Part shown: positions 1 to 64,000 of the stretch, piece by piece
Layout: each line of letters opens with the position of its first letter
Position numbering within the stretch: the stretch's first letter is position 1
Origin: Candidatus Krumholzibacteriia bacterium
GTDB taxonomy: Bacteria > Krumholzibacteriota > Krumholzibacteriia > Krumholzibacteriales > Krumholzibacteriaceae
Direction: 5' to 3'
Assembly (NCBI GenBank): GCA_963836185.1
Contig: CAWIIQ010000001.1
Coordinates: 1,184,001 to 1,248,000, forward strand
Length of the DNA: 64,000 nucleotides
Made by a program: the position numbers and the translations under genes
Notes under the pieces: generated by a model
Databases searched by the model: none
The model's input: the letters and a program-made list of their open reading frames with translations, nothing else
What the model was told of the DNA's origin: nothing

Positions 1-1077
1 CTCAGATGCCTCACTCGCCGGGATCGTAAAGACGGTCGCGTCGACCTTGCCCGGCAGGTCGGCCGGCGACCTGAAGGCCCGGCACCCTTCGATCTCTTCG
101 GCCTCTGGATGTATCAGGTAGATCTTCTCCCGGGGTATCTTCTCCGAGGCGGCGAGATTCTTCAGTATGACCCGGCCCATGTTTACTTTGTTCGCCGAGG
201 CTCCGATCACGAGCATGCTCGCAGGACGCAGCAGCCTGTCGATCTTCTCTTGTGGCGCATCGTCCCTGCTTCCCTTGATCTTCGAGAGCTTCATCATCGC
301 GTCGAGAGGGACGAGCCCTCCGCTGCCTGTTATCTGCAGCGGATTGACCTCGAGCTCTTCTATGGTGACGGGGGTCCAGCCTGACAGGGGCGAGAAATTC
401 GCCGCGAGGGTGGCGAACCTGCGAACCGCATCGATGAAGGTCCCCGGCTCGAGCATCGGCTTCGAGGATACCCTCGTCTGCCCCGAGATCATCGGGAAGA
501 ATGTCGTCCCGGCGAGCGCACCTTCGACGAACTCCCTGTCGGAGCACATCGAAGCGGCTATGACACGCAGCCCGCGGTCCTTTTTCAGCCCCGCGTTCCA
601 GACCTCGGTCCCCGTTCCTCCCAGGCCGGCGGCGACGATGGGGCCGAAGGCCCTGTCCTGTCTGAGCGAGAGGAGGAGCTGCCTCGGGACCGAATCATCG
701 ATATCGAGGCAGCGGGCCACGAGCATGCCGGAGAGCTCCACCCCGAGCTTTGCGGCGATTGCTTCGAAATCCGAGAAGACCGTCCGGAGCGTCCCGGCTG
801 ATTTTTCCGTGAACTTGATTCCGTCGTGCTCGGTGCGGTGCACGACCTGGGGTGAGATGAACTTGCAGACGACCTTCTCACCGGGAAGGGAGGAGAGCGC
901 CTGTTCGTCGATCTGGTCCGGCGATGTCAGGAAAACGGTCTCCGGCGTCTCGAATCCGAGCAGGTTGAGAACGGCGTAGACCTCGTCCTCACGGGGGATC
1001 TCCCTGCCGTCGTCGAGGATGCCGAGGAGAATCTCTTCGATCGCGGAAAGGACCAGCTGCCAGATCGAATTATCCAT
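1..1077 (-). CDS. Acetate/acyl-CoA ligase (ADP-forming) family protein, ATP-grasp plus CoA-binding domain; runs off the window edge
   Basis: Absent from the ORF track because it has no stop in the window. Manual translation from ATG 1077 (GGAG upstream) gives MDNSIWQLV..., the ATP-grasp motifs 'QDRAFGPIVAAGLGG' and 'IEELEVNPL', then the CoA-binding motif 'LLRPASMLVIGASANKVNMGRVILKNL'. Confidence 0.85.
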   Translation of the reverse strand, partial: MDNSIWQLVLSAIEEILLGILDDGREIPREDEVYAVLNLLGFETPETVFLTSPDQIDEQALSSLPGEKVVCKFISPQVVHRTEHDGIKFTEKSAGTLRTVFSDFEAIAAKLGVELSGMLVARCLDIDDSVPRQLLLSLRQDRAFGPIVAAGLGGTGTEVWNAGLKKDRGLRVIAASMCSDREFVEGALAGTTFFPMISGQTRVSSKPMLEPGTFIDAVRRFATLAANFSPLSGWTPVTIEELEVNPLQITGSGGLVPLDAMMKLSKIKGSRDDAPQEKIDRLLRPASMLVIGASANKVNMGRVILKNLAASEKIPREKIYLIHPEAEEIEGCRAFRSPADLPGKVDATVFTIPASEASE

Positions 1078-1343
1078 CTTTCTCCTCCGATGTCATATCG
1101 AGACAGAGCGCGCTTTTCTGCACGAGCCTTCTATACTTCTCGCACCACAGGGCTATGAATGTATGGCAGGCTCCATCGAGGGAATCCTTCTTAGGAAAAG
1201 ATGCGTGCCGGCAGTCGAGGTCGCACCAGCGAGGCTGTCGCGTCATCCTGTGCCTTTCGATTAATTAAACGTGGAACATTATATGCGAAGGCAATATTCT
1301 TGTCGAACATTATCACCGGACGGCCATGGCCGGGGGAGCTGCG

Positions 1344-3002
1344 ATGACGGACAGACTGTCTATCGAAAAAGAGATCAGGGCCCAGAGGTCGGTTACGAGG
1401 ACTCTGAAGAAGGAGATCTTCGGCCTCGACAAGACCTCGAAGTCTTCGTATATCCGCGAGTTCCATTCAGGACTTTCCACTTACAGGAAGATCTGCTCGA
1501 AAGAAGAGGTCCTCGAAAGGGCCGCTGGCAGCGATATCGTATATTTCGGCGACTACCATCCTCTCGATGCGAGCCAGGAACTGGCGCTCGATCTGCTCGG
1601 CGAGCTGAAAGCGAGAGGTACGAAGGTCGTACTTGCGCTCGAGATGCTTTACGAGTACCAGCAGGAGACACTCGACAGGTGGATGAAGGGCAGTCTCGAT
1701 GAGAAGAAATTTCTCGAGGCGATAGATTACGGGTCGGAGTGGGGGTTCAGCTGGGAGAGTTACAGGCGTTTCTTCGATTCGGCGAAAAAACCGTTCGTGC
1801 CTGTCTTCGGAATCGACTACGAGCCCCGCGACCAGCTTCGCTTCATCCGCCGCAGGGACAGGATGATAGCGCGCAAGATCGCATCCCTGAGGAACTTCTT
1901 CCCCGGACATACGATCCTCGTCGTGATAGGCGAATCACATATCGCTCCTGGCCACCTGCCCGAGGATGTCAGAAAGCTTGTCGGGGGGCGCCTGAAGGAG
2001 ACGACGATCGTCCAGAATGCCGACGAGATCTACTGGAAACTCCTGCGCAAAGGGAGGCAGGATGCCGAGGCGGTGCAGGTAGGCGCGGGGAGGTATTGCG
2101 TCTTCACGGCATCGCCGATGATAAAGTACCAGTCTTACCGCCGCGTGATCGACCTCTGGACCGAGGGCGCCGACTGCGACATCCATACTCCGACGATGGG
2201 GGAGATGTTCGACAACATCCTCAATTTCATAGCGGGAGGGAGGGGATGTCTCGAAGTGACCGCCGGCGAGGACTGGTGCGAGCCTGTCGAGTCGGTCGTC
2301 CCCGAGATCCATTGCGGATCGACGTATAAGTCGATCTCGGCACGCCTTCGCGCCCTCGGCATGTCGCAGAAGGGCGTCCTGGCGGCGGCGGAGAACCTCC
2401 GCCGCTCCGGCATGTGCTACATCCCCGCGGTCAATTCGCTTCAGGTCCAGCGGTTCGACCTCGTATGCGCCGCGCGAGAGGCGGCGAGGTTCATCCTTTA
2501 CGCCATGCGCGACGAGATAGGGCCGGAGCGAAGGATCAGGCGGACGATGGAGGACCGGTTCTATGCCTTCGTATTCGAGGAGGCGCTCTGCACCTTTGGC
2601 GCGAGACTGGTGAATCCAGTGATAAAATGCGGCGGGCCTGGAGAGCTCTTCGGCCTGATGCGGGAGAACGGCTCGGTCACCGGGCCGCTCCCCGGTATGA
2701 CCCTTGCCGAGACGAGAGAAACGGCAGGGATGCTGAGGTATCATGCCGCCCGTGAGAAGACAGGAGCCAGCATGTCGACCGGGAAGATGAAACGCATCCA
2801 CAGGCTCGGCATCAGGAAGAGGCTGTGGATAATAAAAGCTCTCGGCTGGACACTCGGAGACTCTCTGTACACCGGTTTCCACGACGGGAAGGTCTCTCTC
2901 GAGGAGCTCAAGGGGCTCTTCCGCGAGAGGTTCGAAGAGGATGGCGTGGCAGTGCCCCTCTACCTCGAATGGGTAGGCAGGCTGGGCCCCTGGCGCGGCT
3001 GA
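1344..3002 (+). CDS. ChaN/TIKI-superfamily domain protein with long C-terminal extension
   Basis: Motifs 'DIVYFGDYH', 'VVLALEM', 'RDRMIA' and 'LVVIGESH' are typical of the ChaN/TIKI fold. GGGGGAG RBS precedes ATG 1344. Confidence 0.65.
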   Translation: MTDRLSIEKEIRAQRSVTRTLKKEIFGLDKTSKSSYIREFHSGLSTYRKICSKEEVLERAAGSDIVYFGDYHPLDASQELALDLLGELKARGTKVVLALEMLYEYQQETLDRWMKGSLDEKKFLEAIDYGSEWGFSWESYRRFFDSAKKPFVPVFGIDYEPRDQLRFIRRRDRMIARKIASLRNFFPGHTILVVIGESHIAPGHLPEDVRKLVGGRLKETTIVQNADEIYWKLLRKGRQDAEAVQVGAGRYCVFTASPMIKYQSYRRVIDLWTEGADCDIHTPTMGEMFDNILNFIAGGRGCLEVTAGEDWCEPVESVVPEIHCGSTYKSISARLRALGMSQKGVLAAAENLRRSGMCYIPAVNSLQVQRFDLVCAAREAARFILYAMRDEIGPERRIRRTMEDRFYAFVFEEALCTFGARLVNPVIKCGGPGELFGLMRENGSVTGPLPGMTLAETRETAGMLRYHAAREKTGASMSTGKMKRIHRLGIRKRLWIIKALGWTLGDSLYTGFHDGKVSLEELKGLFRERFEEDGVAVPLYLEWVGRLGPWRG

Positions 3003-3134
3003 TACTCCGTGAATCTCCTTTTTTCCTTTGAATTCCAACCGGTTTAGCGGCAGAATCACCGGGATGCGGTTTTGCAGACGCAATCACCGGGCTTCACAGG
3101 CGCACGGCGCCGATACAGGACAGGAGCGCCCGAA

Positions 3135-3497
3135 ATGAACGACGCTAGGGATATCGTAGATCAGACAGTGCTGATCAAGCTGACGAGCTGCGAAGGGATC
3201 GAGTTCACGGGGATCGAGGGCGAAGGCCCCTTCTTCTGCAAGGTCAAGGCGGTCGACGAGGCGGGGATCTGGGTGGAGAACAGGAAGTTCACGACCGTCG
3301 AGCTGCGGGACTCGAGCGGGAGATCGGTGCCTGAGAAGAAGAGGAAGCCGCAGAAGCACACGGTCAATATCCTTTTGCCCTGGAGGACGATACAGACGGT
3401 AATAATGTTCGAGGACGAGGATATCGAGAATCTCGATATCGACGACGAGGCGCTCGGCTCGGACGAGCAGGCGGGAAGGATAGGTTTCATAAAGTAG
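3135..3497 (+). CDS. Small hypothetical protein, possibly Sm/LSm-like beta fold, acidic tail
   Basis: AGGAG RBS, 120 aa, stop 2 nt before the ktrB start. The fold is inferred from 'KVKAVDEAGIWVE...ILLPWRTIQTV'. Confidence 0.6.
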   Translation: MNDARDIVDQTVLIKLTSCEGIEFTGIEGEGPFFCKVKAVDEAGIWVENRKFTTVELRDSSGRSVPEKKRKPQKHTVNILLPWRTIQTVIMFEDEDIENLDIDDEALGSDEQAGRIGFIK

Positions 3498-3499
3498 TC

Positions 3500-4895
3500 A
3501 TGTACGACGTTAAAAGGAACAGTCTAAGGAGAAGGATCAAGAGGAAGATCCAGCGGATGCCTCCCGGCCTCGTCGTGGCTTTGAGTTTCATCCTTACTGC
3601 GGTCATCGGAGCGGTCCTTCTTATGCTCCCCGTCGCTTCTTCCAGTGAGCCTGTGAACGGCCTCGATGCATTCTTTACCGCTGTTTCAGCCGTCTGTGTC
3701 ACAGGGCTTGCCGTGATCGATATAGGAACGAAACTGACACTCTTCGGGAAGATAGTCGTTCTGACGCTTATTCAGGTAGGCGGGCTCGGTATCATGACCT
3801 TCTCCGTCTTCCTCTTCCTCTTCATAGGCAAGAGCCTTGGAACGAAGGAGAGATGGATCATCAACGAGTCGTTTCTGCCGACCCCTATCGTCGATATAAA
3901 ACAGCTGATAAAAATGATATTCGCCTTCACCTTCACGGTGGAGGCTGTTGGAGCGATTTTGCTATTCTTCGTCTGGAGAAGAGAGATGCCGCTGCGAGCC
4001 GGCTATCTTTTCGAGTGTTTTTCACGCCGTCTCATCTTTCTGCAACGCCGGATTCTCTTTCTTTTCCACGAGTTTCATGCAGTATCAGGGAAACATCCTT
4101 CTCAATGTCACGGTGATGAGCTTGATAATACTCGGCGGGCTGGGATTTCCCGTTGTCCACGAGTTCCTGTGGAGGTTCAATCACAGGAAGGACCACAGGC
4201 GCTACCATTTCTCTCTCCACACGAAACTGGTGCTGTGGACTACCGCCGTTCTCATAATAGGCGGTGCGCTTCTGATATTCTTTATAGAGAGAGGGCCCGA
4301 ATGGGAGGTCCTTTCATTTAAGAACAGAGCGCTCGTCTCTCTCTTCCAGTCGGTGACAGCCAGGACCGCCGGTTTCAACACGGTCGAGATCTCCAAGCTC
4401 GAGCCCGCTACGCTCTTTATAATCATCATGCTGATGTTCATCGGAGCGAGCCCCGGTTCTACAGGGGGAGGGATAAAGACGACGACTCTGGCGATATTCG
4501 CTTCGATTATCAGGAGCCGGGTCTCTGGCCGCCAGTCGGTGGGTGTGTTCAGGTTCACGATTCCGGAAGACAAGATCGGGAAGGCGCTCTCCGTCCTCGC
4601 GATGGCGGTCGTCACCGTATCCGTGGGATTGATCCTGCTTCTTGTCTTCCACATGGATATCGCGCACGTGACGGCCAACTTTTTCCTGTCGGCGCTGTTT
4701 GAGACTGTATCGGCTTTCGCTACGGTCGGTCTCTCTATGGGAGTGACGGCGTCGCTTAATCCGGCTGGAAAGATAGTTGTGATCATATTGATGTTCCTCG
4801 GAAGGGTCGGCCTGTTGACAATGGCCTATGTCGTCACCAGCAGGCTGCGGCCGATAACTTACAGGTACGCTGATGGAAGAATCATGATAGGATGA
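3500..4895 (+). CDS. ktrB: TrkH/KtrB potassium uptake membrane subunit (frameshift near 3995)
   Basis: Pore motifs 'SAVCVTGL', 'SSFCNAGF', 'TARTAGF', 'GASPGSTGGGIKTTT' and 'SAFATVGLS' are split over ORFs 3500..4321 and 3948..4895. Confidence 0.92.
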
Positions 4896-4926
4896 TGACG
4901 CGTCCGCGGAGTGAAAGGACACATGA

Positions 4927-5592
4927 ATGGCAAAGAGATTCACAGTGCTGGGACTTGGGAGCTTCGGATTCAGCGTGGCGCAGACGCTGTTCGAGGAGGG
5001 ACATGATGTCATCGCCCTCGACATGGACAACGACCTTGCCCAGAAGATAAGGCCGTTCTGCTCTCAGGCAATAATAGGCGACGCTACACAGAAGGAGATG
5101 CTCGCGACACTTGGTCTCGATGAGATGGATGCCGTAGTGGTCAGCATGGGAGATAATGCGAGCGCCGCGACTCTCGTCACTCTGTATGTCAAGGAACTGG
5201 AGGCCAAGCGGATAGTTGTGAAGGCGTCAGATGCAGATCACGGCAAGATATTGAGAAAAGTGGGCGCCACGCAGGTCATCTTTCCCGAGATGGATATGGC
5301 GGTAAAGGTGGCGAAGAATCTCTCGACTCCCGATGTGCTTGACTTCTTTCCGATGACCGGCAAATACATAATAGCGGAGATAGCGCCTGTACAGGAATTT
5401 GTTGGGAAGACGCTTGCCGAGCTGAAGCTGAGGTCACAGTATAATGTGAACGTCATAGGCATCAAGGAACTGGTACCGGAAAACTTCATCGTAGTTCCAC
5501 CGGCGGATTTCATTATAAAGGACAGCGATGTCCTGCTCGTTATCGGAACACGCGACGATATTAAGAAAATTAAAGCGCTCAACAAGGAATGA
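4927..5592 (+). CDS. ktrA: TrkA/KtrA RCK-domain regulatory subunit
   Basis: GLGSFG Rossmann motif, TrkA-C C-terminus, adjacent to ktrB. Confidence 0.92.
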   Translation: MAKRFTVLGLGSFGFSVAQTLFEEGHDVIALDMDNDLAQKIRPFCSQAIIGDATQKEMLATLGLDEMDAVVVSMGDNASAATLVTLYVKELEAKRIVVKASDADHGKILRKVGATQVIFPEMDMAVKVAKNLSTPDVLDFFPMTGKYIIAEIAPVQEFVGKTLAELKLRSQYNVNVIGIKELVPENFIVVPPADFIIKDSDVLLVIGTRDDIKKIKALNKE

Positions 5593-5669
5593 TCGCGAGG
5601 AGGTCGGTTACGAAGAAGAATGCATGAAATGTCATTTTGCTGGCTTCAACGTCCGTTAATGGAGGAGAT

Positions 5670-6422
5670 ATGAGAAGGATAATCGCGATGGCGATAGCAC
5701 TGATGTTCATAGCGGCGGCGGTCCCGGCTGAAGCGGGATTCGGCATCAAGGTCAAGGGCGGATACACATACATCAGCTACAGTGATTTCAACGACTGGGT
5801 GGACGTGAGCAACAGTGAGATACCGAGCGGGAGCCCCACGCTTGATAACATCAACTGGCTCCCCGAGTTCTCGGCGGAGTTCACGTTTCCCATCGTTCCG
5901 ACATTCTCCGGCGCGGTCGGGATCGGCTACCTCTCCGGCAAATCCGATTACAGCGTGAGCTACGGCACCGAAAGCTTCAGCTATCTGCATGAGGTCAAAG
6001 CGATGCCTGTGCTCCTCAATGTCTACTGGGAGCCTCCGCTCGTATCGATCAATCCTTTCGTATACGGCGGGGTGGGATTCTACAGGACCACCCTCAATTT
6101 CGATTACCGGCTGACCTCCGGAGGGAACACTGAAGGCTTCGAATCGGAGCTGGACAAGTGGGGATTCGGGTTCCAGGCCGGCGGCGGCATCAGGATAGCT
6201 CTGATCCCGACCATCAGCCTCGACATCGGCGCCCAGGGACGCTGGGCCGATATGAGCGGATTCGAGGGTACGACAACGACCAGTGACGGTGAGACGATGG
6301 ATACCTACCTTGCGAAGTATGATGATTATTTCGGTCCCGAGCCCAAGGGCACAGGAGAACCGGAAGGATCTGTCAGCCTCAGCGGATTCACGATGTTTAT
6401 CGGACTTACGTTCGGTTTCTAG
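5670..6422 (+). CDS. Outer-membrane beta-barrel protein
   Basis: GGAGG RBS, signal peptide (AEA cleavage), alternating beta-strand pattern, terminal Phe ('IGLTFGF'). Confidence 0.8.
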   Translation: MRRIIAMAIALMFIAAAVPAEAGFGIKVKGGYTYISYSDFNDWVDVSNSEIPSGSPTLDNINWLPEFSAEFTFPIVPTFSGAVGIGYLSGKSDYSVSYGTESFSYLHEVKAMPVLLNVYWEPPLVSINPFVYGGVGFYRTTLNFDYRLTSGGNTEGFESELDKWGFGFQAGGGIRIALIPTISLDIGAQGRWADMSGFEGTTTTSDGETMDTYLAKYDDYFGPEPKGTGEPEGSVSLSGFTMFIGLTFGF

Positions 6423-6484
6423 TGCGGACATGAAAACGGGCCGGGGGAGAAGTCTCTCTCCAGGTCGCGGAAAAGGCGGGGATA

Positions 6485-7879
6485 ATGCTTTCATCTTTCA
6501 AGAAGTTCCCCAGGACATTCTGGGCGGCCAATACGATCGAGCTCTTCGAGAGGCTGGCCTACTACGGGATGAACATCATCCTCGTCCTCTACCTGACAAG
6601 GAGGGTGGGGTACAGCGTAGAGGCTTCGGCCACGATAACGGGGCTGTTCATATCGGCGCTCTATCTCCTGCCGATACCGACGGGAGCGGTATCGGACAAG
6701 ATCGGATTCAAGAACGGGCTCTTCATAGCCTTCTCCGTCCTTGCCATGGGTTACGGCCTGCTCGGCTTCTTCCCTTCAAAATCGATGGTCCTGTTCTCTC
6801 TCGTCCTGATCGCCATCGGGGGCTCATTCGTCAAGCCGGTGATCTCCGGCACGGTGAAGAAAGCCTCACCTCCGGATCTTTCCAAGCTCGGCTTCTCGAT
6901 CTTCTACATGATCGTCAACGTCGGAGGATTCACCGGCAAGATCGTCGCCAAGCTGCTCAGGCAGAATCTCGGGACGTGGCTCTCGAAGTCGGATTTCGAG
7001 GCGCTGAAGAACTGGGTCGCCGCCAACGTTCCTCCCTTTGAGATGACCGAGGCTCTCGCCTCGAGGGCGGCTGAACAGACGCCGCCTATGACTCCCGAGG
7101 CTTTCATCGATATGCTGAAGTGGCAGGGATTCGGGATGCAGGCGATCTGTGTATTCTCGATGCTGATGGCGCTCGTGGCCCTCGCTCTGGTCGCGCTGAC
7201 GTTCAGGGAGCCGGACAGGACGGACGAGCCGCAGCGGTCGATGGGAAAGACATTCTCCGACATGTTCAGGCTCTTCGGGGACGTGAAGTTCGTCACATTC
7301 ATCCTGATATTCGCCGGGTTCGACCTGATGTTCTGGCAGCTCTACATATCGATACCGAAGTACATAGTGACACACATATCGGAATCGGCTCCGATGGAAC
7401 TGATCGTGGCGATCAACCCGCTGATGATAATCCTCTTCCAGCTCCCCGTCGCGAAGGTCGTGCTGAAGATGAAATCGACGACCACGATGGCTCTGGGAAT
7501 GGGGATCTCGGCGATGGCTATGGTGATGATGGGCCTGCTCCCGACGTTGTGGGGGGCTTGCCTGTCGATAATGCTCTTCGCCCTCGGCGAGATGACATTC
7601 GCGCCGCGCTTCCTCGATTACGTCTCGAACCTCGCGCCGAAGGGCAAGGTCGGGCTCTACCTCGGATTCGCCTACGTCCGGGCGTTTCTCGCCAACATGA
7701 TCGGCGGCCCGCTCGGCGGATTCCTGCTGGCGAGGTACGTTCCCGAAGAGGGGGCACGGGAACCTTGGAAGATGTTCTTCGTCTTCGCCGCTATAGGCGG
7801 AGTGGCTCTTGTAGCACTGTTCCTCTATAACAGGCATTACGGCGAGCAGGAGAAAGACGGGGTGCTGACAGAGGGATGA
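6485..7879 (+). CDS. MFS transporter, POT/PTR (di/tripeptide) like
   Basis: ExxERxxYYG motif 'ELFERLAYYG', 'GFSIFYMIVNVGG', about 12 hydrophobic segments. Confidence 0.85.
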   Translation: MLSSFKKFPRTFWAANTIELFERLAYYGMNIILVLYLTRRVGYSVEASATITGLFISALYLLPIPTGAVSDKIGFKNGLFIAFSVLAMGYGLLGFFPSKSMVLFSLVLIAIGGSFVKPVISGTVKKASPPDLSKLGFSIFYMIVNVGGFTGKIVAKLLRQNLGTWLSKSDFEALKNWVAANVPPFEMTEALASRAAEQTPPMTPEAFIDMLKWQGFGMQAICVFSMLMALVALALVALTFREPDRTDEPQRSMGKTFSDMFRLFGDVKFVTFILIFAGFDLMFWQLYISIPKYIVTHISESAPMELIVAINPLMIILFQLPVAKVVLKMKSTTTMALGMGISAMAMVMMGLLPTLWGACLSIMLFALGEMTFAPRFLDYVSNLAPKGKVGLYLGFAYVRAFLANMIGGPLGGFLLARYVPEEGAREPWKMFFVFAAIGGVALVALFLYNRHYGEQEKDGVLTEG

Positions 7880-9676
7880 TACTCTCGGCGCCCGACATAT
7901 TCGTACTCTCATCCTATCTCATCATCGTGTTCGGTATCGGTATCGCCATGTCCAGGCGGGCGTCGCGCAGCACCGAGGAGTTCTTCGTCTCGGGCCGGTC
8001 GCTGCCCTGGTGGATAGTCGGCACGTCGATGGTGGCGACTACCTTCGCCGCCGACACACCTCTTGTCGTCTCGGGCCTGGTGGCCCAGCGGCGGGATCTT
8101 CAGTAACTGGATGTGGTGGAACTGGGCCTTCGGGGCCGTACTGACCGTCTTTCTCATCGCGCCGCTGTGGAACAAGGCGAGGATCACAACCGACGCCGAG
8201 TTGATCGAGCTGCGCTACGATGGAAAGCCGGCCCGGGGACTGAGGTTCTACCGCGCCGCGTGGTTCGGGATATTCCAGAACGTGCTGGTGCTCGCCTGGG
8301 TGATGCGTGCGATGGCCAAGATAATACTCGTGGTGATGGGCTGGGACTCGGGGACGACGGTGCTCGGTATTCAGGCGGACGTGTTCACGGTGCTGGCACT
8401 CTTTGTCATCGCGGTCACATATACTGCCCTGTCGGGGCTATGGGGCGTAGTCATCACCGACGTCGTCCAGTTCGTCATGGCGATGGCCGGCTCGATCTAT
8501 CTCGCTGTCGCGACTTGGTCGAGGCTGGGCGGGCTCGACGGTATCCTCGAGCGCCTGCCCGGTTCCGGGTTTGACGCGAGGGAAGTGCTGAGAATCCTGC
8601 CCGCCCCGGACAATCTGCTCGCGGCCAACCCGTTCACCGAGTTCCTGCTGCTTATAGTCGTTGTCTGGTGGGCGTCATACCAGGTCGACGGCGGGGGATA
8701 TCTCTCGCAGAGACTCTTCGCCGCTAAGGATGAGCGGCACTCCGTATTCGCCTATCTCTGGTTTTGCGTCGCGCACATATGCCTGCGGCCATGGCCTTGG
8801 ATCATCGTAGGCATCGGGGGGATGGCCCTCTTCGGGCAGGTCGGCGATCCCGAGACCTACTACCCGATGATGATGCGTGAGATTCTGCCGCCCGGGATCT
8901 TCGGCCTCGTCCTGGCCTCTTTTTTCGCCGCGTTCATGTCTACGATAGACACCCAGCTCAACTGGGGATCTTCACTCGTGGTAAACGATCTTCTGCGCCG
9001 ATTCCTGTGGAAAGGGAAGAGCGACCGTAGCTACATGACCGCCGCGCGCCTGTCGGTCCTCGCTCTGGCGGTACTCGGCGCGCTCGCGTCATTCGCTCTC
9101 AATGATATCTCGTTCGCATGGAAGCTGATCATCTCGATAACAGCCGGGATCGGATCGGTCTACATCGCGCGCTGGTACTGGTGGCGGGTCAACGCCTGGT
9201 CGGAGATATCGGCGATGGCCACCGCCGGAGTCTGTACCCTCGTATTCGCGATCATGGCATCGACCGAGAGGTTCGCCGGATCGCCGGTGACGCAGTTTCC
9301 CTACTCGACGGTCATCACCTTCCTGATAGTCGTGCCTGTCTGGCTCACGGTGACGATGTTGACCAGGCCAGTCAGCGACGAGCGCCTCATCGAGTTCTAC
9401 AGGCGGGTCGGGCCGGGCGGCAGGGGCTGGGACCGGATCAGGGCGATGGCGGGGGTGGAGGCGCTGCCTGGGACGGCCCGTCGGACCGCCCTGAAGATCG
9501 TCTCCGGAATCATCCTCGTCTTCTCGACTCTTATCGGGACGGGGAGCCTTATACTCGGAGCGCCGGGGAGAGGGCTCCTGCTCCTCGGGCTGGCAGCAGC
9601 GGCCGGGATCGCACTTTTTCTCCTGATGCGCGGAGAATTGAAACATTCCGGCGGTAATCGTGTATTAGATAAATAA
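7876..9676 (+). CDS. Sodium:solute symporter family protein (frameshift near 8090)
   Basis: 'FFVSGRSLPWW..GTSMVATTFAADTP', 'SGLWGVVITDVVQF', 'QRLFAAKDE', 'AAFMSTIDTQLN'. Confidence 0.9.
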
Positions 9677-9709
9677 ATCGGACCGGACCATTCACCTGAA
9701 GGAGGGCAG

Positions 9710-12700
9710 ATGAGATCTGCTATATCGCGTGCGGCGGCCCTTGTCGCCGTAGCGGCCGTTATTGCCGCTGCGGCGTTGCCGGCATCCGCGCAGGAGGCCA
9801 GGCTGCTTCGTCATCCCCATATAATGGGTGACAAGGTGGCCTTTGTTTATGCTGGAGACATCTGGACGGTCTCCGCCGGCGGCGGAAGCGCCAACCGGGT
9901 CACTTCGATGCTCGAGGGCCTCGAGGTATTTCCGAAGATATCCCCCGACGGCAAGTGGATCGCGTTCTCGGGCGAATATGCCGGGACTCGCCAGGTCTAC
10001 GTCGTGCCGTTCGATGGAGGCGTTCCAAAGAGGCTGACATACTATCCCGATGTCGGCCCGATGCCACCGAGAGGCGGCTACGATTACATGGTGCTCGACT
10101 GGACGCCGGACGGGAAAAATATCCTCGTGCGTGCCAACAGGACGCCGTTCGGCCGCAGGGTCGGAAGGTATATCCTTATCGATCCGGCAAATCCCGGTAT
10201 CGAGAAGGAGCTCCAGATCCCCGAGGGCGGCCCCGCGTCCTTCTCTCCCGACGGGAAGAAACTCGCTTACAATATCAAGTCGCGCGAGTTCAGGACCTGG
10301 AAACGTTACGTGGCGGGAAGGGCCCAGGACGTCTTCACGTACGATCTCGAGGCCGACAAGGTCGAGACAGATCACAGACTGGGAGGGAACCGACAACTTC
10401 CCGATGTGGGTCGGCGATGCGATCTATTTCGCCTCCGACCGCGACGAGAACTGGAAGCTCAATCTCTGGCGCTATGACATCCCGACAAAGAAATTCGACA
10501 GGGTGACGGCGTTCGAGGAGTTCGATGTACTATATCCGAGCCGCGGCGGCGATCGTATAATCTTTGAAAACGGCGGCTACCTCTACTGGCTCGATACCGC
10601 CGGCGGCGAGCCGAAGAAGATCGATGTAACACTGGGCAGCGACAAGCCGTTCACGCGCACCGTATATACCGGGGTAGGCGGAAGCGTCGAGAGCTTTACG
10701 ATCTCCCCGTCAGGGAAGCGCGCGGCCTTCGGCGCCCGCGGCGACATCTTCACCGTTCCCGCCGAGCACGGCATTCCGAGAAACATCACGATGACGCCTT
10801 CGATCCGGGAGCGCGACGTAGAGTGGTCGCCCGACGGGAAATGGATCGCCTCTCTCTCCGAGGAAAGCGGAGAGTACGAGCTCTGGATCTATCCGCAGGA
10901 TGGAAAGGGCGAAGCGAAACAGATAACGAAGGGCGCCGATTCCTGGATGATGGGGCCGAAGTGGTCGCCCGACAGCAAGAAGATAGCGATCACGGACAAG
11001 AAGAACATCCTATGGATCGTCGACGTGGAGAGCGGAAAGAAAAAGAAGGCCGATAAGAGCGAGATGCGGGGCTTCGGCGGCTATTCGTTCTCCCCTGAGA
11101 GCGACTGGATCTGCTACACGAAGCTCGATGACAACTGGGTCAGCTCCGTATGGGTATACTCCGTCAAATCGGGCAAGAGCATGCAGCTCACCGGCGGGTT
11201 CACCAACGACCGCGACCCCGTGTTCTCCAAGGACGGGAAGTATATCTACTTCGTCTCGAGCCGGGACTTCGTCTACAACGAACGTGAATGGCAGGACAGG
11301 CTCTACATGGGTACACTGTCGGCCGATACGCCCAATCCGCTCTCTCCTCTGAGCGACGAGGAAACGCCCGCCGCGGACGACGAGTCCGGGGAGGACAAGG
11401 GCGACAAGAAGAAAGACAAGGATGAAGGCGATAAAAAAGATGCCGATGAGAAGAAGGGCATCGAGAAGATCGACGCTGAAGGGTTCGACTCGAGGGTAGT
11501 GGCACTGCCCGAGGAGCCGAAGACATACTACGCGCTCACCGCCATCGACGGCGGGCTCGCGTTCATCGTCCGCGAGGAAACGGGAGACACGGAACTGAAG
11601 AAGTTCGATCTCGAATCGCGCGAATCGAAATCGATCATGAAGGATCTGCGCGGCTACCAGCTCACTCCCGACGGGAAGAAGTTCCTCTTCTCCCCGAGAC
11701 AGGGCGGAGGCTACGGTATAGCGAGCTTCGCACCGGGACAGAATACGAGCGAAGGGAAGCTCGACCTTTCCGATATGAAGATGAGGATCGATCCCGCCGT
11801 CGAGTGGAAACAGGTCTATCACGATGCGTGGCGGATCATGCGCGACTGGTTCTACGATCCCGGCATGCACGGCGTCGACTGGAAGGCGATGCACGACCGT
11901 TACGCGGTCCTGCTCCCTTACGTCGCGCACCGCACCGATCTCGATTATATCCTCGGCGAGCTGATCGGCGAGCTGAATGCGGGCCATACATACGTCTTCC
12001 CGGGCAACTTCCCGCAGGTCGACCGCATCAGCGTCGGCCTTCTCGGATGCCGTTTCGAGGCGGACAATGGCAGGTGGAAGATCGCGAAGATCTACGGCGG
12101 GGCGAACTGGCACGACAACGAACGCTCGCCCCTGACCGAGCCGGGCCTCAACGTCAAGGAAGGTTCCTATCTGCTCGCTATTGACGGGCACGAGCTGACC
12201 GCCGACGAGAGCCCTTATATATATCTCGAGAACAAGGTCGGTATACCGGTCGCTCTGAAGATCGGCGAGAAGCCCGACATGAAATCAGCGAGGGAGATCA
12301 GTGTAAGGCCGATCGCCTCCGAGCTGAACCTCTTCTACATGGACTGGGTAGAGGAGAACCGCAGGTATGTCGACAAACTCTCGGGCGGGAAGATCGGCTA
12401 TATGCACATCCCCAACACGTGGTACCACGGGTACAGGTCCTTCTTCGCGAACTTCCAGCCGCTGATGGACAAGGAAGCCCTGATCATCGACGAGAGGTAC
12501 AACGGGGGCGGACATTCGCCATACGAGATGGTCGAGATCATGAGCAGGCGTCCGTTCAGCTACTGGGCGGCGCGCAACTCGCGCGTCAACTCGACGCCGT
12601 TCATCCAGAACGACGGCCCGAAGGCGATGCTGATCAACGGGCTCTCCTCTTCGGGGGGCGACGCCTTCCCGTTCTACTTCCGTGAGGCGGGCCTCGGGCC

Positions 12701-12993
12701 CCTGATCGGAGAGAAGACATGGGGCGGGCTTATCGGTTACGGATTCTCGCCGAGCTTCGTCGATGGCGGCGGATTTGCCGTGCCGGGGTTCGCCTTCATA
12801 AACAAGGAAGGCGAATGGGATGTCGAGGCAGTCGGAGTCGATCCCGACATCTACTGCTGGGACGATCCGGGCACTGATCCAGGCTGGCAAGGAGCCGATG
12901 ATCGAGAAGGCAGTCGAGTATCTTCTCGAGGAGATGAAGAAGAATCCCAAGACGAAGATCAAGAAGCCGAAGGGGCCGGACAGGAGCAACTGA
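9710..12993 (+). CDS. Tricorn-like S41 family protease (PD40 propellers, PDZ, S41); frameshifts near 10368 and 12870
   Basis: Signal peptide, 'ARLLRHP', repeated SPDGK motifs, 'GELIGELNAGH', 'GYMHIP', 'IIDERYNGGG', catalytic region 'SSGGDAF', 'KTWGG'. Confidence 0.92.
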
Positions 12994-13016
12994 GGCATCT
13001 GACAGATGACAGTACG

Positions 13017-13047
13017 GGCCGGTTCCCTTCGGGGAGCCGGCCTTTTT
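13017..13047 (+). terminator. Rho-independent terminator after the tricorn gene
   Basis: GGCCGGTTCCC/GGGAGCCGGCC hairpin followed by TTTTT. Confidence 0.8.
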
Positions 13048-13129
13048 AATATTCCACGCAATTTTTCAGCCCGATATGTTAGTCTCCTGTGAAATCGATA
13101 TCAGGTGCACCGGAGATGGAGGTACGGAG

Positions 13130-14441
13130 ATGAGAAAGGTATTTGCGATCATCCTGGCGGCAGTCGTTCTGGCAGCGATGCTGACCGGCCCCACGTCTGC
13201 CGAGAAACGTGACAGGGTCCGGTACGACAAGTATAAACGCGACGCGGTCCTCAAGGGGATCATCGATGAGATGGACAGCCTCAAGGCGGTCGCCGACAGC
13301 ATCACGGGTGAGATAAACGCGAAGCTCGACGCGGAGGAGAAGAAGACGAAGAAGAAGCGGGAGATCATCCGTTTCGATTTCTCATCGATCGACAAACCCG
13401 AGTCCCCCGAAAGCTTCGACGCGCCCTTCCACTTCCCGCCGATCCCGCAGCACCTGACAGGGATGTGCTGGTGTTTTGCCACCACGTCGTTTCTCGAATC
13501 GGAGGTCGCGAGGCTCCATGGCCGGGAAGTCAAGGTCTCCGAGCTGCATACGGTCTACTGGGAGTACGTCGAGAAGGCTCGCGGTTATGTCCGCAAGCGC
13601 GGCAGGCAGCCGTTCGCGCAGGGGGGCGAAGGGGACGGTGTCCTGATCATCTGGGAGAAGTACGGCGCCGTTCCTGCTGAAAGCTACACCGGCCTGCTCG
13701 AACGGTTCGACTATGCACAACCATTCCCCGATGATGGGGGAGATGAAGGCATTTCTCGAGCTCTGCAAGGAGCGAGGGTACTGGGACGAGGAAGCTATCG
13801 TCGGCCATATCCGTTTGATCCTAGACGAGTTCATCGGCGCTCCGCCCGAGACGGTGGAGCACGAAGGGATGACGATGACGCCGAAGGAATTCTTCCGCGA
13901 CGTACTGGAGATCAACACCTCGGATTATGTCATGATGATGTCGACCCTCTCGGTCCCGTTCAATACGGCCGGCAAGTTCAACGTCCCCGACAACTGGCGC
14001 CCGACGTACGACTATTACAACGTGCCTCTCGATGAATATTACGGGTACATAAAGAAGGCGGCTCAGAAGGGGTATACGGTATGCATCGGGGGCGATGTCT
14101 CAGAGCCCGGCTATTTCGGCGAGGAAGACGCTGCCGTGGTGCCGAGCTTCGACATACCGAGAGACTATATCGATCAGGACTCGCGCGAGCTGAGATTCTA
14201 CAACAAGACCACGCAGGACGACCACCTGATCCACGTGCTGGCTTATAAAAAGGTAAAGGGGAGGGACTGGTTCCTGATCAAGGACTCATCGCGTGCGTCG
14301 AGGCGCGGAAAGTTCCACGGCTACCTTTTCTACAGGTCGGACTACATCAAGCTCAAGATGCTGATGTACATGGTCCACAAGGATGTCGTCTCCGACATCT
14401 GGCCCGATATCGAGAAGGCGAGGGGGGAGCCTGGACGATGA
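13130..14441 (+). CDS. Secreted C1 (papain/aminopeptidase C-like) cysteine peptidase (frameshift near 13710)
   Basis: Signal peptide, 'QHLTGMCWCF' catalytic Cys motif, 'KYGAVP', 'DDHLIH' catalytic His, 'WFLIKDS'. Confidence 0.85.
14386..14430 (+). repeat. Direct repeat copy 1 (att-like), within the 3' end of the C1 peptidase gene
   Basis: TCGTCTCCGACATCTGGCCCGATATCGAGAAGGCGAGGGGGGAGC, identical to 22197..22240 except one extra G in a homopolymer. Confidence 0.9.
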
Positions 14442-14458
14442 TTGGAACGGTCAGTCGT

Positions 14459-17400
14459 CTACCATTCAGATAAAGCATCCTCCGCAGAAATCGGCTCGAC
14501 GTCTAGCTTGAATCCGTTCTCGGCCTCCGCATCGGGAACTATACGAAGGTTGGTCCGGGACCGAAGGTGCTTGAGGAATTCCTCCCGGGGAAGAGTGAGC
14601 AGGGGAGGACCTTCCGGTATCGGCCAGAGGCGCAGCATCGATTCGTCTTTTGCGCACGATGCGGCGATAAAACGACCCAGCGGATCGAAATCTATTCCAT
14701 AGATACTGGTTGCCTTGTTGCTGATAAGGATATGAGGATCGCCTCCTTTAGTCGAATAAACAGATATACTGCCATCGAACATACCAAAAGCCACCAGGCT
14801 TTCATCGATGTTAAAAGATGTTCCTACGATACCAAGACGATTTTCACTCAGCTGTACCATCTCACCGGTTGCAATATTTCCGAGCTCTTGAGGATAACCG
14901 CGACTGTGGACCGTCCTCATCCCATTCCTGTTGAACCCCTGTATATAAAGACCGAGCCCGCTGTCCTGCAGGATTTTCGAGCTCCCGTCATCTGGGTCGA
15001 GGGATTTCACTACCCACGATCCGATTGAATCGACGTAGTTCCATGTCGTTATCTTCCCTTCATCCGAGAAAAAAGCGTTATATGCGATTTCTTCGAGAAC
15101 CTGGTTTCGCCCGTATCCAGGTCCCATACCCTGATTATCTGGCCTTTACCTGTGAGGTTCTGTGTATTGTCAAGAACGGCCAGAAACGATCGGCCGTCAC
15201 GGCTGAAGCTTATTGAACCAGATAGCATTCCATCGGGAATAGCCATGCGGCGGATGCTGTGATCCTCGATAGAGATGATCACCGGCGGCTCGCCGATGAG
15301 CCTGGATGAATAGGCGACATATCTTCCTTCAGGATCGATCTCGAAGAGCGAGACCCACAGGTCGGCATGCAGCCCTGAGCTGTACAGTCTTCGTGTCGGT
15401 TCCCCGTCATCCAGAGGGATATACCAGAACTCGTTGCCATCCTCTCCTGTCGTAAGCGATATCACCGCGTTGCCATCCGGAGTAACTTTCAACTTCTCGT
15501 TGATGTTGAAATCTTCGTCGATAGTTGTCGGATAATCTCCTGCCAATGGCCAGATCGCCGGATGGACGCCATTCCAGGCCGAGAGTATCGATCTCCCATC
15601 TTCACTGAAAGCAACGTCGTGCACCCAGTGGCTGGCACCTTTGAGTTCGAGAGGTTGAGTTCCCTTACGTGCGGTAAGGTCCAAATCCGTAGAATATCAC
15701 CATCCCAGAAGGTCGCGATCTTCTTCCCGGAAGGATCGAACTTGGCAAGGTACAGCTCCGCGTCAGGTGGACACGCTAACTCTTTTATGAGTGGATAGGA
15801 CGGGTCAGTCATATCCCAGATTCTAAGGTTGCCTTTACCGTCAAATGAAGCAAGCTGCCTGTCCTCGGAATCCAAGGCAAGGCTTCTGACCAGGTCGTTA
15901 TGAGCTCCAACGAGGAGTGGTTTCTTTTCAAGATCAGCCAGTGAATACAGATAGATCTCATTGCCGATGTAATCAACGGCCCATCGCCCGTCTGATGAGG
16001 CTACCGGAGGACCACGATGTTCATCCCTGTATATCATTCCGGTGCTTCCCAGAACCTCAGACTGGCCGTCGGAAAGTGTCCATGATTTCCACAAAGGAAG
16101 GGTTCCGGGCTTGAGCGTTACTGTCAGGAAACGATCCGGGTCAGGGGGCCAGTATCCGAACGACATCCCTTCAGACTCAAGGGTGTGCAGCAGAGCACCA
16201 TCCGGTATGGACCATATCCGGACCGTATTGTCATGGCTGTGAACTGTCATCAGCCTGCTGCTGTCCCGATCGAACTTCACCCTCAGGATGAATCCGGGCC
16301 CATGTCCTTTAAGTTCCAGCGTGCTGTCGCTGTCGGCATGGTACAGCCAGACGCTTCCCTGGCGAGTATAACCGACGGCGTAGTATCTGCTGTCTGGGCT
16401 GATATCGACTGATATGGGACTTCTCGGTCCTTTAAAGGGTAATGAGAAGAATGTCGGAGCCTCGGACAGGTTCTTCATCGCGAGAAGCCTTGTATCCGGT
16501 ATATCATTCAGCTCGAGGCTTGCCAAAGCAAAAGCCACTGCTCTGGTCGGACTGTCTTCCGCGATTTCTCTTCCAAGGCTGGCAAGGAGGTTTGCCTCCG
16601 CCACCCGCGCCGCTTCAGCTCTCTCTGCCTCCGCCGTCCTGCTCTTCCGCAACAGACCAGTAATGATGATAAGGACACCGACCAGTATTATGAAGCCACC
16701 TGCAGTAGCCGTGATAATCCGACGCTGTTTCTGGCGCGCCCTGGCCTGGATGGCTTTGTAGAATGCTTCCTCCTTTGAAGTCAACGAGCCTGGGTATCGA
16801 TCCTTCCACAAGTTGATCTCGTGGTACAGGGCCCCTGTCCAGAGCAGATGCATTCGGACGGCCCTTGGCGTCCCATGTCTCTGCAGCCTGCCGGACCTCA
16901 TCACGGAGCTGGGCGGAATCCTCGTCCTGGGTCTGCCAGCGAACGAGACGGGGCCAGCTCCTGACCAGTGACTCGTGGACTATCTCGACGCGCCTGACTC
17001 CTTCGCCTTCCTCGTCGGGATCCTCGAAGCTGTTCAGCAGACGCGCCCGGGTCAGCTCTCCAAGGACCGCGTCGGCGTCGTCTTTCTCTACCTCCTCGAA
17101 CAGTGAGAGCAGTTCGTTACGTCTTCGGGCGATCAGGGTCGTCTTGGATGTGACAAGGTTGCGGAACAGCTCGCGGACGATCCCCTGCCGCGCTGAGCCT
17201 ATCCTGTCCAGGGTCGATTCCGCATGCTGGGCAAGCGCTCCGCTCACTCCACCGATCTCCTCGTAGGCCTTTCGTGTCAGCAGGTGCCGTCCCCGGTCGC
17301 GCTTCTCCCACAGCCTCGACATCGCGAAGGCAAGCAGGGGAAGGGCACCTCTTTCTCCCTCGACCTCAGAGATTATCTCACTGACCAGATCATCGTCCTC

Positions 17401-18897
17401 GAACGGGTACCCGCACTGTTCGGCCGGCTCCGTAAGAGCCCGCCTGAGATCGTCTCCCGTCAATGGACCGAGAGGGATGAGCGATTTGAAGATGTTCCTG
17501 AGTGATGGAAATTCATGGCAGGAGAAGAGAAAATCGTCTCTCATAGAGAGGAGGATGCGTACGTCCGCATCCCGCGACAGGCGGTCCAGCAGTTCGGTGA
17601 ACTGCGACTGGACCTCGCGAGAATTAATGGTAAACAGCTCCTCGAACTGGTCGAGTATGAGCAGTGCCTCGTCATGGAGTCTTCGCCAGCGTGTGAATGC
17701 GGACAGTGTCGCATCAATCTGGTCATCACCAAGGAGATCCCTTATCGCGTCTGTGTCACCGGCCAGCTCGGGGACCAGTGCCTGGCGAAGCGCAAGGAAG
17801 GGAGAACTGCCGGGTGTGCAGATCATGACGCCCCACCCCTCAGGGCGGACAGGTATCACCCCAGCCCTGAGAAAGGAGGTCTTTCCTGTCCCGGACGGAC
17901 CGATGACAGCCTGAAGCTTGTACTGCGGAATACTCCGCCATATAGATTCTATCTCTGCCTCACGTCCGTAGAAGAACCCTGCTTCAGCCTCAGTGAAGCT
18001 AGCCAGTCCGGGGTAGGGGCGGCCCGCCGCGCGAGCCGTCACGTCGACAAGCGCCGCCGTGCTGCGGCCCATAGCCGGCATCAATATCGAACTGACCGTC
18101 TGGAGATCGTTGAGCAGGTCCTGGGCGCTCTGGTACCTTTCCTCCGGCGCCTTGGCCAGGCAGGTCAATATTATCCTCTGCAGTTCCTCTGGTACATCTA
18201 CGCCAAGTTCGGCCATAGAGGGTGGATCGTTGTTGATTATCGAGTAGACGACTGCCTGCTGGTAATCCCCGGTGAACGGGACTCTTCCTGTCACCATCTC
18301 GTACAGCACCACGCCCATCGACCAGAGGTCGGTGCGCTGATCGACCTCGTTCCCCTGTATCTGTTCGGGGGACATATAGGTGACAGTTCCGAGGATATCG
18401 CCTGCTTGGGTAATCCTTGTCTGGCCGGTAAGCATCGCCAGGCCGAAATCGACGATCTTGACGAGGCCGTCTGAGGTGATAAGCACATTTCCCGGCTTGA
18501 TGTCACGGTGGACGATCCCTCGCTGATGAGCCTTGGTAAGGCCCTGGACTATCTGTTGCGCGATGGAGAGGGCGCCCTCCGTTTCGATCGGGCCAGAGAC
18601 GACGAGGTCCCCGACCGAATCCCCCTCGTAGTAAGCCATAGCGAGGAAGAGCCTTTCGTCGTCCGTCTCGTCGATCTCGAAGATCGTGCAGATGTTGGGG
18701 TGATCGAGGGCCGAGGCTGTCTGAGCCTCCTTGACAAACCGCTGCTTCGCTTCAGTGCTTTTGACCAGATCGGCGGGCAGGAACTTCAGTGCCACCTCGC
18801 GCTCGAGCTTCGTGTCCTGAGCGCGGTATACGACACCCATACCTCCCTCGCCGAGCTTCTCGAGGATCCGGTAATGCGATACGATCTCACCGATCAT
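14459..18897 (-). CDS. Ser/Thr protein kinase - nSTAND1-like NTPase - TM helix - WD40 repeat protein (split into 4 ORFs by frameshifts near 16860, 15650 and 15090)
   Basis: Kinase: 'LGEGGMGVVY', 'VALKFL', 'HRDIKPGN', 'DFGLA', 'YMSPEQ'. NTPase: 'PYPGLASF', 'FFYGRE', Walker A 'GPSGTGKTS', Walker B 'LILDQFEELF', 'LPLLAFAM', 'GGVSGAL', 'EIVHESL'. A hydrophobic helix and WD-like repeats follow. Confidence 0.88.
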
Positions 18898-19155
18898 CTT
18901 AATATTCCCCTCTTGATAGTAAGAACGTGATCAGACGATTTTCAGGTTGTTGATAATTCAGCCACTTGTCCCTAGGCTGAGCAGATTGTATGGGAATCCC
19001 GGTCTTTTGTCAACGATGGCCTTGTGGGGGGAAGAATGACTTCCAGGTGATATTCGTTGATTCTCCCTTGATTCTGTGATACTATTTCATCAGTTAAGCG
19101 GCTGAATCTTGCACATTAACATTTTTTTATCTTCTGCCAGTAAGGGGAAACTGTC

Positions 19156-22100
19156 ATGAGATCACTCCAGTGCGTATTCGCGATCGCGATAGTATTCATC
19201 TGTTCGGGATCCACCGTATTTTCAAAGGATATCCATAAAGATATCCGCAGTTACAGACTGATAGAAACACACCAGACAGAATACTTTCTCGCGGATCCTG
19301 GACAACAGCCCCTTAAAGCTTCCGCGGCTGTCGATACCTTCTGCATCGTATGGTACGATTTTGAGATAAGGGACTGGCAGGGGTGGACGAAATATGAAGG
19401 AACAGCTCAAGTAGACACCTTTTTCCATGTAGACGATTTCACCGGCCTGGATGGTGGGGACTTCGGTCGCCTTGTTCCCCTCGAAGGTACAGGTCGTTGT
19501 GGTGCGGCACCGGGCCAGGCATGGATGACTATCTCTGCTCATGGCGCAAATGCGCCGGGTTATGGCTACGCCTGGAAACAGATATGCTGCTCGGATCCAA
19601 TATATTTTTCAGGAATGCTGAGCTGGTCGTTCAAGTGCGTCTTTGATTCAGAACCGGATTACGATTGTACATACATCGAATATGATGCAGGTGACGGTAA
19701 CTGGGTCGAACTGGATCGTTTCTCAAGTGTGGACACTCTCGTAGCTGAGTATAACCTTCAGTTGACCCAGGCTGCAACGAAGCTTCGGTACCGGTTCGTT
19801 TCTGATTATGCCTATGACGATGAGGACGGAAAGATTGATACTGATGGTGCCATCATTGTCGACAGTATTACAGTTAGAGATGACTATGGCGTGATCGATT
19901 ACGAGGATTTCGAGGCCTACCCGTCCGGATCGAAACGCGATCTCGGTATCTGGAATCCTTCTGTGCCCGAACCCTTCGGAAACTTCTCCGCCCTGGCGAA
20001 TAACCTCATCGACAAGGACCCATGTGCGGATAATTACAGCACCCAGGTGATCTTCTTCAGCGGTTCGCCGTACCCGAGCTCCGATTATCCCGGCCTGTAT
20101 GATACGCCTTTCTGTACCGGGCCGGGTGGAATAGCCGGGCCGTGTCAGGAAGATTACATAGTATCTCCAGTAATCGACATGAAGAGATATTCCACGAACT
20201 GTGATGAGAACCAGGATGCGGTTATTCCTCCTGCCGAAGCGGAGCAGCTCGGAGGAGCCCTGCTGGGTTTCGATGTCTACCGTGATCTGCCCTCTGAGAA
20301 CCTCGTATACTACTACTGGGGTTTTCGCAACTATGACGAGTCTGGCTGCCCCGGCAGATGGATGACTCGCGCATTCTACTATGGCTCCGATCAGGCATAT
20401 GTCTCCCACGAACTTGAGGTTACTGACCTGGTCAGCCCAAATCCGATCCAGTTCTTAATTGGAGCAGTCGATATGTGCTCCTATTGGTATCAAGGTTCTG
20501 GCGATTGCGCGGCTCACACGCCCTCACCATATCTTGACAATATCCGCATCCGTCGCTACAAGACCAGCGGTCCGATCTGGCTGTCATGGGACGTAGATCT
20601 CTTTAATGACACGTTTCCCGAGGAGAACGCCGCCAGCATGGATCCGATGGAAGAATTCTGCCGTGCCGACCCGTCGTGGTACGACTCCTGTTTCGTGACC
20701 TGCACGGCACCACTTGCGAGTGGCCTGGACACTCTGACTACCGGTGAAGCGCGTGTCTACTGTCATGTGAAAGTCCACTTTTTAGGCCCTGATGGAAAGC
20801 CCGACATAACGGGCGCCCCTCTCGAGGGATCACGTGGTACGTATGTCAGTGAAGACGGTGACTGGACGATCCTGCTTTGTGAGGCCGTTTATGATGTTGG
20901 AGGCCAGCCTGTACCCAACGGTTATTGCATAGATCTGAACGATTCACTCTTTACGCGCGGGTACATGGTCGAATACTACTTCAAGGCATGGGACCTCGAT
21001 GGAATATCCTCGACATATCCCGGAAATGCCGAAGCATCTGACGGTGACCGTTTCGAGTTTACCTGCCTTCCGACTCTCAGGCAGGTTCCCGGCGTCCTTC
21101 ATTACGACAGTGGTTTCGGGGATATAGGCGAGGTATATTTTGATACGGCGTTCGAGGCGGTAATTCCTGCCGGCGAGCCTGTGCCCGACAGATACGACCG
21201 CTCTCAAAGTATCAGCACCAAGACCTCAATAATTGACGGAACATCGATCTTCTGTCAGGCCTATAATACTGTCATCCTCGAGTCCAGTTACGGAGGGATC
21301 ACAGATGGCATTCCATATGAAGATAGTAATGACGCCGAGTTTCTTGTGGACTGGATGAATGCTTCAGATCACAAGGTCGGGCTGCTGATAATGGGCGACT
21401 ATGTGGCACAACAGCTTTCCAGCTCTACTTCTGCCTCCGCCCTCGAGTTGATGGGCGCTGTCTGCGGTGTCTCGTTTGAAAACGGCAGTTATTATGATGC
21501 TACCGGCGGAGTTTTAAATGGAGGGGTAGTGACTCCCCTTGTCACAGGTTTTGCCGGCGGTCCATACAGCTGGCCTCAGCTATTACTGCACACGGCGGTT
21601 GTCCGGGAATCGCTGACTTCGATGTCCTTGATAAGACAGTTAACAGTGAATATGCGCTGCAGTATCAGGACCACAACAGCCAACATTATTACGCCGGAAT
21701 CTACACGGACCAGTCGAACAACGTCGGTCATCCTCTCCGCACCGTATGGGCAGGGCACAGCTTCACCACTATCCGCGATGTCGAGAACGGGACGCCCGCC
21801 CGGAACGAGTTCTGAAGAAGACCTTCGAGTTCTTCCAGAACGGTGTAAGCGGCGATTATACCGGCACAAAGATTCCAAAGGCTTACAGCCTGGATCAGAA
21901 CTTCCCCAACCCGTTCAACCCGTCCACGCGCATCCAGTTCGCGCTGCCGGGAAAAGGGCATGTGAGCCTGAAGATCTACAATGTGGCCGGACAGCTGGTG
22001 AGGACATTGCAGGATGGTGTCATGGATGCCGGTCATCATGAACTCACCTGGGATGGATCGAACAGTATGGGCAATAGCGTCGCATCCGGTGTCTACTTCT

Positions 22101-22159
22101 ACAGGATCAATGCCGGCGATGACTTTGAGAGTGTCAGGAAGATGGTGTTGTTGAGGTGA
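19156..22159 (+). CDS. Large secreted acidic protein with C-terminal FlgD-Ig/T9SS-like sorting domain (frameshifts near 21575 and 21810)
   Basis: Signal peptide, Cys/Asp-rich body, C-terminus 'QNFPNPFNPSTRI...IYNVAGQLV...WDG...ASGVYFY...KMVLLR'. Confidence 0.8.
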
Positions 22160-22196
22160 TTTCCGGCTCCAGCCCAAGGTGACAAAAATGCCCTGA

Positions 22197-22240
22197 TCGT
22201 CTCCGACATCTGGCCCGATATCGAGAAGGCGAGGGGGAGC
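22197..22240 (+). repeat. Direct repeat copy 2 (att-like), displaced peptidase 3' end
   Basis: Encodes VSDIWPDIEKARGS* with no upstream gene body. Confidence 0.9.
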
Positions 22241-22412
22241 TGAAATAATGCGGCACCCGGCTGATTAACTGTCTTGGCAGTTGACCGGGGCAGCCGCTGT
22301 TTCTATATTGAAGGCGAGATGGAGGCTCGCCTCGGAGCCGGATGTTATCCGGACCGGACGGGAGTGTATAAGATACGCCACCCGTTGATGACCCCGCCGG
22401 GAAGAGAGATCA

Positions 22413-24641
22413 ATGGTAAGGAGCAGATACCTGTATATAGCGGCTGCTGCCGTCATCGGCCTGATATCTATGGTCGCCGGCTGTTCGAATACAGTCTACA
22501 CGGGAGAGTACGAGAAGAACAAGGCGCCGGAGGTCTGGCTCTCGAGCGGTCCCGTCGAAGGGGACACGACCAGTTACCAGGTGCATTTCTACTGGGGCGG
22601 GTGGGACCCGGACGGGGAGATAGACCATTTTGAATTCATCGTGGCCGACGGAGATCCGATCGGATTCAATCCCGCGGACACTGTCGGGATCGAAAACTGG
22701 TTCATTACGACCTCCTACGACAGTGTGATCATGGTCTCGGCAAACGAGAACCCGAGACCGTTCGAACCGAATGAGCTATATACGAAATATGACAGGACTC
22801 ATACTTTCTTCATCCGCGGTGTTGATAAGCAGGGGAAGAAGTCCGAGGTCATAACGAGGTCGTTTACCGCGTGGACACTCGCGCCGTTCGCCCAGATAAC
22901 ACATCCCGAAGGCTCGGTCAGGACATACAGCAATGTCATAACCTTCCGCTGGGAGGGAAGGGACCCCATCGACAGCCCTTCAAACTACCAGCATCCGGAC
23001 TCGATCAGGACGTTATGGTCTCAGGTGGTCACCCATGAAGGCATTTACGATCCATCTTTCAATATAATCTATGACCTCAACCAGAATCCGGAGTGGTACG
23101 AATCCCTCTGGAGCCCCTGGATCTGGTACAGAGCCGAAGGTGATTCGGGAACCATGACGATTCTGGGTGACGACGAGATCCTCGAGATGAATCACTCGCA
23201 CATCTTCGCGGTACAGGCCAAGGATGAGGCCGGGGCCGTGACGGCGGTCTTCAGAAGTAACCAGAATGTCAGGCAGTTTCTTGTCTCCAAGAAACAGGGG
23301 CCGTTGCTGACGATCACAGAGCCGTTTCTCGGGGGATACAAGTTCCTCGGCCTTATTCTCAATGCAGTACAGGTCGAGCTTCCCCCTGGTGTCGAACTTA
23401 ACTTCTGCTGGACGGCTGATGCGAGCAGTTACGGTGGAGAGATCAAAAGCTTCAGGTATGGATGGGACATCCAGCAACTGGACGATCCTACCCAGTGGGC
23501 AGTCGATCCGAGTCCCTTCCACAGATGTGCCGCTCCCAGGACCTGGTACAGCGGCATTCACACATTATACGTAGAGGCAGTCGACACGGGCAACAAGGTG
23601 ACTCTGGGAAGGATCGAGGTAGAGGTCATACCGTTTTCGATGGAGAGGACTCTCCTCTGGGTCGATGACTGGGCGCTGGGAGATTATCCTCTGCCCAACA
23701 TGATGCTTCCCGACGAGGATACTCACGATGAATTCTGGACCGATATCTGCTCCAAGGACCCGGCGTTCATACCAGCCAGAGATATCTATGACTGCAGTTC
23801 GTATAACAACCTCCCTCCGGAGATGCGTATAGTCGGCAGATACCAGAACATAATCTGGACGTACGGCAACTCCCAGGAAGGTGCGCTGCAGAATGTGATC
23901 AGGTTTGTCCCCGAATCCATGATCGGGGAGGGCACGACCGTTCTAGTAAATTATCTGGCTTTATTTCTCCTGAGGGGCGGTCATCTCTGGACCAGCGGAA
24001 GATCGGATCTCGCGTCGGGCGGCCTCGCGGTCACGTTCACCCGGGCTCCCCAGTATCCGGCATCCTTCAAGTTCGACCAGGCGGCTGTTGAGTCCGACAC
24101 GAGCGGCGTGGACTGCATGGCGTACAGGGATTTCTGCCTGTCGGTGATCGATAAGGTGGTAGGCACTTTCCGTACGGGCTTTGAGATGCCTGTGCGAAGG
24201 CTTGATCAGGACGCGCTGAGCTATTGTGTGATCGATCCTGACAGTGCGACTAACGCAAATTATCCGGGACTTCCTTCCAAACTTACCCTGAGTGAAGAAG
24301 TGACGCAGCCGGGGATGTTCTTCGATCCGATGCTGAGAGGATTCCATTACGTCGAGATATACGATCCGTCCTACTGGATCGAGACAAGAGGGATAAATCA
24401 GCAGGGATGCTTCCATCCGATGTACAGGATGAGGACGCGCAACACGAGATCGCCTCTCGATGAGGAGACAGTCGCGATCTGGATAGACAAGTACTCATAT
24501 GTGATTCCCGAGGGGGCCGGGCCGCCGGCCAAGGCGGCCAGCAGTGTTCACTTCGGCCTGCCTTTATGGTTCTTCAGGCATGCGGCAGTCGATTCTATCG
24601 CCAATGTCGTATTCGAGGAGTGGGGCCTGACCGGAGAGTAG
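22413..24641 (+). CDS. Lipoprotein with beta-rich (FN3/Ig-like) modules, function unknown
   Basis: Lipobox 'VAGC'. Recurrent 'F.W.G.DPD...H.F.V.A.D..G' modules. Confidence 0.75.
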   Translation: MVRSRYLYIAAAAVIGLISMVAGCSNTVYTGEYEKNKAPEVWLSSGPVEGDTTSYQVHFYWGGWDPDGEIDHFEFIVADGDPIGFNPADTVGIENWFITTSYDSVIMVSANENPRPFEPNELYTKYDRTHTFFIRGVDKQGKKSEVITRSFTAWTLAPFAQITHPEGSVRTYSNVITFRWEGRDPIDSPSNYQHPDSIRTLWSQVVTHEGIYDPSFNIIYDLNQNPEWYESLWSPWIWYRAEGDSGTMTILGDDEILEMNHSHIFAVQAKDEAGAVTAVFRSNQNVRQFLVSKKQGPLLTITEPFLGGYKFLGLILNAVQVELPPGVELNFCWTADASSYGGEIKSFRYGWDIQQLDDPTQWAVDPSPFHRCAAPRTWYSGIHTLYVEAVDTGNKVTLGRIEVEVIPFSMERTLLWVDDWALGDYPLPNMMLPDEDTHDEFWTDICSKDPAFIPARDIYDCSSYNNLPPEMRIVGRYQNIIWTYGNSQEGALQNVIRFVPESMIGEGTTVLVNYLALFLLRGGHLWTSGRSDLASGGLAVTFTRAPQYPASFKFDQAAVESDTSGVDCMAYRDFCLSVIDKVVGTFRTGFEMPVRRLDQDALSYCVIDPDSATNANYPGLPSKLTLSEEVTQPGMFFDPMLRGFHYVEIYDPSYWIETRGINQQGCFHPMYRMRTRNTRSPLDEETVAIWIDKYSYVIPEGAGPPAKAASSVHFGLPLWFFRHAAVDSIANVVFEEWGLTGE

Positions 24642-24644
24642 GGG

Positions 24645-26612
24645 ATGGACTTCCGGATGCATCCATTTTTCAGGATGACTCGTAAAAGATCTGAAGACCG
24701 GGAGCGCTCCTCCCGGTCTTGTTTCTCCATGTATCTTCCATTGCTGCTCATCTGTCTCGCTGTTGTGGCGGGACCCGCATACGGGGATGCTGTCCTGACT
24801 GTCAACATCACAGACGCTGACAGCGGAGACCCGGTCGCCGCCAGATGCAGCGTTTTCGACAGTCTCGGTCAGAGCTGGTATCCCTATATCTACAGGTCGC
24901 TCTACCACACGTATGAAGAGGGGTACTTCTACGGAGACGGGGATTTCGCCCTGTCGGTCCCGGGGGGGAGGACGATCATCAGGATCGCCAGGGGGCCCGA
25001 ATACTATCCTCTCATCGATACGCTCATGATCTATGGAGACACGACTGTGACCCGCAGCATAGAGAGGTTTGTCGATATGAGAGGGGCGGGATGGTACAGC
25101 GGTGACGTGGAGGTCCATATAGACCATATCGGAGGGCTCTTCAACCTCGACCCGGCGGACGCGCACTGGATCGGACGGGCGGAGGACCTGCATTTTGTGA
25201 ACTGCCTCGACAACGGATTTTACTTCACGGGCGAAAAGGACACGGTCAGTACGGAGGATTGTGTCGTCTACATGTCCGAGGAACTGCGAAGCTTTGTCTA
25301 CGGGCATTGCGCGCTGCCGGGACTTAAAAGACTGATCGAGCCCTTCTCTCCAGGCTGGGCAACTCTCCTTATGGATGTCGCGGATTCGGTTCACGTTCAG
25401 GTTGGCCCGCTGATGATATGTTCCCACCCCGTCACGACGGACGACTTCTATCAGATCGAGGACTGGCCGGGATCCGGACTCGGCAGGGAACTGCCTGTCG
25501 ACGTGATCAGCGGGAGGGTAGACGCGCTGGAGGTGATGAGCTACTCGAACCTCAACGGCGGTATCGAGCTTGATATGTGGTACAAGCTTCTCAATTGCGG
25601 ATTCAGGATGCCTCCCTGCGCCGGCAGTGACGCCGCGGTGAACAGGTCCGGTGACGCGCCGATGGGCGGATTCAGGGTCTATGTCGAACATGAAGGGGGC
25701 GCGCCCGATATCTACCAGTGGCTCGACGGGATGGCGGCCGGGAGGGCCTTTGTCACGAATGGCCCCCTGTTTACCGAGTTCGACATGCTCGGATCATGGG
25801 GGATGGGAGACAGCCTCGATGTCTACAGGAATACCTACAAGATCGTCCTCGATGTCACGGCGGAATGCGCATTTCCAATGGACCGGGTCGATATAGTAAT
25901 GAACGGAAGGGTCGTAGATACGATCCTTCCGGATGGGGACTCCCGGGTCATATCTGGAAGGAGCAAATTCTTTATATACGAGAGCTGCTGGATAGCAGCC
26001 ATGGCCTCCGGTCCGGCAGGGGACTGGGTGACTATAGGTGATGAATTGTTTGCCCATACGGGTCCGTTCTATTTCGACTATGACGGCGAGCATGTCTGCC
26101 GGACCGAATCGGTCATCTTTTTCGCGGAGTGGGTCGATTCGCTTATCGCGCTTACCCTCGAGAAGGGGGAGTGGGTGGATCCAGGCGATTCGATCAGTGC
26201 TCTGGAAAGACTGATCGCGGCGAGGGAGTGGTACCTGAACCTCCTCGGCATCACTACAGGTACGGAAGAGATTTCAGCGGGTGCGGTTCCAGCAGCCCCT
26301 GTGATGATTGTCCATCCAAATCCTTTTTCTGATTCTGCCGAGATCAGTTTTGAGGCGGTTCCCGATCTGGAAGCTGGAGGAGGCGCGTCGATGTCGCCTT
26401 CAGCCGATGCTGCCGGAAAGGAATTGACCATATACGATCTCTCCGGCAGGACGGTCAGGAGATTGAGCATCGGCGCGGCAGCTTCAGGACGATATTCGGT
26501 GACCTGGGACGGGCGAAACGATGCCGGCAAGGAGGCTGCGAGCGGGATCTATTTCTGCCGTTTCAGAAACGGTTCGGCCGGGTCTTCGGCCAAAATGCTG
26601 CTCATCCGGTAA
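24645..26612 (+). CDS. CehA/McbA-family (PHP-like) metallohydrolase with C-terminal FlgD-Ig domain; true start may be 24729
   Basis: 'ARGPEY', 'GWYSGDVEVH', 'WYKLLNCGFR..PCAGSD', 'GRAFVTNGP', 'FAHTGP'. C-terminus 'PNPF...WDGRN..G...ASGIYF...KMLLIR'. Confidence 0.8.
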   Translation: MDFRMHPFFRMTRKRSEDRERSSRSCFSMYLPLLLICLAVVAGPAYGDAVLTVNITDADSGDPVAARCSVFDSLGQSWYPYIYRSLYHTYEEGYFYGDGDFALSVPGGRTIIRIARGPEYYPLIDTLMIYGDTTVTRSIERFVDMRGAGWYSGDVEVHIDHIGGLFNLDPADAHWIGRAEDLHFVNCLDNGFYFTGEKDTVSTEDCVVYMSEELRSFVYGHCALPGLKRLIEPFSPGWATLLMDVADSVHVQVGPLMICSHPVTTDDFYQIEDWPGSGLGRELPVDVISGRVDALEVMSYSNLNGGIELDMWYKLLNCGFRMPPCAGSDAAVNRSGDAPMGGFRVYVEHEGGAPDIYQWLDGMAAGRAFVTNGPLFTEFDMLGSWGMGDSLDVYRNTYKIVLDVTAECAFPMDRVDIVMNGRVVDTILPDGDSRVISGRSKFFIYESCWIAAMASGPAGDWVTIGDELFAHTGPFYFDYDGEHVCRTESVIFFAEWVDSLIALTLEKGEWVDPGDSISALERLIAAREWYLNLLGITTGTEEISAGAVPAAPVMIVHPNPFSDSAEISFEAVPDLEAGGGASMSPSADAAGKELTIYDLSGRTVRRLSIGAAASGRYSVTWDGRNDAGKEAASGIYFCRFRNGSAGSSAKMLLIR

Positions 26613-26648
26613 TACCGTCCCTGAATTCTTCAGTTAAAGCTGTAAACG

Positions 26649-26684
26649 AAAAAAACGGCCCCGGCTTTCGCCGGAACCGTTTCT
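26649..26684 (-). terminator. Rho-independent terminator after the tRNA
   Basis: Minus strand AAACGGTTCCGGC-GAAA-GCCGGGGCCGTTTTTTT. Confidence 0.75.
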
Positions 26685-26686
26685 AT

Positions 26687-26763
<77 letters not shown>

Positions 26764-26777
26764 TCATTTCCTGCTGA

Positions 26778-26806
26778 ATATTATGGATTTACGTCTCCGT
26801 TGTCAA
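26778..26806 (-). promoter_or_regulatory. Sigma-70-type promoter for the tRNA, inside the ftsB 3' end
   Basis: TTGACA-N17-TAATAT on the minus strand. Confidence 0.65.
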
Positions 26807-27182
26807 GCACGGTCGGTACTTTGTCTCCGTTTTTATTTGCGGGGGACACCGTGACTATTCTGTAAACTCTATCGCCCGGCCTCATATAACCGAATTTTTC
26901 CCTGGCTACCTTCTCGATTGCGAACGGGTCGTTCTCGAGTTCCGTGATGTTATTGCGCAGGTATGAAATATCACCCATGAGGATATTGTTCTCGGCTTCG
27001 AGGTCCTGGAGAGTCTTCTGTGCCTTCCAGAGGTTCCAGAGCCCCACGTCTCCTGCGATGAAGATCGCAGCGACAAGTACGATCAGACCAATGACCAGTA
27101 TCCTTGCCACACCCGGGCTTACATCGATCGTCGACCGGTGGATCCTCAGATACTTTTCACCCTGTCCCCATAGACTTTTCAT
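26781..27182 (-). CDS. ftsB: Septum formation initiator FtsB/DivIC
   Basis: TM helix, coiled coil, 'IEKVAREKFGYMRPGD'; canonical position downstream of eno. Confidence 0.88.
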   Translation of the reverse strand: MKSLWGQGEKYLRIHRSTIDVSPGVARILVIGLIVLVAAIFIAGDVGLWNLWKAQKTLQDLEAENNILMGDISYLRNNITELENDPFAIEKVAREKFGYMRPGDRVYRIVTVSPANKNGDKVPTVLDNGDVNP

Positions 27183-27204
27183 GACATCCCTCTAAACATT
27201 CGTC

Positions 27205-28588
<1,384 letters not shown>

Positions 28589-28747
28589 GATAAATTCTTT
28601 TCCAGCAGGAATACCTCGGAACCCGGAACCTTTTCAAATGAGATACTTTACAAGAATTGACTTTTACCGAAACTCGAGATGCTGTTATCCTTCGCGCGAC
28701 CCGGCCTGAGAAGTCAGGAATAATTATTAAAATGATTTAACACCGGG

Positions 28748-28774
28748 TGAAACATTTTTTTACCTGTTTCCGTA
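28748..28774 (+). promoter_or_regulatory. ECF (SigW-like) autoregulatory promoter
   Basis: TGAAAC-N17-CGTA just upstream of the ECF sigma gene. The B. subtilis SigW consensus is TGAAAC-N16-CGTA, and the spacer here contains a T homopolymer. Confidence 0.6.
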
Positions 28775-28789
28775 GTCAGGGTGTAGACA

Positions 28790-29395
28790 GTGAGTCGGGA
28801 AGACGCACAACTGGTCAAGAGATGCCTGAGAGGAGATGAGAAGGGTTTTGAAGAACTTCTCGCGAAATACAGGAGACCGGTCTATAGCATCTGCATGCGG
28901 ATGGTCAGGAACGAGACGGATGCCGAGGACCTTGCTCAGGAAGTCTTTATCCGGACGTTCAATGTGCTCGACAGGTACAACCCTTCGTATCCTTTTTCGA
29001 GCTGGCTATACAGGATCACTTCGAACCTGTGCATCGATTTTATCCGCAAGCGCAGAAAAGGCATCGTATCTCTGGATGAGCCTGTATCTGGCGAAGAGGG
29101 CGACATGCCCCGTCAGATCGCTTCCGATACCGGCGACCCGGAGAGAGAGCTTCAGACTAGGGAGATGATGGCAGTGCTGGAAGAAGCTGTGAGTGCCCTG
29201 CCCGAACATTACCGGATCATCGTGATCCTCCGGCACCAGGAGCAGCTCTCGTACGAGGAGATCTCAGACAATCTCGGGATCCCTCTCGGCACGGTCAAGG
29301 CTCGGATACACAGGGCGAGGAATCTTATCAAAGGATTCTTTGCCGACAAAGGGATACTCGGCGAGGCCGGTAGTACAGGAGTTGATCTGCCATGA
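28790..29395 (+). CDS. ECF RNA polymerase sigma factor (SigW/RpoE-like)
   Basis: 'DAEDLAQEVF', 'FSSWLYRI', 'LSYEEIS..LGIPLGTVKARIHRAR'. Confidence 0.95.
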   Translation: MSREDAQLVKRCLRGDEKGFEELLAKYRRPVYSICMRMVRNETDAEDLAQEVFIRTFNVLDRYNPSYPFSSWLYRITSNLCIDFIRKRRKGIVSLDEPVSGEEGDMPRQIASDTGDPERELQTREMMAVLEEAVSALPEHYRIIVILRHQEQLSYEEISDNLGIPLGTVKARIHRARNLIKGFFADKGILGEAGSTGVDLP

Positions 29396-30525
29396 AGAAT
29401 AAAACGGCAGGAAAAGCAGCGATGAATAAAGCGAAGACGGCCAGAGTGGCGATTACCATGGGAGCGGCCCTGATGGCAGCGATCCTCGTTGGATCGGCCG
29501 CGGTCGAGGGAGCCAGCTACAAACATGAAGAGGCAGTCTCCAAATCGATCTCCCTGGAGGGGGCGAAACGGCTCATCATCGAGAGCCTCAGCGGTGACAT
29601 CATCATCACTGGTGAAGAAGGCCGCGAGTCTATCGAGTTGAAGATAGTCAAGGTCGTCAGGGCCGAGGACGAGGAGACGGCGAGGAAGATCGCTGAGAGC
29701 ATGGGTGTCGTGGTCACCAGGCCCGAAGAGACTATAATGATCGAGACGCGTTACCCCAAGAAGGGTAAGGTAAAAAAGAGCATATTCTCCATATGGTTCG
29801 AACGGGGCCAGTCGATGAGCATATCGATGACGCTTACCGTTCCTGCCGGATTGATGATAGAAACAGCTTCGGCCAGCGGAGACGTTGAGGTCGGCCGTAT
29901 CCAGGCGGATGTGGCTGCTTCCACTGCCAGCGGGGATCTTGTGATCAGGGATATTGACGGTGATGTGGAGGCGAATGTAGCCAGTGGAGACATCGAGGTC
30001 GATGATGTGACGGGCTCTGTGGTGCTGAGCAGTGCGGCCGGCAGTATTGTCGTCAGGAACGTAGGAGGCGACGCAGAGATAAGAGTCGCCACCGGCGATA
30101 CGGAGATCACGGCGGTCGGAGGCTCGCTCGAGCTGAGCACCTATACGGGGGATTCGGTCATCGATGGTGTAGGCGCCGTCATCTACGAGGGAATAAGTGG
30201 ATCCGCCAGATTCGTCGATGTAAGGGGCGCTGTGGAAGCCTCCGCGGCGAGCGGTGATCTCAACTTCAGGGTGGCCCCTGAAGGATTGTTCGATTACAGC
30301 ATCACGACATCGAGTGGAAATGTCGCACTCCGTTTCCTCACGGTTATGGAGGGCGGATATATATTGAAGGCCGCGACGACCTCCGGAGAGATCACCGCGC
30401 GCCTGCCGATTACCGTTACAAAGGTTGATAGAAACCGGATCGCCGGAATAGTCAGGGACGGTCGAGCGAAGGTCTTCCTGGAGACGTCCGGTGGCAATAT
30501 CACTATAGAAGAGCCAGAGGAATAG
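29392..30525 (+). CDS. DUF4097-family beta-strand repeat protein, exported
   Basis: Signal peptide and repeated 'TASGD/ASGDI/TSSGN/TTSGE/TSGGN' units. Confidence 0.85.
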   Translation: MKNKTAGKAAMNKAKTARVAITMGAALMAAILVGSAAVEGASYKHEEAVSKSISLEGAKRLIIESLSGDIIITGEEGRESIELKIVKVVRAEDEETARKIAESMGVVVTRPEETIMIETRYPKKGKVKKSIFSIWFERGQSMSISMTLTVPAGLMIETASASGDVEVGRIQADVAASTASGDLVIRDIDGDVEANVASGDIEVDDVTGSVVLSSAAGSIVVRNVGGDAEIRVATGDTEITAVGGSLELSTYTGDSVIDGVGAVIYEGISGSARFVDVRGAVEASAASGDLNFRVAPEGLFDYSITTSSGNVALRFLTVMEGGYILKAATTSGEITARLPITVTKVDRNRIAGIVRDGRAKVFLETSGGNITIEEPEE

Positions 30526-30597
30526 AGGAGCTCGAGGAGTTATGGTGAGTGAGGAGTTGAGGGGCATGAGGAGTAGAAGAGCTCAAGGAGAAGGATC
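30516..30597 (+). repeat. Degenerate 8-9 bp tandem GAGGAG-like repeats
   Basis: GAGGAATA GAGGAGCTC GAGGAGTT ... GAGGAGTT GAGGGGCAT GAGGAGTA GAAGAGCTC AAGGAG. Confidence 0.6.
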
Positions 30598-31245
30598 ATG
30601 AACTGCCGGCATTTCGAGATGCTGATTCAGAAATACCACGATGGTGAGCTTGGCGCCGCCGAAAGGGCGGAGTACGAGAACCACCTCGCGACCTGTCCAT
30701 CCTGCATGGAACTGCACGTGCAGTTCGTCACGGTGTTCGGGGCTCTCGACGAGATACCACTTGTCGAGCCGTCTCTCGGATTCGACTCCAGTGTGATGGC
30801 AAGGGTCGACGTGGCGAGATACAGGAAAAGCGCGGCCAGCCGGGCCGGTGCTGCGGTCAGAAGCGGATGGGACAGGATCCCGTTCCCCGCCAGGGTCGCA
30901 GCCGGGATCGCGGCTGTATTCGGGCTGTTCGTCGCCGTATATACGCCCATGATAGGAATGATCATTACCGGGGCAGGCAAAGCCGCCACCGTGGTCGGCT
31001 CAGGATTGTACCTGGCCAGGCGTGTCATAGAGGACCCTTCCGCGATAGGAAACTATCTCGCGACAACAACGAATTACAGGCTGGCGGGCAGGATCCTGCT
31101 CGAGACCTTTGAAAAACAGGTATCCGGCATCCAGCTGTCCCATCTGGTGATAGCAGGACTTTCAGCAGCAGTATTGGTCATACTGGTAGTAAGGGCGACT
31201 CGTGTCGTCTGGAGCAAGGGAGAAACCAATGTCAGCATTATTTAG
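30598..31245 (+). CDS. Zinc-finger (zf-HC2) transmembrane anti-sigma factor
   Basis: 'MNC...YHDGEL...HLATCPSC' (HxxxCxxC) followed by TM segments. Confidence 0.9.
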   Translation: MNCRHFEMLIQKYHDGELGAAERAEYENHLATCPSCMELHVQFVTVFGALDEIPLVEPSLGFDSSVMARVDVARYRKSAASRAGAAVRSGWDRIPFPARVAAGIAAVFGLFVAVYTPMIGMIITGAGKAATVVGSGLYLARRVIEDPSAIGNYLATTTNYRLAGRILLETFEKQVSGIQLSHLVIAGLSAAVLVILVVRATRVVWSKGETNVSII

Positions 31246-32644
31246 CGCGATAGTGGTGAAGGCCGCTGTATTTGTCATCTCGCTTCTCCTGGCCGTGCCC
31301 GGACCGACCAGCGTCAGCACCAAAAAAGCGCGCGTACCCTTCAAGGTCGTGAGCACAAAGTCCGTTAGTGAAGCCCAGGAAAAGGAGTCGACCGATACGA
31401 CGAAGGCGGACAAAACTGCGAAGCCCGCGAAAGCAGAGCCCGCGGCTCAGACTGCGCCGAAGCCGCCTAAAGAGAAGAAACAGACGGTCAAGATATCGAT
31501 TTCCGACGAGGGTATTAAAGTCGGAAGCAAGGAAGGCGAGGAAAGGGTCATCCTGGAACTTGAAGCCCAGGAGTTGGGCCGGGCACTGGATGATCTTGAG
31601 TACGATCTTGAGATGATGAAGGACCTGCCAGAATCTATATCGGTCATGCTGTTCGAGGATGACGACAGGGCGTATGTGAAGGTCAGGGGCCGGGATGTCG
31701 TACGGTTCGGTGAAGACATCCATATCGGTGAGCATGAACTGGTGCAGGGCGATGTAGTCGCCATAGGCGGGGATATAGTCATCGAGGGAAAGGTCCGCGG
31801 CAACGTGGTCAATGTCTTCGGAGATACTGAACTCCACGGAACAGCCGTCATCAATGGTGACGTCGTCACCGTGATGGGTGAACTGAACGAGTACCACAAT
31901 CCACGTGTCAGAGGAGAGACGGTCAGTGTGGCCGGAGGAGCTCCCAATATTCAGCTTCCGTTCCTGAACTATGATACGGGGAACCTGTGGGGCGTAGTTA
32001 CCAGGGTTGTCAAGTTCGTCATATTTACACTTCTGCTTCTGATGATCATCTACTTCCTGCCCGACCGTACGAGGATCTCTTCCGACCATGTGTTCGGATC
32101 GTTCTTCAAATCGCTCGGCGTAGGTGTTCTGGTGCTTCTGGTCGGATCGGTGGTAGTGCTCATCCTCGGGGTGGTCCTGAGCATCACTATCATCGGAATA
32201 CCGGTGGCTCTGCTGCTGGTCCTTTCCTACGGAGCGCTTCTGCTGCTGGGATACTTTGTCAGTGCTCTCGCACTGGGCAGGATCCTCTGCAAGAAATTCG
32301 GGCCGGAAGGTGCGTCGTCGTTCCTGTGCGGCTTCATGGGACTGTTCCTCATCACTCTGCCGGGCTTCATCGCGGCCATGATGTGGGTCGTACCGTTCCT
32401 GGCGCCGATACAGCTCCTGCTGAAGACGATCGCCGTGTTTGTCACCTTCCTCACGGTGACTCTCGGCTCCGGGGCCCTGATCATCTCCAAGGCCGGCACG
32501 TTGTCGCTCGAGCGCCCCGAAGTGCCTGAGCTTCCCGATGCGGCGGCGGTACATGTCGGTCCGGCCGTGACCGACGATCCTGTTGTTCCGGGCGCGACCG
32601 ATGAACCAGATGCGCCTGAATGGCCGGGGCCGGACGAAGAGTAA
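31229..32644 (+). CDS. Membrane protein with bactofilin-like beta-helix repeats and 5-6 C-terminal TM helices
   Basis: 'GDVVAIGGDIVIEGKVRGNVVNVFGD...INGDVVTVMG', 'LSITIIGIPVA'. Confidence 0.75.
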   Translation: MSALFSAIVVKAAVFVISLLLAVPGPTSVSTKKARVPFKVVSTKSVSEAQEKESTDTTKADKTAKPAKAEPAAQTAPKPPKEKKQTVKISISDEGIKVGSKEGEERVILELEAQELGRALDDLEYDLEMMKDLPESISVMLFEDDDRAYVKVRGRDVVRFGEDIHIGEHELVQGDVVAIGGDIVIEGKVRGNVVNVFGDTELHGTAVINGDVVTVMGELNEYHNPRVRGETVSVAGGAPNIQLPFLNYDTGNLWGVVTRVVKFVIFTLLLLMIIYFLPDRTRISSDHVFGSFFKSLGVGVLVLLVGSVVVLILGVVLSITIIGIPVALLLVLSYGALLLLGYFVSALALGRILCKKFGPEGASSFLCGFMGLFLITLPGFIAAMMWVVPFLAPIQLLLKTIAVFVTFLTVTLGSGALIISKAGTLSLERPEVPELPDAAAVHVGPAVTDDPVVPGATDEPDAPEWPGPDEE

Positions 32645-32745
32645 TCCCGGGTTAGCGCTTTACTATTTTCCCGAGAATTGTTATTATACGGGGAGACCTC
32701 AATCCGTAATTCCCCGTATATACGGGAGTCTGGAGCGCCCCCACA

Positions 32746-34131
32746 TTGCCTGGCATATTCCGTAAGCTATATCTACTGTCGGCATTGATCATCCTGGCTG
32801 CGGCATTATATGGTGAACAAGCCGTAGCTGGTGGTGCGTTTGCTTCGAGGATGTCGGCTGTCGACGCTTCCCGTGAGGCGCTGGAGGTCGAGGTCAGTCC
32901 TTTCCGGGGCAGCATCGTCGATGAGATCATCGTCACGGGTAACACCCATACGAAACGCTGGACTATCATCCGCGAGATGGCTACGAAAGAAGGCGAGCAT
33001 CTCGACGAGCATATCCTATACAGGGACCACTCCTACCTGCGCGGGCTGGGATTTTTCTCAGAAGTCAATATCACGATCGACGAGACATCCGCCGGACACT
33101 GCAATATTATTGTAGAGGTATCGGAACGTCCCGACCTTTTCATGAAGTATCCTTTGCCATTAATCAATTACGACATGACCAAAGGCGTGAGCTACGGAAT
33201 CCGCTGGAAGGTCAGGAACTTCAAGGGAACAGGACAGGAACTGTTCGCCGCGGTCGAAAAGAGGAGAGGGCACGAGCAGGGGGGAAGCGTCTCCTGGAGC
33301 ATGCCGTGGGTCGGTAGCTACAGGATGAGGCTGAGCTTCCAGGGATTCACCCATCAGAAGCTCACCGTCCCCGAGAAAGCCGATTTTGTGAAGGAAAGAC
33401 ACGGCGGCGGGGTGATGATGGGATTCCCGCTGACACGCAGCCTTCTGCGCCAGGTATGGATCATGCCCGACATCGTTGTCGAGAACAGGCATTCAAGGTT
33501 CAGTATCGATGGTCCGCCGAACCAGAACGGCGACTTATTCAATCAGCTCTTTCTGATAACTGGACTGTCGCTTACCTATGACAGCAGGGACAACCGCACT
33601 ACTCCTTTCAGCGGTATGTACGCGGGGGCCAGGGTACGCAGATATTCGAGCGTCAACGGTCTCAAACAGCAGTACTCGTCGATGTCGCTCCTCAGTTCAC
33701 TTTATATGCCTGTTCCCAGAGTTGGAACACTGATCCTCGCCTTTGCGGGAGATAACTGGGACGGGGATGTGCCCTGGTACAACAAGATGGGAATGGGAGG
33801 CATGAACGACCTCAGGGGATTCCCTGAGAGCGACGCCCGTGGCACCACAAGGCTGCTCTCGACTATCCAGTGGAGAAGGAATGTCTTCGGTCCGAATGTC
33901 TGGGATATCCCGTTGATAGGGAAATTCGATCTGGCGCTTAATACGATAGCTTTTGTCGACAACGGCGCGCTGATGAGCTCACTCGACATGGCGCCCAGTT
34001 CAAGTTTCCGTACGACAGCAGGTTTTGGTCTCGAGGTCATATCGCCTATTCAGAACCTGCTGAGATTCGAAGTCGCTTTTTCTGAGCAGGGAGCGCCTTC
34101 CTACTATATAGCCACGCGCAACAGGTTCTGA
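32746..34131 (+). CDS. Omp85 (BamA/TamA)-family protein with one POTRA domain
   Basis: POTRA 'IIVTGNTHTK...IIRE...LRGLGFFSEV', 'YDSRDN', 'LRGF', terminal Phe. Confidence 0.85.
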   Translation: MPGIFRKLYLLSALIILAAALYGEQAVAGGAFASRMSAVDASREALEVEVSPFRGSIVDEIIVTGNTHTKRWTIIREMATKEGEHLDEHILYRDHSYLRGLGFFSEVNITIDETSAGHCNIIVEVSERPDLFMKYPLPLINYDMTKGVSYGIRWKVRNFKGTGQELFAAVEKRRGHEQGGSVSWSMPWVGSYRMRLSFQGFTHQKLTVPEKADFVKERHGGGVMMGFPLTRSLLRQVWIMPDIVVENRHSRFSIDGPPNQNGDLFNQLFLITGLSLTYDSRDNRTTPFSGMYAGARVRRYSSVNGLKQQYSSMSLLSSLYMPVPRVGTLILAFAGDNWDGDVPWYNKMGMGGMNDLRGFPESDARGTTRLLSTIQWRRNVFGPNVWDIPLIGKFDLALNTIAFVDNGALMSSLDMAPSSSFRTTAGFGLEVISPIQNLLRFEVAFSEQGAPSYYIATRNRF

Positions 34132-34558
34132 TCCCCGTTCAGATACTGTAATCCCTTCTCTTATTCTGAGCTCGTCACAGGTCCCGGTCCCGGGACAGAT
34201 CTTCCATCATATGAAATCACTTACAGTTGCGGATATTTTACCAGATTCTGGATTAACCCCCCTTGTATACCCTTAACCGAAAGTAATATAAGTAAATAGC
34301 CCGGTATTCGTGGTGTCAGGCATCAAAATTTCTAGGGAAAAATCCCCATTTTTACCGCTTTTCGAGCCGGCATTTGATCGATTGAATGCATCCGGTCCAT
34401 ATTTCTTCCGGTTTATTCCGGCAGGGCGGTGGATCTTTGCATGTTCCGTAACATATTGTAAAACAAATAGTAACGCAGTGACATCCCAGTGGCGGCGCCA
34501 GGATCTCTTCTCATTTTTTGGCTATGGGAGGGGGGATGGAAGGGCCAGTCCTGATGCG

Positions 34559-34574
34559 GGGAACATCCGTTGCA
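34559..34574 (+). promoter_or_regulatory. Possible sigma-54 (-24/-12) promoter
   Basis: GGGAACATCCGTTGCA, with GG-N10-GC spacing, in a 470 bp intergenic region. Confidence 0.45.
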
Positions 34575-34603
34575 ATTCCTATATGTACGGATGATTACAG
34601 CCC

Positions 34604-35707
34604 TTGTGCGCAGGACTGTTTTGTGACGAGGAGAAACTGCTGAAAGATAAAGTAGTTATATACATTCTGCTGGCTCTTGCCGCCCCCTTGTTCGCCGCAC
34701 CGGCGGTGCTGTGTGCGGAGGATTTTACCCACCTCTATACCCTGGATAACGGCACATCAGTAACTGTCTATACGCCGGAAGTCATCCTTTCGAGCATGAC
34801 AGAGCGTGACCCGAGTGGAAATCTCGTCTTTTTCCCTGAAGGCGGGGGCAGCTATTTCCTGATAGAGGATGTTTTCAGCCCGCTTATCATGAACCATGGT
34901 GCCGGTGAGTTCTTCCCGATGAGTGAAGAGACAGTCATGCAGGCCCTTCGTGAGATCGATATCGATGGGCGCATGATCGATATGCACGTCGATATCTATA
35001 TTCTCCCGATGCCGAGACTGTATTACATGAACAGTACTTCGATTGGATGCAGGATATTTCTTTCACCGGGAGTATGGGAAGTGTCCGCATCGACGACCGC
35101 AAGTATCATCACTCACGAGTTTGGCCACTGTTTTCAGAAGGCTTACCTGCCCGATGTGGATGTTGAGGGATGGGAGACATATCTCGGGTTAAGGGGCATA
35201 CTGGATGATCCTGTCTACACCGAGAGTGCTATACATATGAACAGGCCCAGTGAGATATTCGCCGAGGATTTCAGAGTGCTTTTCGGCGGAGAACTTGCCG
35301 TCTATCCAGGCAGCATCGAGAATCCCTTTCTCGCTCAGCCTTCTGATGTGGTCGGGCTTGAGGAATTCATGGCTTCTCTTGCCGGCGAAGCTGTCGAGGC
35401 CGAGCTTCCGGCAGGCAGCGAGGTCATAGCGTCGGTCGGCAACTATCCCAACCCATTCAATCCCGTGACAACGATCAGGGCCGCCTTCAATGGACCGGTC
35501 ATCGGCAAAGATGTAAGTGTCAGGATCTATGCCGCCGACGGTTCACTCGTCAGGGATCTCTGGTCGGGCAGGGTCTCTCAGGAAACATTTGAGAAGACGT
35601 GGGATGGGATGAATGACTACGGAGCCAGGGCTGCGAGCGGGATCTACTTCTACCGAGTCACCGCAGGTCATGAATTTCGCACGGGGAAAATGCTTCTTGT
35701 ACGGTAG
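34604..35707 (+). CDS. Secreted zincin-like metallopeptidase with C-terminal FlgD-Ig domain (start uncertain)
   Basis: 'THEFGH' followed by 'EIFAEDF'. C-terminus 'NYPNPFNPVT...WDG...ASGIYFY...KMLLVR'. Confidence 0.78.
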   Translation: MCAGLFCDEEKLLKDKVVIYILLALAAPLFAAPAVLCAEDFTHLYTLDNGTSVTVYTPEVILSSMTERDPSGNLVFFPEGGGSYFLIEDVFSPLIMNHGAGEFFPMSEETVMQALREIDIDGRMIDMHVDIYILPMPRLYYMNSTSIGCRIFLSPGVWEVSASTTASIITHEFGHCFQKAYLPDVDVEGWETYLGLRGILDDPVYTESAIHMNRPSEIFAEDFRVLFGGELAVYPGSIENPFLAQPSDVVGLEEFMASLAGEAVEAELPAGSEVIASVGNYPNPFNPVTTIRAAFNGPVIGKDVSVRIYAADGSLVRDLWSGRVSQETFEKTWDGMNDYGARAASGIYFYRVTAGHEFRTGKMLLVR

Positions 35708-35733
35708 TACGTCTCTCTTTTGAGAAAAAGTAA

Positions 35734-37282
35734 TTATGGGTGACCCGGCCATGGAGTTACGAGACTCAGTAGCCGGGTCTTCCCTTTTGACCGACGTTTC
35801 CAATCTGTCGGTAGTTTTGCCTTATTAATTGGTTCCCCTCGGTACTGCCCGGAACATCGGCGTTGCACCTCATAACGATACTGTCCTCTTTGTTCTTTGA
35901 CGCGATCCTCAGGTTTCTTTTTATCAGTATTCTTCTTGTTCATACGATCCAGATAAAACTGTTCCATTGGGTCCGTGAGATATTGTTCCGCAGCTTCCTT
36001 GACATACTGCTCCATGTGCTTCTTTCCGTAGGCCCTCTCGGCCTCGAGCCGGTTGTGCTTCCCGCACAGCAGCCTGAGATTCTCCGGTGAGTCGTCCCCG
36101 CCCCTGGCAAAGGGGACCTTGTGGTCTATCTGCAGGTCCCAGGTAGACCCGCATCTCCTGCCACCGGGGGAGACAAAGGAACATCGCCCCTTGTCCCTGG
36201 CATAGACCTCGTCGCGGACCTTCCGGGGGATATGACGGGAGATACCTTTCTCGCGCGAGCCGCCTGCGGCAGTACCAGGGTCTATCTTCTGCTGCTATTC
36301 GATCTCCCGCTGCATTGCCGCTCCTGCCGTACTCTTCGATTTCCTTCTCGGCCCTCTTCTCCCTCTTCTCTTTTCTCCTGATCCTCCCCTCAGGGCTTTG
36401 TCTTTCGATGTACTCGTCCATCAGAAGAGAGAAGAGCTCGCCGAGCTCAAGATGCCTGTGATACTTCGAGGAGAGAAGAGAACGGACCCTCTCGACCTTT
36501 CGCATGAAGTCCGGATCCGCTCCGAACGTGACCTTCAACCTCTCCTCGAAAACCACTGTCTGCGCGGCGAAGGGCCTGCTGCCAGTATCAGGGCTGGCTG
36601 CCGGCCCTTCGCCGCTGCCAGTCTCGCTCCCCTTCGAAGTGGCAGGATTTTTACCGCCACCGGTGGCGGTGGAGAATTTACCACCCCCGTCTAATGTGTT
36701 GTCTCCGTACCTGTTGCCATCGTTCGTCTTGTCTCCGTCACTCTTGCAATCGCCATCTCTGACCTCGAGCAGAGTTTTTACATATACCGGGGTGACCCTG
36801 TCTCGGATAGCGCTCTTCGGCCTGCGGCTGCTGACAAGAAGCTCGACCTCTCTCTTCGAGGCTCCCTCTATCCGGCAAAGAAGATCAGAGACATTCTCCG
36901 GTGTCATGATCCTGGTGATCATCGCGAGGTTGGTCATGCTGACCTTCCCGCAGGAGAGCGAGCGGTAGACAGCCGGGTAGTCCCTGATGCACCTGGCGAT
37001 ACTTATCCTCCTGGCCGCGGTGGACTCGGAGTACCCGAGACGCTCTGTGCAGAACTCATAGAGAGAGCTGAAGCCGAGAGGAAGATAGAGCTTTCTTCTG
37101 TCTATCTCGATCAGGTGCACGAGGATAGAAAGCACTGTCTTTCTCTCAGTCTCAGAGAGCTTGCGTATCCCGGATAGAAGGGCCCTGTTTGAGACAGACT
37201 TCAGGGCTTTTGCTCCAGGGATGGTCTTTGTGGATCTACTGCTGGAACAAATCGAGCTCTTCGTCGTCCTCATCATCGTCAC
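35734..37282 (-). CDS. HNH endonuclease with long DUF222-like N-terminus (frameshift near 36280)
   Basis: N-terminus 'HLIEIDRRKLY..LGFSSLYEFCTERLGYSE..A.RRI..AR'. The alternate frame reads 'SRHIPRKVRDEVYARDKGRC...C...LQIDHKVPFARGG...ENLRLLCGKHN' and joins ORF 35734..36015. Confidence 0.85.
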
Positions 37283-37711
37283 CTCCGGGTGAGATCAGGT
37301 TATTTATCTCTGCCCCGCTCATTTAACCCTCCTCCATCGGGGACATTATAACACGGACTTCTGGCGGCAAAACAGATGGCCCGTGGAGCCACGCCGGGGG
37401 CCGGGATAAGCCGGATGCCGGAATCTTCGAGAGAGGCGAAGAGAGGGGCCCTGAGGGCCGCCTGGCGGCGTAATCTACGGCGGGCACGCAGGTTGGAGAA
37501 TCGGGCCCGAAAAAGCCGTCAAGGATTATTTTTGGGTTTTGGGGGATATTATTGATTGTTTTGAGGATTACTTTGGGGTTTTCCGACGACTATTCTGGAG
37601 TTATCTGGAGTGCTTTTGGGGTTTCGGGATTGCTTTGGGATCTTCGCGGGATATTTCGAGGAGGAGCAGGTTTGAATCCGGGAAGATAAGGATGGATTCA
37701 GTGAACCGGTG

Positions 37712-38755
37712 TTATTTTCCGTATTCTTCACGTGAAGCTCTGAGCTGGCCGCATGCCGCGCCGATATCTCCACCCTGGCTTCTTCTGACTGTCACAGCAG
37801 GTGCTGTCGGCAGAAGTATTTCGATAAACTTGTCGATTCTCTCCTCGCTCGGTCGTTTCAGTCCGCAGCCCTTCCATTCATTGAACGGGATTATATTGAT
37901 CTTGAAAGGCCTGCCTGAGGTCATCGAGGCGAGTCGGCGCGCATCTTCAGGGGAGTCGTTCTCATCTGCGATAAGGACGTATTCCAGGGTAGTCCTCATC
38001 TTTCTTCCGACTGCGTAATCCTCAGATGCGGCAAGCGTTTCTTCGATATCCGCGGCCGCGGGCATCAGACGCTTTCTTGTTTCATTATCGACAGCGTTGA
38101 GTGAGACAGCAAGCCCCGCTCTGAGTCCACTTGCCTCCAGCTCCCTGATCCGCTCAGGGAATCCGATCGTACTTACGGTGATCCTCTTCTCACGCAGGGC
38201 GAATCCATCCTCATGGTTCAGGATCTCCAGCGCGGGAAATACATTTGCCGTGTTCAGAAGCGGATCGCCCATTCCCATAAATACTATATTGAACCTTCTC
38301 CGGGGAGGGATGTGGTTCAGCCTGAAGTAGAGTATCTGGTCAAGTATCTCTCCGGTATTGAGGTCTCTTTCCAGTCCTCCGACACCAGTCCTGCAGAAAG
38401 AGCATGCAAGGGGACAGCCGACCTGGCTGGAGACACATAATGTGAAGATCCCGCGAGCTTCCATCAGTACAACCTCGACGACGGCGCCGTCCTCACATTC
38501 GAGCAGAAATTTCTGGCTTCCATCTGAATCGGAGGATACACTTCCCGCCACACGCAGTTCCGGAATACGGAAGTGTCCGTTGAGCCTGGTGCGCAGGTCG
38601 AGGGAAAGGCTGGTCATCTCGTCAAACGAGGCGGCGCCCTTCTGCCAGATCCATTGCATGATCTGCCTTGTCCTGTGTCTCTGCTCGCCCATCTCCGTAA
38701 TTGCTTCCGCAAGCTGTGAGGGCGACAGATTCTTTATGTTGATCCTGTCGGTCAT
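37712..38755 (-). CDS. rlmN: Dual-specificity RNA methyltransferase RlmN (radical SAM)
   Basis: 'CVSSQVGCPLACSFC', 'FMGMGDP', 'DIGAACGQL'. Confidence 0.95.
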   Translation of the reverse strand: MTDRINIKNLSPSQLAEAITEMGEQRHRTRQIMQWIWQKGAASFDEMTSLSLDLRTRLNGHFRIPELRVAGSVSSDSDGSQKFLLECEDGAVVEVVLMEARGIFTLCVSSQVGCPLACSFCRTGVGGLERDLNTGEILDQILYFRLNHIPPRRRFNIVFMGMGDPLLNTANVFPALEILNHEDGFALREKRITVSTIGFPERIRELEASGLRAGLAVSLNAVDNETRKRLMPAAADIEETLAASEDYAVGRKMRTTLEYVLIADENDSPEDARRLASMTSGRPFKINIIPFNEWKGCGLKRPSEERIDKFIEILLPTAPAVTVRRSQGGDIGAACGQLRASREEYGK

Positions 38756-38814
38756 TTTTCCTCCCGGATGTGATGATAGTGAATCCGACCGTGAAGCCGA
38801 AAGGGAAAAAGGAG

Positions 38815-39765
38815 ATGAGGTGCTGCATCGATCTAGGAAGCAGCTACTTCAGGAAGCTCGCTGTTGATGTCGAGAATGGCCCCGATGGGCCGAGTTTCAG
38901 GAATCCTGTTCAGGAGAGAGTATATATCGGCTGGGGTGAGGAGGTCGAACACAACGGGACTATCTCTAAGGAGACCGCAGAGAGTGCCGCTGAGATTCTC
39001 AGGAGACTCACAGGGGATATGACAGGGCGCGCAGGCGTTCATCTGACGGTTGTAGCGACGAATGCGCTTCGTGTCGCGTCAAACCGCGATGAGGTCAGGG
39101 AGTATCTCGAGGATATCGCTGGAGTGGAAATTAATATCCTTTCGGAAAGAGGAGAAGCCCTTCTCGGATTTGCTGGAGCGACATCAGAACTGACTAATGG
39201 TACTCCAGTCATCCTGGTCGATCTGGGAGGAACAAGCACCGAACTCTCATGGGGTTCAGCGCCCGCCGGTTCTGCATTTGTATCTTTGCCGCTGGGAACG
39301 CATTCATATCTTGATCCCGGGGCAGTATCCGAACTGATCGCTGATATCTTCCCGGCATCGGGGATCCCTGTCGGGGATTCACGCTTGCCGGGCTCGAGAG
39401 AAAGTCATACAATCATGGTCACCGGCGGGACCGCTGTCAGCCTTGCGGTCGCCTGGAAACAGATGATCGGCGAAAAATATGATGATGCCGTGTCGATCGG
39501 GATCTCCGCCGACGAGTTCGAGAGGCTCTATGAATGGATCGACGCCTTTTATCTTTCAGGGGCTGAGCAGGAGCTTGCTCTGCCGCTCGAAAGGATAAAG
39601 CTGTTCCTGCCGGGTATGAAGATGCTCAAAGAGTTTTTCAGGGCTCTTCAGGCGGATGGAATGACGATAACCGCCCGCGACCTCAGATGGGGCGTCGTGT
39701 TGGGCGATGGAATAACAGAATGGGGGTACCTTGCCGATGAGCAAGAGAGTCCTGATAGTCGATGA
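38815..39765 (+). CDS. ppx: Ppx/GppA family phosphatase, short form
   Basis: 'IDLGSS', 'VATNALRVASN', 'EALLGF.G', 'DLGGTSTE'. Confidence 0.8.
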   Translation: MRCCIDLGSSYFRKLAVDVENGPDGPSFRNPVQERVYIGWGEEVEHNGTISKETAESAAEILRRLTGDMTGRAGVHLTVVATNALRVASNRDEVREYLEDIAGVEINILSERGEALLGFAGATSELTNGTPVILVDLGGTSTELSWGSAPAGSAFVSLPLGTHSYLDPGAVSELIADIFPASGIPVGDSRLPGSRESHTIMVTGGTAVSLAVAWKQMIGEKYDDAVSIGISADEFERLYEWIDAFYLSGAEQELALPLERIKLFLPGMKMLKEFFRALQADGMTITARDLRWGVVLGDGITEWGYLADEQESPDSR

Positions 39766-41113
39766 CGAAGCAAGCATACGGAGCTCACTTGAGAAGCTTC
39801 TTTCCTACGAGAAATATACAACTCTATCCGCGCCCGACGGTCCATCCGCATTGGAGGTAGTGGCCGACAAGAGGATCGACATCGTCCTGCTGGATATCAA
39901 GATGCCGGGTATGGATGGGCTCGAAGTCCTTCAGAAGCTCAAAGAGATGAAAGAAGAATTGCCGGTAATAATCATATCCGGGCACGGAAACATATCCACG
40001 GCTGTCGAGGCTACCAAGCTCGGCGCATTCGATTTTATAGAAAAACCGATAGATCTGGACAGACTCCTGCTTACCGTAAGGAACGGCCTGAAGCAGGGAA
40101 CGTTGAGTCAGCAGAACATCGAACTCCGCGAGAGGATACCGGGCGGCACGGAGATCGTCGGCGAGCATCCATCTATAAAGGAGATACTCGAGACGATAAA
40201 CCGTGTGGCACCGACCAGTGCGAGGGTCCTCGTTATGGGAGAGAACGGAACGGGCAAGGAGCTCGTCGCGAGAAAGCTTCACGAACTCAGCACCAGGAAT
40301 ACCGAACCGTTCATCGAAGTGAATTGCGCTGCTATTCCGGAAGAGCTGATAGAAAGCGAACTCTTCGGCCATGAAAAGGGATCGTTCACCGGCGCTGTCT
40401 CGAAGAGGATCGGAAAGTTCGAACTTGCCGATGGCGGATCGCTTTTCCTCGATGAGGTCGGGGACATGAGCCTGTCCGCCCAGGCGAAGGTCCTTCGCGT
40501 CCTGCAGGAATCCGTGTTCGAGAGGGTAGGAGGGACCGAGACGAAGAAGGTGGATGTCCGTGTAATCGCAGCATCGAACAAGAATCTGCTGGAGGAAGCG
40601 GGCAAGGGGAACTTCAGGGAGGACCTGTTCTATCGGCTCAATGTCGTACCGGTTGAGATGCCCCCTCTGCGGGACCGAAGGTCCGACATCCCGATGCTGG
40701 TATCGCATTTCCTCGATCAGGTCGCAGTCGAACTCGGTGCCGCCGCGAAGAAGGTCGACAAGAAGGCGCTCGAGATGATGGTCGAATACTCCTGGCCGGG
40801 AAATGTCAGGGAGTTGAGGAACCTGATCGAGAGACTCTGCATCCTGACTCTCTCCGATACTATTACCAGGGAAGACATGCCTTCGCTCGTCCTCACCAGG
40901 GAAGAAGATATGATGAAGGATCCGTTCGGCCTGCAGACTTACCAGGAGTTCAGGGACTTTACGGAGAGAGAATTTCTCGTTAAGAAGCTGCGCGAAAATA
41001 ACGGGAATGTTTCGAAGACAGCGCGTCAACTCGGGATGCAGCGCAGTAATCTGTATAAGAAGCTTGAGAAGTACAGCATCGATCTTAGAAGTGATAAAGA
41101 CGAAGAAAATTGA
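39737..41113 (+). CDS. Sigma-54-dependent response regulator (REC-AAA+-Fis HTH), NtrC/NtrX family
   Basis: REC 'LIVDDE...LLDIKMP', 'GENGTGKE', 'ESELFGHEKGSFTGA', 'FLDEVG', 'WPGNVREL', HTH 'GNVSKTARQLG'. Confidence 0.95.
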   Translation: MSKRVLIVDDEASIRSSLEKLLSYEKYTTLSAPDGPSALEVVADKRIDIVLLDIKMPGMDGLEVLQKLKEMKEELPVIIISGHGNISTAVEATKLGAFDFIEKPIDLDRLLLTVRNGLKQGTLSQQNIELRERIPGGTEIVGEHPSIKEILETINRVAPTSARVLVMGENGTGKELVARKLHELSTRNTEPFIEVNCAAIPEELIESELFGHEKGSFTGAVSKRIGKFELADGGSLFLDEVGDMSLSAQAKVLRVLQESVFERVGGTETKKVDVRVIAASNKNLLEEAGKGNFREDLFYRLNVVPVEMPPLRDRRSDIPMLVSHFLDQVAVELGAAAKKVDKKALEMMVEYSWPGNVRELRNLIERLCILTLSDTITREDMPSLVLTREEDMMKDPFGLQTYQEFRDFTEREFLVKKLRENNGNVSKTARQLGMQRSNLYKKLEKYSIDLRSDKDEEN

Positions 41114-41221
41114 CAACCCGTAATATTTAAAATATATCTTACGTGCTGTGCTGCATATGTTGTAAAAAATCTGACAAAGCGGCTAACCTCTGTTTTTTCA
41201 TAGATTTTTATCACGAAAAAT

Positions 41222-41250
41222 TTGACAGCGGCCCTTGCGGAACATATTTT
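41222..41250 (+). promoter_or_regulatory. Sigma-70-type promoter upstream of the small secreted protein gene
   Basis: TTGACA-N17-TATTTT in an AT-rich intergenic region. Confidence 0.5.
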
Positions 41251-41318
41251 TATTCTGTGGGTGTTTAGGGTGTGACGGGTCTTTTTGGGACAGGTCAGTT
41301 CCAGGAGGAGATAAGGTC

Positions 41319-41627
41319 ATGAAGAGAACGGCTCTTCTTATTGCCATTCTGATCGCGTTCTCTCTCACTGCAGTATCGCAGGTCTACGCCTCACCGATAG
41401 CTGGTGAAAAGGCGGTGACCGTTTCCAGCTGGCTCTCATACTATATTGCCAACTTCCTGAGAGCGCATCGCGTTACCGTCGGATATGAAGACGGGCTCAT
41501 CAGCGATGCAGGAGAAAATGAGATACTGCGTGGAGACGCGGATGATTACGCGAATGGTAAAGGGGATATAAAGGATCTCGATCCCATTATTCCCAACGAC
41601 GACAAGAAGATTACGGAACAGGATTAA
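41319..41627 (+). CDS. Small secreted protein or propeptide (102 aa)
   Basis: Strong AGGAGG RBS, Sec signal peptide MKRTALLIAILIAFSLTAVSQVYA, acidic low-complexity C-terminal half. Confidence 0.8.
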   Translation: MKRTALLIAILIAFSLTAVSQVYASPIAGEKAVTVSSWLSYYIANFLRAHRVTVGYEDGLISDAGENEILRGDADDYANGKGDIKDLDPIIPNDDKKITEQD

Positions 41628-41690
41628 TTACTAGCGGTCTACTTACGGGCTCTACCGGTAATTCGCCAATTGCCACTTAAGGAGAAACCG

Positions 41691-44600
41691 ATGCCTGACG
41701 GCCCGCAAGGTAAAGAGAATTTCGAGTACGAAAAACACCAGCCGAGGCATAAGTTCAAGTCTACCGGCACCGAGGAAGAACTCGGCGACATGCATCTGTC
41801 GACCGAGAATTACTCGGTTGCGCTGGAATACTATGACAAGGCCCTCCAGAAGGTCCAGACCGCCGGCGGCGGTCCGAGCGACCTCGTAAGAGTCTACAGG
41901 AAAATCAGCGACTGCTATCGAAAGAAGGGATTGCTGCGCGAGGCCATGTCGTTCCTCGACAGCGCCGCGACTCATTGTGATGAAGAGGACCTGATCGGCA
42001 AGGGTGCTATCGCGTGCCGCCGCGGGATCATCCTCTACGAGCGAGGCGACATCAAGCACGGGCTCAGAGAGGCCTGCTCGGCTTACAGGATCCTGCGCAC
42101 GAGCGATGAGCACAGGGAAGTCGCTCACACGCAGCTTCTTGTCGCGAACTGCTATGCCAGGCTGGGGCGCAGCGACGAGGCTGAACAGTATTTCCTCGAT
42201 GCTCTTTCCTCTTACAGGCGTATCGGCGACACGGTCGGTGAGTCATATGTATTGAACAACCTGGGACTGTTTCACAAGAATGCATGTCGCTGGGGCAGAG
42301 CTCTCCAGTTCCTCGGCAGAGCCCTCGAGATCTGCGACGAAGTCGGTCTGACCCAGCACAGGGTCAGGGTCACGCTTAACATGGGCATCGTTCACCTTAA
42401 GAAACGTGACTTCGCGGGAGCGGAGAGCGCTTTTGTCGCGGCCAGGGATATGGCCAGGCGGATCGGCGATGACCTCAAGTATACCAAGTCCACCTTGATG
42501 CTCGGTGTAAAGGAGACAAGAGCGGGGAATCTGCTGGCCGCCGAGAAACACCTGCTCGAGGCACGGGTCACTGCGGAGCGGAGAAATTACCAGCGGGAGA
42601 CCGCTCTCGCCGACGAGTTCATCGGAGACCTGATGCTGGCGAAGGGCGATCTCGAGGATGCCCTCGAAAACTACACCATCGCGCTCAAGTCCGCCTCGAG
42701 ACTCAACCCGCAGGGTGACATTGTCGCTGAGGTTCAGCGCCGGATGATGAATGTCTACCTCGTTCAGAGAAAAGCCGAGGAGGCGCTCTCCATCGGCCGC
42801 CGTGCCATCGAATCGTGCCGCCGCAGCGGAGAGATGCACGAAATAGGATACGTTGAGAGAATGATCGGTCAGGCTCTTGCCATACAGAAGAAAGAGACCG
42901 AGGCCGAAAAACAGATAAACATGAGTATCAGGACCTTCCTGTCGGTCAACAATCCGTACGAAGCTCATAAGTCGGGAGTGATCCTGGGCGAGCAGCTGTT
43001 CCGCAGGGGAGACAGAAGGTCGGCGGTGATGGCGAGGAAACTCGTCAGCGAGACTGTCACGTTCTTTGAAAGGAACGAGGAGTACGCTGATCTGGCGGGA
43101 AGCCATTTCCTCCTCGCGAGGATCGAGGATATCCTCGGCAACAGGGATGAATGCCTGCTGCATCTCTTTGACGCGCAGCGGCTCGCGGAAGAGCTTCACG
43201 ACCGCAACCTGAACAGGCGCCTGCGCAGGATGCGCAGGAAGATAGAGGACGCTGCCGCCGGACCTCACGGGGCGCCGGGCAGGGACTCCTGCCAGTCCGG
43301 TGTGCTGAACGGTACGTTCATGCATGATCCGCAGCTGAAGTCCTATCTGGACTATATTCTCAGCGACCTGATGAGAAATCTCTCGGCAGGTCACGGGTTC
43401 GTCGCGCTGACCGATGGCAAGGGCAGTGAGCCGGTAGTGCTAGCCCGCCGCGGGATCGGGGACCAGGAGACGAAAGCTATCACCGAGTGGTTCCTCACTG
43501 GTGACGACGCCGACACTACCGAGAAATTCCTCGTTACTGATACGATGAACGATCGGCGTGTCAGGGAGATATTCGGACAGCTCCCGGGTGGCGATTCTCC
43601 CGCCTATTTCCATCCTCTCAGCAAGGGAGGCAGGAACTTCGGGCTTCTGTTCTTCCAGTCCGAAGGGAATGAGGGAGCTCCGACCGTCGGATCGATATTC
43701 GAGATAGTGTCGACATACGCCGGATTCATCGATTTCCTCATCAGCGGATCGATCATGGGCGCGCCGCCAGTGCCGGGTGCTGCTGCCGCGAAGAAAGGTA
43801 TCGATGGATTCATAACGAACGACGAGAAGATGCTCAGGATCCTCGATCTGGCGGGCAAGGTCGCGGTGAGCGATTCCACTGTGCTGTTGATGGGTGAGAC
43901 CGGAACCGGCAAGGGCCTTGTAGCCCAGGCGATCCACGATATGAGCAGAAGGCGTAATAAGAAGTATATACATGTGAACTGCGCCGCGCTCCCCGAGATG
44001 ATCCTGGAGAGCGAGCTTTTCGGTCACGTCAAGGGCTCCTTCACCGGAGCGGTGTCTGACAAGAAAGGTCTTCTCGAGGAGGCCGACGGCGGCACGATAT
44101 TCCTCGACGAGATCGGGAAGGCTCCTCTTCCGATACAGGGTAAGCTCCTTCAGTTCCTCGACACGAGAAAGGTGAGACCGGTCGGCAGTAACGAGATGCT
44201 TGCAGTCGACGTCAGGTTGATCTTCGCTTCCAAGGTGGATCTGCTTCAGCTCTGTAGCGAGGGAAAGATGCTCGAGGATTTCTATTACAGGATCAATGAT
44301 TTCCCGTTGACTATCCCGCCGCTGCGTGAACGCAGAGGGGACATTCCTCTCCTGGCGGATTATTATCTGCGCAGCAGTTGCTCCGCAATGGACCGTAAGA
44401 TCATCGGGTTCAGTGATGACGCTGTGGAATTTCTGATGAACTGCGAATGGCCGGGAAACGTCAGGGAACTCAGCAAGATAATCAAGCGTGCTGTCATCCT
44501 GGCCGAGGATAATGGCGTGATAACGCCTCAGCAGCTTGCGTTCGATTTTGCCGGGAAGCCGGAAGAGACGATCAACGACTCAGTGACCTTGCCCGACATG

Positions 44601-44738
44601 GTCAGGGAACTCGAGAGAAAGATAGTCTCGGAAGCACTCGGCGGGAATGAATGGAACAGGAAGGCCGCTGCCGCAGAACTGGGCATCAGCTATCCCACTC
44701 TTCTCAAGAAGATCCGCGATTACGGGATCATCCAGTAG
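41691..44738 (+). CDS. TPR-repeat / GAF-like / sigma-54 activator AAA+ / Fis-HTH enhancer-binding protein
   Basis: AAGGAG RBS, about 480 aa of TPR-like helices ('LGDMH...ALEYYDKAL', 'LNNLGLFH', 'LNMGIVH'), 'GETGTGK', 'ESELFGHVKGSFTGA', 'FLDEIG', 'WPGNVREL', HTH 'WNRKAAAAELGISYPTL'. Confidence 0.93.
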   Translation: MPDGPQGKENFEYEKHQPRHKFKSTGTEEELGDMHLSTENYSVALEYYDKALQKVQTAGGGPSDLVRVYRKISDCYRKKGLLREAMSFLDSAATHCDEEDLIGKGAIACRRGIILYERGDIKHGLREACSAYRILRTSDEHREVAHTQLLVANCYARLGRSDEAEQYFLDALSSYRRIGDTVGESYVLNNLGLFHKNACRWGRALQFLGRALEICDEVGLTQHRVRVTLNMGIVHLKKRDFAGAESAFVAARDMARRIGDDLKYTKSTLMLGVKETRAGNLLAAEKHLLEARVTAERRNYQRETALADEFIGDLMLAKGDLEDALENYTIALKSASRLNPQGDIVAEVQRRMMNVYLVQRKAEEALSIGRRAIESCRRSGEMHEIGYVERMIGQALAIQKKETEAEKQINMSIRTFLSVNNPYEAHKSGVILGEQLFRRGDRRSAVMARKLVSETVTFFERNEEYADLAGSHFLLARIEDILGNRDECLLHLFDAQRLAEELHDRNLNRRLRRMRRKIEDAAAGPHGAPGRDSCQSGVLNGTFMHDPQLKSYLDYILSDLMRNLSAGHGFVALTDGKGSEPVVLARRGIGDQETKAITEWFLTGDDADTTEKFLVTDTMNDRRVREIFGQLPGGDSPAYFHPLSKGGRNFGLLFFQSEGNEGAPTVGSIFEIVSTYAGFIDFLISGSIMGAPPVPGAAAAKKGIDGFITNDEKMLRILDLAGKVAVSDSTVLLMGETGTGKGLVAQAIHDMSRRRNKKYIHVNCAALPEMILESELFGHVKGSFTGAVSDKKGLLEEADGGTIFLDEIGKAPLPIQGKLLQFLDTRKVRPVGSNEMLAVDVRLIFASKVDLLQLCSEGKMLEDFYYRINDFPLTIPPLRERRGDIPLLADYYLRSSCSAMDRKIIGFSDDAVEFLMNCEWPGNVRELSKIIKRAVILAEDNGVITPQQLAFDFAGKPEETINDSVTLPDMVRELERKIVSEALGGNEWNRKAAAAELGISYPTLLKKIRDYGIIQ

Positions 44739-45082
44739 ACCTGTATATTCCGCACATCCGATCGATTCCAGTCATCGTCGCGTATTAATGGTCCAGGCCG
44801 GTCTTTTTGATTTATTTTTATAATAATCGGAGACCGTCCGGCGCCACGATGCGGTCATTTCGACATCCGTCGGCCAGAATGGTTTCCATGAACAATTTCA
44901 TTGTCATTTCAAGATGTTGCCCGGCAACGTATTATGGGTGGCCCACGGGATGTGTAAAGAGTCTTTATCCCGAGTGTATTCCCGCTGCGGGACGTAAGAT
45001 TTAGCGCAAAAGTACTGCTTTGTAACAGATTGAATATGAATGCGTTGCGGTGCATTCGCGCAGACCGGCCGATGCTCCGTTT

Positions 45083-45098
45083 TGGAACGGTGCTTGCC
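45083..45098 (+). promoter_or_regulatory. Sigma-54 (-24/-12) promoter facing a non-coding region
   Basis: TGGAACGGTGCTTGCC with GG 45084-85 and GC 45096-97. Confidence 0.65.
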
Positions 45099-45108
45099 TT
45101 TACATATA

Positions 45109-45419
45109 ACCGGTATCGGTTGGCGAATGGGAAGTGGCAAAACCGGAGAGATGCAGAGATTTCGATCCCATAAGCTCTCTTATGAAGCTTGAAATAGGGT
45201 ACAGGTGGGGTCTCTAGGGAATGAAATCTCAAACATCTCTCCGGTAATTTTATATCCGTAAATACCCCTATTATATAATTTAAACTTGACTCTGAGTACC
45301 CCAGAACATTTATACTTAATATTGTCAGGGGTGTAAGATACCTAAGGAATGGCGAGATCCATAGGAATGCGAGTATGGACATCCCCTCCGGTGCTCGCGT
45401 CTTGTGCCCCTGACTTTTT
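45109..45419 (+). ncRNA. Candidate structured non-coding RNA(s): two long hairpins ending in a U-tract
   Basis: Stems 45142-45153/45234-45245, 45156-45163/45223-45230 and 45324-45339/45399-45414, then TTTTT. No credible plus-strand ORF. Confidence 0.5.
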
Positions 45420-45795
45420 CTATCCACGACATTTTCTGAGATAAAGGCGAAGCTGGACCGGCAACCGGTCTGTGCGCAATCGAAGTGCGTGCGGTCCATA
45501 GTAAAGTCTATCCATCTGACCGGACCACGTGATCGACCCTCACAGTCGTCATCAAACCTGTTCCCTTCTGTCCGGTTTCGCCGAGGCGGACGCAATTACT
45601 AAAGTCGTGATCTTGTCCCTTTTCGGGGACGTTTGTGTGGAATAGATACGACAATTCCCGGTGGTGCGTGGGCAGGCGTTGTGCTTTCGGGGAGCAGGCA
45701 CACCGCCCGCCGGCGATTTTTAAAGACCTGCATCTAAATACCTTCCACGATCAATCAAGCATATATCACTACGCATCCGAGGCATCGTACGGAGG

Positions 45796-45811
45796 TGGCA
45801 CGCCAGTTGCG
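45796..45811 (+). promoter_or_regulatory. Sigma-54 (-24/-12) promoter, near-consensus
   Basis: TGGCACGCCAGTTGCG versus consensus TGGCACGNNNNTTGCW. Confidence 0.85.
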
Positions 45812-45824
45812 TTTATATATCGAC

Positions 45825-46814
45825 ATGATGAGAGCAGGAAGCGCACATAAAGCATCACAGGTTTTGACAGCGATTCTGATTGCCGGATTTTTGTTCATTT
45901 CCTCCTGTTCAACGGAGGAACAGATCGTGTACGTGCCGATGGAGGTCCCAGCGGATTGTCCTCCATCGGCACCTCGCGGTGTCTACGCGATCAACCTGGA
46001 TGGCTATGTGCAGATACGCTGGATTCCGAACCCCGAGGACGACATCGCGGGTTACGACATATGGAAGAATGACGAGCTCTATGGGACGTATGAGTGGGTC
46101 GATTATGTGCTGGTAGAGGATCCTGAACCTTTCGAATACTACTTTGAGCACGACACTCCGAACGGCCAGAAGTCCTATTACGCGGTATCCGCTTACGACG
46201 TGAATGATAACATGAGCGAGCTGAGCTACGAGGACGTCAGCGCGACGCCGAGGCCGGAAGGATTTCTCACACTTTATGACGAGTCGGTCGAAGCCGATTC
46301 CTGCGGTTACGATTTCTCTTCGCAGAGTAACATCGCGCAGGACTGCTCGCTTCCGACGACAGACATCATGTTTGATACGACCGGCGGGGTCAACCGGTTC
46401 GTGGTCAACATGCCGATCGTCATGATCCAGGATTACGGTTATACATCCAGTTTCGATGATATCAATATCGCTCCCGAGTCCGGCTGGTCCGATGCAGGGC
46501 TGGCCGAAGTCATCGATAACCATTGCTACATAATCAGGATCGGCGAGTCCGACGGCCTGCACTATGTGAAGCTCTGGGTACACACGATTGGGGGCGGTTA
46601 TGTAGATTTCTGGTGGGCATATCAGACGGATCCCGGCAATACGGATCTGATGGAGTCCGCTGGAACCGATGAGTTAACATCCGGTCCGGCAGAGACCGGT
46701 GGAATAAAGGTCATGAACGGTTTTCCAAAAGGTCGACAAGTCCCCCCGACGCTTACAAGCTCGGGTAAACAGGACGATGACAGAATCCTGCAGCGGCAGA
46801 ACACCTTACCTTAA
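45825..46814 (+). CDS. Lipoprotein with FN3-like domain (start uncertain)
   Basis: Lipobox 'ISSC'. FN3 pattern 'PPSAPRGV...W.PN.E.DIAGY.IW...YYAVSAYD...SELS'. Confidence 0.8.
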   Translation: MMRAGSAHKASQVLTAILIAGFLFISSCSTEEQIVYVPMEVPADCPPSAPRGVYAINLDGYVQIRWIPNPEDDIAGYDIWKNDELYGTYEWVDYVLVEDPEPFEYYFEHDTPNGQKSYYAVSAYDVNDNMSELSYEDVSATPRPEGFLTLYDESVEADSCGYDFSSQSNIAQDCSLPTTDIMFDTTGGVNRFVVNMPIVMIQDYGYTSSFDDINIAPESGWSDAGLAEVIDNHCYIIRIGESDGLHYVKLWVHTIGGGYVDFWWAYQTDPGNTDLMESAGTDELTSGPAETGGIKVMNGFPKGRQVPPTLTSSGKQDDDRILQRQNTLP

Positions 46815-46859
46815 GCTGGCACTTAAATAAGGTTTCCGTTACCCGGAAGGTCGACCGAA

Positions 46860-46926
46860 GGGGAGAGTGAAGAAAGCGATTGCTGAACAGGGGCGGCAAG
46901 AGATCTTCACTCTCCCCGACTTTTTT
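46860..46926 (+). terminator. Long hairpin with U-tract between the lipoprotein and M6-like genes
   Basis: Perfect 14 bp stem GGGGAGAGTGAAGA/TCTTCACTCTCCCC, inner stem TTGCTG/CGGCAA, then TTTTTT. Confidence 0.65.
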
Positions 46927-46981
46927 ATCAGCCCGCATTTGACTTGATGAGTCCCGGACATCAACTTATTATTCGTCAGAC

Positions 46982-49900
46982 ATGCGTATACCTGTTTCGT
47001 TCATAAGGATCACCACCGCCGCTATAGCGGCGGCAGCTTTTTACGGAGCCTTGGCCCCGGTACAGGGAGCCTTTGCCTATGGACCTGAGATGAACAGCAT
47101 TCCGCGCATGCCGAAGGGCCGGCCGGCCGGTGTTTACCAGCAGCAGGCGATATCCGGCCTCCTTGCCGGCAGTTTCGACGCGCCGGATACCCTTGAGCTT
47201 CTTGTAATACGTGTAGCCTTCTCCGATATGGATTTTACATCTCCTCCTCACGATTCGCTCTATTTCGCCAACGAGATGAGGCACACCTGGGAGTATTTCA
47301 GGGGAGCATCCATCGGGGCGTTCGGCCTTGGCTGGAAGATAGCGGCAGGCGTCACAACGCTCAGTTTCGAAGCGGCATACTACGGTGATGATGACCTGTG
47401 GGAGGAGAGGGTATCGGAGATCCTCATGGAGGTGGTTGCGGAGAATGACGACGAGATAGATTTCTCGCGATTCGACGCTTTTGCCATTATCCATCCGGGA
47501 GCCGGCCAGGAGACCGACTTCTCGGGCGATTCTCCCTGGCAGCTCTGGTCGGGCTTTATCGATCCGGTCGAGATGGATGCTGTGCTGGCCGATACACTTG
47601 GGACCCCGGGGGTGCCCACGAACGATCTCATCGCCGGAGATACATTTTACGTCGACAACGTGATGGTCCTGCCGGAGAACGCCTCGCAGGACGGATTAAC
47701 ATTCGGCTCTCTCGGGATCTACGCCTATCAGGTCGGAATGCGTCTCGGATTGATCCCGATGTACGACACGACACCGTCGGGTTATCCCGATTCACAGGGG
47801 ATAGGAGCGTTCGGCCTGATGGGGTACGGCCTGTACAATGCTTCAGGCTTTATACCGGCTTTTCCCTGCGCGTTCCATCGATACCTGATGGGATGGACGG
47901 AGCCGGTGACTATAGATGCTGACGGCAGTGTCGATGTGGTTGATATAAACTCGTCGATGCCGGCGGATACATCGCTGGTAAGGATAGAGATCAGCCCTAC
48001 CGAATATTTTCTCATCTCGAACAGGGTGCACGATAAAAACATGAACGGCCGTTTCGATTTCGGCGATGTGAACGGCGACGGCATCCCCGCTAACGAGGAC
48101 ACTCTTCTAGGTGCCGAATTTGATTTCTTTCTCACCGCGACGACAAACCCTTTCCACTACGAGGATATCAGCGGCGAGCAGGTCAAGGTAGTCGATACCG
48201 GAAGCGGTATCATGATCTGGCATATCGATGAGACTATTATCAGGAACCAGCTCGGCATAGGGCGCTACCCCAACGACAATCCGGGAATCAGCGGCGTCGA
48301 CCTCGAGGAAGCGGACGGCGTACAGGACCTCGACCGTCCGGGCGGGAGCTATGCCTTCGGCGGCTGGGGGGATTCATACAGGGACGGCTGGTACACCGAG
48401 TTCGGGCCGGAGACGATACCGGCGAGCCTCAGCAACACTGGAACTCCGACAGGCCTGACCCTGTCGACCGATTCGCTTCCGGGCCCGGTGATGAACATCT
48501 CTATCGAGTCGGGAGAGGAACTTCCCCGTGTTACGGGCGAGATCGACGGGACAGTGATGAACCTTTCCCCGGTCGTTGCCCAGCTGGATGGCGACGTAGA
48601 ATATGAGCTCATACAGGCTGCCGATACAGGCAGGATATATATCGCGTGGGATGCCGGTGCCCAGGCGTGGGACGGCTCTTTTGATCTGGTCGTGGATATA
48701 CCGGGAGCCGCGTGGTCGGGTACGCCTGTCGCGGCGGAGCTCGATGGAACTCCTCCGATGGAGATCCTTGCGGGATCGCGCGACGGCAGGATACATGCTT
48801 ACCGGACTGACGGCTCTCCGTATCCGATCGATACCGGACCTTCACCCGGCTCGCTTGAGGTAAAGGGCGAGATCGTCAGTATGCCGATAGCTTTCGAGGC
48901 AGATGGAGATCCCGGTCTGGAGGTAGCGTTTCTCGTCTCTGATGGTGATACATCATGGATGTATCTCGTCGGCCATGCTGATGCGAATGATCTGGACGGT
49001 TTCATCGCTGGCGATGGGGTGTTTGGCGCGCTCATCAGCCCCAGCAGGGTGATCGCTCATCCGGTCCTCTGCGTCGATGATGCCGGCGCCGGCTCAGGCG
49101 GATTCTGTACCGCGGTGACTGATCCTGATGGTCATCTGAGCTTTATGCATATCGAGATGATGTACGGTCCCCCGGGAATGAGCCTCACTTCATGGAGCAT
49201 GACAGGGACTTACGGACTGGAAGATCTGCTGCAGCCCGCTTCGGGAGATATCGACGGAAACGGGACGGATGATGTCATCCTCGCGATTCCGGATGGGGAT
49301 ATCTTCTATATCGATATATCGAGAGGTATTGAGACTTCATCGATCACTCTGGAAAGGCCATCTTCGCCATCTCTCGCCGACATCAACGGCGACGGCACGC
49401 TTGAGACACTCATACGCGATCGCGGCCGCCTCTTTCTTCTGACTGGATTCGGCACCCTGGTATCCGGATGGCCCCTGCAGCTCGAAGAGTATCTCGTGAA
49501 TGTAGAACCCGATACTACCCCTGCCCAGCCGGTGGCGGCCGATGTGGACGGGGACGGGGAACTGGAGGCAGTCTTCAATGTCGCCGGCGAACTGAGGGCG
49601 TATCGATATGACACCAGGCTCGAGCAGGGATGGCCCATAAGGGGAGAAGGGGACCATTCGATCTCTCCTGCCTTTTCACCGGGGGCGGGCTCGAAGATGT
49701 TCATATACACCTCTGGCGGTTCAGGCGGGATAGCCGGGGCCGATCAGACAGGAATGGTTTTCTTTCCCGGAGTCTCGACGGTCTCAAGGATCGATCCGGG
49801 AATCGTGTGGGAAGCCGCGGGAGCCTGGCCGGCATACCGTCTGAATGCGTTCGGCACAGCCAGGCAGGCAATGTCCGGGGGCGATGTCCAGGGCGGGCCT

Positions 49901-50188
49901 CTGGTCGACGGGAACTCGATGATCTGCTATCCGAATCCCGCGACAGGTTATTCTTTCAATCTCCGCCTTAATGTCTCGGAAAAGGCCGATGTGACTGTCA
50001 GGCTGTTCAATCTCGAAGGGACGGAGGTCTATTCCTCCACAGCGACGCATGAGTGGAGCGGCGACGTGCCGTTCGAGACTGCGGTCCCGGTCGGCGGACT
50101 GGCAAGCGGTATATATCTCTGCCATGTGAGGGTACAGGGCGGGGGCGAGGACTGGAGCGGTTCGAGAAAGGTCGCGATAATAAGGTAG
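46982..50188 (+). CDS. M6 (immune inhibitor A)-like protein with FG-GAP repeats and T9SS/FlgD-like C-terminal domain; zinc motif degenerate
   Basis: 'LLVIRVAFSD', 'IIHPGAGQE', 'IGAFGLMGYG', 'GIMIWHIDE', 'VDLEEADG', DxDGDG repeats, 'YPNP...LASGIY...KVAIIR'. Confidence 0.8.
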   Translation: MRIPVSFIRITTAAIAAAAFYGALAPVQGAFAYGPEMNSIPRMPKGRPAGVYQQQAISGLLAGSFDAPDTLELLVIRVAFSDMDFTSPPHDSLYFANEMRHTWEYFRGASIGAFGLGWKIAAGVTTLSFEAAYYGDDDLWEERVSEILMEVVAENDDEIDFSRFDAFAIIHPGAGQETDFSGDSPWQLWSGFIDPVEMDAVLADTLGTPGVPTNDLIAGDTFYVDNVMVLPENASQDGLTFGSLGIYAYQVGMRLGLIPMYDTTPSGYPDSQGIGAFGLMGYGLYNASGFIPAFPCAFHRYLMGWTEPVTIDADGSVDVVDINSSMPADTSLVRIEISPTEYFLISNRVHDKNMNGRFDFGDVNGDGIPANEDTLLGAEFDFFLTATTNPFHYEDISGEQVKVVDTGSGIMIWHIDETIIRNQLGIGRYPNDNPGISGVDLEEADGVQDLDRPGGSYAFGGWGDSYRDGWYTEFGPETIPASLSNTGTPTGLTLSTDSLPGPVMNISIESGEELPRVTGEIDGTVMNLSPVVAQLDGDVEYELIQAADTGRIYIAWDAGAQAWDGSFDLVVDIPGAAWSGTPVAAELDGTPPMEILAGSRDGRIHAYRTDGSPYPIDTGPSPGSLEVKGEIVSMPIAFEADGDPGLEVAFLVSDGDTSWMYLVGHADANDLDGFIAGDGVFGALISPSRVIAHPVLCVDDAGAGSGGFCTAVTDPDGHLSFMHIEMMYGPPGMSLTSWSMTGTYGLEDLLQPASGDIDGNGTDDVILAIPDGDIFYIDISRGIETSSITLERPSSPSLADINGDGTLETLIRDRGRLFLLTGFGTLVSGWPLQLEEYLVNVEPDTTPAQPVAADVDGDGELEAVFNVAGELRAYRYDTRLEQGWPIRGEGDHSISPAFSPGAGSKMFIYTSGGSGGIAGADQTGMVFFPGVSTVSRIDPGIVWEAAGAWPAYRLNAFGTARQAMSGGDVQGGPLVDGNSMICYPNPATGYSFNLRLNVSEKADVTVRLFNLEGTEVYSSTATHEWSGDVPFETAVPVGGLASGIYLCHVRVQGGGEDWSGSRKVAIIR

Positions 50189-50323
50189 GATACTGATACA
50201 GGAGAATAGATGCCCCGGCCGGCTCCCGAAGCAGACGCCGGCATTAAAGCCCACGGGTGTTGATGTTGACCCGGGAGGCTTTATTTACTACAATATATGG
50301 AGATGGCTATGAATGGAGGAAAG

Positions 50324-51244
50324 ATGTCCCGCAAAATGGTTCTGCTGGCCGCAGCAGTATTGATGACTATGACGACTTATGCCTCGGCTGGCGAACCGGG
50401 CTCATCCGGCTTCACGTTTCTCAGGCTTGGAAACGGAGCGAGGGCCGGTGGTATGGGTGAGGCCTTTACCGCCGTAGCGGACGACGCGACCAGCATCTAC
50501 TGGAACCCCGCAGGTATGGTGGGCGTCGAGGAAGTCGAGCTGAACCTTACGCACAACGAGTGGCTGATGGATATAAGGTTCGAGCAGATCACCGTAGTGA
50601 ACGAGATGTGGGGCGGTGCCGCGGGACTCAGTTTTACAGGCCTCTATTACGGCAGCATCGACAGGTACGGCGAGTACCCGTCGCTGACACCTGACGGCAC
50701 TTTCTCGCCATACGACATGGCGCTCTCGCTCGGATATGCCAGGGATATCATTCCAAATCTCGCATTAGGAGCGGCCTTCAAGATAATATACTCAAAAATC
50801 GATTTCGAATCGGCGACCGGATACGCGTTCGATCTGGGAGTGACGCACAGGTCGAAGATCGAGGGCCTGATCCTCGCGGCATCAATGCTCAACCTCGGCC
50901 CCCAGACCAGCTTTGTCGAAGAGAAATTCTATCCTCCATTCCAGCTGAGGCTGGGCGGCGCCTACGAGATCAGGAAGGAAGCCCTTCACGGCGGCCTGAT
51001 CCTTGCCGCGGACGTAGTCTTCCCCAACGATAACGACGCGAAGGCTCATTTCGGCGTCGAGTACGCATACCAGAAACTGCTGATGGTGAGGTTCGGCTAC
51101 AAGAGCGGGTATGATGTCCAGGGGGCTACAATGGGCGCCGGCATCGCGTGGAAGAGCCTGAGGTTTGATTACGCCTATATGCCGATCGATTTCGAGCTTG
51201 GCGATGCTCACCGGTTCTCGCTGACCGTATCACCTTCGCTCTGA
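50324..51244 (+). CDS. PorV/PorQ-family (FadL-like) outer-membrane protein
   Basis: 'FLRLGNGARAGGMGEAFTAVADDATSIYWNPAG', 'FDYAY...LGDAHRFSL'. Confidence 0.88.
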   Translation: MSRKMVLLAAAVLMTMTTYASAGEPGSSGFTFLRLGNGARAGGMGEAFTAVADDATSIYWNPAGMVGVEEVELNLTHNEWLMDIRFEQITVVNEMWGGAAGLSFTGLYYGSIDRYGEYPSLTPDGTFSPYDMALSLGYARDIIPNLALGAAFKIIYSKIDFESATGYAFDLGVTHRSKIEGLILAASMLNLGPQTSFVEEKFYPPFQLRLGGAYEIRKEALHGGLILAADVVFPNDNDAKAHFGVEYAYQKLLMVRFGYKSGYDVQGATMGAGIAWKSLRFDYAYMPIDFELGDAHRFSLTVSPSL

Positions 51245-51981
51245 TATTTCTCCAGGGTGAAATGTCCACCTTCAAGACGGGCGTAGGAGAAGTGCGTTTC
51301 CCAGTCGCCCAGGATGATAAAAGTCTTCCCGGAGAATTCCTTTATGCGCGGCATATGGACGTGCCCCATGACAAAGGCATCGTTCCCATCGTTGAAGAAA
51401 TTCTCCTCGGCCATTTCAGTCAGCCTGTCGGCGCAGGCCGCAGTCTTTTTATGAGTGAGCCCCTTGCTTGTCCTCGAGAAGGAGGAGGCGAAGGCATAGA
51501 GGAGGTCCGGATGGAAGAGTTTCGCGATGGCCACCACGGGACCGCTCCGTATCAGTGCCTTCAGCGCCTTGTACCCGTAATCACCGGGCAGAATGTTGTC
51601 GCCGTGGGTGATCATCACGCGGCGTCCCTGGATCTCGTGGATCGTCGTCGCGGGGAGGACCTTCACGCCGAGGGTATCGGGGAGGTACGATCCGAACCAG
51701 TGGTCATGGTTGCCGCCCGTGATAAAGATCTCGGTCCCGCTGTCGGCGAGTCCGCCGATAGCCTCGAGGACATCGCCGTAATATCTCGGGATGACGCTTC
51801 GGTACTCGAACCAGAAGTCGAATATATCGCCTGCGAGATAGAGGCGCGACGCGCCCTCTATCGACCTGAGGAACCCGCCAAACAGGTCCCGCTTCCTGGT
51901 CTCGCCAGGGGTGTGCTGCCGTGAACCATGTTTATCATACTTGAAATGTGTGTCTGACAGAAAGTATACTGAATCGCTCAA
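51208..51981 (-). CDS. lpxH: UDP-2,3-diacylglucosamine diphosphatase (LpxH-like metallophosphoesterase)
   Basis: 'FLSDTH', 'GDIFDFWFEY', 'GNHD', 'THGD', 'MGHVH', 'LGDW'. Confidence 0.85.
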   Translation of the reverse strand: MSDSVYFLSDTHFKYDKHGSRQHTPGETRKRDLFGGFLRSIEGASRLYLAGDIFDFWFEYRSVIPRYYGDVLEAIGGLADSGTEIFITGGNHDHWFGSYLPDTLGVKVLPATTIHEIQGRRVMITHGDNILPGDYGYKALKALIRSGPVVAIAKLFHPDLLYAFASSFSRTSKGLTHKKTAACADRLTEMAEENFFNDGNDAFVMGHVHMPRIKEFSGKTFIILGDWETHFSYARLEGGHFTLEKYQSEGDTVSENR

Positions 51982-52088
51982 GCGCAGCTCCCCTGTGAAT
52001 CGAACGGTTTCGAGGGATATATGTCAGAGTAAGTGTAATATTTCAAGAAATTTTACCCCCGGCAGGGGCATGACAGGGAGGATGGATC

Positions 52089-52418
52089 ATGGACGACCTC
52101 TGGAGCAAGGTTAAGAAGAATCTCGTGGAATGGTACGAAACGGCAGCTGACAAGACGGATGAGTATGCCCGTATCGGAAAGAAAAAAGTAGAGATCACAG
52201 GCCTTAACAGGTCGATAGAGAAGCATTTTTCAGAGATGGGCGGAAGGGTCTACGACCTGATCGTTGAGCAGGGCCATCGTGGGAACAAGACAGTCGACGA
52301 CGTGGTCGTCAAGCGTATCGTGGCCGAGGTGAGGGAACTCGAGAGCCAGCTGAAACTGAAGGAAGAAGAGATCGAAACGATAAAGGATGAGAAAAAGCAG
52401 GGCAAAAAAGAAGAATAA
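52089..52418 (+). CDS. Hypothetical coiled-coil protein
   Basis: GGAG upstream; charged helical 109 aa protein. Confidence 0.7.
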   Translation: MDDLWSKVKKNLVEWYETAADKTDEYARIGKKKVEITGLNRSIEKHFSEMGGRVYDLIVEQGHRGNKTVDDVVVKRIVAEVRELESQLKLKEEEIETIKDEKKQGKKEE

Positions 52419-52481
52419 AGGCACTGAAACGCCTTTTTGGGCGGGATAGCGTAAAATATCAAATATAGGTGGAATCAACTA

Positions 52482-52510
52482 TTGACAGGGTCCTGATATT
52501 CGTGTAAACT
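52482..52510 (+). promoter_or_regulatory. Sigma-70-type promoter upstream of the sigA-like gene
   Basis: TTGACA-N17-TAAACT. Confidence 0.7.
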
Positions 52511-52776
52511 GTGTTTCGTATATGGTTTCAGGTGCCTTAGCGAGCCTGGTCGGGCAGCGCGGCACCCATACCTTTTACAGCCCCACCAAAAAAAATAGAA
52601 CAATTCGCCAACTTGTGTGTATACAGAATCAGGAGTAATTAAGAATAGCTCTTGATTACGCAAGGGGGAAAGGAAAAGGGGCAAGGGAAACGGTAAAGGA
52701 GACGGCTGGACAGGGGAGTTTATTCAGGCAGCCGCCTTTACATAACGACTGAATGTGAATACATTTAGTATGGGGA

Positions 52777-53649
52777 GTGAATAGGATGTACCCGGAAGGA
52801 AGAGATAGCGAGTACCTGGGCGAGAAGAGTCTCGATCTCTACCTGAAAGAAATCAACAACACTTCTCTTCTCACTCGAGAAGAGGAAAGAGATCTTGCTG
52901 AAAGAATCAGGGAGGGACAAGAGGAAGCGCTTCACGCTCTGGTAAAGGCGAACCTGAGATTCGTAGTATCCATAGCGAAGCAGTATGTCAACCAGGGCCT
53001 GTCCCTTGCGGACCTCATTAACGAGGGAAACATGGGGCTTATCAAGGCAGCCCACAGGTTTGACGAGAAGAGAGGCTTCAAGTTCATCTCCTATGCAGTA
53101 TGGTGGATCAGGCAGGCAATGCTCCAGGCTCTGGCCGAGCAGTCCCGTATAGTACGTCTGCCGCTGAACCGTGCCGGCACCCTTTACAGGATCGGCAAGG
53201 TTTCCAGGCAGCTCGACCAGGAACTCGGGAGGACGCCCGAGGTCGAGGAGATCGCGGAGAAGCTCAACCTGTCCAAGGAAGAGGTCAGGGATACGATGCA
53301 GATAGCGAACAGCCATCTGTCCCTCGACGCGTCCTTCAATAATGACCAGGAAGAGAATTCTCTCGTCGATTATCTTGCCGACGATACGCAGGCGCCGCCT
53401 GATGAGATGACGTATTCCAATGCCCTGAGCGATGATATGCAGAAAGCCCTGAGCACCCTTACCGACAGGGAACAGATCATTCTGGGCCTGTACTTCGGGC
53501 TTGAGGGCGAAGAGCCTCTCACACTCGAGGAAATAGGGCAGAAAATGAGCCTGACGAGGGAAAGGATCCGTCAGATCAAGGAAAAGGCGATTCTGAGGCT
53601 GAGGCACAGCACCAGGAGTAAATATCTCCAGGGATACGTAGAAAGCTAG
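52777..53649 (+). CDS. sigA: RpoD/SigA-family sigma factor lacking region 1.1
   Basis: 'LDLYLKEI', 'ANLRFVVSIAKQY', 'DLINEGNMGL', 'GFKFISYAVWWIRQ', 'TLEEIG...LTRERIRQI'. Confidence 0.9.
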   Translation: MNRMYPEGRDSEYLGEKSLDLYLKEINNTSLLTREEERDLAERIREGQEEALHALVKANLRFVVSIAKQYVNQGLSLADLINEGNMGLIKAAHRFDEKRGFKFISYAVWWIRQAMLQALAEQSRIVRLPLNRAGTLYRIGKVSRQLDQELGRTPEVEEIAEKLNLSKEEVRDTMQIANSHLSLDASFNNDQEENSLVDYLADDTQAPPDEMTYSNALSDDMQKALSTLTDREQIILGLYFGLEGEEPLTLEEIGQKMSLTRERIRQIKEKAILRLRHSTRSKYLQGYVES

Positions 53650-53678
53650 ACGTATCAACAAGATAGATGAGTACCCGA

Positions 53679-53718
53679 GGTGGGGAGGAGTCGTGAGACC
53701 CCTCCCCGCCCTTTTTTT
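53679..53718 (+). terminator. Rho-independent terminator after the sigma gene
   Basis: GGTGGGGAGG/CCTCCCCGCC stem followed by T7. Confidence 0.85.
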
Positions 53719-53730
53719 ATGTGTGCCTGG

Positions 53731-53746
53731 TGGTACGTGATTTGCA
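53731..53746 (+). promoter_or_regulatory. Sigma-54 (-24/-12) promoter
   Basis: TGGTACGTGATTTGCA, GG-N10-GC. Confidence 0.7.
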
Positions 53747-53838
53747 GAAAAAAGGGCGGTAAATACTCCTTGACAGGGAGTAGGCTCGAACGTAGGTTCT
53801 GGTATCAACGGGAATCATTTAACGCTTCGACCGGAAAA

Positions 53839-54757
53839 ATGGACAGATACTTTACTTTCATGTACGTCCGCAAGGGCAATGCGGGCGTGCGGACGATCCG
53901 TATTCGCAGGGTCGCCGCTATGGCGGCAGGCCTCTGCCTCATCGCGCTTCTGGCGGCAAGCGTCATTACAGGCGTGCGTTATGCCGGGATCAGGATAGAT
54001 TCGGACCGTATGGCCGGTCTGGAGCGCGAGAACGAGCAACTGCGCACGCAGCTCGTTTCCTTCGAGGCCGAGCTCGACGGCCTGAAGGGCAGGATGGACA
54101 GTAATTTCGAGCTCCAGAACCGGGCGAGGCTGATGGCCAGCCTCGATCCGCTGTCGGAGGATATATGGCAGGTCGGTGTTGGTGGTCCCGAACCGCAGCT
54201 TCTCGAGAGGGAGCTCGAATGTGTCCGACCAGGTGTTTGCCGGGCTGGAGAACGACCTCGACATGCTCGTCAGGCAGACGGAACTTCAGAAACAGAGTTA
54301 CAACGAGATCATCGGCATCCTCGAAGAAGAGGCCGCGAGGCGCGACTGCACCCCCTCGATCCGGCCGCTCAGGGGCGGATTCCTTTCGAGCAGGTTCGGC
54401 AGGAGGATGGATCCGTTTACCGGCAGGATCACGCGTCACAAGGGTGTCGACTATTTCGCCAGGACCGGAACGCCGGTCATGTCCTCCGCGGACGGGGTCA
54501 TTACGATGGCGAAGAAGAACGGCAGTATGGGACTGACCATAGAGGTGAACCATGGAAACGGCTTCAAGACCCGCTACGCTCACCTCGCCAAGATGCATGT
54601 CAGGCGGGGCCAGAGGATAAAGCGTGGGGAGATCCTCGGAGCCGTCGGCAATACAGGAAGATCGACGGGGCCTCATCTCCATTACGAGGTGATCTTCAGG
54701 AAACAGCACAGGGATCCCCTGAACTATATCATCCCCGAAGGGGTCTATTTCGACTGA
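53839..54757 (+). CDS. M23 family peptidase, TM anchor plus coiled coil (frameshift near 54200)
   Basis: 'SSRFGRRMDPFTG...HKGVD', 'TRYAHL', 'GNTGRSTGPHLHYEV'. Confidence 0.9.
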
Positions 54758-54896
54758 CCCGCTCCCCTGCAGGCAATACCTATCGTGCCCGCTTCAAGCG
54801 GCCGGACAGACCATGTCCGGGGAGCGGTCTTTCTGCATACGGAGCGGTGCGGTATGAAGCAGTGCTGCTTGAAGCGGCACGGGGAGGAGAGAAGAT

Positions 54897-56234
54897 ATGA
54901 AACGTATCATTCCTGTCATCATGTGTATCATGGCGGTTTCAGCCCTCTTTCCCGTCTCCACTGCCGGGGGGGAACCTTCTCCTCCGCGAAGAGAGGTCGT
55001 AAGCCTGCGCTACTGGACGGCCCCCGAGCATACGAGGATCGTCCTCGACATGAGCAGTGAATGCGTCTACCAGGTATCCGAACGCGGCGGACCCGACAGG
55101 ATAGTCATCGACATCCCGAAGGGGAGGCTCGCCGCCGGGCTGCGCAAGCTGCAGGTCGGCGACGGAGTCGTCGAAAGGGTAAGGGTCAACAGCCTCTCGA
55201 ACGGCGCCCAGATCGTGATCGATCTGCCGGCCAGGTCGGACTACAGCCATTTCGCGCTCAAGCCGAACAATATACATCCGCGGCACAGGATCGTCATCGA
55301 TGTGAACAGGACGATGACTGTCACGGAGAAACGGAAAAAGACTGAGAAGGCGAGAAAGGTCGCCCAGAGCGGCGACTATGTCGTGATTATAGATCCGGGG
55401 CACGGAGGAAGCGCGCCCGGCGCCGGTTCGAGGTACGGCCCGCCGGAGAAGACGTACACGCTGCCGCTTTCGAAGATGATCGCCAGGGAGATCGAGAAGC
55501 ACGAGGGGTTCAAGGCGGTGCTGACCCGTACCGGTGACTACGACGTCGAGTGGCACAGAAGGATCGAGATAGCCCGTCAGCATGGAGGGCACTGCTTCTT
55601 GAGCATCCATATGAACGGCAACAAGAATCGCAGGATCAGGGGATCGGAGATATATTTTCTCTCTCCGGAGGGGGCGACGGATATGCATGCCACCGCGGTG
55701 GCGGAACGCGAGAACATGCAGGTGAGGATGGAGGATGCCGGTGAGATGGTCGAAGGTGACGCCGGACAGATCCTCTTCGAGATGATGCGGAACCAGGCGC
55801 TCAACCAGAGCTCTATCCTGGCGGAATATCTTGCCGGCGAGTTCAAGCAGATCGGATCGATACCCTTTCATGATGTCCGGCAAGCCAACTTCATCGTTCT
55901 GAGGGGGACGACCATGCCGTCGGCCCTCGTCGAGGTGGCGTATCTCTCGAACAAGAGCGACGTGACACAGATAAAGAAGCAGTCGGTTCAGCAGAAGGTT
56001 GCAAAGGCGGTGGCCTCCGGCGTAGTATCATACCTGCTGGAGAATCCGCCGGAGAACATGGAGCGCAGGCCGATGAGACTGGCGGTCCATACCGTCTCGA
56101 AGGGCGAGACGCTTTCCGGCATAGCGAAGAGATACAGCTGTTCGATAAAGGATATCAAGACATTGAACAATATCGGTAACACGTCGATGATAAGGCCGGG
56201 GCAGAAACTGACGATCTACGCAAAGGCTGAATAG
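54897..56234 (+). CDS. amiC: N-acetylmuramoyl-L-alanine amidase (AMIN, Amidase_3, LysM)
   Basis: 'TRIVLD', 'IDPGHGG', 'LTRTGD', 'FLSIH', 'PSALVEVAYLSN', LysM 'HTVSKGETLSGIA'. Confidence 0.9.
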   Translation: MKRIIPVIMCIMAVSALFPVSTAGGEPSPPRREVVSLRYWTAPEHTRIVLDMSSECVYQVSERGGPDRIVIDIPKGRLAAGLRKLQVGDGVVERVRVNSLSNGAQIVIDLPARSDYSHFALKPNNIHPRHRIVIDVNRTMTVTEKRKKTEKARKVAQSGDYVVIIDPGHGGSAPGAGSRYGPPEKTYTLPLSKMIAREIEKHEGFKAVLTRTGDYDVEWHRRIEIARQHGGHCFLSIHMNGNKNRRIRGSEIYFLSPEGATDMHATAVAERENMQVRMEDAGEMVEGDAGQILFEMMRNQALNQSSILAEYLAGEFKQIGSIPFHDVRQANFIVLRGTTMPSALVEVAYLSNKSDVTQIKKQSVQQKVAKAVASGVVSYLLENPPENMERRPMRLAVHTVSKGETLSGIAKRYSCSIKDIKTLNNIGNTSMIRPGQKLTIYAKAE

Positions 56235-56262
56235 CGGAACACGGATCAGGGATGGAGGAAAC

Positions 56263-57249
56263 TTGAGCTTCGACCGGATAATCAAGGTTATGACGCGCAA
56301 TCTCGGAGCGAAGATCGTGTCGCTCATCTTTGCCTTTTTCCTCTGGCTGCATGTAACGGCCCAGCAGGGTGAGAACCAGTCGTTCAGGGTTCCCCTCACG
56401 ATGACAGGGATCGCCGACAGCCTTACGATAACGCATGACGTTCCCGAATCTATCGAGGTCACTATCCGCGGCTCGAGGAGCAACCTGATGAAGCTCAGGC
56501 TGTTCGGCAGGCTCGAGGCGACGGTCGACCTGTCCAAGGCGGTCAAAGGCCGGAATACGGTCTCACTTTCCGCGGCTATGATTAACTTGCCAGAACAGAT
56601 CGACCCGAGAGAGGTCACAGTCGACAATCCCAAGACGCTCGTCCTTAATTTCGAGGAAGTCGTCACGAAATCAGTGCCTGTCAGGATCGCATACAGGGGT
56701 GAGATACCGGATGACGTGATCATCGATGGTTCCCCGGTGATAATCCCGGCAAGGGTCAAGATGACCGGCGCCGCAAGTATCCTCGAAGGGATCGAGGTCC
56801 TTTCCACGCGCGAGATCGACATCAGGGGCCGCAGGGGAGATTACTCGGAAGAGTTCGAACTGATGCTCGGTGGCATGGATATACGCGTCGTGCCGGACAA
56901 GGTGCTGATCGAGATGTCGATCCACAAGAGGGCCATCCGTACTCTGGCAAATATCCCTCCGACGATGCTCCGGGAAGACGAGAGCCTTACAGTCGAGTAT
57001 TCCCCGAGGATAGTCTCTCTCACGATAGAGGGCCCCAAGGAGATCATCGACCGAGATAACGACCGAGGATGTCTCGGTAATACTCGACCTGACAGGAAAG
57101 CCGCCGGGGACATACCTGATCGAGCCCGAAGTGATCGTCCCGAACGGAATTGAAAGATACTTCCTCGACACGGACAATTTCGAGATAACTATACTGCCCG
57201 TCCGGAAGCGGCAGCCGATAAGGAAAAGCAGGACGGCAATAATGGCTGA
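56263..57249 (+). CDS. CdaR/YbbR-like repeat protein (frameshifts near 57050 and 57200; end approximate)
   Basis: 'KIVSLIFAFFLWLHV' TM helix, YbbR repeats 'PESIEVTIRG', 'PARVKMTG', 'PRIVSLTIEGP'. Confidence 0.75.
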
Positions 57250-58162
57250 CACCCCGAAGAACGGCGGCGGCAACATGCTTTCTTCCTATATCGGAAGATG
57301 GATGTCGCTCGTCATGCTTCTGCTCCTTGTGACGCTGGCCGCGGCCGCGCTCTTTTTCGAGCCGGACTATCCGGCCCATGTGCCTCTGCGCATAGGTGTC
57401 TGCGCTTTCGATTCAGTCACTGCCGGCCCTGCTCTGCGTTCCTTCGCATCGACAGTGAGGGAGCAGGAAGGTGGTGACATCAGCTGGGTATGGCTCGGTC
57501 CGGGGAGGGAACCGGCAGGATGTGACTTCTACCTGATGACATCGCTGCAGATGCTTGCCGCCCGCGAGAAGAGTATGATGGATTGTCTTCTGCTTTCCAC
57601 CCCGCGCATCGACGGTTCATTGTCGATGGGTGTCGTGGTCGTCCGGGCGGAAGCCGAGCCCGACTGGTCGCGCACGGCTTTTACCTCTTCTGTCTCGGCT
57701 ACCGGATTCATCTCGCCTCTCGCCGCTATCGCGGAAGGCGGAGTGTGTGTCGAGGACCTTTCCTACGAAACTGCTTTCCGAGGGATGCCCGGTCTGCGGG
57801 GAGGCTGTAGCGTTCGGAGTGCTTCAAGGCAGGTATGGCGCTGGCGGCATTCCTCTCGAGGAACTCAGGAGGACTCGAAGGGAGAGGGGTCGATCGGACA
57901 GGGAGAACTCCGTGTCCTCTTTACCGGGCCCGAGCTTCCGGAGATAGTGCTTGTCATCAGATCCTGTCGACCGAAGAATGGAAGTCGAGTGGATTCGCCC
58001 GGAGACTGCCCGGGATCACTGAGAAGGCTTTCCGATCCCCTGTCCCGGGAGATGGCCCGTCTGGGGATGGTCCTGTTCAGGCCGCCGGCCGCAGGTGAAC
58101 TCGAGATGCTCGGCAGTGTCCCGCTGCCGGTCCGGGAAGAGGCCGGTTATCACTTCCCTTGA
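57242..58162 (+). CDS. PhnD/phosphonate-type substrate-binding-like protein (probably internal frameshifts)
   Basis: N-terminal hydrophobic helix, 'AFTSSVSATGFISP', 'LRVLFTGPELP'. Confidence 0.5.
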   Translation: MADTPKNGGGNMLSSYIGRWMSLVMLLLLVTLAAAALFFEPDYPAHVPLRIGVCAFDSVTAGPALRSFASTVREQEGGDISWVWLGPGREPAGCDFYLMTSLQMLAAREKSMMDCLLLSTPRIDGSLSMGVVVVRAEAEPDWSRTAFTSSVSATGFISPLAAIAEGGVCVEDLSYETAFRGMPGLRGGCSVRSASRQVWRWRHSSRGTQEDSKGEGSIGQGELRVLFTGPELPEIVLVIRSCRPKNGSRVDSPGDCPGSLRRLSDPLSREMARLGMVLFRPPAAGELEMLGSVPLPVREEAGYHFP

Positions 58163-58240
58163 ACGAGGACACTATAAACCGCTATATTCCCCGGGACAGG
58201 CGATGACCGGGCCGTACTTTCCACCGGAGGATCCTGAGTC

Positions 58241-58645
58241 TTGAGATGGAATCTCAGAAGATGGCTGCCGCTGATAGTATGGATAGTAATGATCTTCGGT
58301 CTTTCGTCGATCCCGGGATTCTCGTCAGATGATGTGAATCTTCCCACTGGATTCGACAAGGTCGTACATTTCATGGAATACGCCATCTTCGCGCTGCTCT
58401 ACTACAGGGGATTAAGCTATGGCGGGGTGAGGGTCAGATGGAGCATCGTGATCATCGTCATAATGACCGGGATCGCCATGGCTGCCCTTGACGAGATGTA
58501 TCAGAGTTATATACCGCGCCGCGACTCGAGCTTTTTCGACCTTGTCATGGATTCGACAGGGGTAGTATTCGGAACACTCGCGGCGGTGACGAGGCATATC
58601 ATCCAGATAAGGAAGGCCTCAGAGAGAAAGGCCGTGGGCGAATGA
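58241..58645 (+). CDS. VanZ family membrane protein
   Basis: 'IFGLSSIP', 'DKVVHFMEY', 'DEMYQSYIPRR..S..D'. Confidence 0.88.
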   Translation: MRWNLRRWLPLIVWIVMIFGLSSIPGFSSDDVNLPTGFDKVVHFMEYAIFALLYYRGLSYGGVRVRWSIVIIVIMTGIAMAALDEMYQSYIPRRDSSFFDLVMDSTGVVFGTLAAVTRHIIQIRKASERKAVGE

Positions 58646-59910
58646 GATTCAAGAGACCGAGAGGAACGCAGGATCTTTTCGGGGACAGGATGCGGTCATG
58701 GGCAGGGGTCGAGGAGATGCTTGCCGCGCTCGCCGATCGCTACGGGTACAGCGAGATACGCACCCCCGTATTCGAGGTCTCCGAGCTTTTTGTACGCGCC
58801 GTCGGTGAGGCGACCGATATCGTCTCGAAAGAGATGTATGCATTTGCCGACAAGAAAGGGCGCAGCCTGACCCTGAGGCCGGAGAATACGGCGCCTGTGA
58901 TGCGGGCCTTCATCGAGAACGGGCTCCACAGGACCGGGGGAATAACAAAATTCTGGTACCAGGGTCCGATGTTCAGGTATGACAGGCCGCAGGCGGGCAG
59001 ATACCGCCAGTTCCACCAGTTCGGCGCCGAGGCGATCGGGCATCCCGGGCCGGCTGTCGACGCCGAAATAATCGACCTGAGCCTCGCGATCTACAGGATG
59101 TTCGGTTTCGAAGGGCTGGAAGTCAGACTCAACAGTGTCGGATGCCCTGTCTGCCGGCCAGGTTTCCGCGACGTTCTGCGCGGAGCGCTCGAGCAGCGCC
59201 GGGACGAGCTGTGCGATACCTGCGGCGAACGGGCAGAGGTAAACCCGATGCGGATATTCGACTGCAAGGAATGCGAAGATATCAAGGCGAAGCTTCCGGT
59301 AATAACCGATCATCTCTGCGGTGAATGCTCGGAGCACTTCGCCGGGCTCCAGGCGATCCTTCGCGGTATGGATGTTGATTTTATACTCGATCCGCTTCTC
59401 GTGAGGGGACTCGACTACTATACGAAGACGGCTTACGAGGTCCTTCATCCAGGGCTCGGCGGGCAGAACGCACTCTGCGGCGGCGGACGTTATGACGGGC
59501 TTGCCGAGGAATGCGGCGGGGGAAATATCCCCGCGGTAGGATTCTCGGCCGGGATGGAACGGTTGATGGAGAACCTTCCGGAGGAGTTCGCGGGGAAGAT
59601 CGGGCTCGAACCGGTCGACGCCTTCTTTGTACTGCCCGATGAGGCGACCTCCGCCAAGGTCCTCTCGCTAGCCGGGACACTGCGCTCATCGGGGTTGCGG
59701 GTCTCGGTCGACCTGTCCGGCCGCTCGATGAAAAAACAGATGAAAGCGGCTTCGGAATCAGGGGCCCCGCTTGCCGTGATAATCGGCCCGGAAGAGATAG
59801 AGAAAAACGAAGCCGCCGTCAAGATCCTCGCGAGCGGCGAGCAGGAGAACGTACCGTTTCCGGAACTGCCGGCGAGGATACTCCAGGAGAGGAAGAACGA
59901 AGTTGACTGA
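58642..59910 (+). CDS. hisS: Histidine--tRNA ligase
   Basis: 'PRGTQD', 'LRPENTA', 'FRYDRPQAGRYRQFHQFG', 'LVRGLDYY', 'GGGRYDGL'. Confidence 0.98.
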   Translation: MRFKRPRGTQDLFGDRMRSWAGVEEMLAALADRYGYSEIRTPVFEVSELFVRAVGEATDIVSKEMYAFADKKGRSLTLRPENTAPVMRAFIENGLHRTGGITKFWYQGPMFRYDRPQAGRYRQFHQFGAEAIGHPGPAVDAEIIDLSLAIYRMFGFEGLEVRLNSVGCPVCRPGFRDVLRGALEQRRDELCDTCGERAEVNPMRIFDCKECEDIKAKLPVITDHLCGECSEHFAGLQAILRGMDVDFILDPLLVRGLDYYTKTAYEVLHPGLGGQNALCGGGRYDGLAEECGGGNIPAVGFSAGMERLMENLPEEFAGKIGLEPVDAFFVLPDEATSAKVLSLAGTLRSSGLRVSVDLSGRSMKKQMKAASESGAPLAVIIGPEEIEKNEAAVKILASGEQENVPFPELPARILQERKNEVD

Positions 59911-61711
59911 CACACCAGTATATCATTTCGGCGATGAGTGGAAGAGGACCGCGCAGTGCGGAAAGCTCAGTTCCGCCGACGAAGGAAATGAAGTGACACT
60001 CGCCGGCTGGGTAAGAAAGGTGCGCGAGTTCGGAGACCTGACTTTTCTCGACATGTGGGACCGCAGCGGACTTGTGCAGCTCGTAGTCGAGGCGGGTGGC
60101 GAGGAACTTCATCTCCTTTTCAGATCGCTGCGCAACGAGGACGTCCTTGCCGTCAGGGGGAAGGTGAGGCGGCGGCCGGCCGATATGGTCAATGCCGGCA
60201 TGGGAACTGGCGAGGTCGAGGTGGAGGTCTCGGCGGCGGAGGTCTTCAACCGGAGCAAGGTGCCCCCTTTCAACGTTACCGACAAGTCTCAGGCCAGCGA
60301 CGAGTTGAGGCTCAAGTACAGGTATCTAGACCTGCGCCGCGACTCGATGCAGTCGAAGCTGCGGCTGCGTCACGATATCGCGCTTAAGACGAGGGAATTT
60401 CTTTCCGGTGAGGATTTCATCGAGGTCGAGACGCCTATGCTTGTCCGCCGTACTCCGGAGGGGGCGAGGGATTACATCGTTCCGAGCAGGCTCCAGCCGG
60501 GAAAGTTCTACGCCCTGCCGCAGTCGCCGCAGCTGTACAAGCAGATACTGATGGTCTCTGGAGTCGACCGGTATTTCCAGCTGGCCAGGTGCCTTCGCGA
60601 CGAGGACCTGCGGGCCGACCGTCAGCCCGAGCACACACAGATCGACATCGAGATGAGTTTTATCTCGGAGAGCGATATATTTCCGCTTGCCGAGAGCGCT
60701 GATGAAAAAGATATTCGGCGAGGTCGCAGGTATTGATCTCGAGACCCCTTTCCCCGTTCTCGACTATGACGAGGCGATGCTGAGGTACGGCACGGACAAG
60801 CCCGACCTGAGGTTCGGCCTCGAGATCGCCGAGTGCTCCGATATCTTCCGCGGCAGCGGATTCTCCGCCTTCGCCTCGGCTGTCGAGGATGGAGGAGCGG
60901 TCAGGGGGATATCCTGGCCTGACGGCATCGGGCCAGTCAAAAAGCCAGATTAAGAAGCTCGAGAAGATCGTAAGGGGAGCAGGGGCGGGAGGGCTCGCTG
61001 CCCTGAGCGTCGATGAAAACGGGAGTCGAGTCCCCTGTTGCGAAATTCCTCGGAGAAGACGAGATGAAGGCACTTCTCGAGAGATTCGGCGCCTCGGCTT
61101 CGTCACCCTCGCTGATACTTCTTGTAGCCGGGGATGTCCCGGTGGTGGAGAAGTCGCTCGGAACGCTCAGGACCCACCTGGGAGCTGAACTGGTCGGCGA
61201 CAATCGGGAGATGCGGTTCCTGTGGGTGAACCGTTTTCCCCTCTTCATGCCCTCCGGCGATGGGGGCTGGGATCCGGCTCATCACATATTCTCGATGCCG
61301 CTCGAGGAGGATATACCCTCGATCGATTCAGATCCGGGAGCGGTCCGCGGGCACCTTTACGATCTCGTATGCAACGGGACAGAACTGGGCTCGGGATCTA
61401 TCAGGATCCACAGGCGCGAACTGCAGGAGAAACTCTTCGGCGTGATCGGGCTCGGGAAAGAAGAGGCCGAGCGCAAGTTCGGCTTCCTGCTCGAGGCATT
61501 CGAGTTCGGCGCTCCGCCCCATGGGGGGATCGCCATCGGTCTCGACCGGCTGGCGATGATAATATCTGGAGAGAATTCGATAAGGGATTTCATAGCGTTT
61601 CCAAAGACGCAGAGCGCCACTTCACTGATGGAAGGGGCCCCTTCGGTTGTGGAGGAGGCTATCCTCGATGAACTGCATATTGAGGTAACGGAAAGGAACG
61701 AAAGGGAATAA
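59903..61711 (+). CDS. aspS: Aspartate--tRNA ligase (several frameshifts at about 60690-61020)
   Basis: 'LKYRYLDLRR', 'TPEGARDY', 'YALPQSPQLYKQ', 'RDEDLRADRQPE', 'GSGSIRIH', 'GAPPHGGIAIGLDRL', 'IAFPKT'. Confidence 0.95.
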
Positions 61712-61723
61712 CGGGGCATTATC

Positions 61724-61739
61724 AGGCACAGCTCTTGCA
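61724..61739 (+). promoter_or_regulatory. Sigma-54 (-24/-12) promoter
   Basis: AGGCACAGCTCTTGCA, GG-N10-GC. Confidence 0.7.
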
Positions 61740-61838
61740 CGAAAGCTGGAAAAGGCTTTTTGCTTGACATGCAGCCTGTACGGCATTAATGTTCCTGTAA
61801 GTTGTTATGGTATATAACGACAGGGAGGAAAAAAGGTT

Positions 61839-62129
61839 ATGAAATCAGCACGTGGATGGCTGATGCTGACGATCATATTCAGCCTGGTTGCAGGAATTTC
61901 TGCCGGTTGCGGACCCGCGCCTCCGTGCGAGACGAGCCTCGTGACACTTGACGAGACGCGACTCGACGCGGAGAGCTATGAGAAAGAAGCGGCCGAGACG
62001 GGCGAAAAGGTTGATGACCTTGAGACGAGGCTCGCTGCCAAGCGTGGCGAGATCGATGCGATCAAGGAGAAGCCCGAAGAGCTCGAGAAAAAAGTATATG
62101 AACTGAAAAAAGGCAGCGGCAGGGAATAG
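61839..62129 (+). CDS. Small coiled-coil lipoprotein
   Basis: GGAGG RBS, lipobox 'SAGC'. Confidence 0.75.
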   Translation: MKSARGWLMLTIIFSLVAGISAGCGPAPPCETSLVTLDETRLDAESYEKEAAETGEKVDDLETRLAAKRGEIDAIKEKPEELEKKVYELKKGSGRE

Positions 62130-62147
62130 GCGGCTGGCAGAACGGAG

Positions 62148-62864
62148 ATGGGAATAATGAACAGAAGATTTTTGATCGCGCTGGTGTTCATTCCTCTGAT
62201 CATCGTACTGGCCGCTGGCTGCAGCAGCCACAAGCCCCGGGATATCGATATCAGCGAGGGCGAATACTACGAGGACGAGGAATACCAGAAGCTGTCAAAG
62301 GATCAGAGGGAGCAGTACTGCACGGATCTGGCTATGGAGCTCGATACGCTCGAGACCCGGTCGGAGACAGCCCAGGCACAGCTCGAACAGAACAAGGAAG
62401 ACATCCAGACCCTTACGAGGGAACTGCGTGACTCGGAGAGGGAATACTCGAAGCTGCGCAACCACGTCGATGAACTGACGCTGCAGCTGCAGGAACTAGC
62501 CTCTCTGCCGAAGGAGCATAAGCTCATCTACGGCGAGTGTCTCTGGACGGTAGCTGGGTACGAGCAGATCTACGGAGACCCCCTCAAGTGGACGAGGCTC
62601 TGGAGAGGCAATACAAACATGATCGAGGATCCTGACTGGGTCCTGGCCGGATGGACACTACAGGTTCCCAGGCACTGGCCCCGCAAGCACATGGTCGTGC
62701 AGGACGAGTGGCTTGCCAAGATCGCCGGATACTGGGAAGTATACGACAACTACCGCCAGTGGCCCGTTCTTTTCGAGGCCAACAGGGACAGGATCAACGA
62801 TCCCGACCTGATCTTCCCCGAGCAGGAACTGATAGTTCCCAGGGAATTTCCTGCTTCGGATTAA
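62148..62864 (+). CDS. Lipoprotein with coiled coil and two LysM-like domains
   Basis: Lipobox 'LAAGC'. 'GECLWTVAG...YGDPLKW' and 'WLAKIAG...W..LFEANRDRINDPDLIFPEQELIVP'. Confidence 0.88.
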   Translation: MGIMNRRFLIALVFIPLIIVLAAGCSSHKPRDIDISEGEYYEDEEYQKLSKDQREQYCTDLAMELDTLETRSETAQAQLEQNKEDIQTLTRELRDSEREYSKLRNHVDELTLQLQELASLPKEHKLIYGECLWTVAGYEQIYGDPLKWTRLWRGNTNMIEDPDWVLAGWTLQVPRHWPRKHMVVQDEWLAKIAGYWEVYDNYRQWPVLFEANRDRINDPDLIFPEQELIVPREFPASD

Positions 62865-62948
62865 GCGAGGCGGTCATACAGACTTAGCATACATGACTCT
62901 TGGTCTGCGAGTGCGGACCAGGAGTTTTGTATTAAAAGGGAACGGTAT

Positions 62949-63935
62949 TTGAAACAGAAATCGAGAAAAAGGGTGCTTTCACTTGCCGGCGTCGACGGGC
63001 TCAAACTCCTGGGCGCAGGCGACAGGAATCTCGGGATGATCGAGGAGCACTTCGAGCAGAATATCGTGGTCCGCGGCGATGAGATCATCATTACCGGCGC
63101 TAACAGGCGGATAGACGAGCTGACGGCTGTGCTGCAGACGTTGATAAGTATCGCCGCCGGCGGAAGGGCCGTGACCGAGGGCGATGTGATGACCGTTCTG
63201 CGAGGAGACGGGAGTGACTCGAAGAAGATCGGTTCACTTGATGAGACCGTCGTCTACTATTCCACCGCCAGAAGGAAGAGCATCGTTCCGAGGAGCGTAA
63301 AACAGAAAGAATATGTCAGCGCGGTGGCCGGGCATGATATCGTATTCGCGATAGGGCCTGCGGGAACCGGTAAGACATACCTGGCTGTCGCCATGGCGCT
63401 CGCCGCGCTTAAGAGCGGCGAGATCGAGAAGATATACCTCTCAAGGCCGGTCGTGGAGGCGGGAGAAAACCTCGGATTCCTGCCGGGTGACCTGCAGGAG
63501 AAGATCGATCCTTATATCAGGCCTGTATTCGACGCGCTGCATGACATGATAGGCAGGGAAAAGACACAGAGGATGATAGATACGGGTGTGCTGGAGATCG
63601 CGCCCCTCGCTTATATGCGCGGAAGGACGTTGAACAACGCATTCGCCGTCCTCGACGAGGCGCAGAACAGCACGATCAACCAGATGAAGATGTTTCTGAC
63701 AAGGCTAGGAGTGGACTCGAAGGCTATCGTGACGGGCGACATCACGCAGATCGACCTTGCCGATCCGTCGAAGTCGGGGCTCGTGGCGGTTTCCGGGATC
63801 CTCGACGGTGTCGAGGGCATAGAGTTCGTCTGGTTCGGGGAAGAAGATGTGGTGAGGCACAGGCTCGTCAAGATGATCATAAAGGCTTTCAGCCGGATCA
63901 GGCCGAACGGCGAACCGGAGGCTTCCGATGAATGA
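62949..63935 (+). CDS. phoH: PhoH-family ATPase (YbeZ-like)
   Basis: 'GPAGTGKTYLA', 'LGFLPGDL', 'APLAYMRGRTL', 'LDEAQN', 'TGDITQIDL', 'DVVRH'. Confidence 0.96.
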   Translation: MKQKSRKRVLSLAGVDGLKLLGAGDRNLGMIEEHFEQNIVVRGDEIIITGANRRIDELTAVLQTLISIAAGGRAVTEGDVMTVLRGDGSDSKKIGSLDETVVYYSTARRKSIVPRSVKQKEYVSAVAGHDIVFAIGPAGTGKTYLAVAMALAALKSGEIEKIYLSRPVVEAGENLGFLPGDLQEKIDPYIRPVFDALHDMIGREKTQRMIDTGVLEIAPLAYMRGRTLNNAFAVLDEAQNSTINQMKMFLTRLGVDSKAIVTGDITQIDLADPSKSGLVAVSGILDGVEGIEFVWFGEEDVVRHRLVKMIIKAFSRIRPNGEPEASDE

Positions 63936-64000
63936 CCAGCCATCAAACGGAGATAAGGGCAATTCCCTCGACGGGCTGCGCAAGGGCCTGACTGTCCTTC
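63932..64000 (+). CDS. 5' fragment of the next gene, unidentifiable
   Basis: ATGA overlap with the phoH stop; open to the window end. Confidence 0.45.

Follow-up and report, generated by a model that had tools for sequence, protein, structure and literature searches.

Cytoplasmic sensing of peptides by TPR regulators has been described for Gram-positive bacteria, the known inputs of sigma-54 activators are phosphorylation, small molecules and partner proteins, and the GAF-type sigma-54 enhancer-binding proteins (NifA, NorR, FhlA) share a GAF-AAA+-Fis HTH core. Among peptide-sensing systems, the RRNPP family, as defined in PMC10075063, combines a propeptide of 10-100 aa with a Sec signal peptide and, as its direct neighbor, a receptor of 250-500 aa with TPRs; the TPR region is C-terminal (clusters with N-terminal TPRs were discarded), the host belongs to Bacillota or is one of its mobile elements, and the propeptide is matured to a short peptide that is re-imported and bound by the receptor. 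In the PatX-PatP-HetR system of Nostoc (PMC12756182), a transcription factor in the cytoplasm responds to a short peptide from the interior of a Sec-exported precursor. In the LuxO-Qrr system of Vibrio (PMC5394107), small RNAs expressed under a sigma-54 activator act back on the mRNA of that activator.

The locus analyzed here lies in a stretch of 64,000 nucleotides (the window) from a Candidatus Krumholzibacteriia bacterium. A small gene and a repeat-rich sigma-54 activator form a pair that would constitute an undescribed peptide-signaling circuit in double-membrane bacteria; searches of the open-access literature listed no description of this pair. The block from a BamA-like gene through the PorV gene, both encoded in the window, is syntenic, and the relevant features are as follows.

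34604..35707, plus strand: HExxH metallopeptidase with a T9SS-type tail, syntenic, a weak candidate for the maturation protease
39731..41113, plus strand: NtrC/NtrX-type sigma-54 response regulator, which adjoins the pair in the phylum and not in Eisenbacteria-like loci (0/53)
41303..41308, plus strand: Shine-Dalgarno AGGAGG of the propeptide gene, read from the sequence, with SD-like sites also in orthologues
41319..41627, plus strand: propeptide gene, 102 aa, with signal peptide (1-24), hydrophobic helix (26-49), acidic linker, core (72-80) and disordered tail
41532..41558, plus strand: core motif G-D-A-D-D-Y-A-N-G, with which the mature peptide is predicted to begin, from homologue alignments
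41661..41695, plus strand: translation-initiation region of the activator, to which RNA A is predicted to pair (at 41686-41695 over the start codon and at 41661-41678 upstream of it)
41691..44738, plus strand: TPR-GAF-AAA+-HTH sigma-54 activator, 1015 aa (TPR 27-523, GAF 547-688, AAA+ 708-945, GSFTGA)
44952..44970, plus strand: UAS1, candidate activator site about 130 bp before P1, palindromic TAAA-N5-TTTA, from motif sampling in 30 loci
45083..45097, plus strand: sigma-54 promoter P1 (-24/-12), conserved across loci
45110..45245, plus strand: structured RNA A, with a long stem, conserved GGUGGGGUC at 45204-45212 and, at the 5' end, a seed that complements the activator start
45326..45412, plus strand: structured RNA B, present once in the genome, a three-way junction whose loops read AUGGCGAGA and CAUCCCC
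45614..45653, plus strand: UAS2, tandem TGT-N12-ACA-type sites before P2, which differ from UAS1
45796..45810, plus strand: sigma-54 promoter P2, conserved across loci
45825..46814, plus strand: lipoprotein with lipobox-like FISSC, FN3-like by language-model neighbors
46982..50188, plus strand: M6-like inactivated metalloprotease with a T9SS-type tail
50297..51244, plus strand: PorV/PorQ family protein, family match above the cut-off

The M6-like protein lacks HExxH in 17 of the 17 orthologous rows listed, and its match to NCBIfam NF052323, “inactivated metalloprotease”, is below the cut-off.

The preliminary description of the activator, a protein of about 1015 aa with TPR-like repeats, a GAF-like segment, an intact AAA+ domain (GSFTGA), a Fis HTH and no receiver domain, is confirmed by Pfam and an AF2 model taken together. 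The Pfam matches are TPRs, Sigma54_activat (708-873), the lid and HTH_8, with no receiver domain among the 25 of 26 families listed. The model contains 25 helices at 27-523 (about 12.5 TPRs, approximately 500 aa; mean pLDDT 84) and a GAF-like alpha/beta segment at 547-688, followed by the AAA+ domain and the HTH. With its intact GSFTGA loop, Walker A and B motifs and Fis HTH, the protein is a sigma-54 enhancer-binding protein that has the same GAF-AAA+-Fis HTH core with GSFTGA as the GAF-type family but adds some 500 aa of N-terminal TPRs. It is single-copy in this genome and falls below the cut-off of every NCBIfam equivalog listed. A Foldseek search with the activator was dominated by AAA+ matches. 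Against solved structures, the TPR profile is most similar to kinesin light chain and LGN/Pins, with Rap only a weak match behind these two; all are peptide-binding TPRs. Positions in the groove register, which was inferred rather than taken from coordinates, include conserved basic or Asn residues (R110, R157, N190, K196, N230, K237, R351) and two acids (E309, E347), a set that would fit a ligand with acidic side chains and an unblocked N-terminus.

As in the RRNPP pairs (Rap-Phr, NprR-NprX, PlcR-PapR, AimR-AimP), a small propeptide gene, here putatively of Sec type, lies beside that of a cytoplasmic TPR regulator, here with a gap of 63 bp to the activator ATG (41691), and a short core is conserved, with tandem copies in some loci. 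This pair differs from them in its diderm host, its GAF plus sigma-54 AAA+ output, a precursor that measures about 107 aa and has a hydrophobic helix in addition, and its status as a chromosomal core gene. The propeptide narrowly exceeds the RRNPP length range (102 aa versus 10-100 aa), the receptor is 1015 aa rather than 250-500 aa, its TPRs are N-terminal (27-523 of 1015), and the hosts are Ca. Krumholzibacteria and Eisenbacteria instead of Bacillota, with PorV and BamA-like genes in the window. RRNPP membership thus fails on receptor length, TPR position and host. The earlier proposal of an RRNPP-like peptide circuit wired to sigma-54 in a diderm is partly supported, with the linkage, the disordered precursor and the TPR covariation detailed below in its favor; the best reading is an RRNPP-like peptide sensor with LuxO-Qrr-like feedback that is not itself an RRNPP member. 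The PatX-PatP-HetR system (PMC12756182) is alike in its diderm host and in having a precursor exported and processed outside the cytosol, as is proposed here, and is a precedent in a diderm; it differs in that HetR is neither a TPR nor a sigma-54 protein, RGTGR is basic whereas the motif here is acidic, and the phylum is another. The likeness carries no claim of homology.

The activator was found in 200 of 208 genomes of the phylum, presumably Krumholzibacteriota, including 125/125 near-complete ones, with one match per genome in 187 of the 200; homologues are assigned to Ca. Krumholzibacteria and Eisenbacteria. A full-length TPR match is absent in five genomes of uncertain completeness reached through a GTDB-wide scan, among them one each of Gemmatimonadota, Calditrichaceae and Fibrobacteria. 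The check put forward earlier, whether homologues of the activator also have the small ORF beside them, came out positive: a signal-peptide ORF precedes the activator in 60/60 sampled loci of the phylum and in 71/71 evaluable Eisenbacteria-like loci, which represent a sister lineage. Among controls, a signal-peptide ORF with the motif occurs at 0/75 generic activator loci (ordinary activators from a GTDB-wide scan with generic AAA+ patterns) and in 2/399 ORFs of the same genome. In a sediment metatranscriptome, short contigs of a relative, mostly at 88-95% identity, cover the gene junction, the activator, RNA B and the lipoprotein, and are not evidence of transcription.

The 102-aa product, described earlier as Sec-exported with a strong RBS and a motif in an acidic tail, has the size, AGGAGG, signal pattern and motif so described; GDADDYANG (residues 72-80) is, however, internal rather than at the end of the tail. 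Its putative signal peptide has a K/R + hydrophobic + VYA pattern, judged by eye and hydropathy; a typical n/h/c pattern is present in all loci by a hydropathy rule, which taken by itself is also satisfied at 12/75 and 70/399 of the control sites. The 112 orthologues span 74-123 aa (median 107). GDADDYAN is invariant in 41 close homologues and GDADD in 27 order-level rows, with G[DE]PD forms elsewhere. The hydrophobic helix follows the core in 98 peptides and precedes it in 14 of the window's order, with the core kept. Folding of the small ORF as an independent domain, named earlier as an outcome that would refute the proposal, was not borne out: the predicted structure (pTM 0.25) is disordered save two helices. 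As modeled, its product is a precursor without a folded domain that carries a G-[DE]-x-D core together with a hydrophobic helix. Its language-model neighbors all scored below 0.9 and serve as a lead only.

Two properties count against a peptide signal: the core is near-invariant across the whole order, unlike specificity-diversified pheromones, and a simple model of a diffusible peptide leaves the conserved helix without a function. Both would be explained if the TPR domain bound the core of unexported or mislocalised precursor in the cytoplasm and so reported Sec failure or membrane stress with no re-import. Such a monitor needs neither importer nor protease and accounts for the single copy and core-gene status (125/125 near-complete genomes), the low motif diversity within the order, the retained membrane-seeking helix and the envelope-related neighbors (BamA-like, lipoprotein, T9SS cargo, PorV). 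Processed peptides are a better fit to the 74-aa forms (L241, L243, L251, L279), where GEPD directly follows an A-x-A signal-peptidase site and the core is exactly at the mature N-terminus, and to L208 and L209, which carry two tandem GDPDQY copies each (GDPDQYANG of L209 nearly equals the core of the window). Furthermore, 13 residue types precede the core Gly; this variability leaves no protease signature visible, a further point against a peptide signal, but next to an invariant Gly it suggests a free N-terminus. We consider sensing of precursor retained in the cytoplasm decidedly unlikely.

The signal peptide, upstream position, short spacer and acidic/proline motif are also reminiscent of the ribosome-stalling leader families SecM and MifM, in which case the motif would stall the ribosome and so make activator translation depend on whether the leader is exported. 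This is very improbable: between the motif and the stop there are 20-50 codons, and in the 74-aa forms the motif follows the signal peptide immediately, at a distance too short for sensing a pulling force. Moreover, the motif and the TPR region covary, and the two ORFs are continuous in frame in only 11/60 loci, about the chance level. A stop read-through fusion of the two ORFs was rejected on the same count.

Core distance correlates with that of TPR3-4 (partial r 0.36, permutation p 0.001) and TPR5-6 (partial r 0.37, permutation p 0.002) in a permutation that ignores tree structure and does not include the metagenome rows L224 and L280. It tracks TPR1-2 and TPR9-10 weakly and does not track the AAA+ domain (partial r -0.04), GAF (0.03) or the neighboring NtrX (0.14). 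A tree-aware check, underpowered with only 2 independent pairs, was not significant. In most groups, positions in the groove score much as the other positions of the A helices and those of the B helices do; the metagenome group of this comparison, in which L224 and L280 were read in a wrong frame, is unreliable. The suggested co-variation is thus present in part: the motif is conserved, and its variation follows TPR3-6 more closely than other parts of the activator, without groove specificity. Taken together, the alignments are suggestive of core variation that tracks TPR3-6 and not the AAA+ domain. The modest, non-groove-specific signal also speaks for a reading in which the small protein is no ligand at all but a co-transcribed exported or membrane-tethered product whose motif serves another partner, the TPR/GAF region sensing a different protein or metabolite. 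Adjacency alone is weak evidence because the whole BamA-like-to-PorV block is syntenic, and the GAF domain is a possible second input. Against this reading, which we regard as unlikely, the pair stays together in Eisenbacteria-like loci where the NtrX-type gene is no longer adjacent, the core tracks TPR3-6 but neither the AAA+ domain nor NtrX, although NtrX is just as closely linked, and the small protein has no folded domain.

The two sigma-54 promoters noted earlier downstream of the activator are well supported. The strict -24/-12 pattern, at 45083 and 45796, is observed 2 times versus 0.003 expected, with at least two in 0/5000 resamples; rpoN is encoded in the genome, and enhancer-like sites lie upstream. 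P1 is present in 58/58 loci (1.4 in resampled sequence) and in 34/38 Eisenbacteria-like loci, i.e., it is kept without an adjacent NtrX; P2 is present in 45/58 (3.7 in resampled sequence). UAS1 has the top single-site score among the promoter candidates listed and is the putative binding site of the activator; its strict pattern matches in only 13/38 Eisenbacteria-like loci, and no second convincing UAS1 or UAS2 promoter was found among 138 candidates genome-wide. A single enhancer common to P1 and P2 was rejected. Because the enhancer-like sites differ, the target of the activator is probably P1 only of the two promoters. The proposed control of the lipoprotein/pseudo-protease/PorV cluster is not supported, P2 having its own enhancer motif, and the small RNA behind P1 is the better-supported output.

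Where one structured RNA had been noted behind the promoters, there are two elements, both apparently driven by conserved P1 and not previously listed. Two-sided changes affect 12/32 base pairs of RNA A and 10/28 of RNA B, GGTGGGGTC of RNA A is found in 45/58 loci, and neither RNA has an Rfam match. RNA A was rejected as 6S RNA (RF00013), the 6S gene of the genome being elsewhere (C1:1727883); targeting of the propeptide RBS by the C-rich loop of RNA B was likewise rejected (rank 1575 of 4068). RNA A is predicted to pair with the activator start region, using different seeds in different families (a lineage-specific seed swap). The pairing lies at or just before the start codon in families f1/f2; all 15/15 f6/f9 loci have a Watson-Crick helix of 9-10 nt, versus about 6.2-6.9 across families. 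Complementarity of this LuxO-Qrr type is clear in these two groups, patchy in f3 and f7 and not detected in f4, f5 and f8; within the window's own genome, the activator start comes no higher than rank 35 among 4068 candidates. The likeness to LuxO-Qrr (PMC5394107) lies in a sigma-54 activator with sRNA feedback, here only predicted, on its mRNA; LuxO is controlled by a receiver-domain phosphorelay, whereas this activator has no receiver and the RNAs of this locus match no Rfam family.

Built on the observed linkage, architecture, motif, promoter and RNA conservation and base complementarity, the preferred circuit would run as follows. The small gene yields a precursor that is likely exported through its Sec-type signal peptide and trimmed, presumably by cleavage before Gly, to a short peptide starting G-D-A-D-D. 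The peptide would re-enter the cytoplasm, perhaps with Opp/Dpp-type binding proteins (SBP_bac_5 matches in the genome), and bind the TPR groove of the neighboring activator, which, via UAS1, would switch on P1; the P1 small RNA would then pair with the activator start codon and damp the activator. Activation is the assumed sign because activators of this kind are usually held in check by their N-terminal domains as long as no ligand is bound. No importer gene was recognized among the mapped neighbors of the pair, and the HExxH peptidase was not found in the metagenome loci, with flanks of only 5 kb. We consider it probable that an exported peptide is sensed by the TPR domain, switching on P1 with small-RNA damping. 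Passage of the signal between cells (quorum) is conceivable but somewhat doubtful, and a report on the cell's own envelope proteolysis is on the unlikely side.

If true, a peptide-gated sigma-54 activator kept throughout an uncultured phylum (125/125 near-complete genomes) would represent a new input class for sigma-54 activators, and peptide signaling would belong to the core traits of diderms that are widespread in sediment and soil. Only tentatively, Krumholzibacteriota and Eisenbacteria might possess phylum-wide, core-genome peptide quorum sensing independent of RRNPP, with re-import of an exported G-[DE]-x-D peptide, its recognition by a one-component TPR-GAF-AAA+ activator and negative feedback by seed-bearing sRNAs, in which, with equal reserve, a Gram-positive-style input would be joined to a Vibrio-style output. 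The circuit might give cues for culturing these lineages, as well as orthogonal peptide-inducible switches.

The small ORF and the activator gene agree with the preliminary description in coordinates, lengths, the Shine-Dalgarno site and the 63-bp gap between them.

Features of the locus and its surroundings (positions in the window)
34604-35707: HExxH peptidase with a T9SS-type tail
35924-37282, minus strand: 452-aa ORF
39731-41113: NtrC/NtrX-type sigma-54 response regulator (NtrX)
41319-41627: small ORF, 102-aa putative precursor
41691-44738: 1015-aa sigma-54 activator
45083: sigma-54 promoter P1
45110-45245: structured RNA A
45326-45412: structured RNA B
45796: sigma-54 promoter P2
46982-50188: M6-like protein (pseudo-protease)

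Pfam calls the TPRs, the sigma-54 interaction domain, the lid and the Fis HTH of the activator, and the AlphaFold2 model (57 orthologues) contains 25 helices at 27-523, a GAF-like domain at 547-688, the AAA+ domain and the HTH. The activator scores under the cut-off of every NCBIfam equivalog among those listed, and the small protein has no match in Pfam or NCBIfam. The genome encodes rpoN and has 20 AAA+ activator matches, among which a long TPR region is present only in this protein; another sigma-54 activator (C2:223091-225547, 818 aa) shows a weak partial TPR match.

A search with the N-terminal 700 aa of the activator, in which five candidates were scored per genome, detects orthologues in 200 of the phylum's 208 genomes, including 125/125 near-complete ones, as a single match in 187 of these 200. 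At the 60 phylum loci retrieved, in a selection meant to cover the families, an ORF with a predicted signal peptide ends right before the activator in every case; at one of them (L109) it is cut at 48 aa and the motif is absent in that frame. Two homologues of the small protein carry the source name Ca. Krumholzibacteria, which points to Krumholzibacteriota as the phylum. A profile search detects about 30 more distant full-length relatives of the activator, four of which seeded a metagenome scan. The resulting loci are labelled Eisenbacteria-like because six of the eight organism-named relatives of P0130, a distant activator relative, are Eisenbacteria. This set comprises 80 loci, 9 of them without upstream sequence; in the remaining 71, several of which are near-duplicates, the upstream ORF was found by script in 69 and by inspection in the other two, and G-[DE]-P-[DE] is present in 70. 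Under the same rule, ORF and motif occur together at 0/75 generic activator loci and 2/399 long ORFs of the window's genome. The predicted linkage of a small, putatively secreted ORF to homologous activators holds at 60/60 phylum and 71/71 evaluable Eisenbacteria-like loci. Deeper TPR-GAF-AAA+ relatives (P0089, P0107, P0109, P0116, P0118, P0156, P0167, P0182, P0183) differ in the HTH recognition helix, and the activator of family f7 (L037) is about 865 aa long and lacks the GAF segment.

The precursor consists of a predicted signal peptide, a short acidic core and a hydrophobic helix of 13-20 aa; AlphaFold2 yields two helices only and no independent domain (pTM 0.25). GDADDYAN is identical in all 41 close homologues, and GDADD is constant throughout the order, with flanks down to 22-34% identity. 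Other families have GDADDLAG, GDGDDLAG, GDADGLSG, GDDDDYW, GDPDDIIEG, GDPGGAGDG or GEPD. Position 4 is Asp in 103 of the 112 distinct precursors; this set excludes L237 (SEPD), its positions 1-2 are constant by the picking rule, and for f5 the register was assigned manually. The helix lies C-terminal to the core in 98 of these and N-terminal to it in the 14 from the window's order. In four 74-aa precursors, GEPD comes straight after A-x-A, and GDPDQY is repeated in two loci. These features suggest processing to a peptide with an N-terminal Gly. A role as an arrest leader seems highly improbable, and it is quite unlikely that the activator senses the unexported precursor.

The TPR profile has its best solved relatives in kinesin light chains and LGN/Pins; Rap proteins match it at about E 1e-7. 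Conserved polar residues lie mostly on A helices in the predicted groove register, basic residues and Asn in repeats 2-6 and acids in repeats 8-10. Covariation was analyzed in 42 of 61 loci (169 within-family pairs; f5, f8, ambiguous registers, near-duplicates and broken frames excluded). Core distance tracks TPR3-4 (partial r 0.36, p 0.001) and TPR5-6 (0.37, p 0.002), to a lower degree TPR9-10 (0.23, p 0.004) and TPR1-2 (0.19, p 0.02), and is uncorrelated with TPR7-8, GAF, AAA+, HTH and NtrX. Residues 27-258, which hold 214 of the 860 variable columns, supply 20 of the top 30 covarying ones. The expected covariation is seen for TPR3-6. Against it, groove positions score no better than other helix positions in most groups, and in a tree check (15 rows) two independent pairs, both concordant in a column chosen post hoc, are not significant. 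We regard the core-TPR covariation as suggestive only; that the small protein is a neighbour and not a ligand appears unlikely.

Both sigma-54 promoters noticed after the activator recur: a -24/-12 site 180-400 bp past it (P1) in 58/58 loci whose downstream DNA could be used (1.4 expected), and another such site (P2) in 45/58 (3.7 expected). A TAAA-N5-TTTA site (UAS1) lies upstream of P1, and tandem TGT-N12-ACA-type sites (UAS2) lie ahead of P2. In Eisenbacteria-like loci, NtrX is adjacent in 0/53, P1 is kept in 34/38, and strict UAS1 is found in 13/38 and UAS2 in 3. Given that the UAS types differ and that P1 outlasts NtrX adjacency, P1 is the predicted target of the TPR activator, and P2 with the lipoprotein, pseudo-protease and PorV genes would be under another activator, perhaps the NtrX-type neighbour. 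Of the outputs originally proposed, P1 with its structured RNA is retained and the lipoprotein cluster is not. In f7 (L037 7023-8272), a cytochrome c3-like ORF with CxxCH motifs follows the RNA region, replacing P2 and the lipoprotein gene. None of the orthologues of the M6-like protein examined retains HExxH; two paralogues elsewhere in the genome do.

The structured RNA described after the activator is present, as two RNAs between P1 and P2 and not one. Order-level alignments contain compensatory changes at 12/32 pairs of RNA A (10 rows) and 10/28 pairs of RNA B (13 rows), and neither matches Rfam. A 6S identity is ruled out; the 6S RNA gene is at C1:1727883-1728068, outside the window. Pairing of RNA A with activator mRNA was examined in 55 loci. 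In f1/f2, its 5' seed is predicted to form 10-15 bp helices (G-U allowed) at or just upstream of the start codon; in f6/f9, another seed complements the first activator codons (15/15 loci); pairing is patchy in f3 and f7 and not above background in f4, f5 and f8. The activator start ranks 35/4068 as an RNA A target by duplex energy in the window's genome. In f6/f9 (L081-L097), P1 is followed by a longer multi-hairpin RNA ending in a GGUGGGG hairpin and terminator, mostly without the GGCGAG element. The C-rich loop of RNA B is invariant and resembles an anti-Shine-Dalgarno seed. Either this loop or C-rich sRNAs could be bound by a G-rich loop in RNA A; no targets were found for the two loops.

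With regard to import and maturation, SBP_bac_5 has five matches in the genome, of which two are adjacent pieces. The HExxH peptidase, whose catalytic part has no family name, is single-copy and present in 41/41 relatives. In 24 of these it is on the same contig, and in 23 of the 24 the distance is at most 10 kb; since the whole block is syntenic, it is only a weak candidate for the maturation protease. The 452-aa ORF lies between the peptidase and rlmN, where it splits this conserved block; by eye, it resembles an insertion of mobile or endonuclease-associated type whose end is frameshifted.

By the RRNPP criteria of PMC10075063, the pair has the TPRs and gene adjacency, narrowly misses on propeptide size, and differs in receptor length, TPR position and host. 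In keeping with the RRNPP-like circuit suggested earlier, the pair would work like an RRNPP system, but it is not a member. A search of PMC12316311 for three terms finds no mention of either lineage. The gene pair is real, and the searched literature contains no description of the system. PatX (PMC12756182) demonstrates that an export-cleave-return route exists in a diderm, and LuxO-Qrr (PMC5394107) is the model for the proposed output. In the reading that we consider most likely, and moderately probable as one circuit, the precursor would be exported and trimmed to a G-D-A-D-D peptide, which would be imported and bind the TPR groove of the activator; the peptide-bound activator would then drive sigma-54 transcription from P1, and the resulting sRNA would feed back on the activator.
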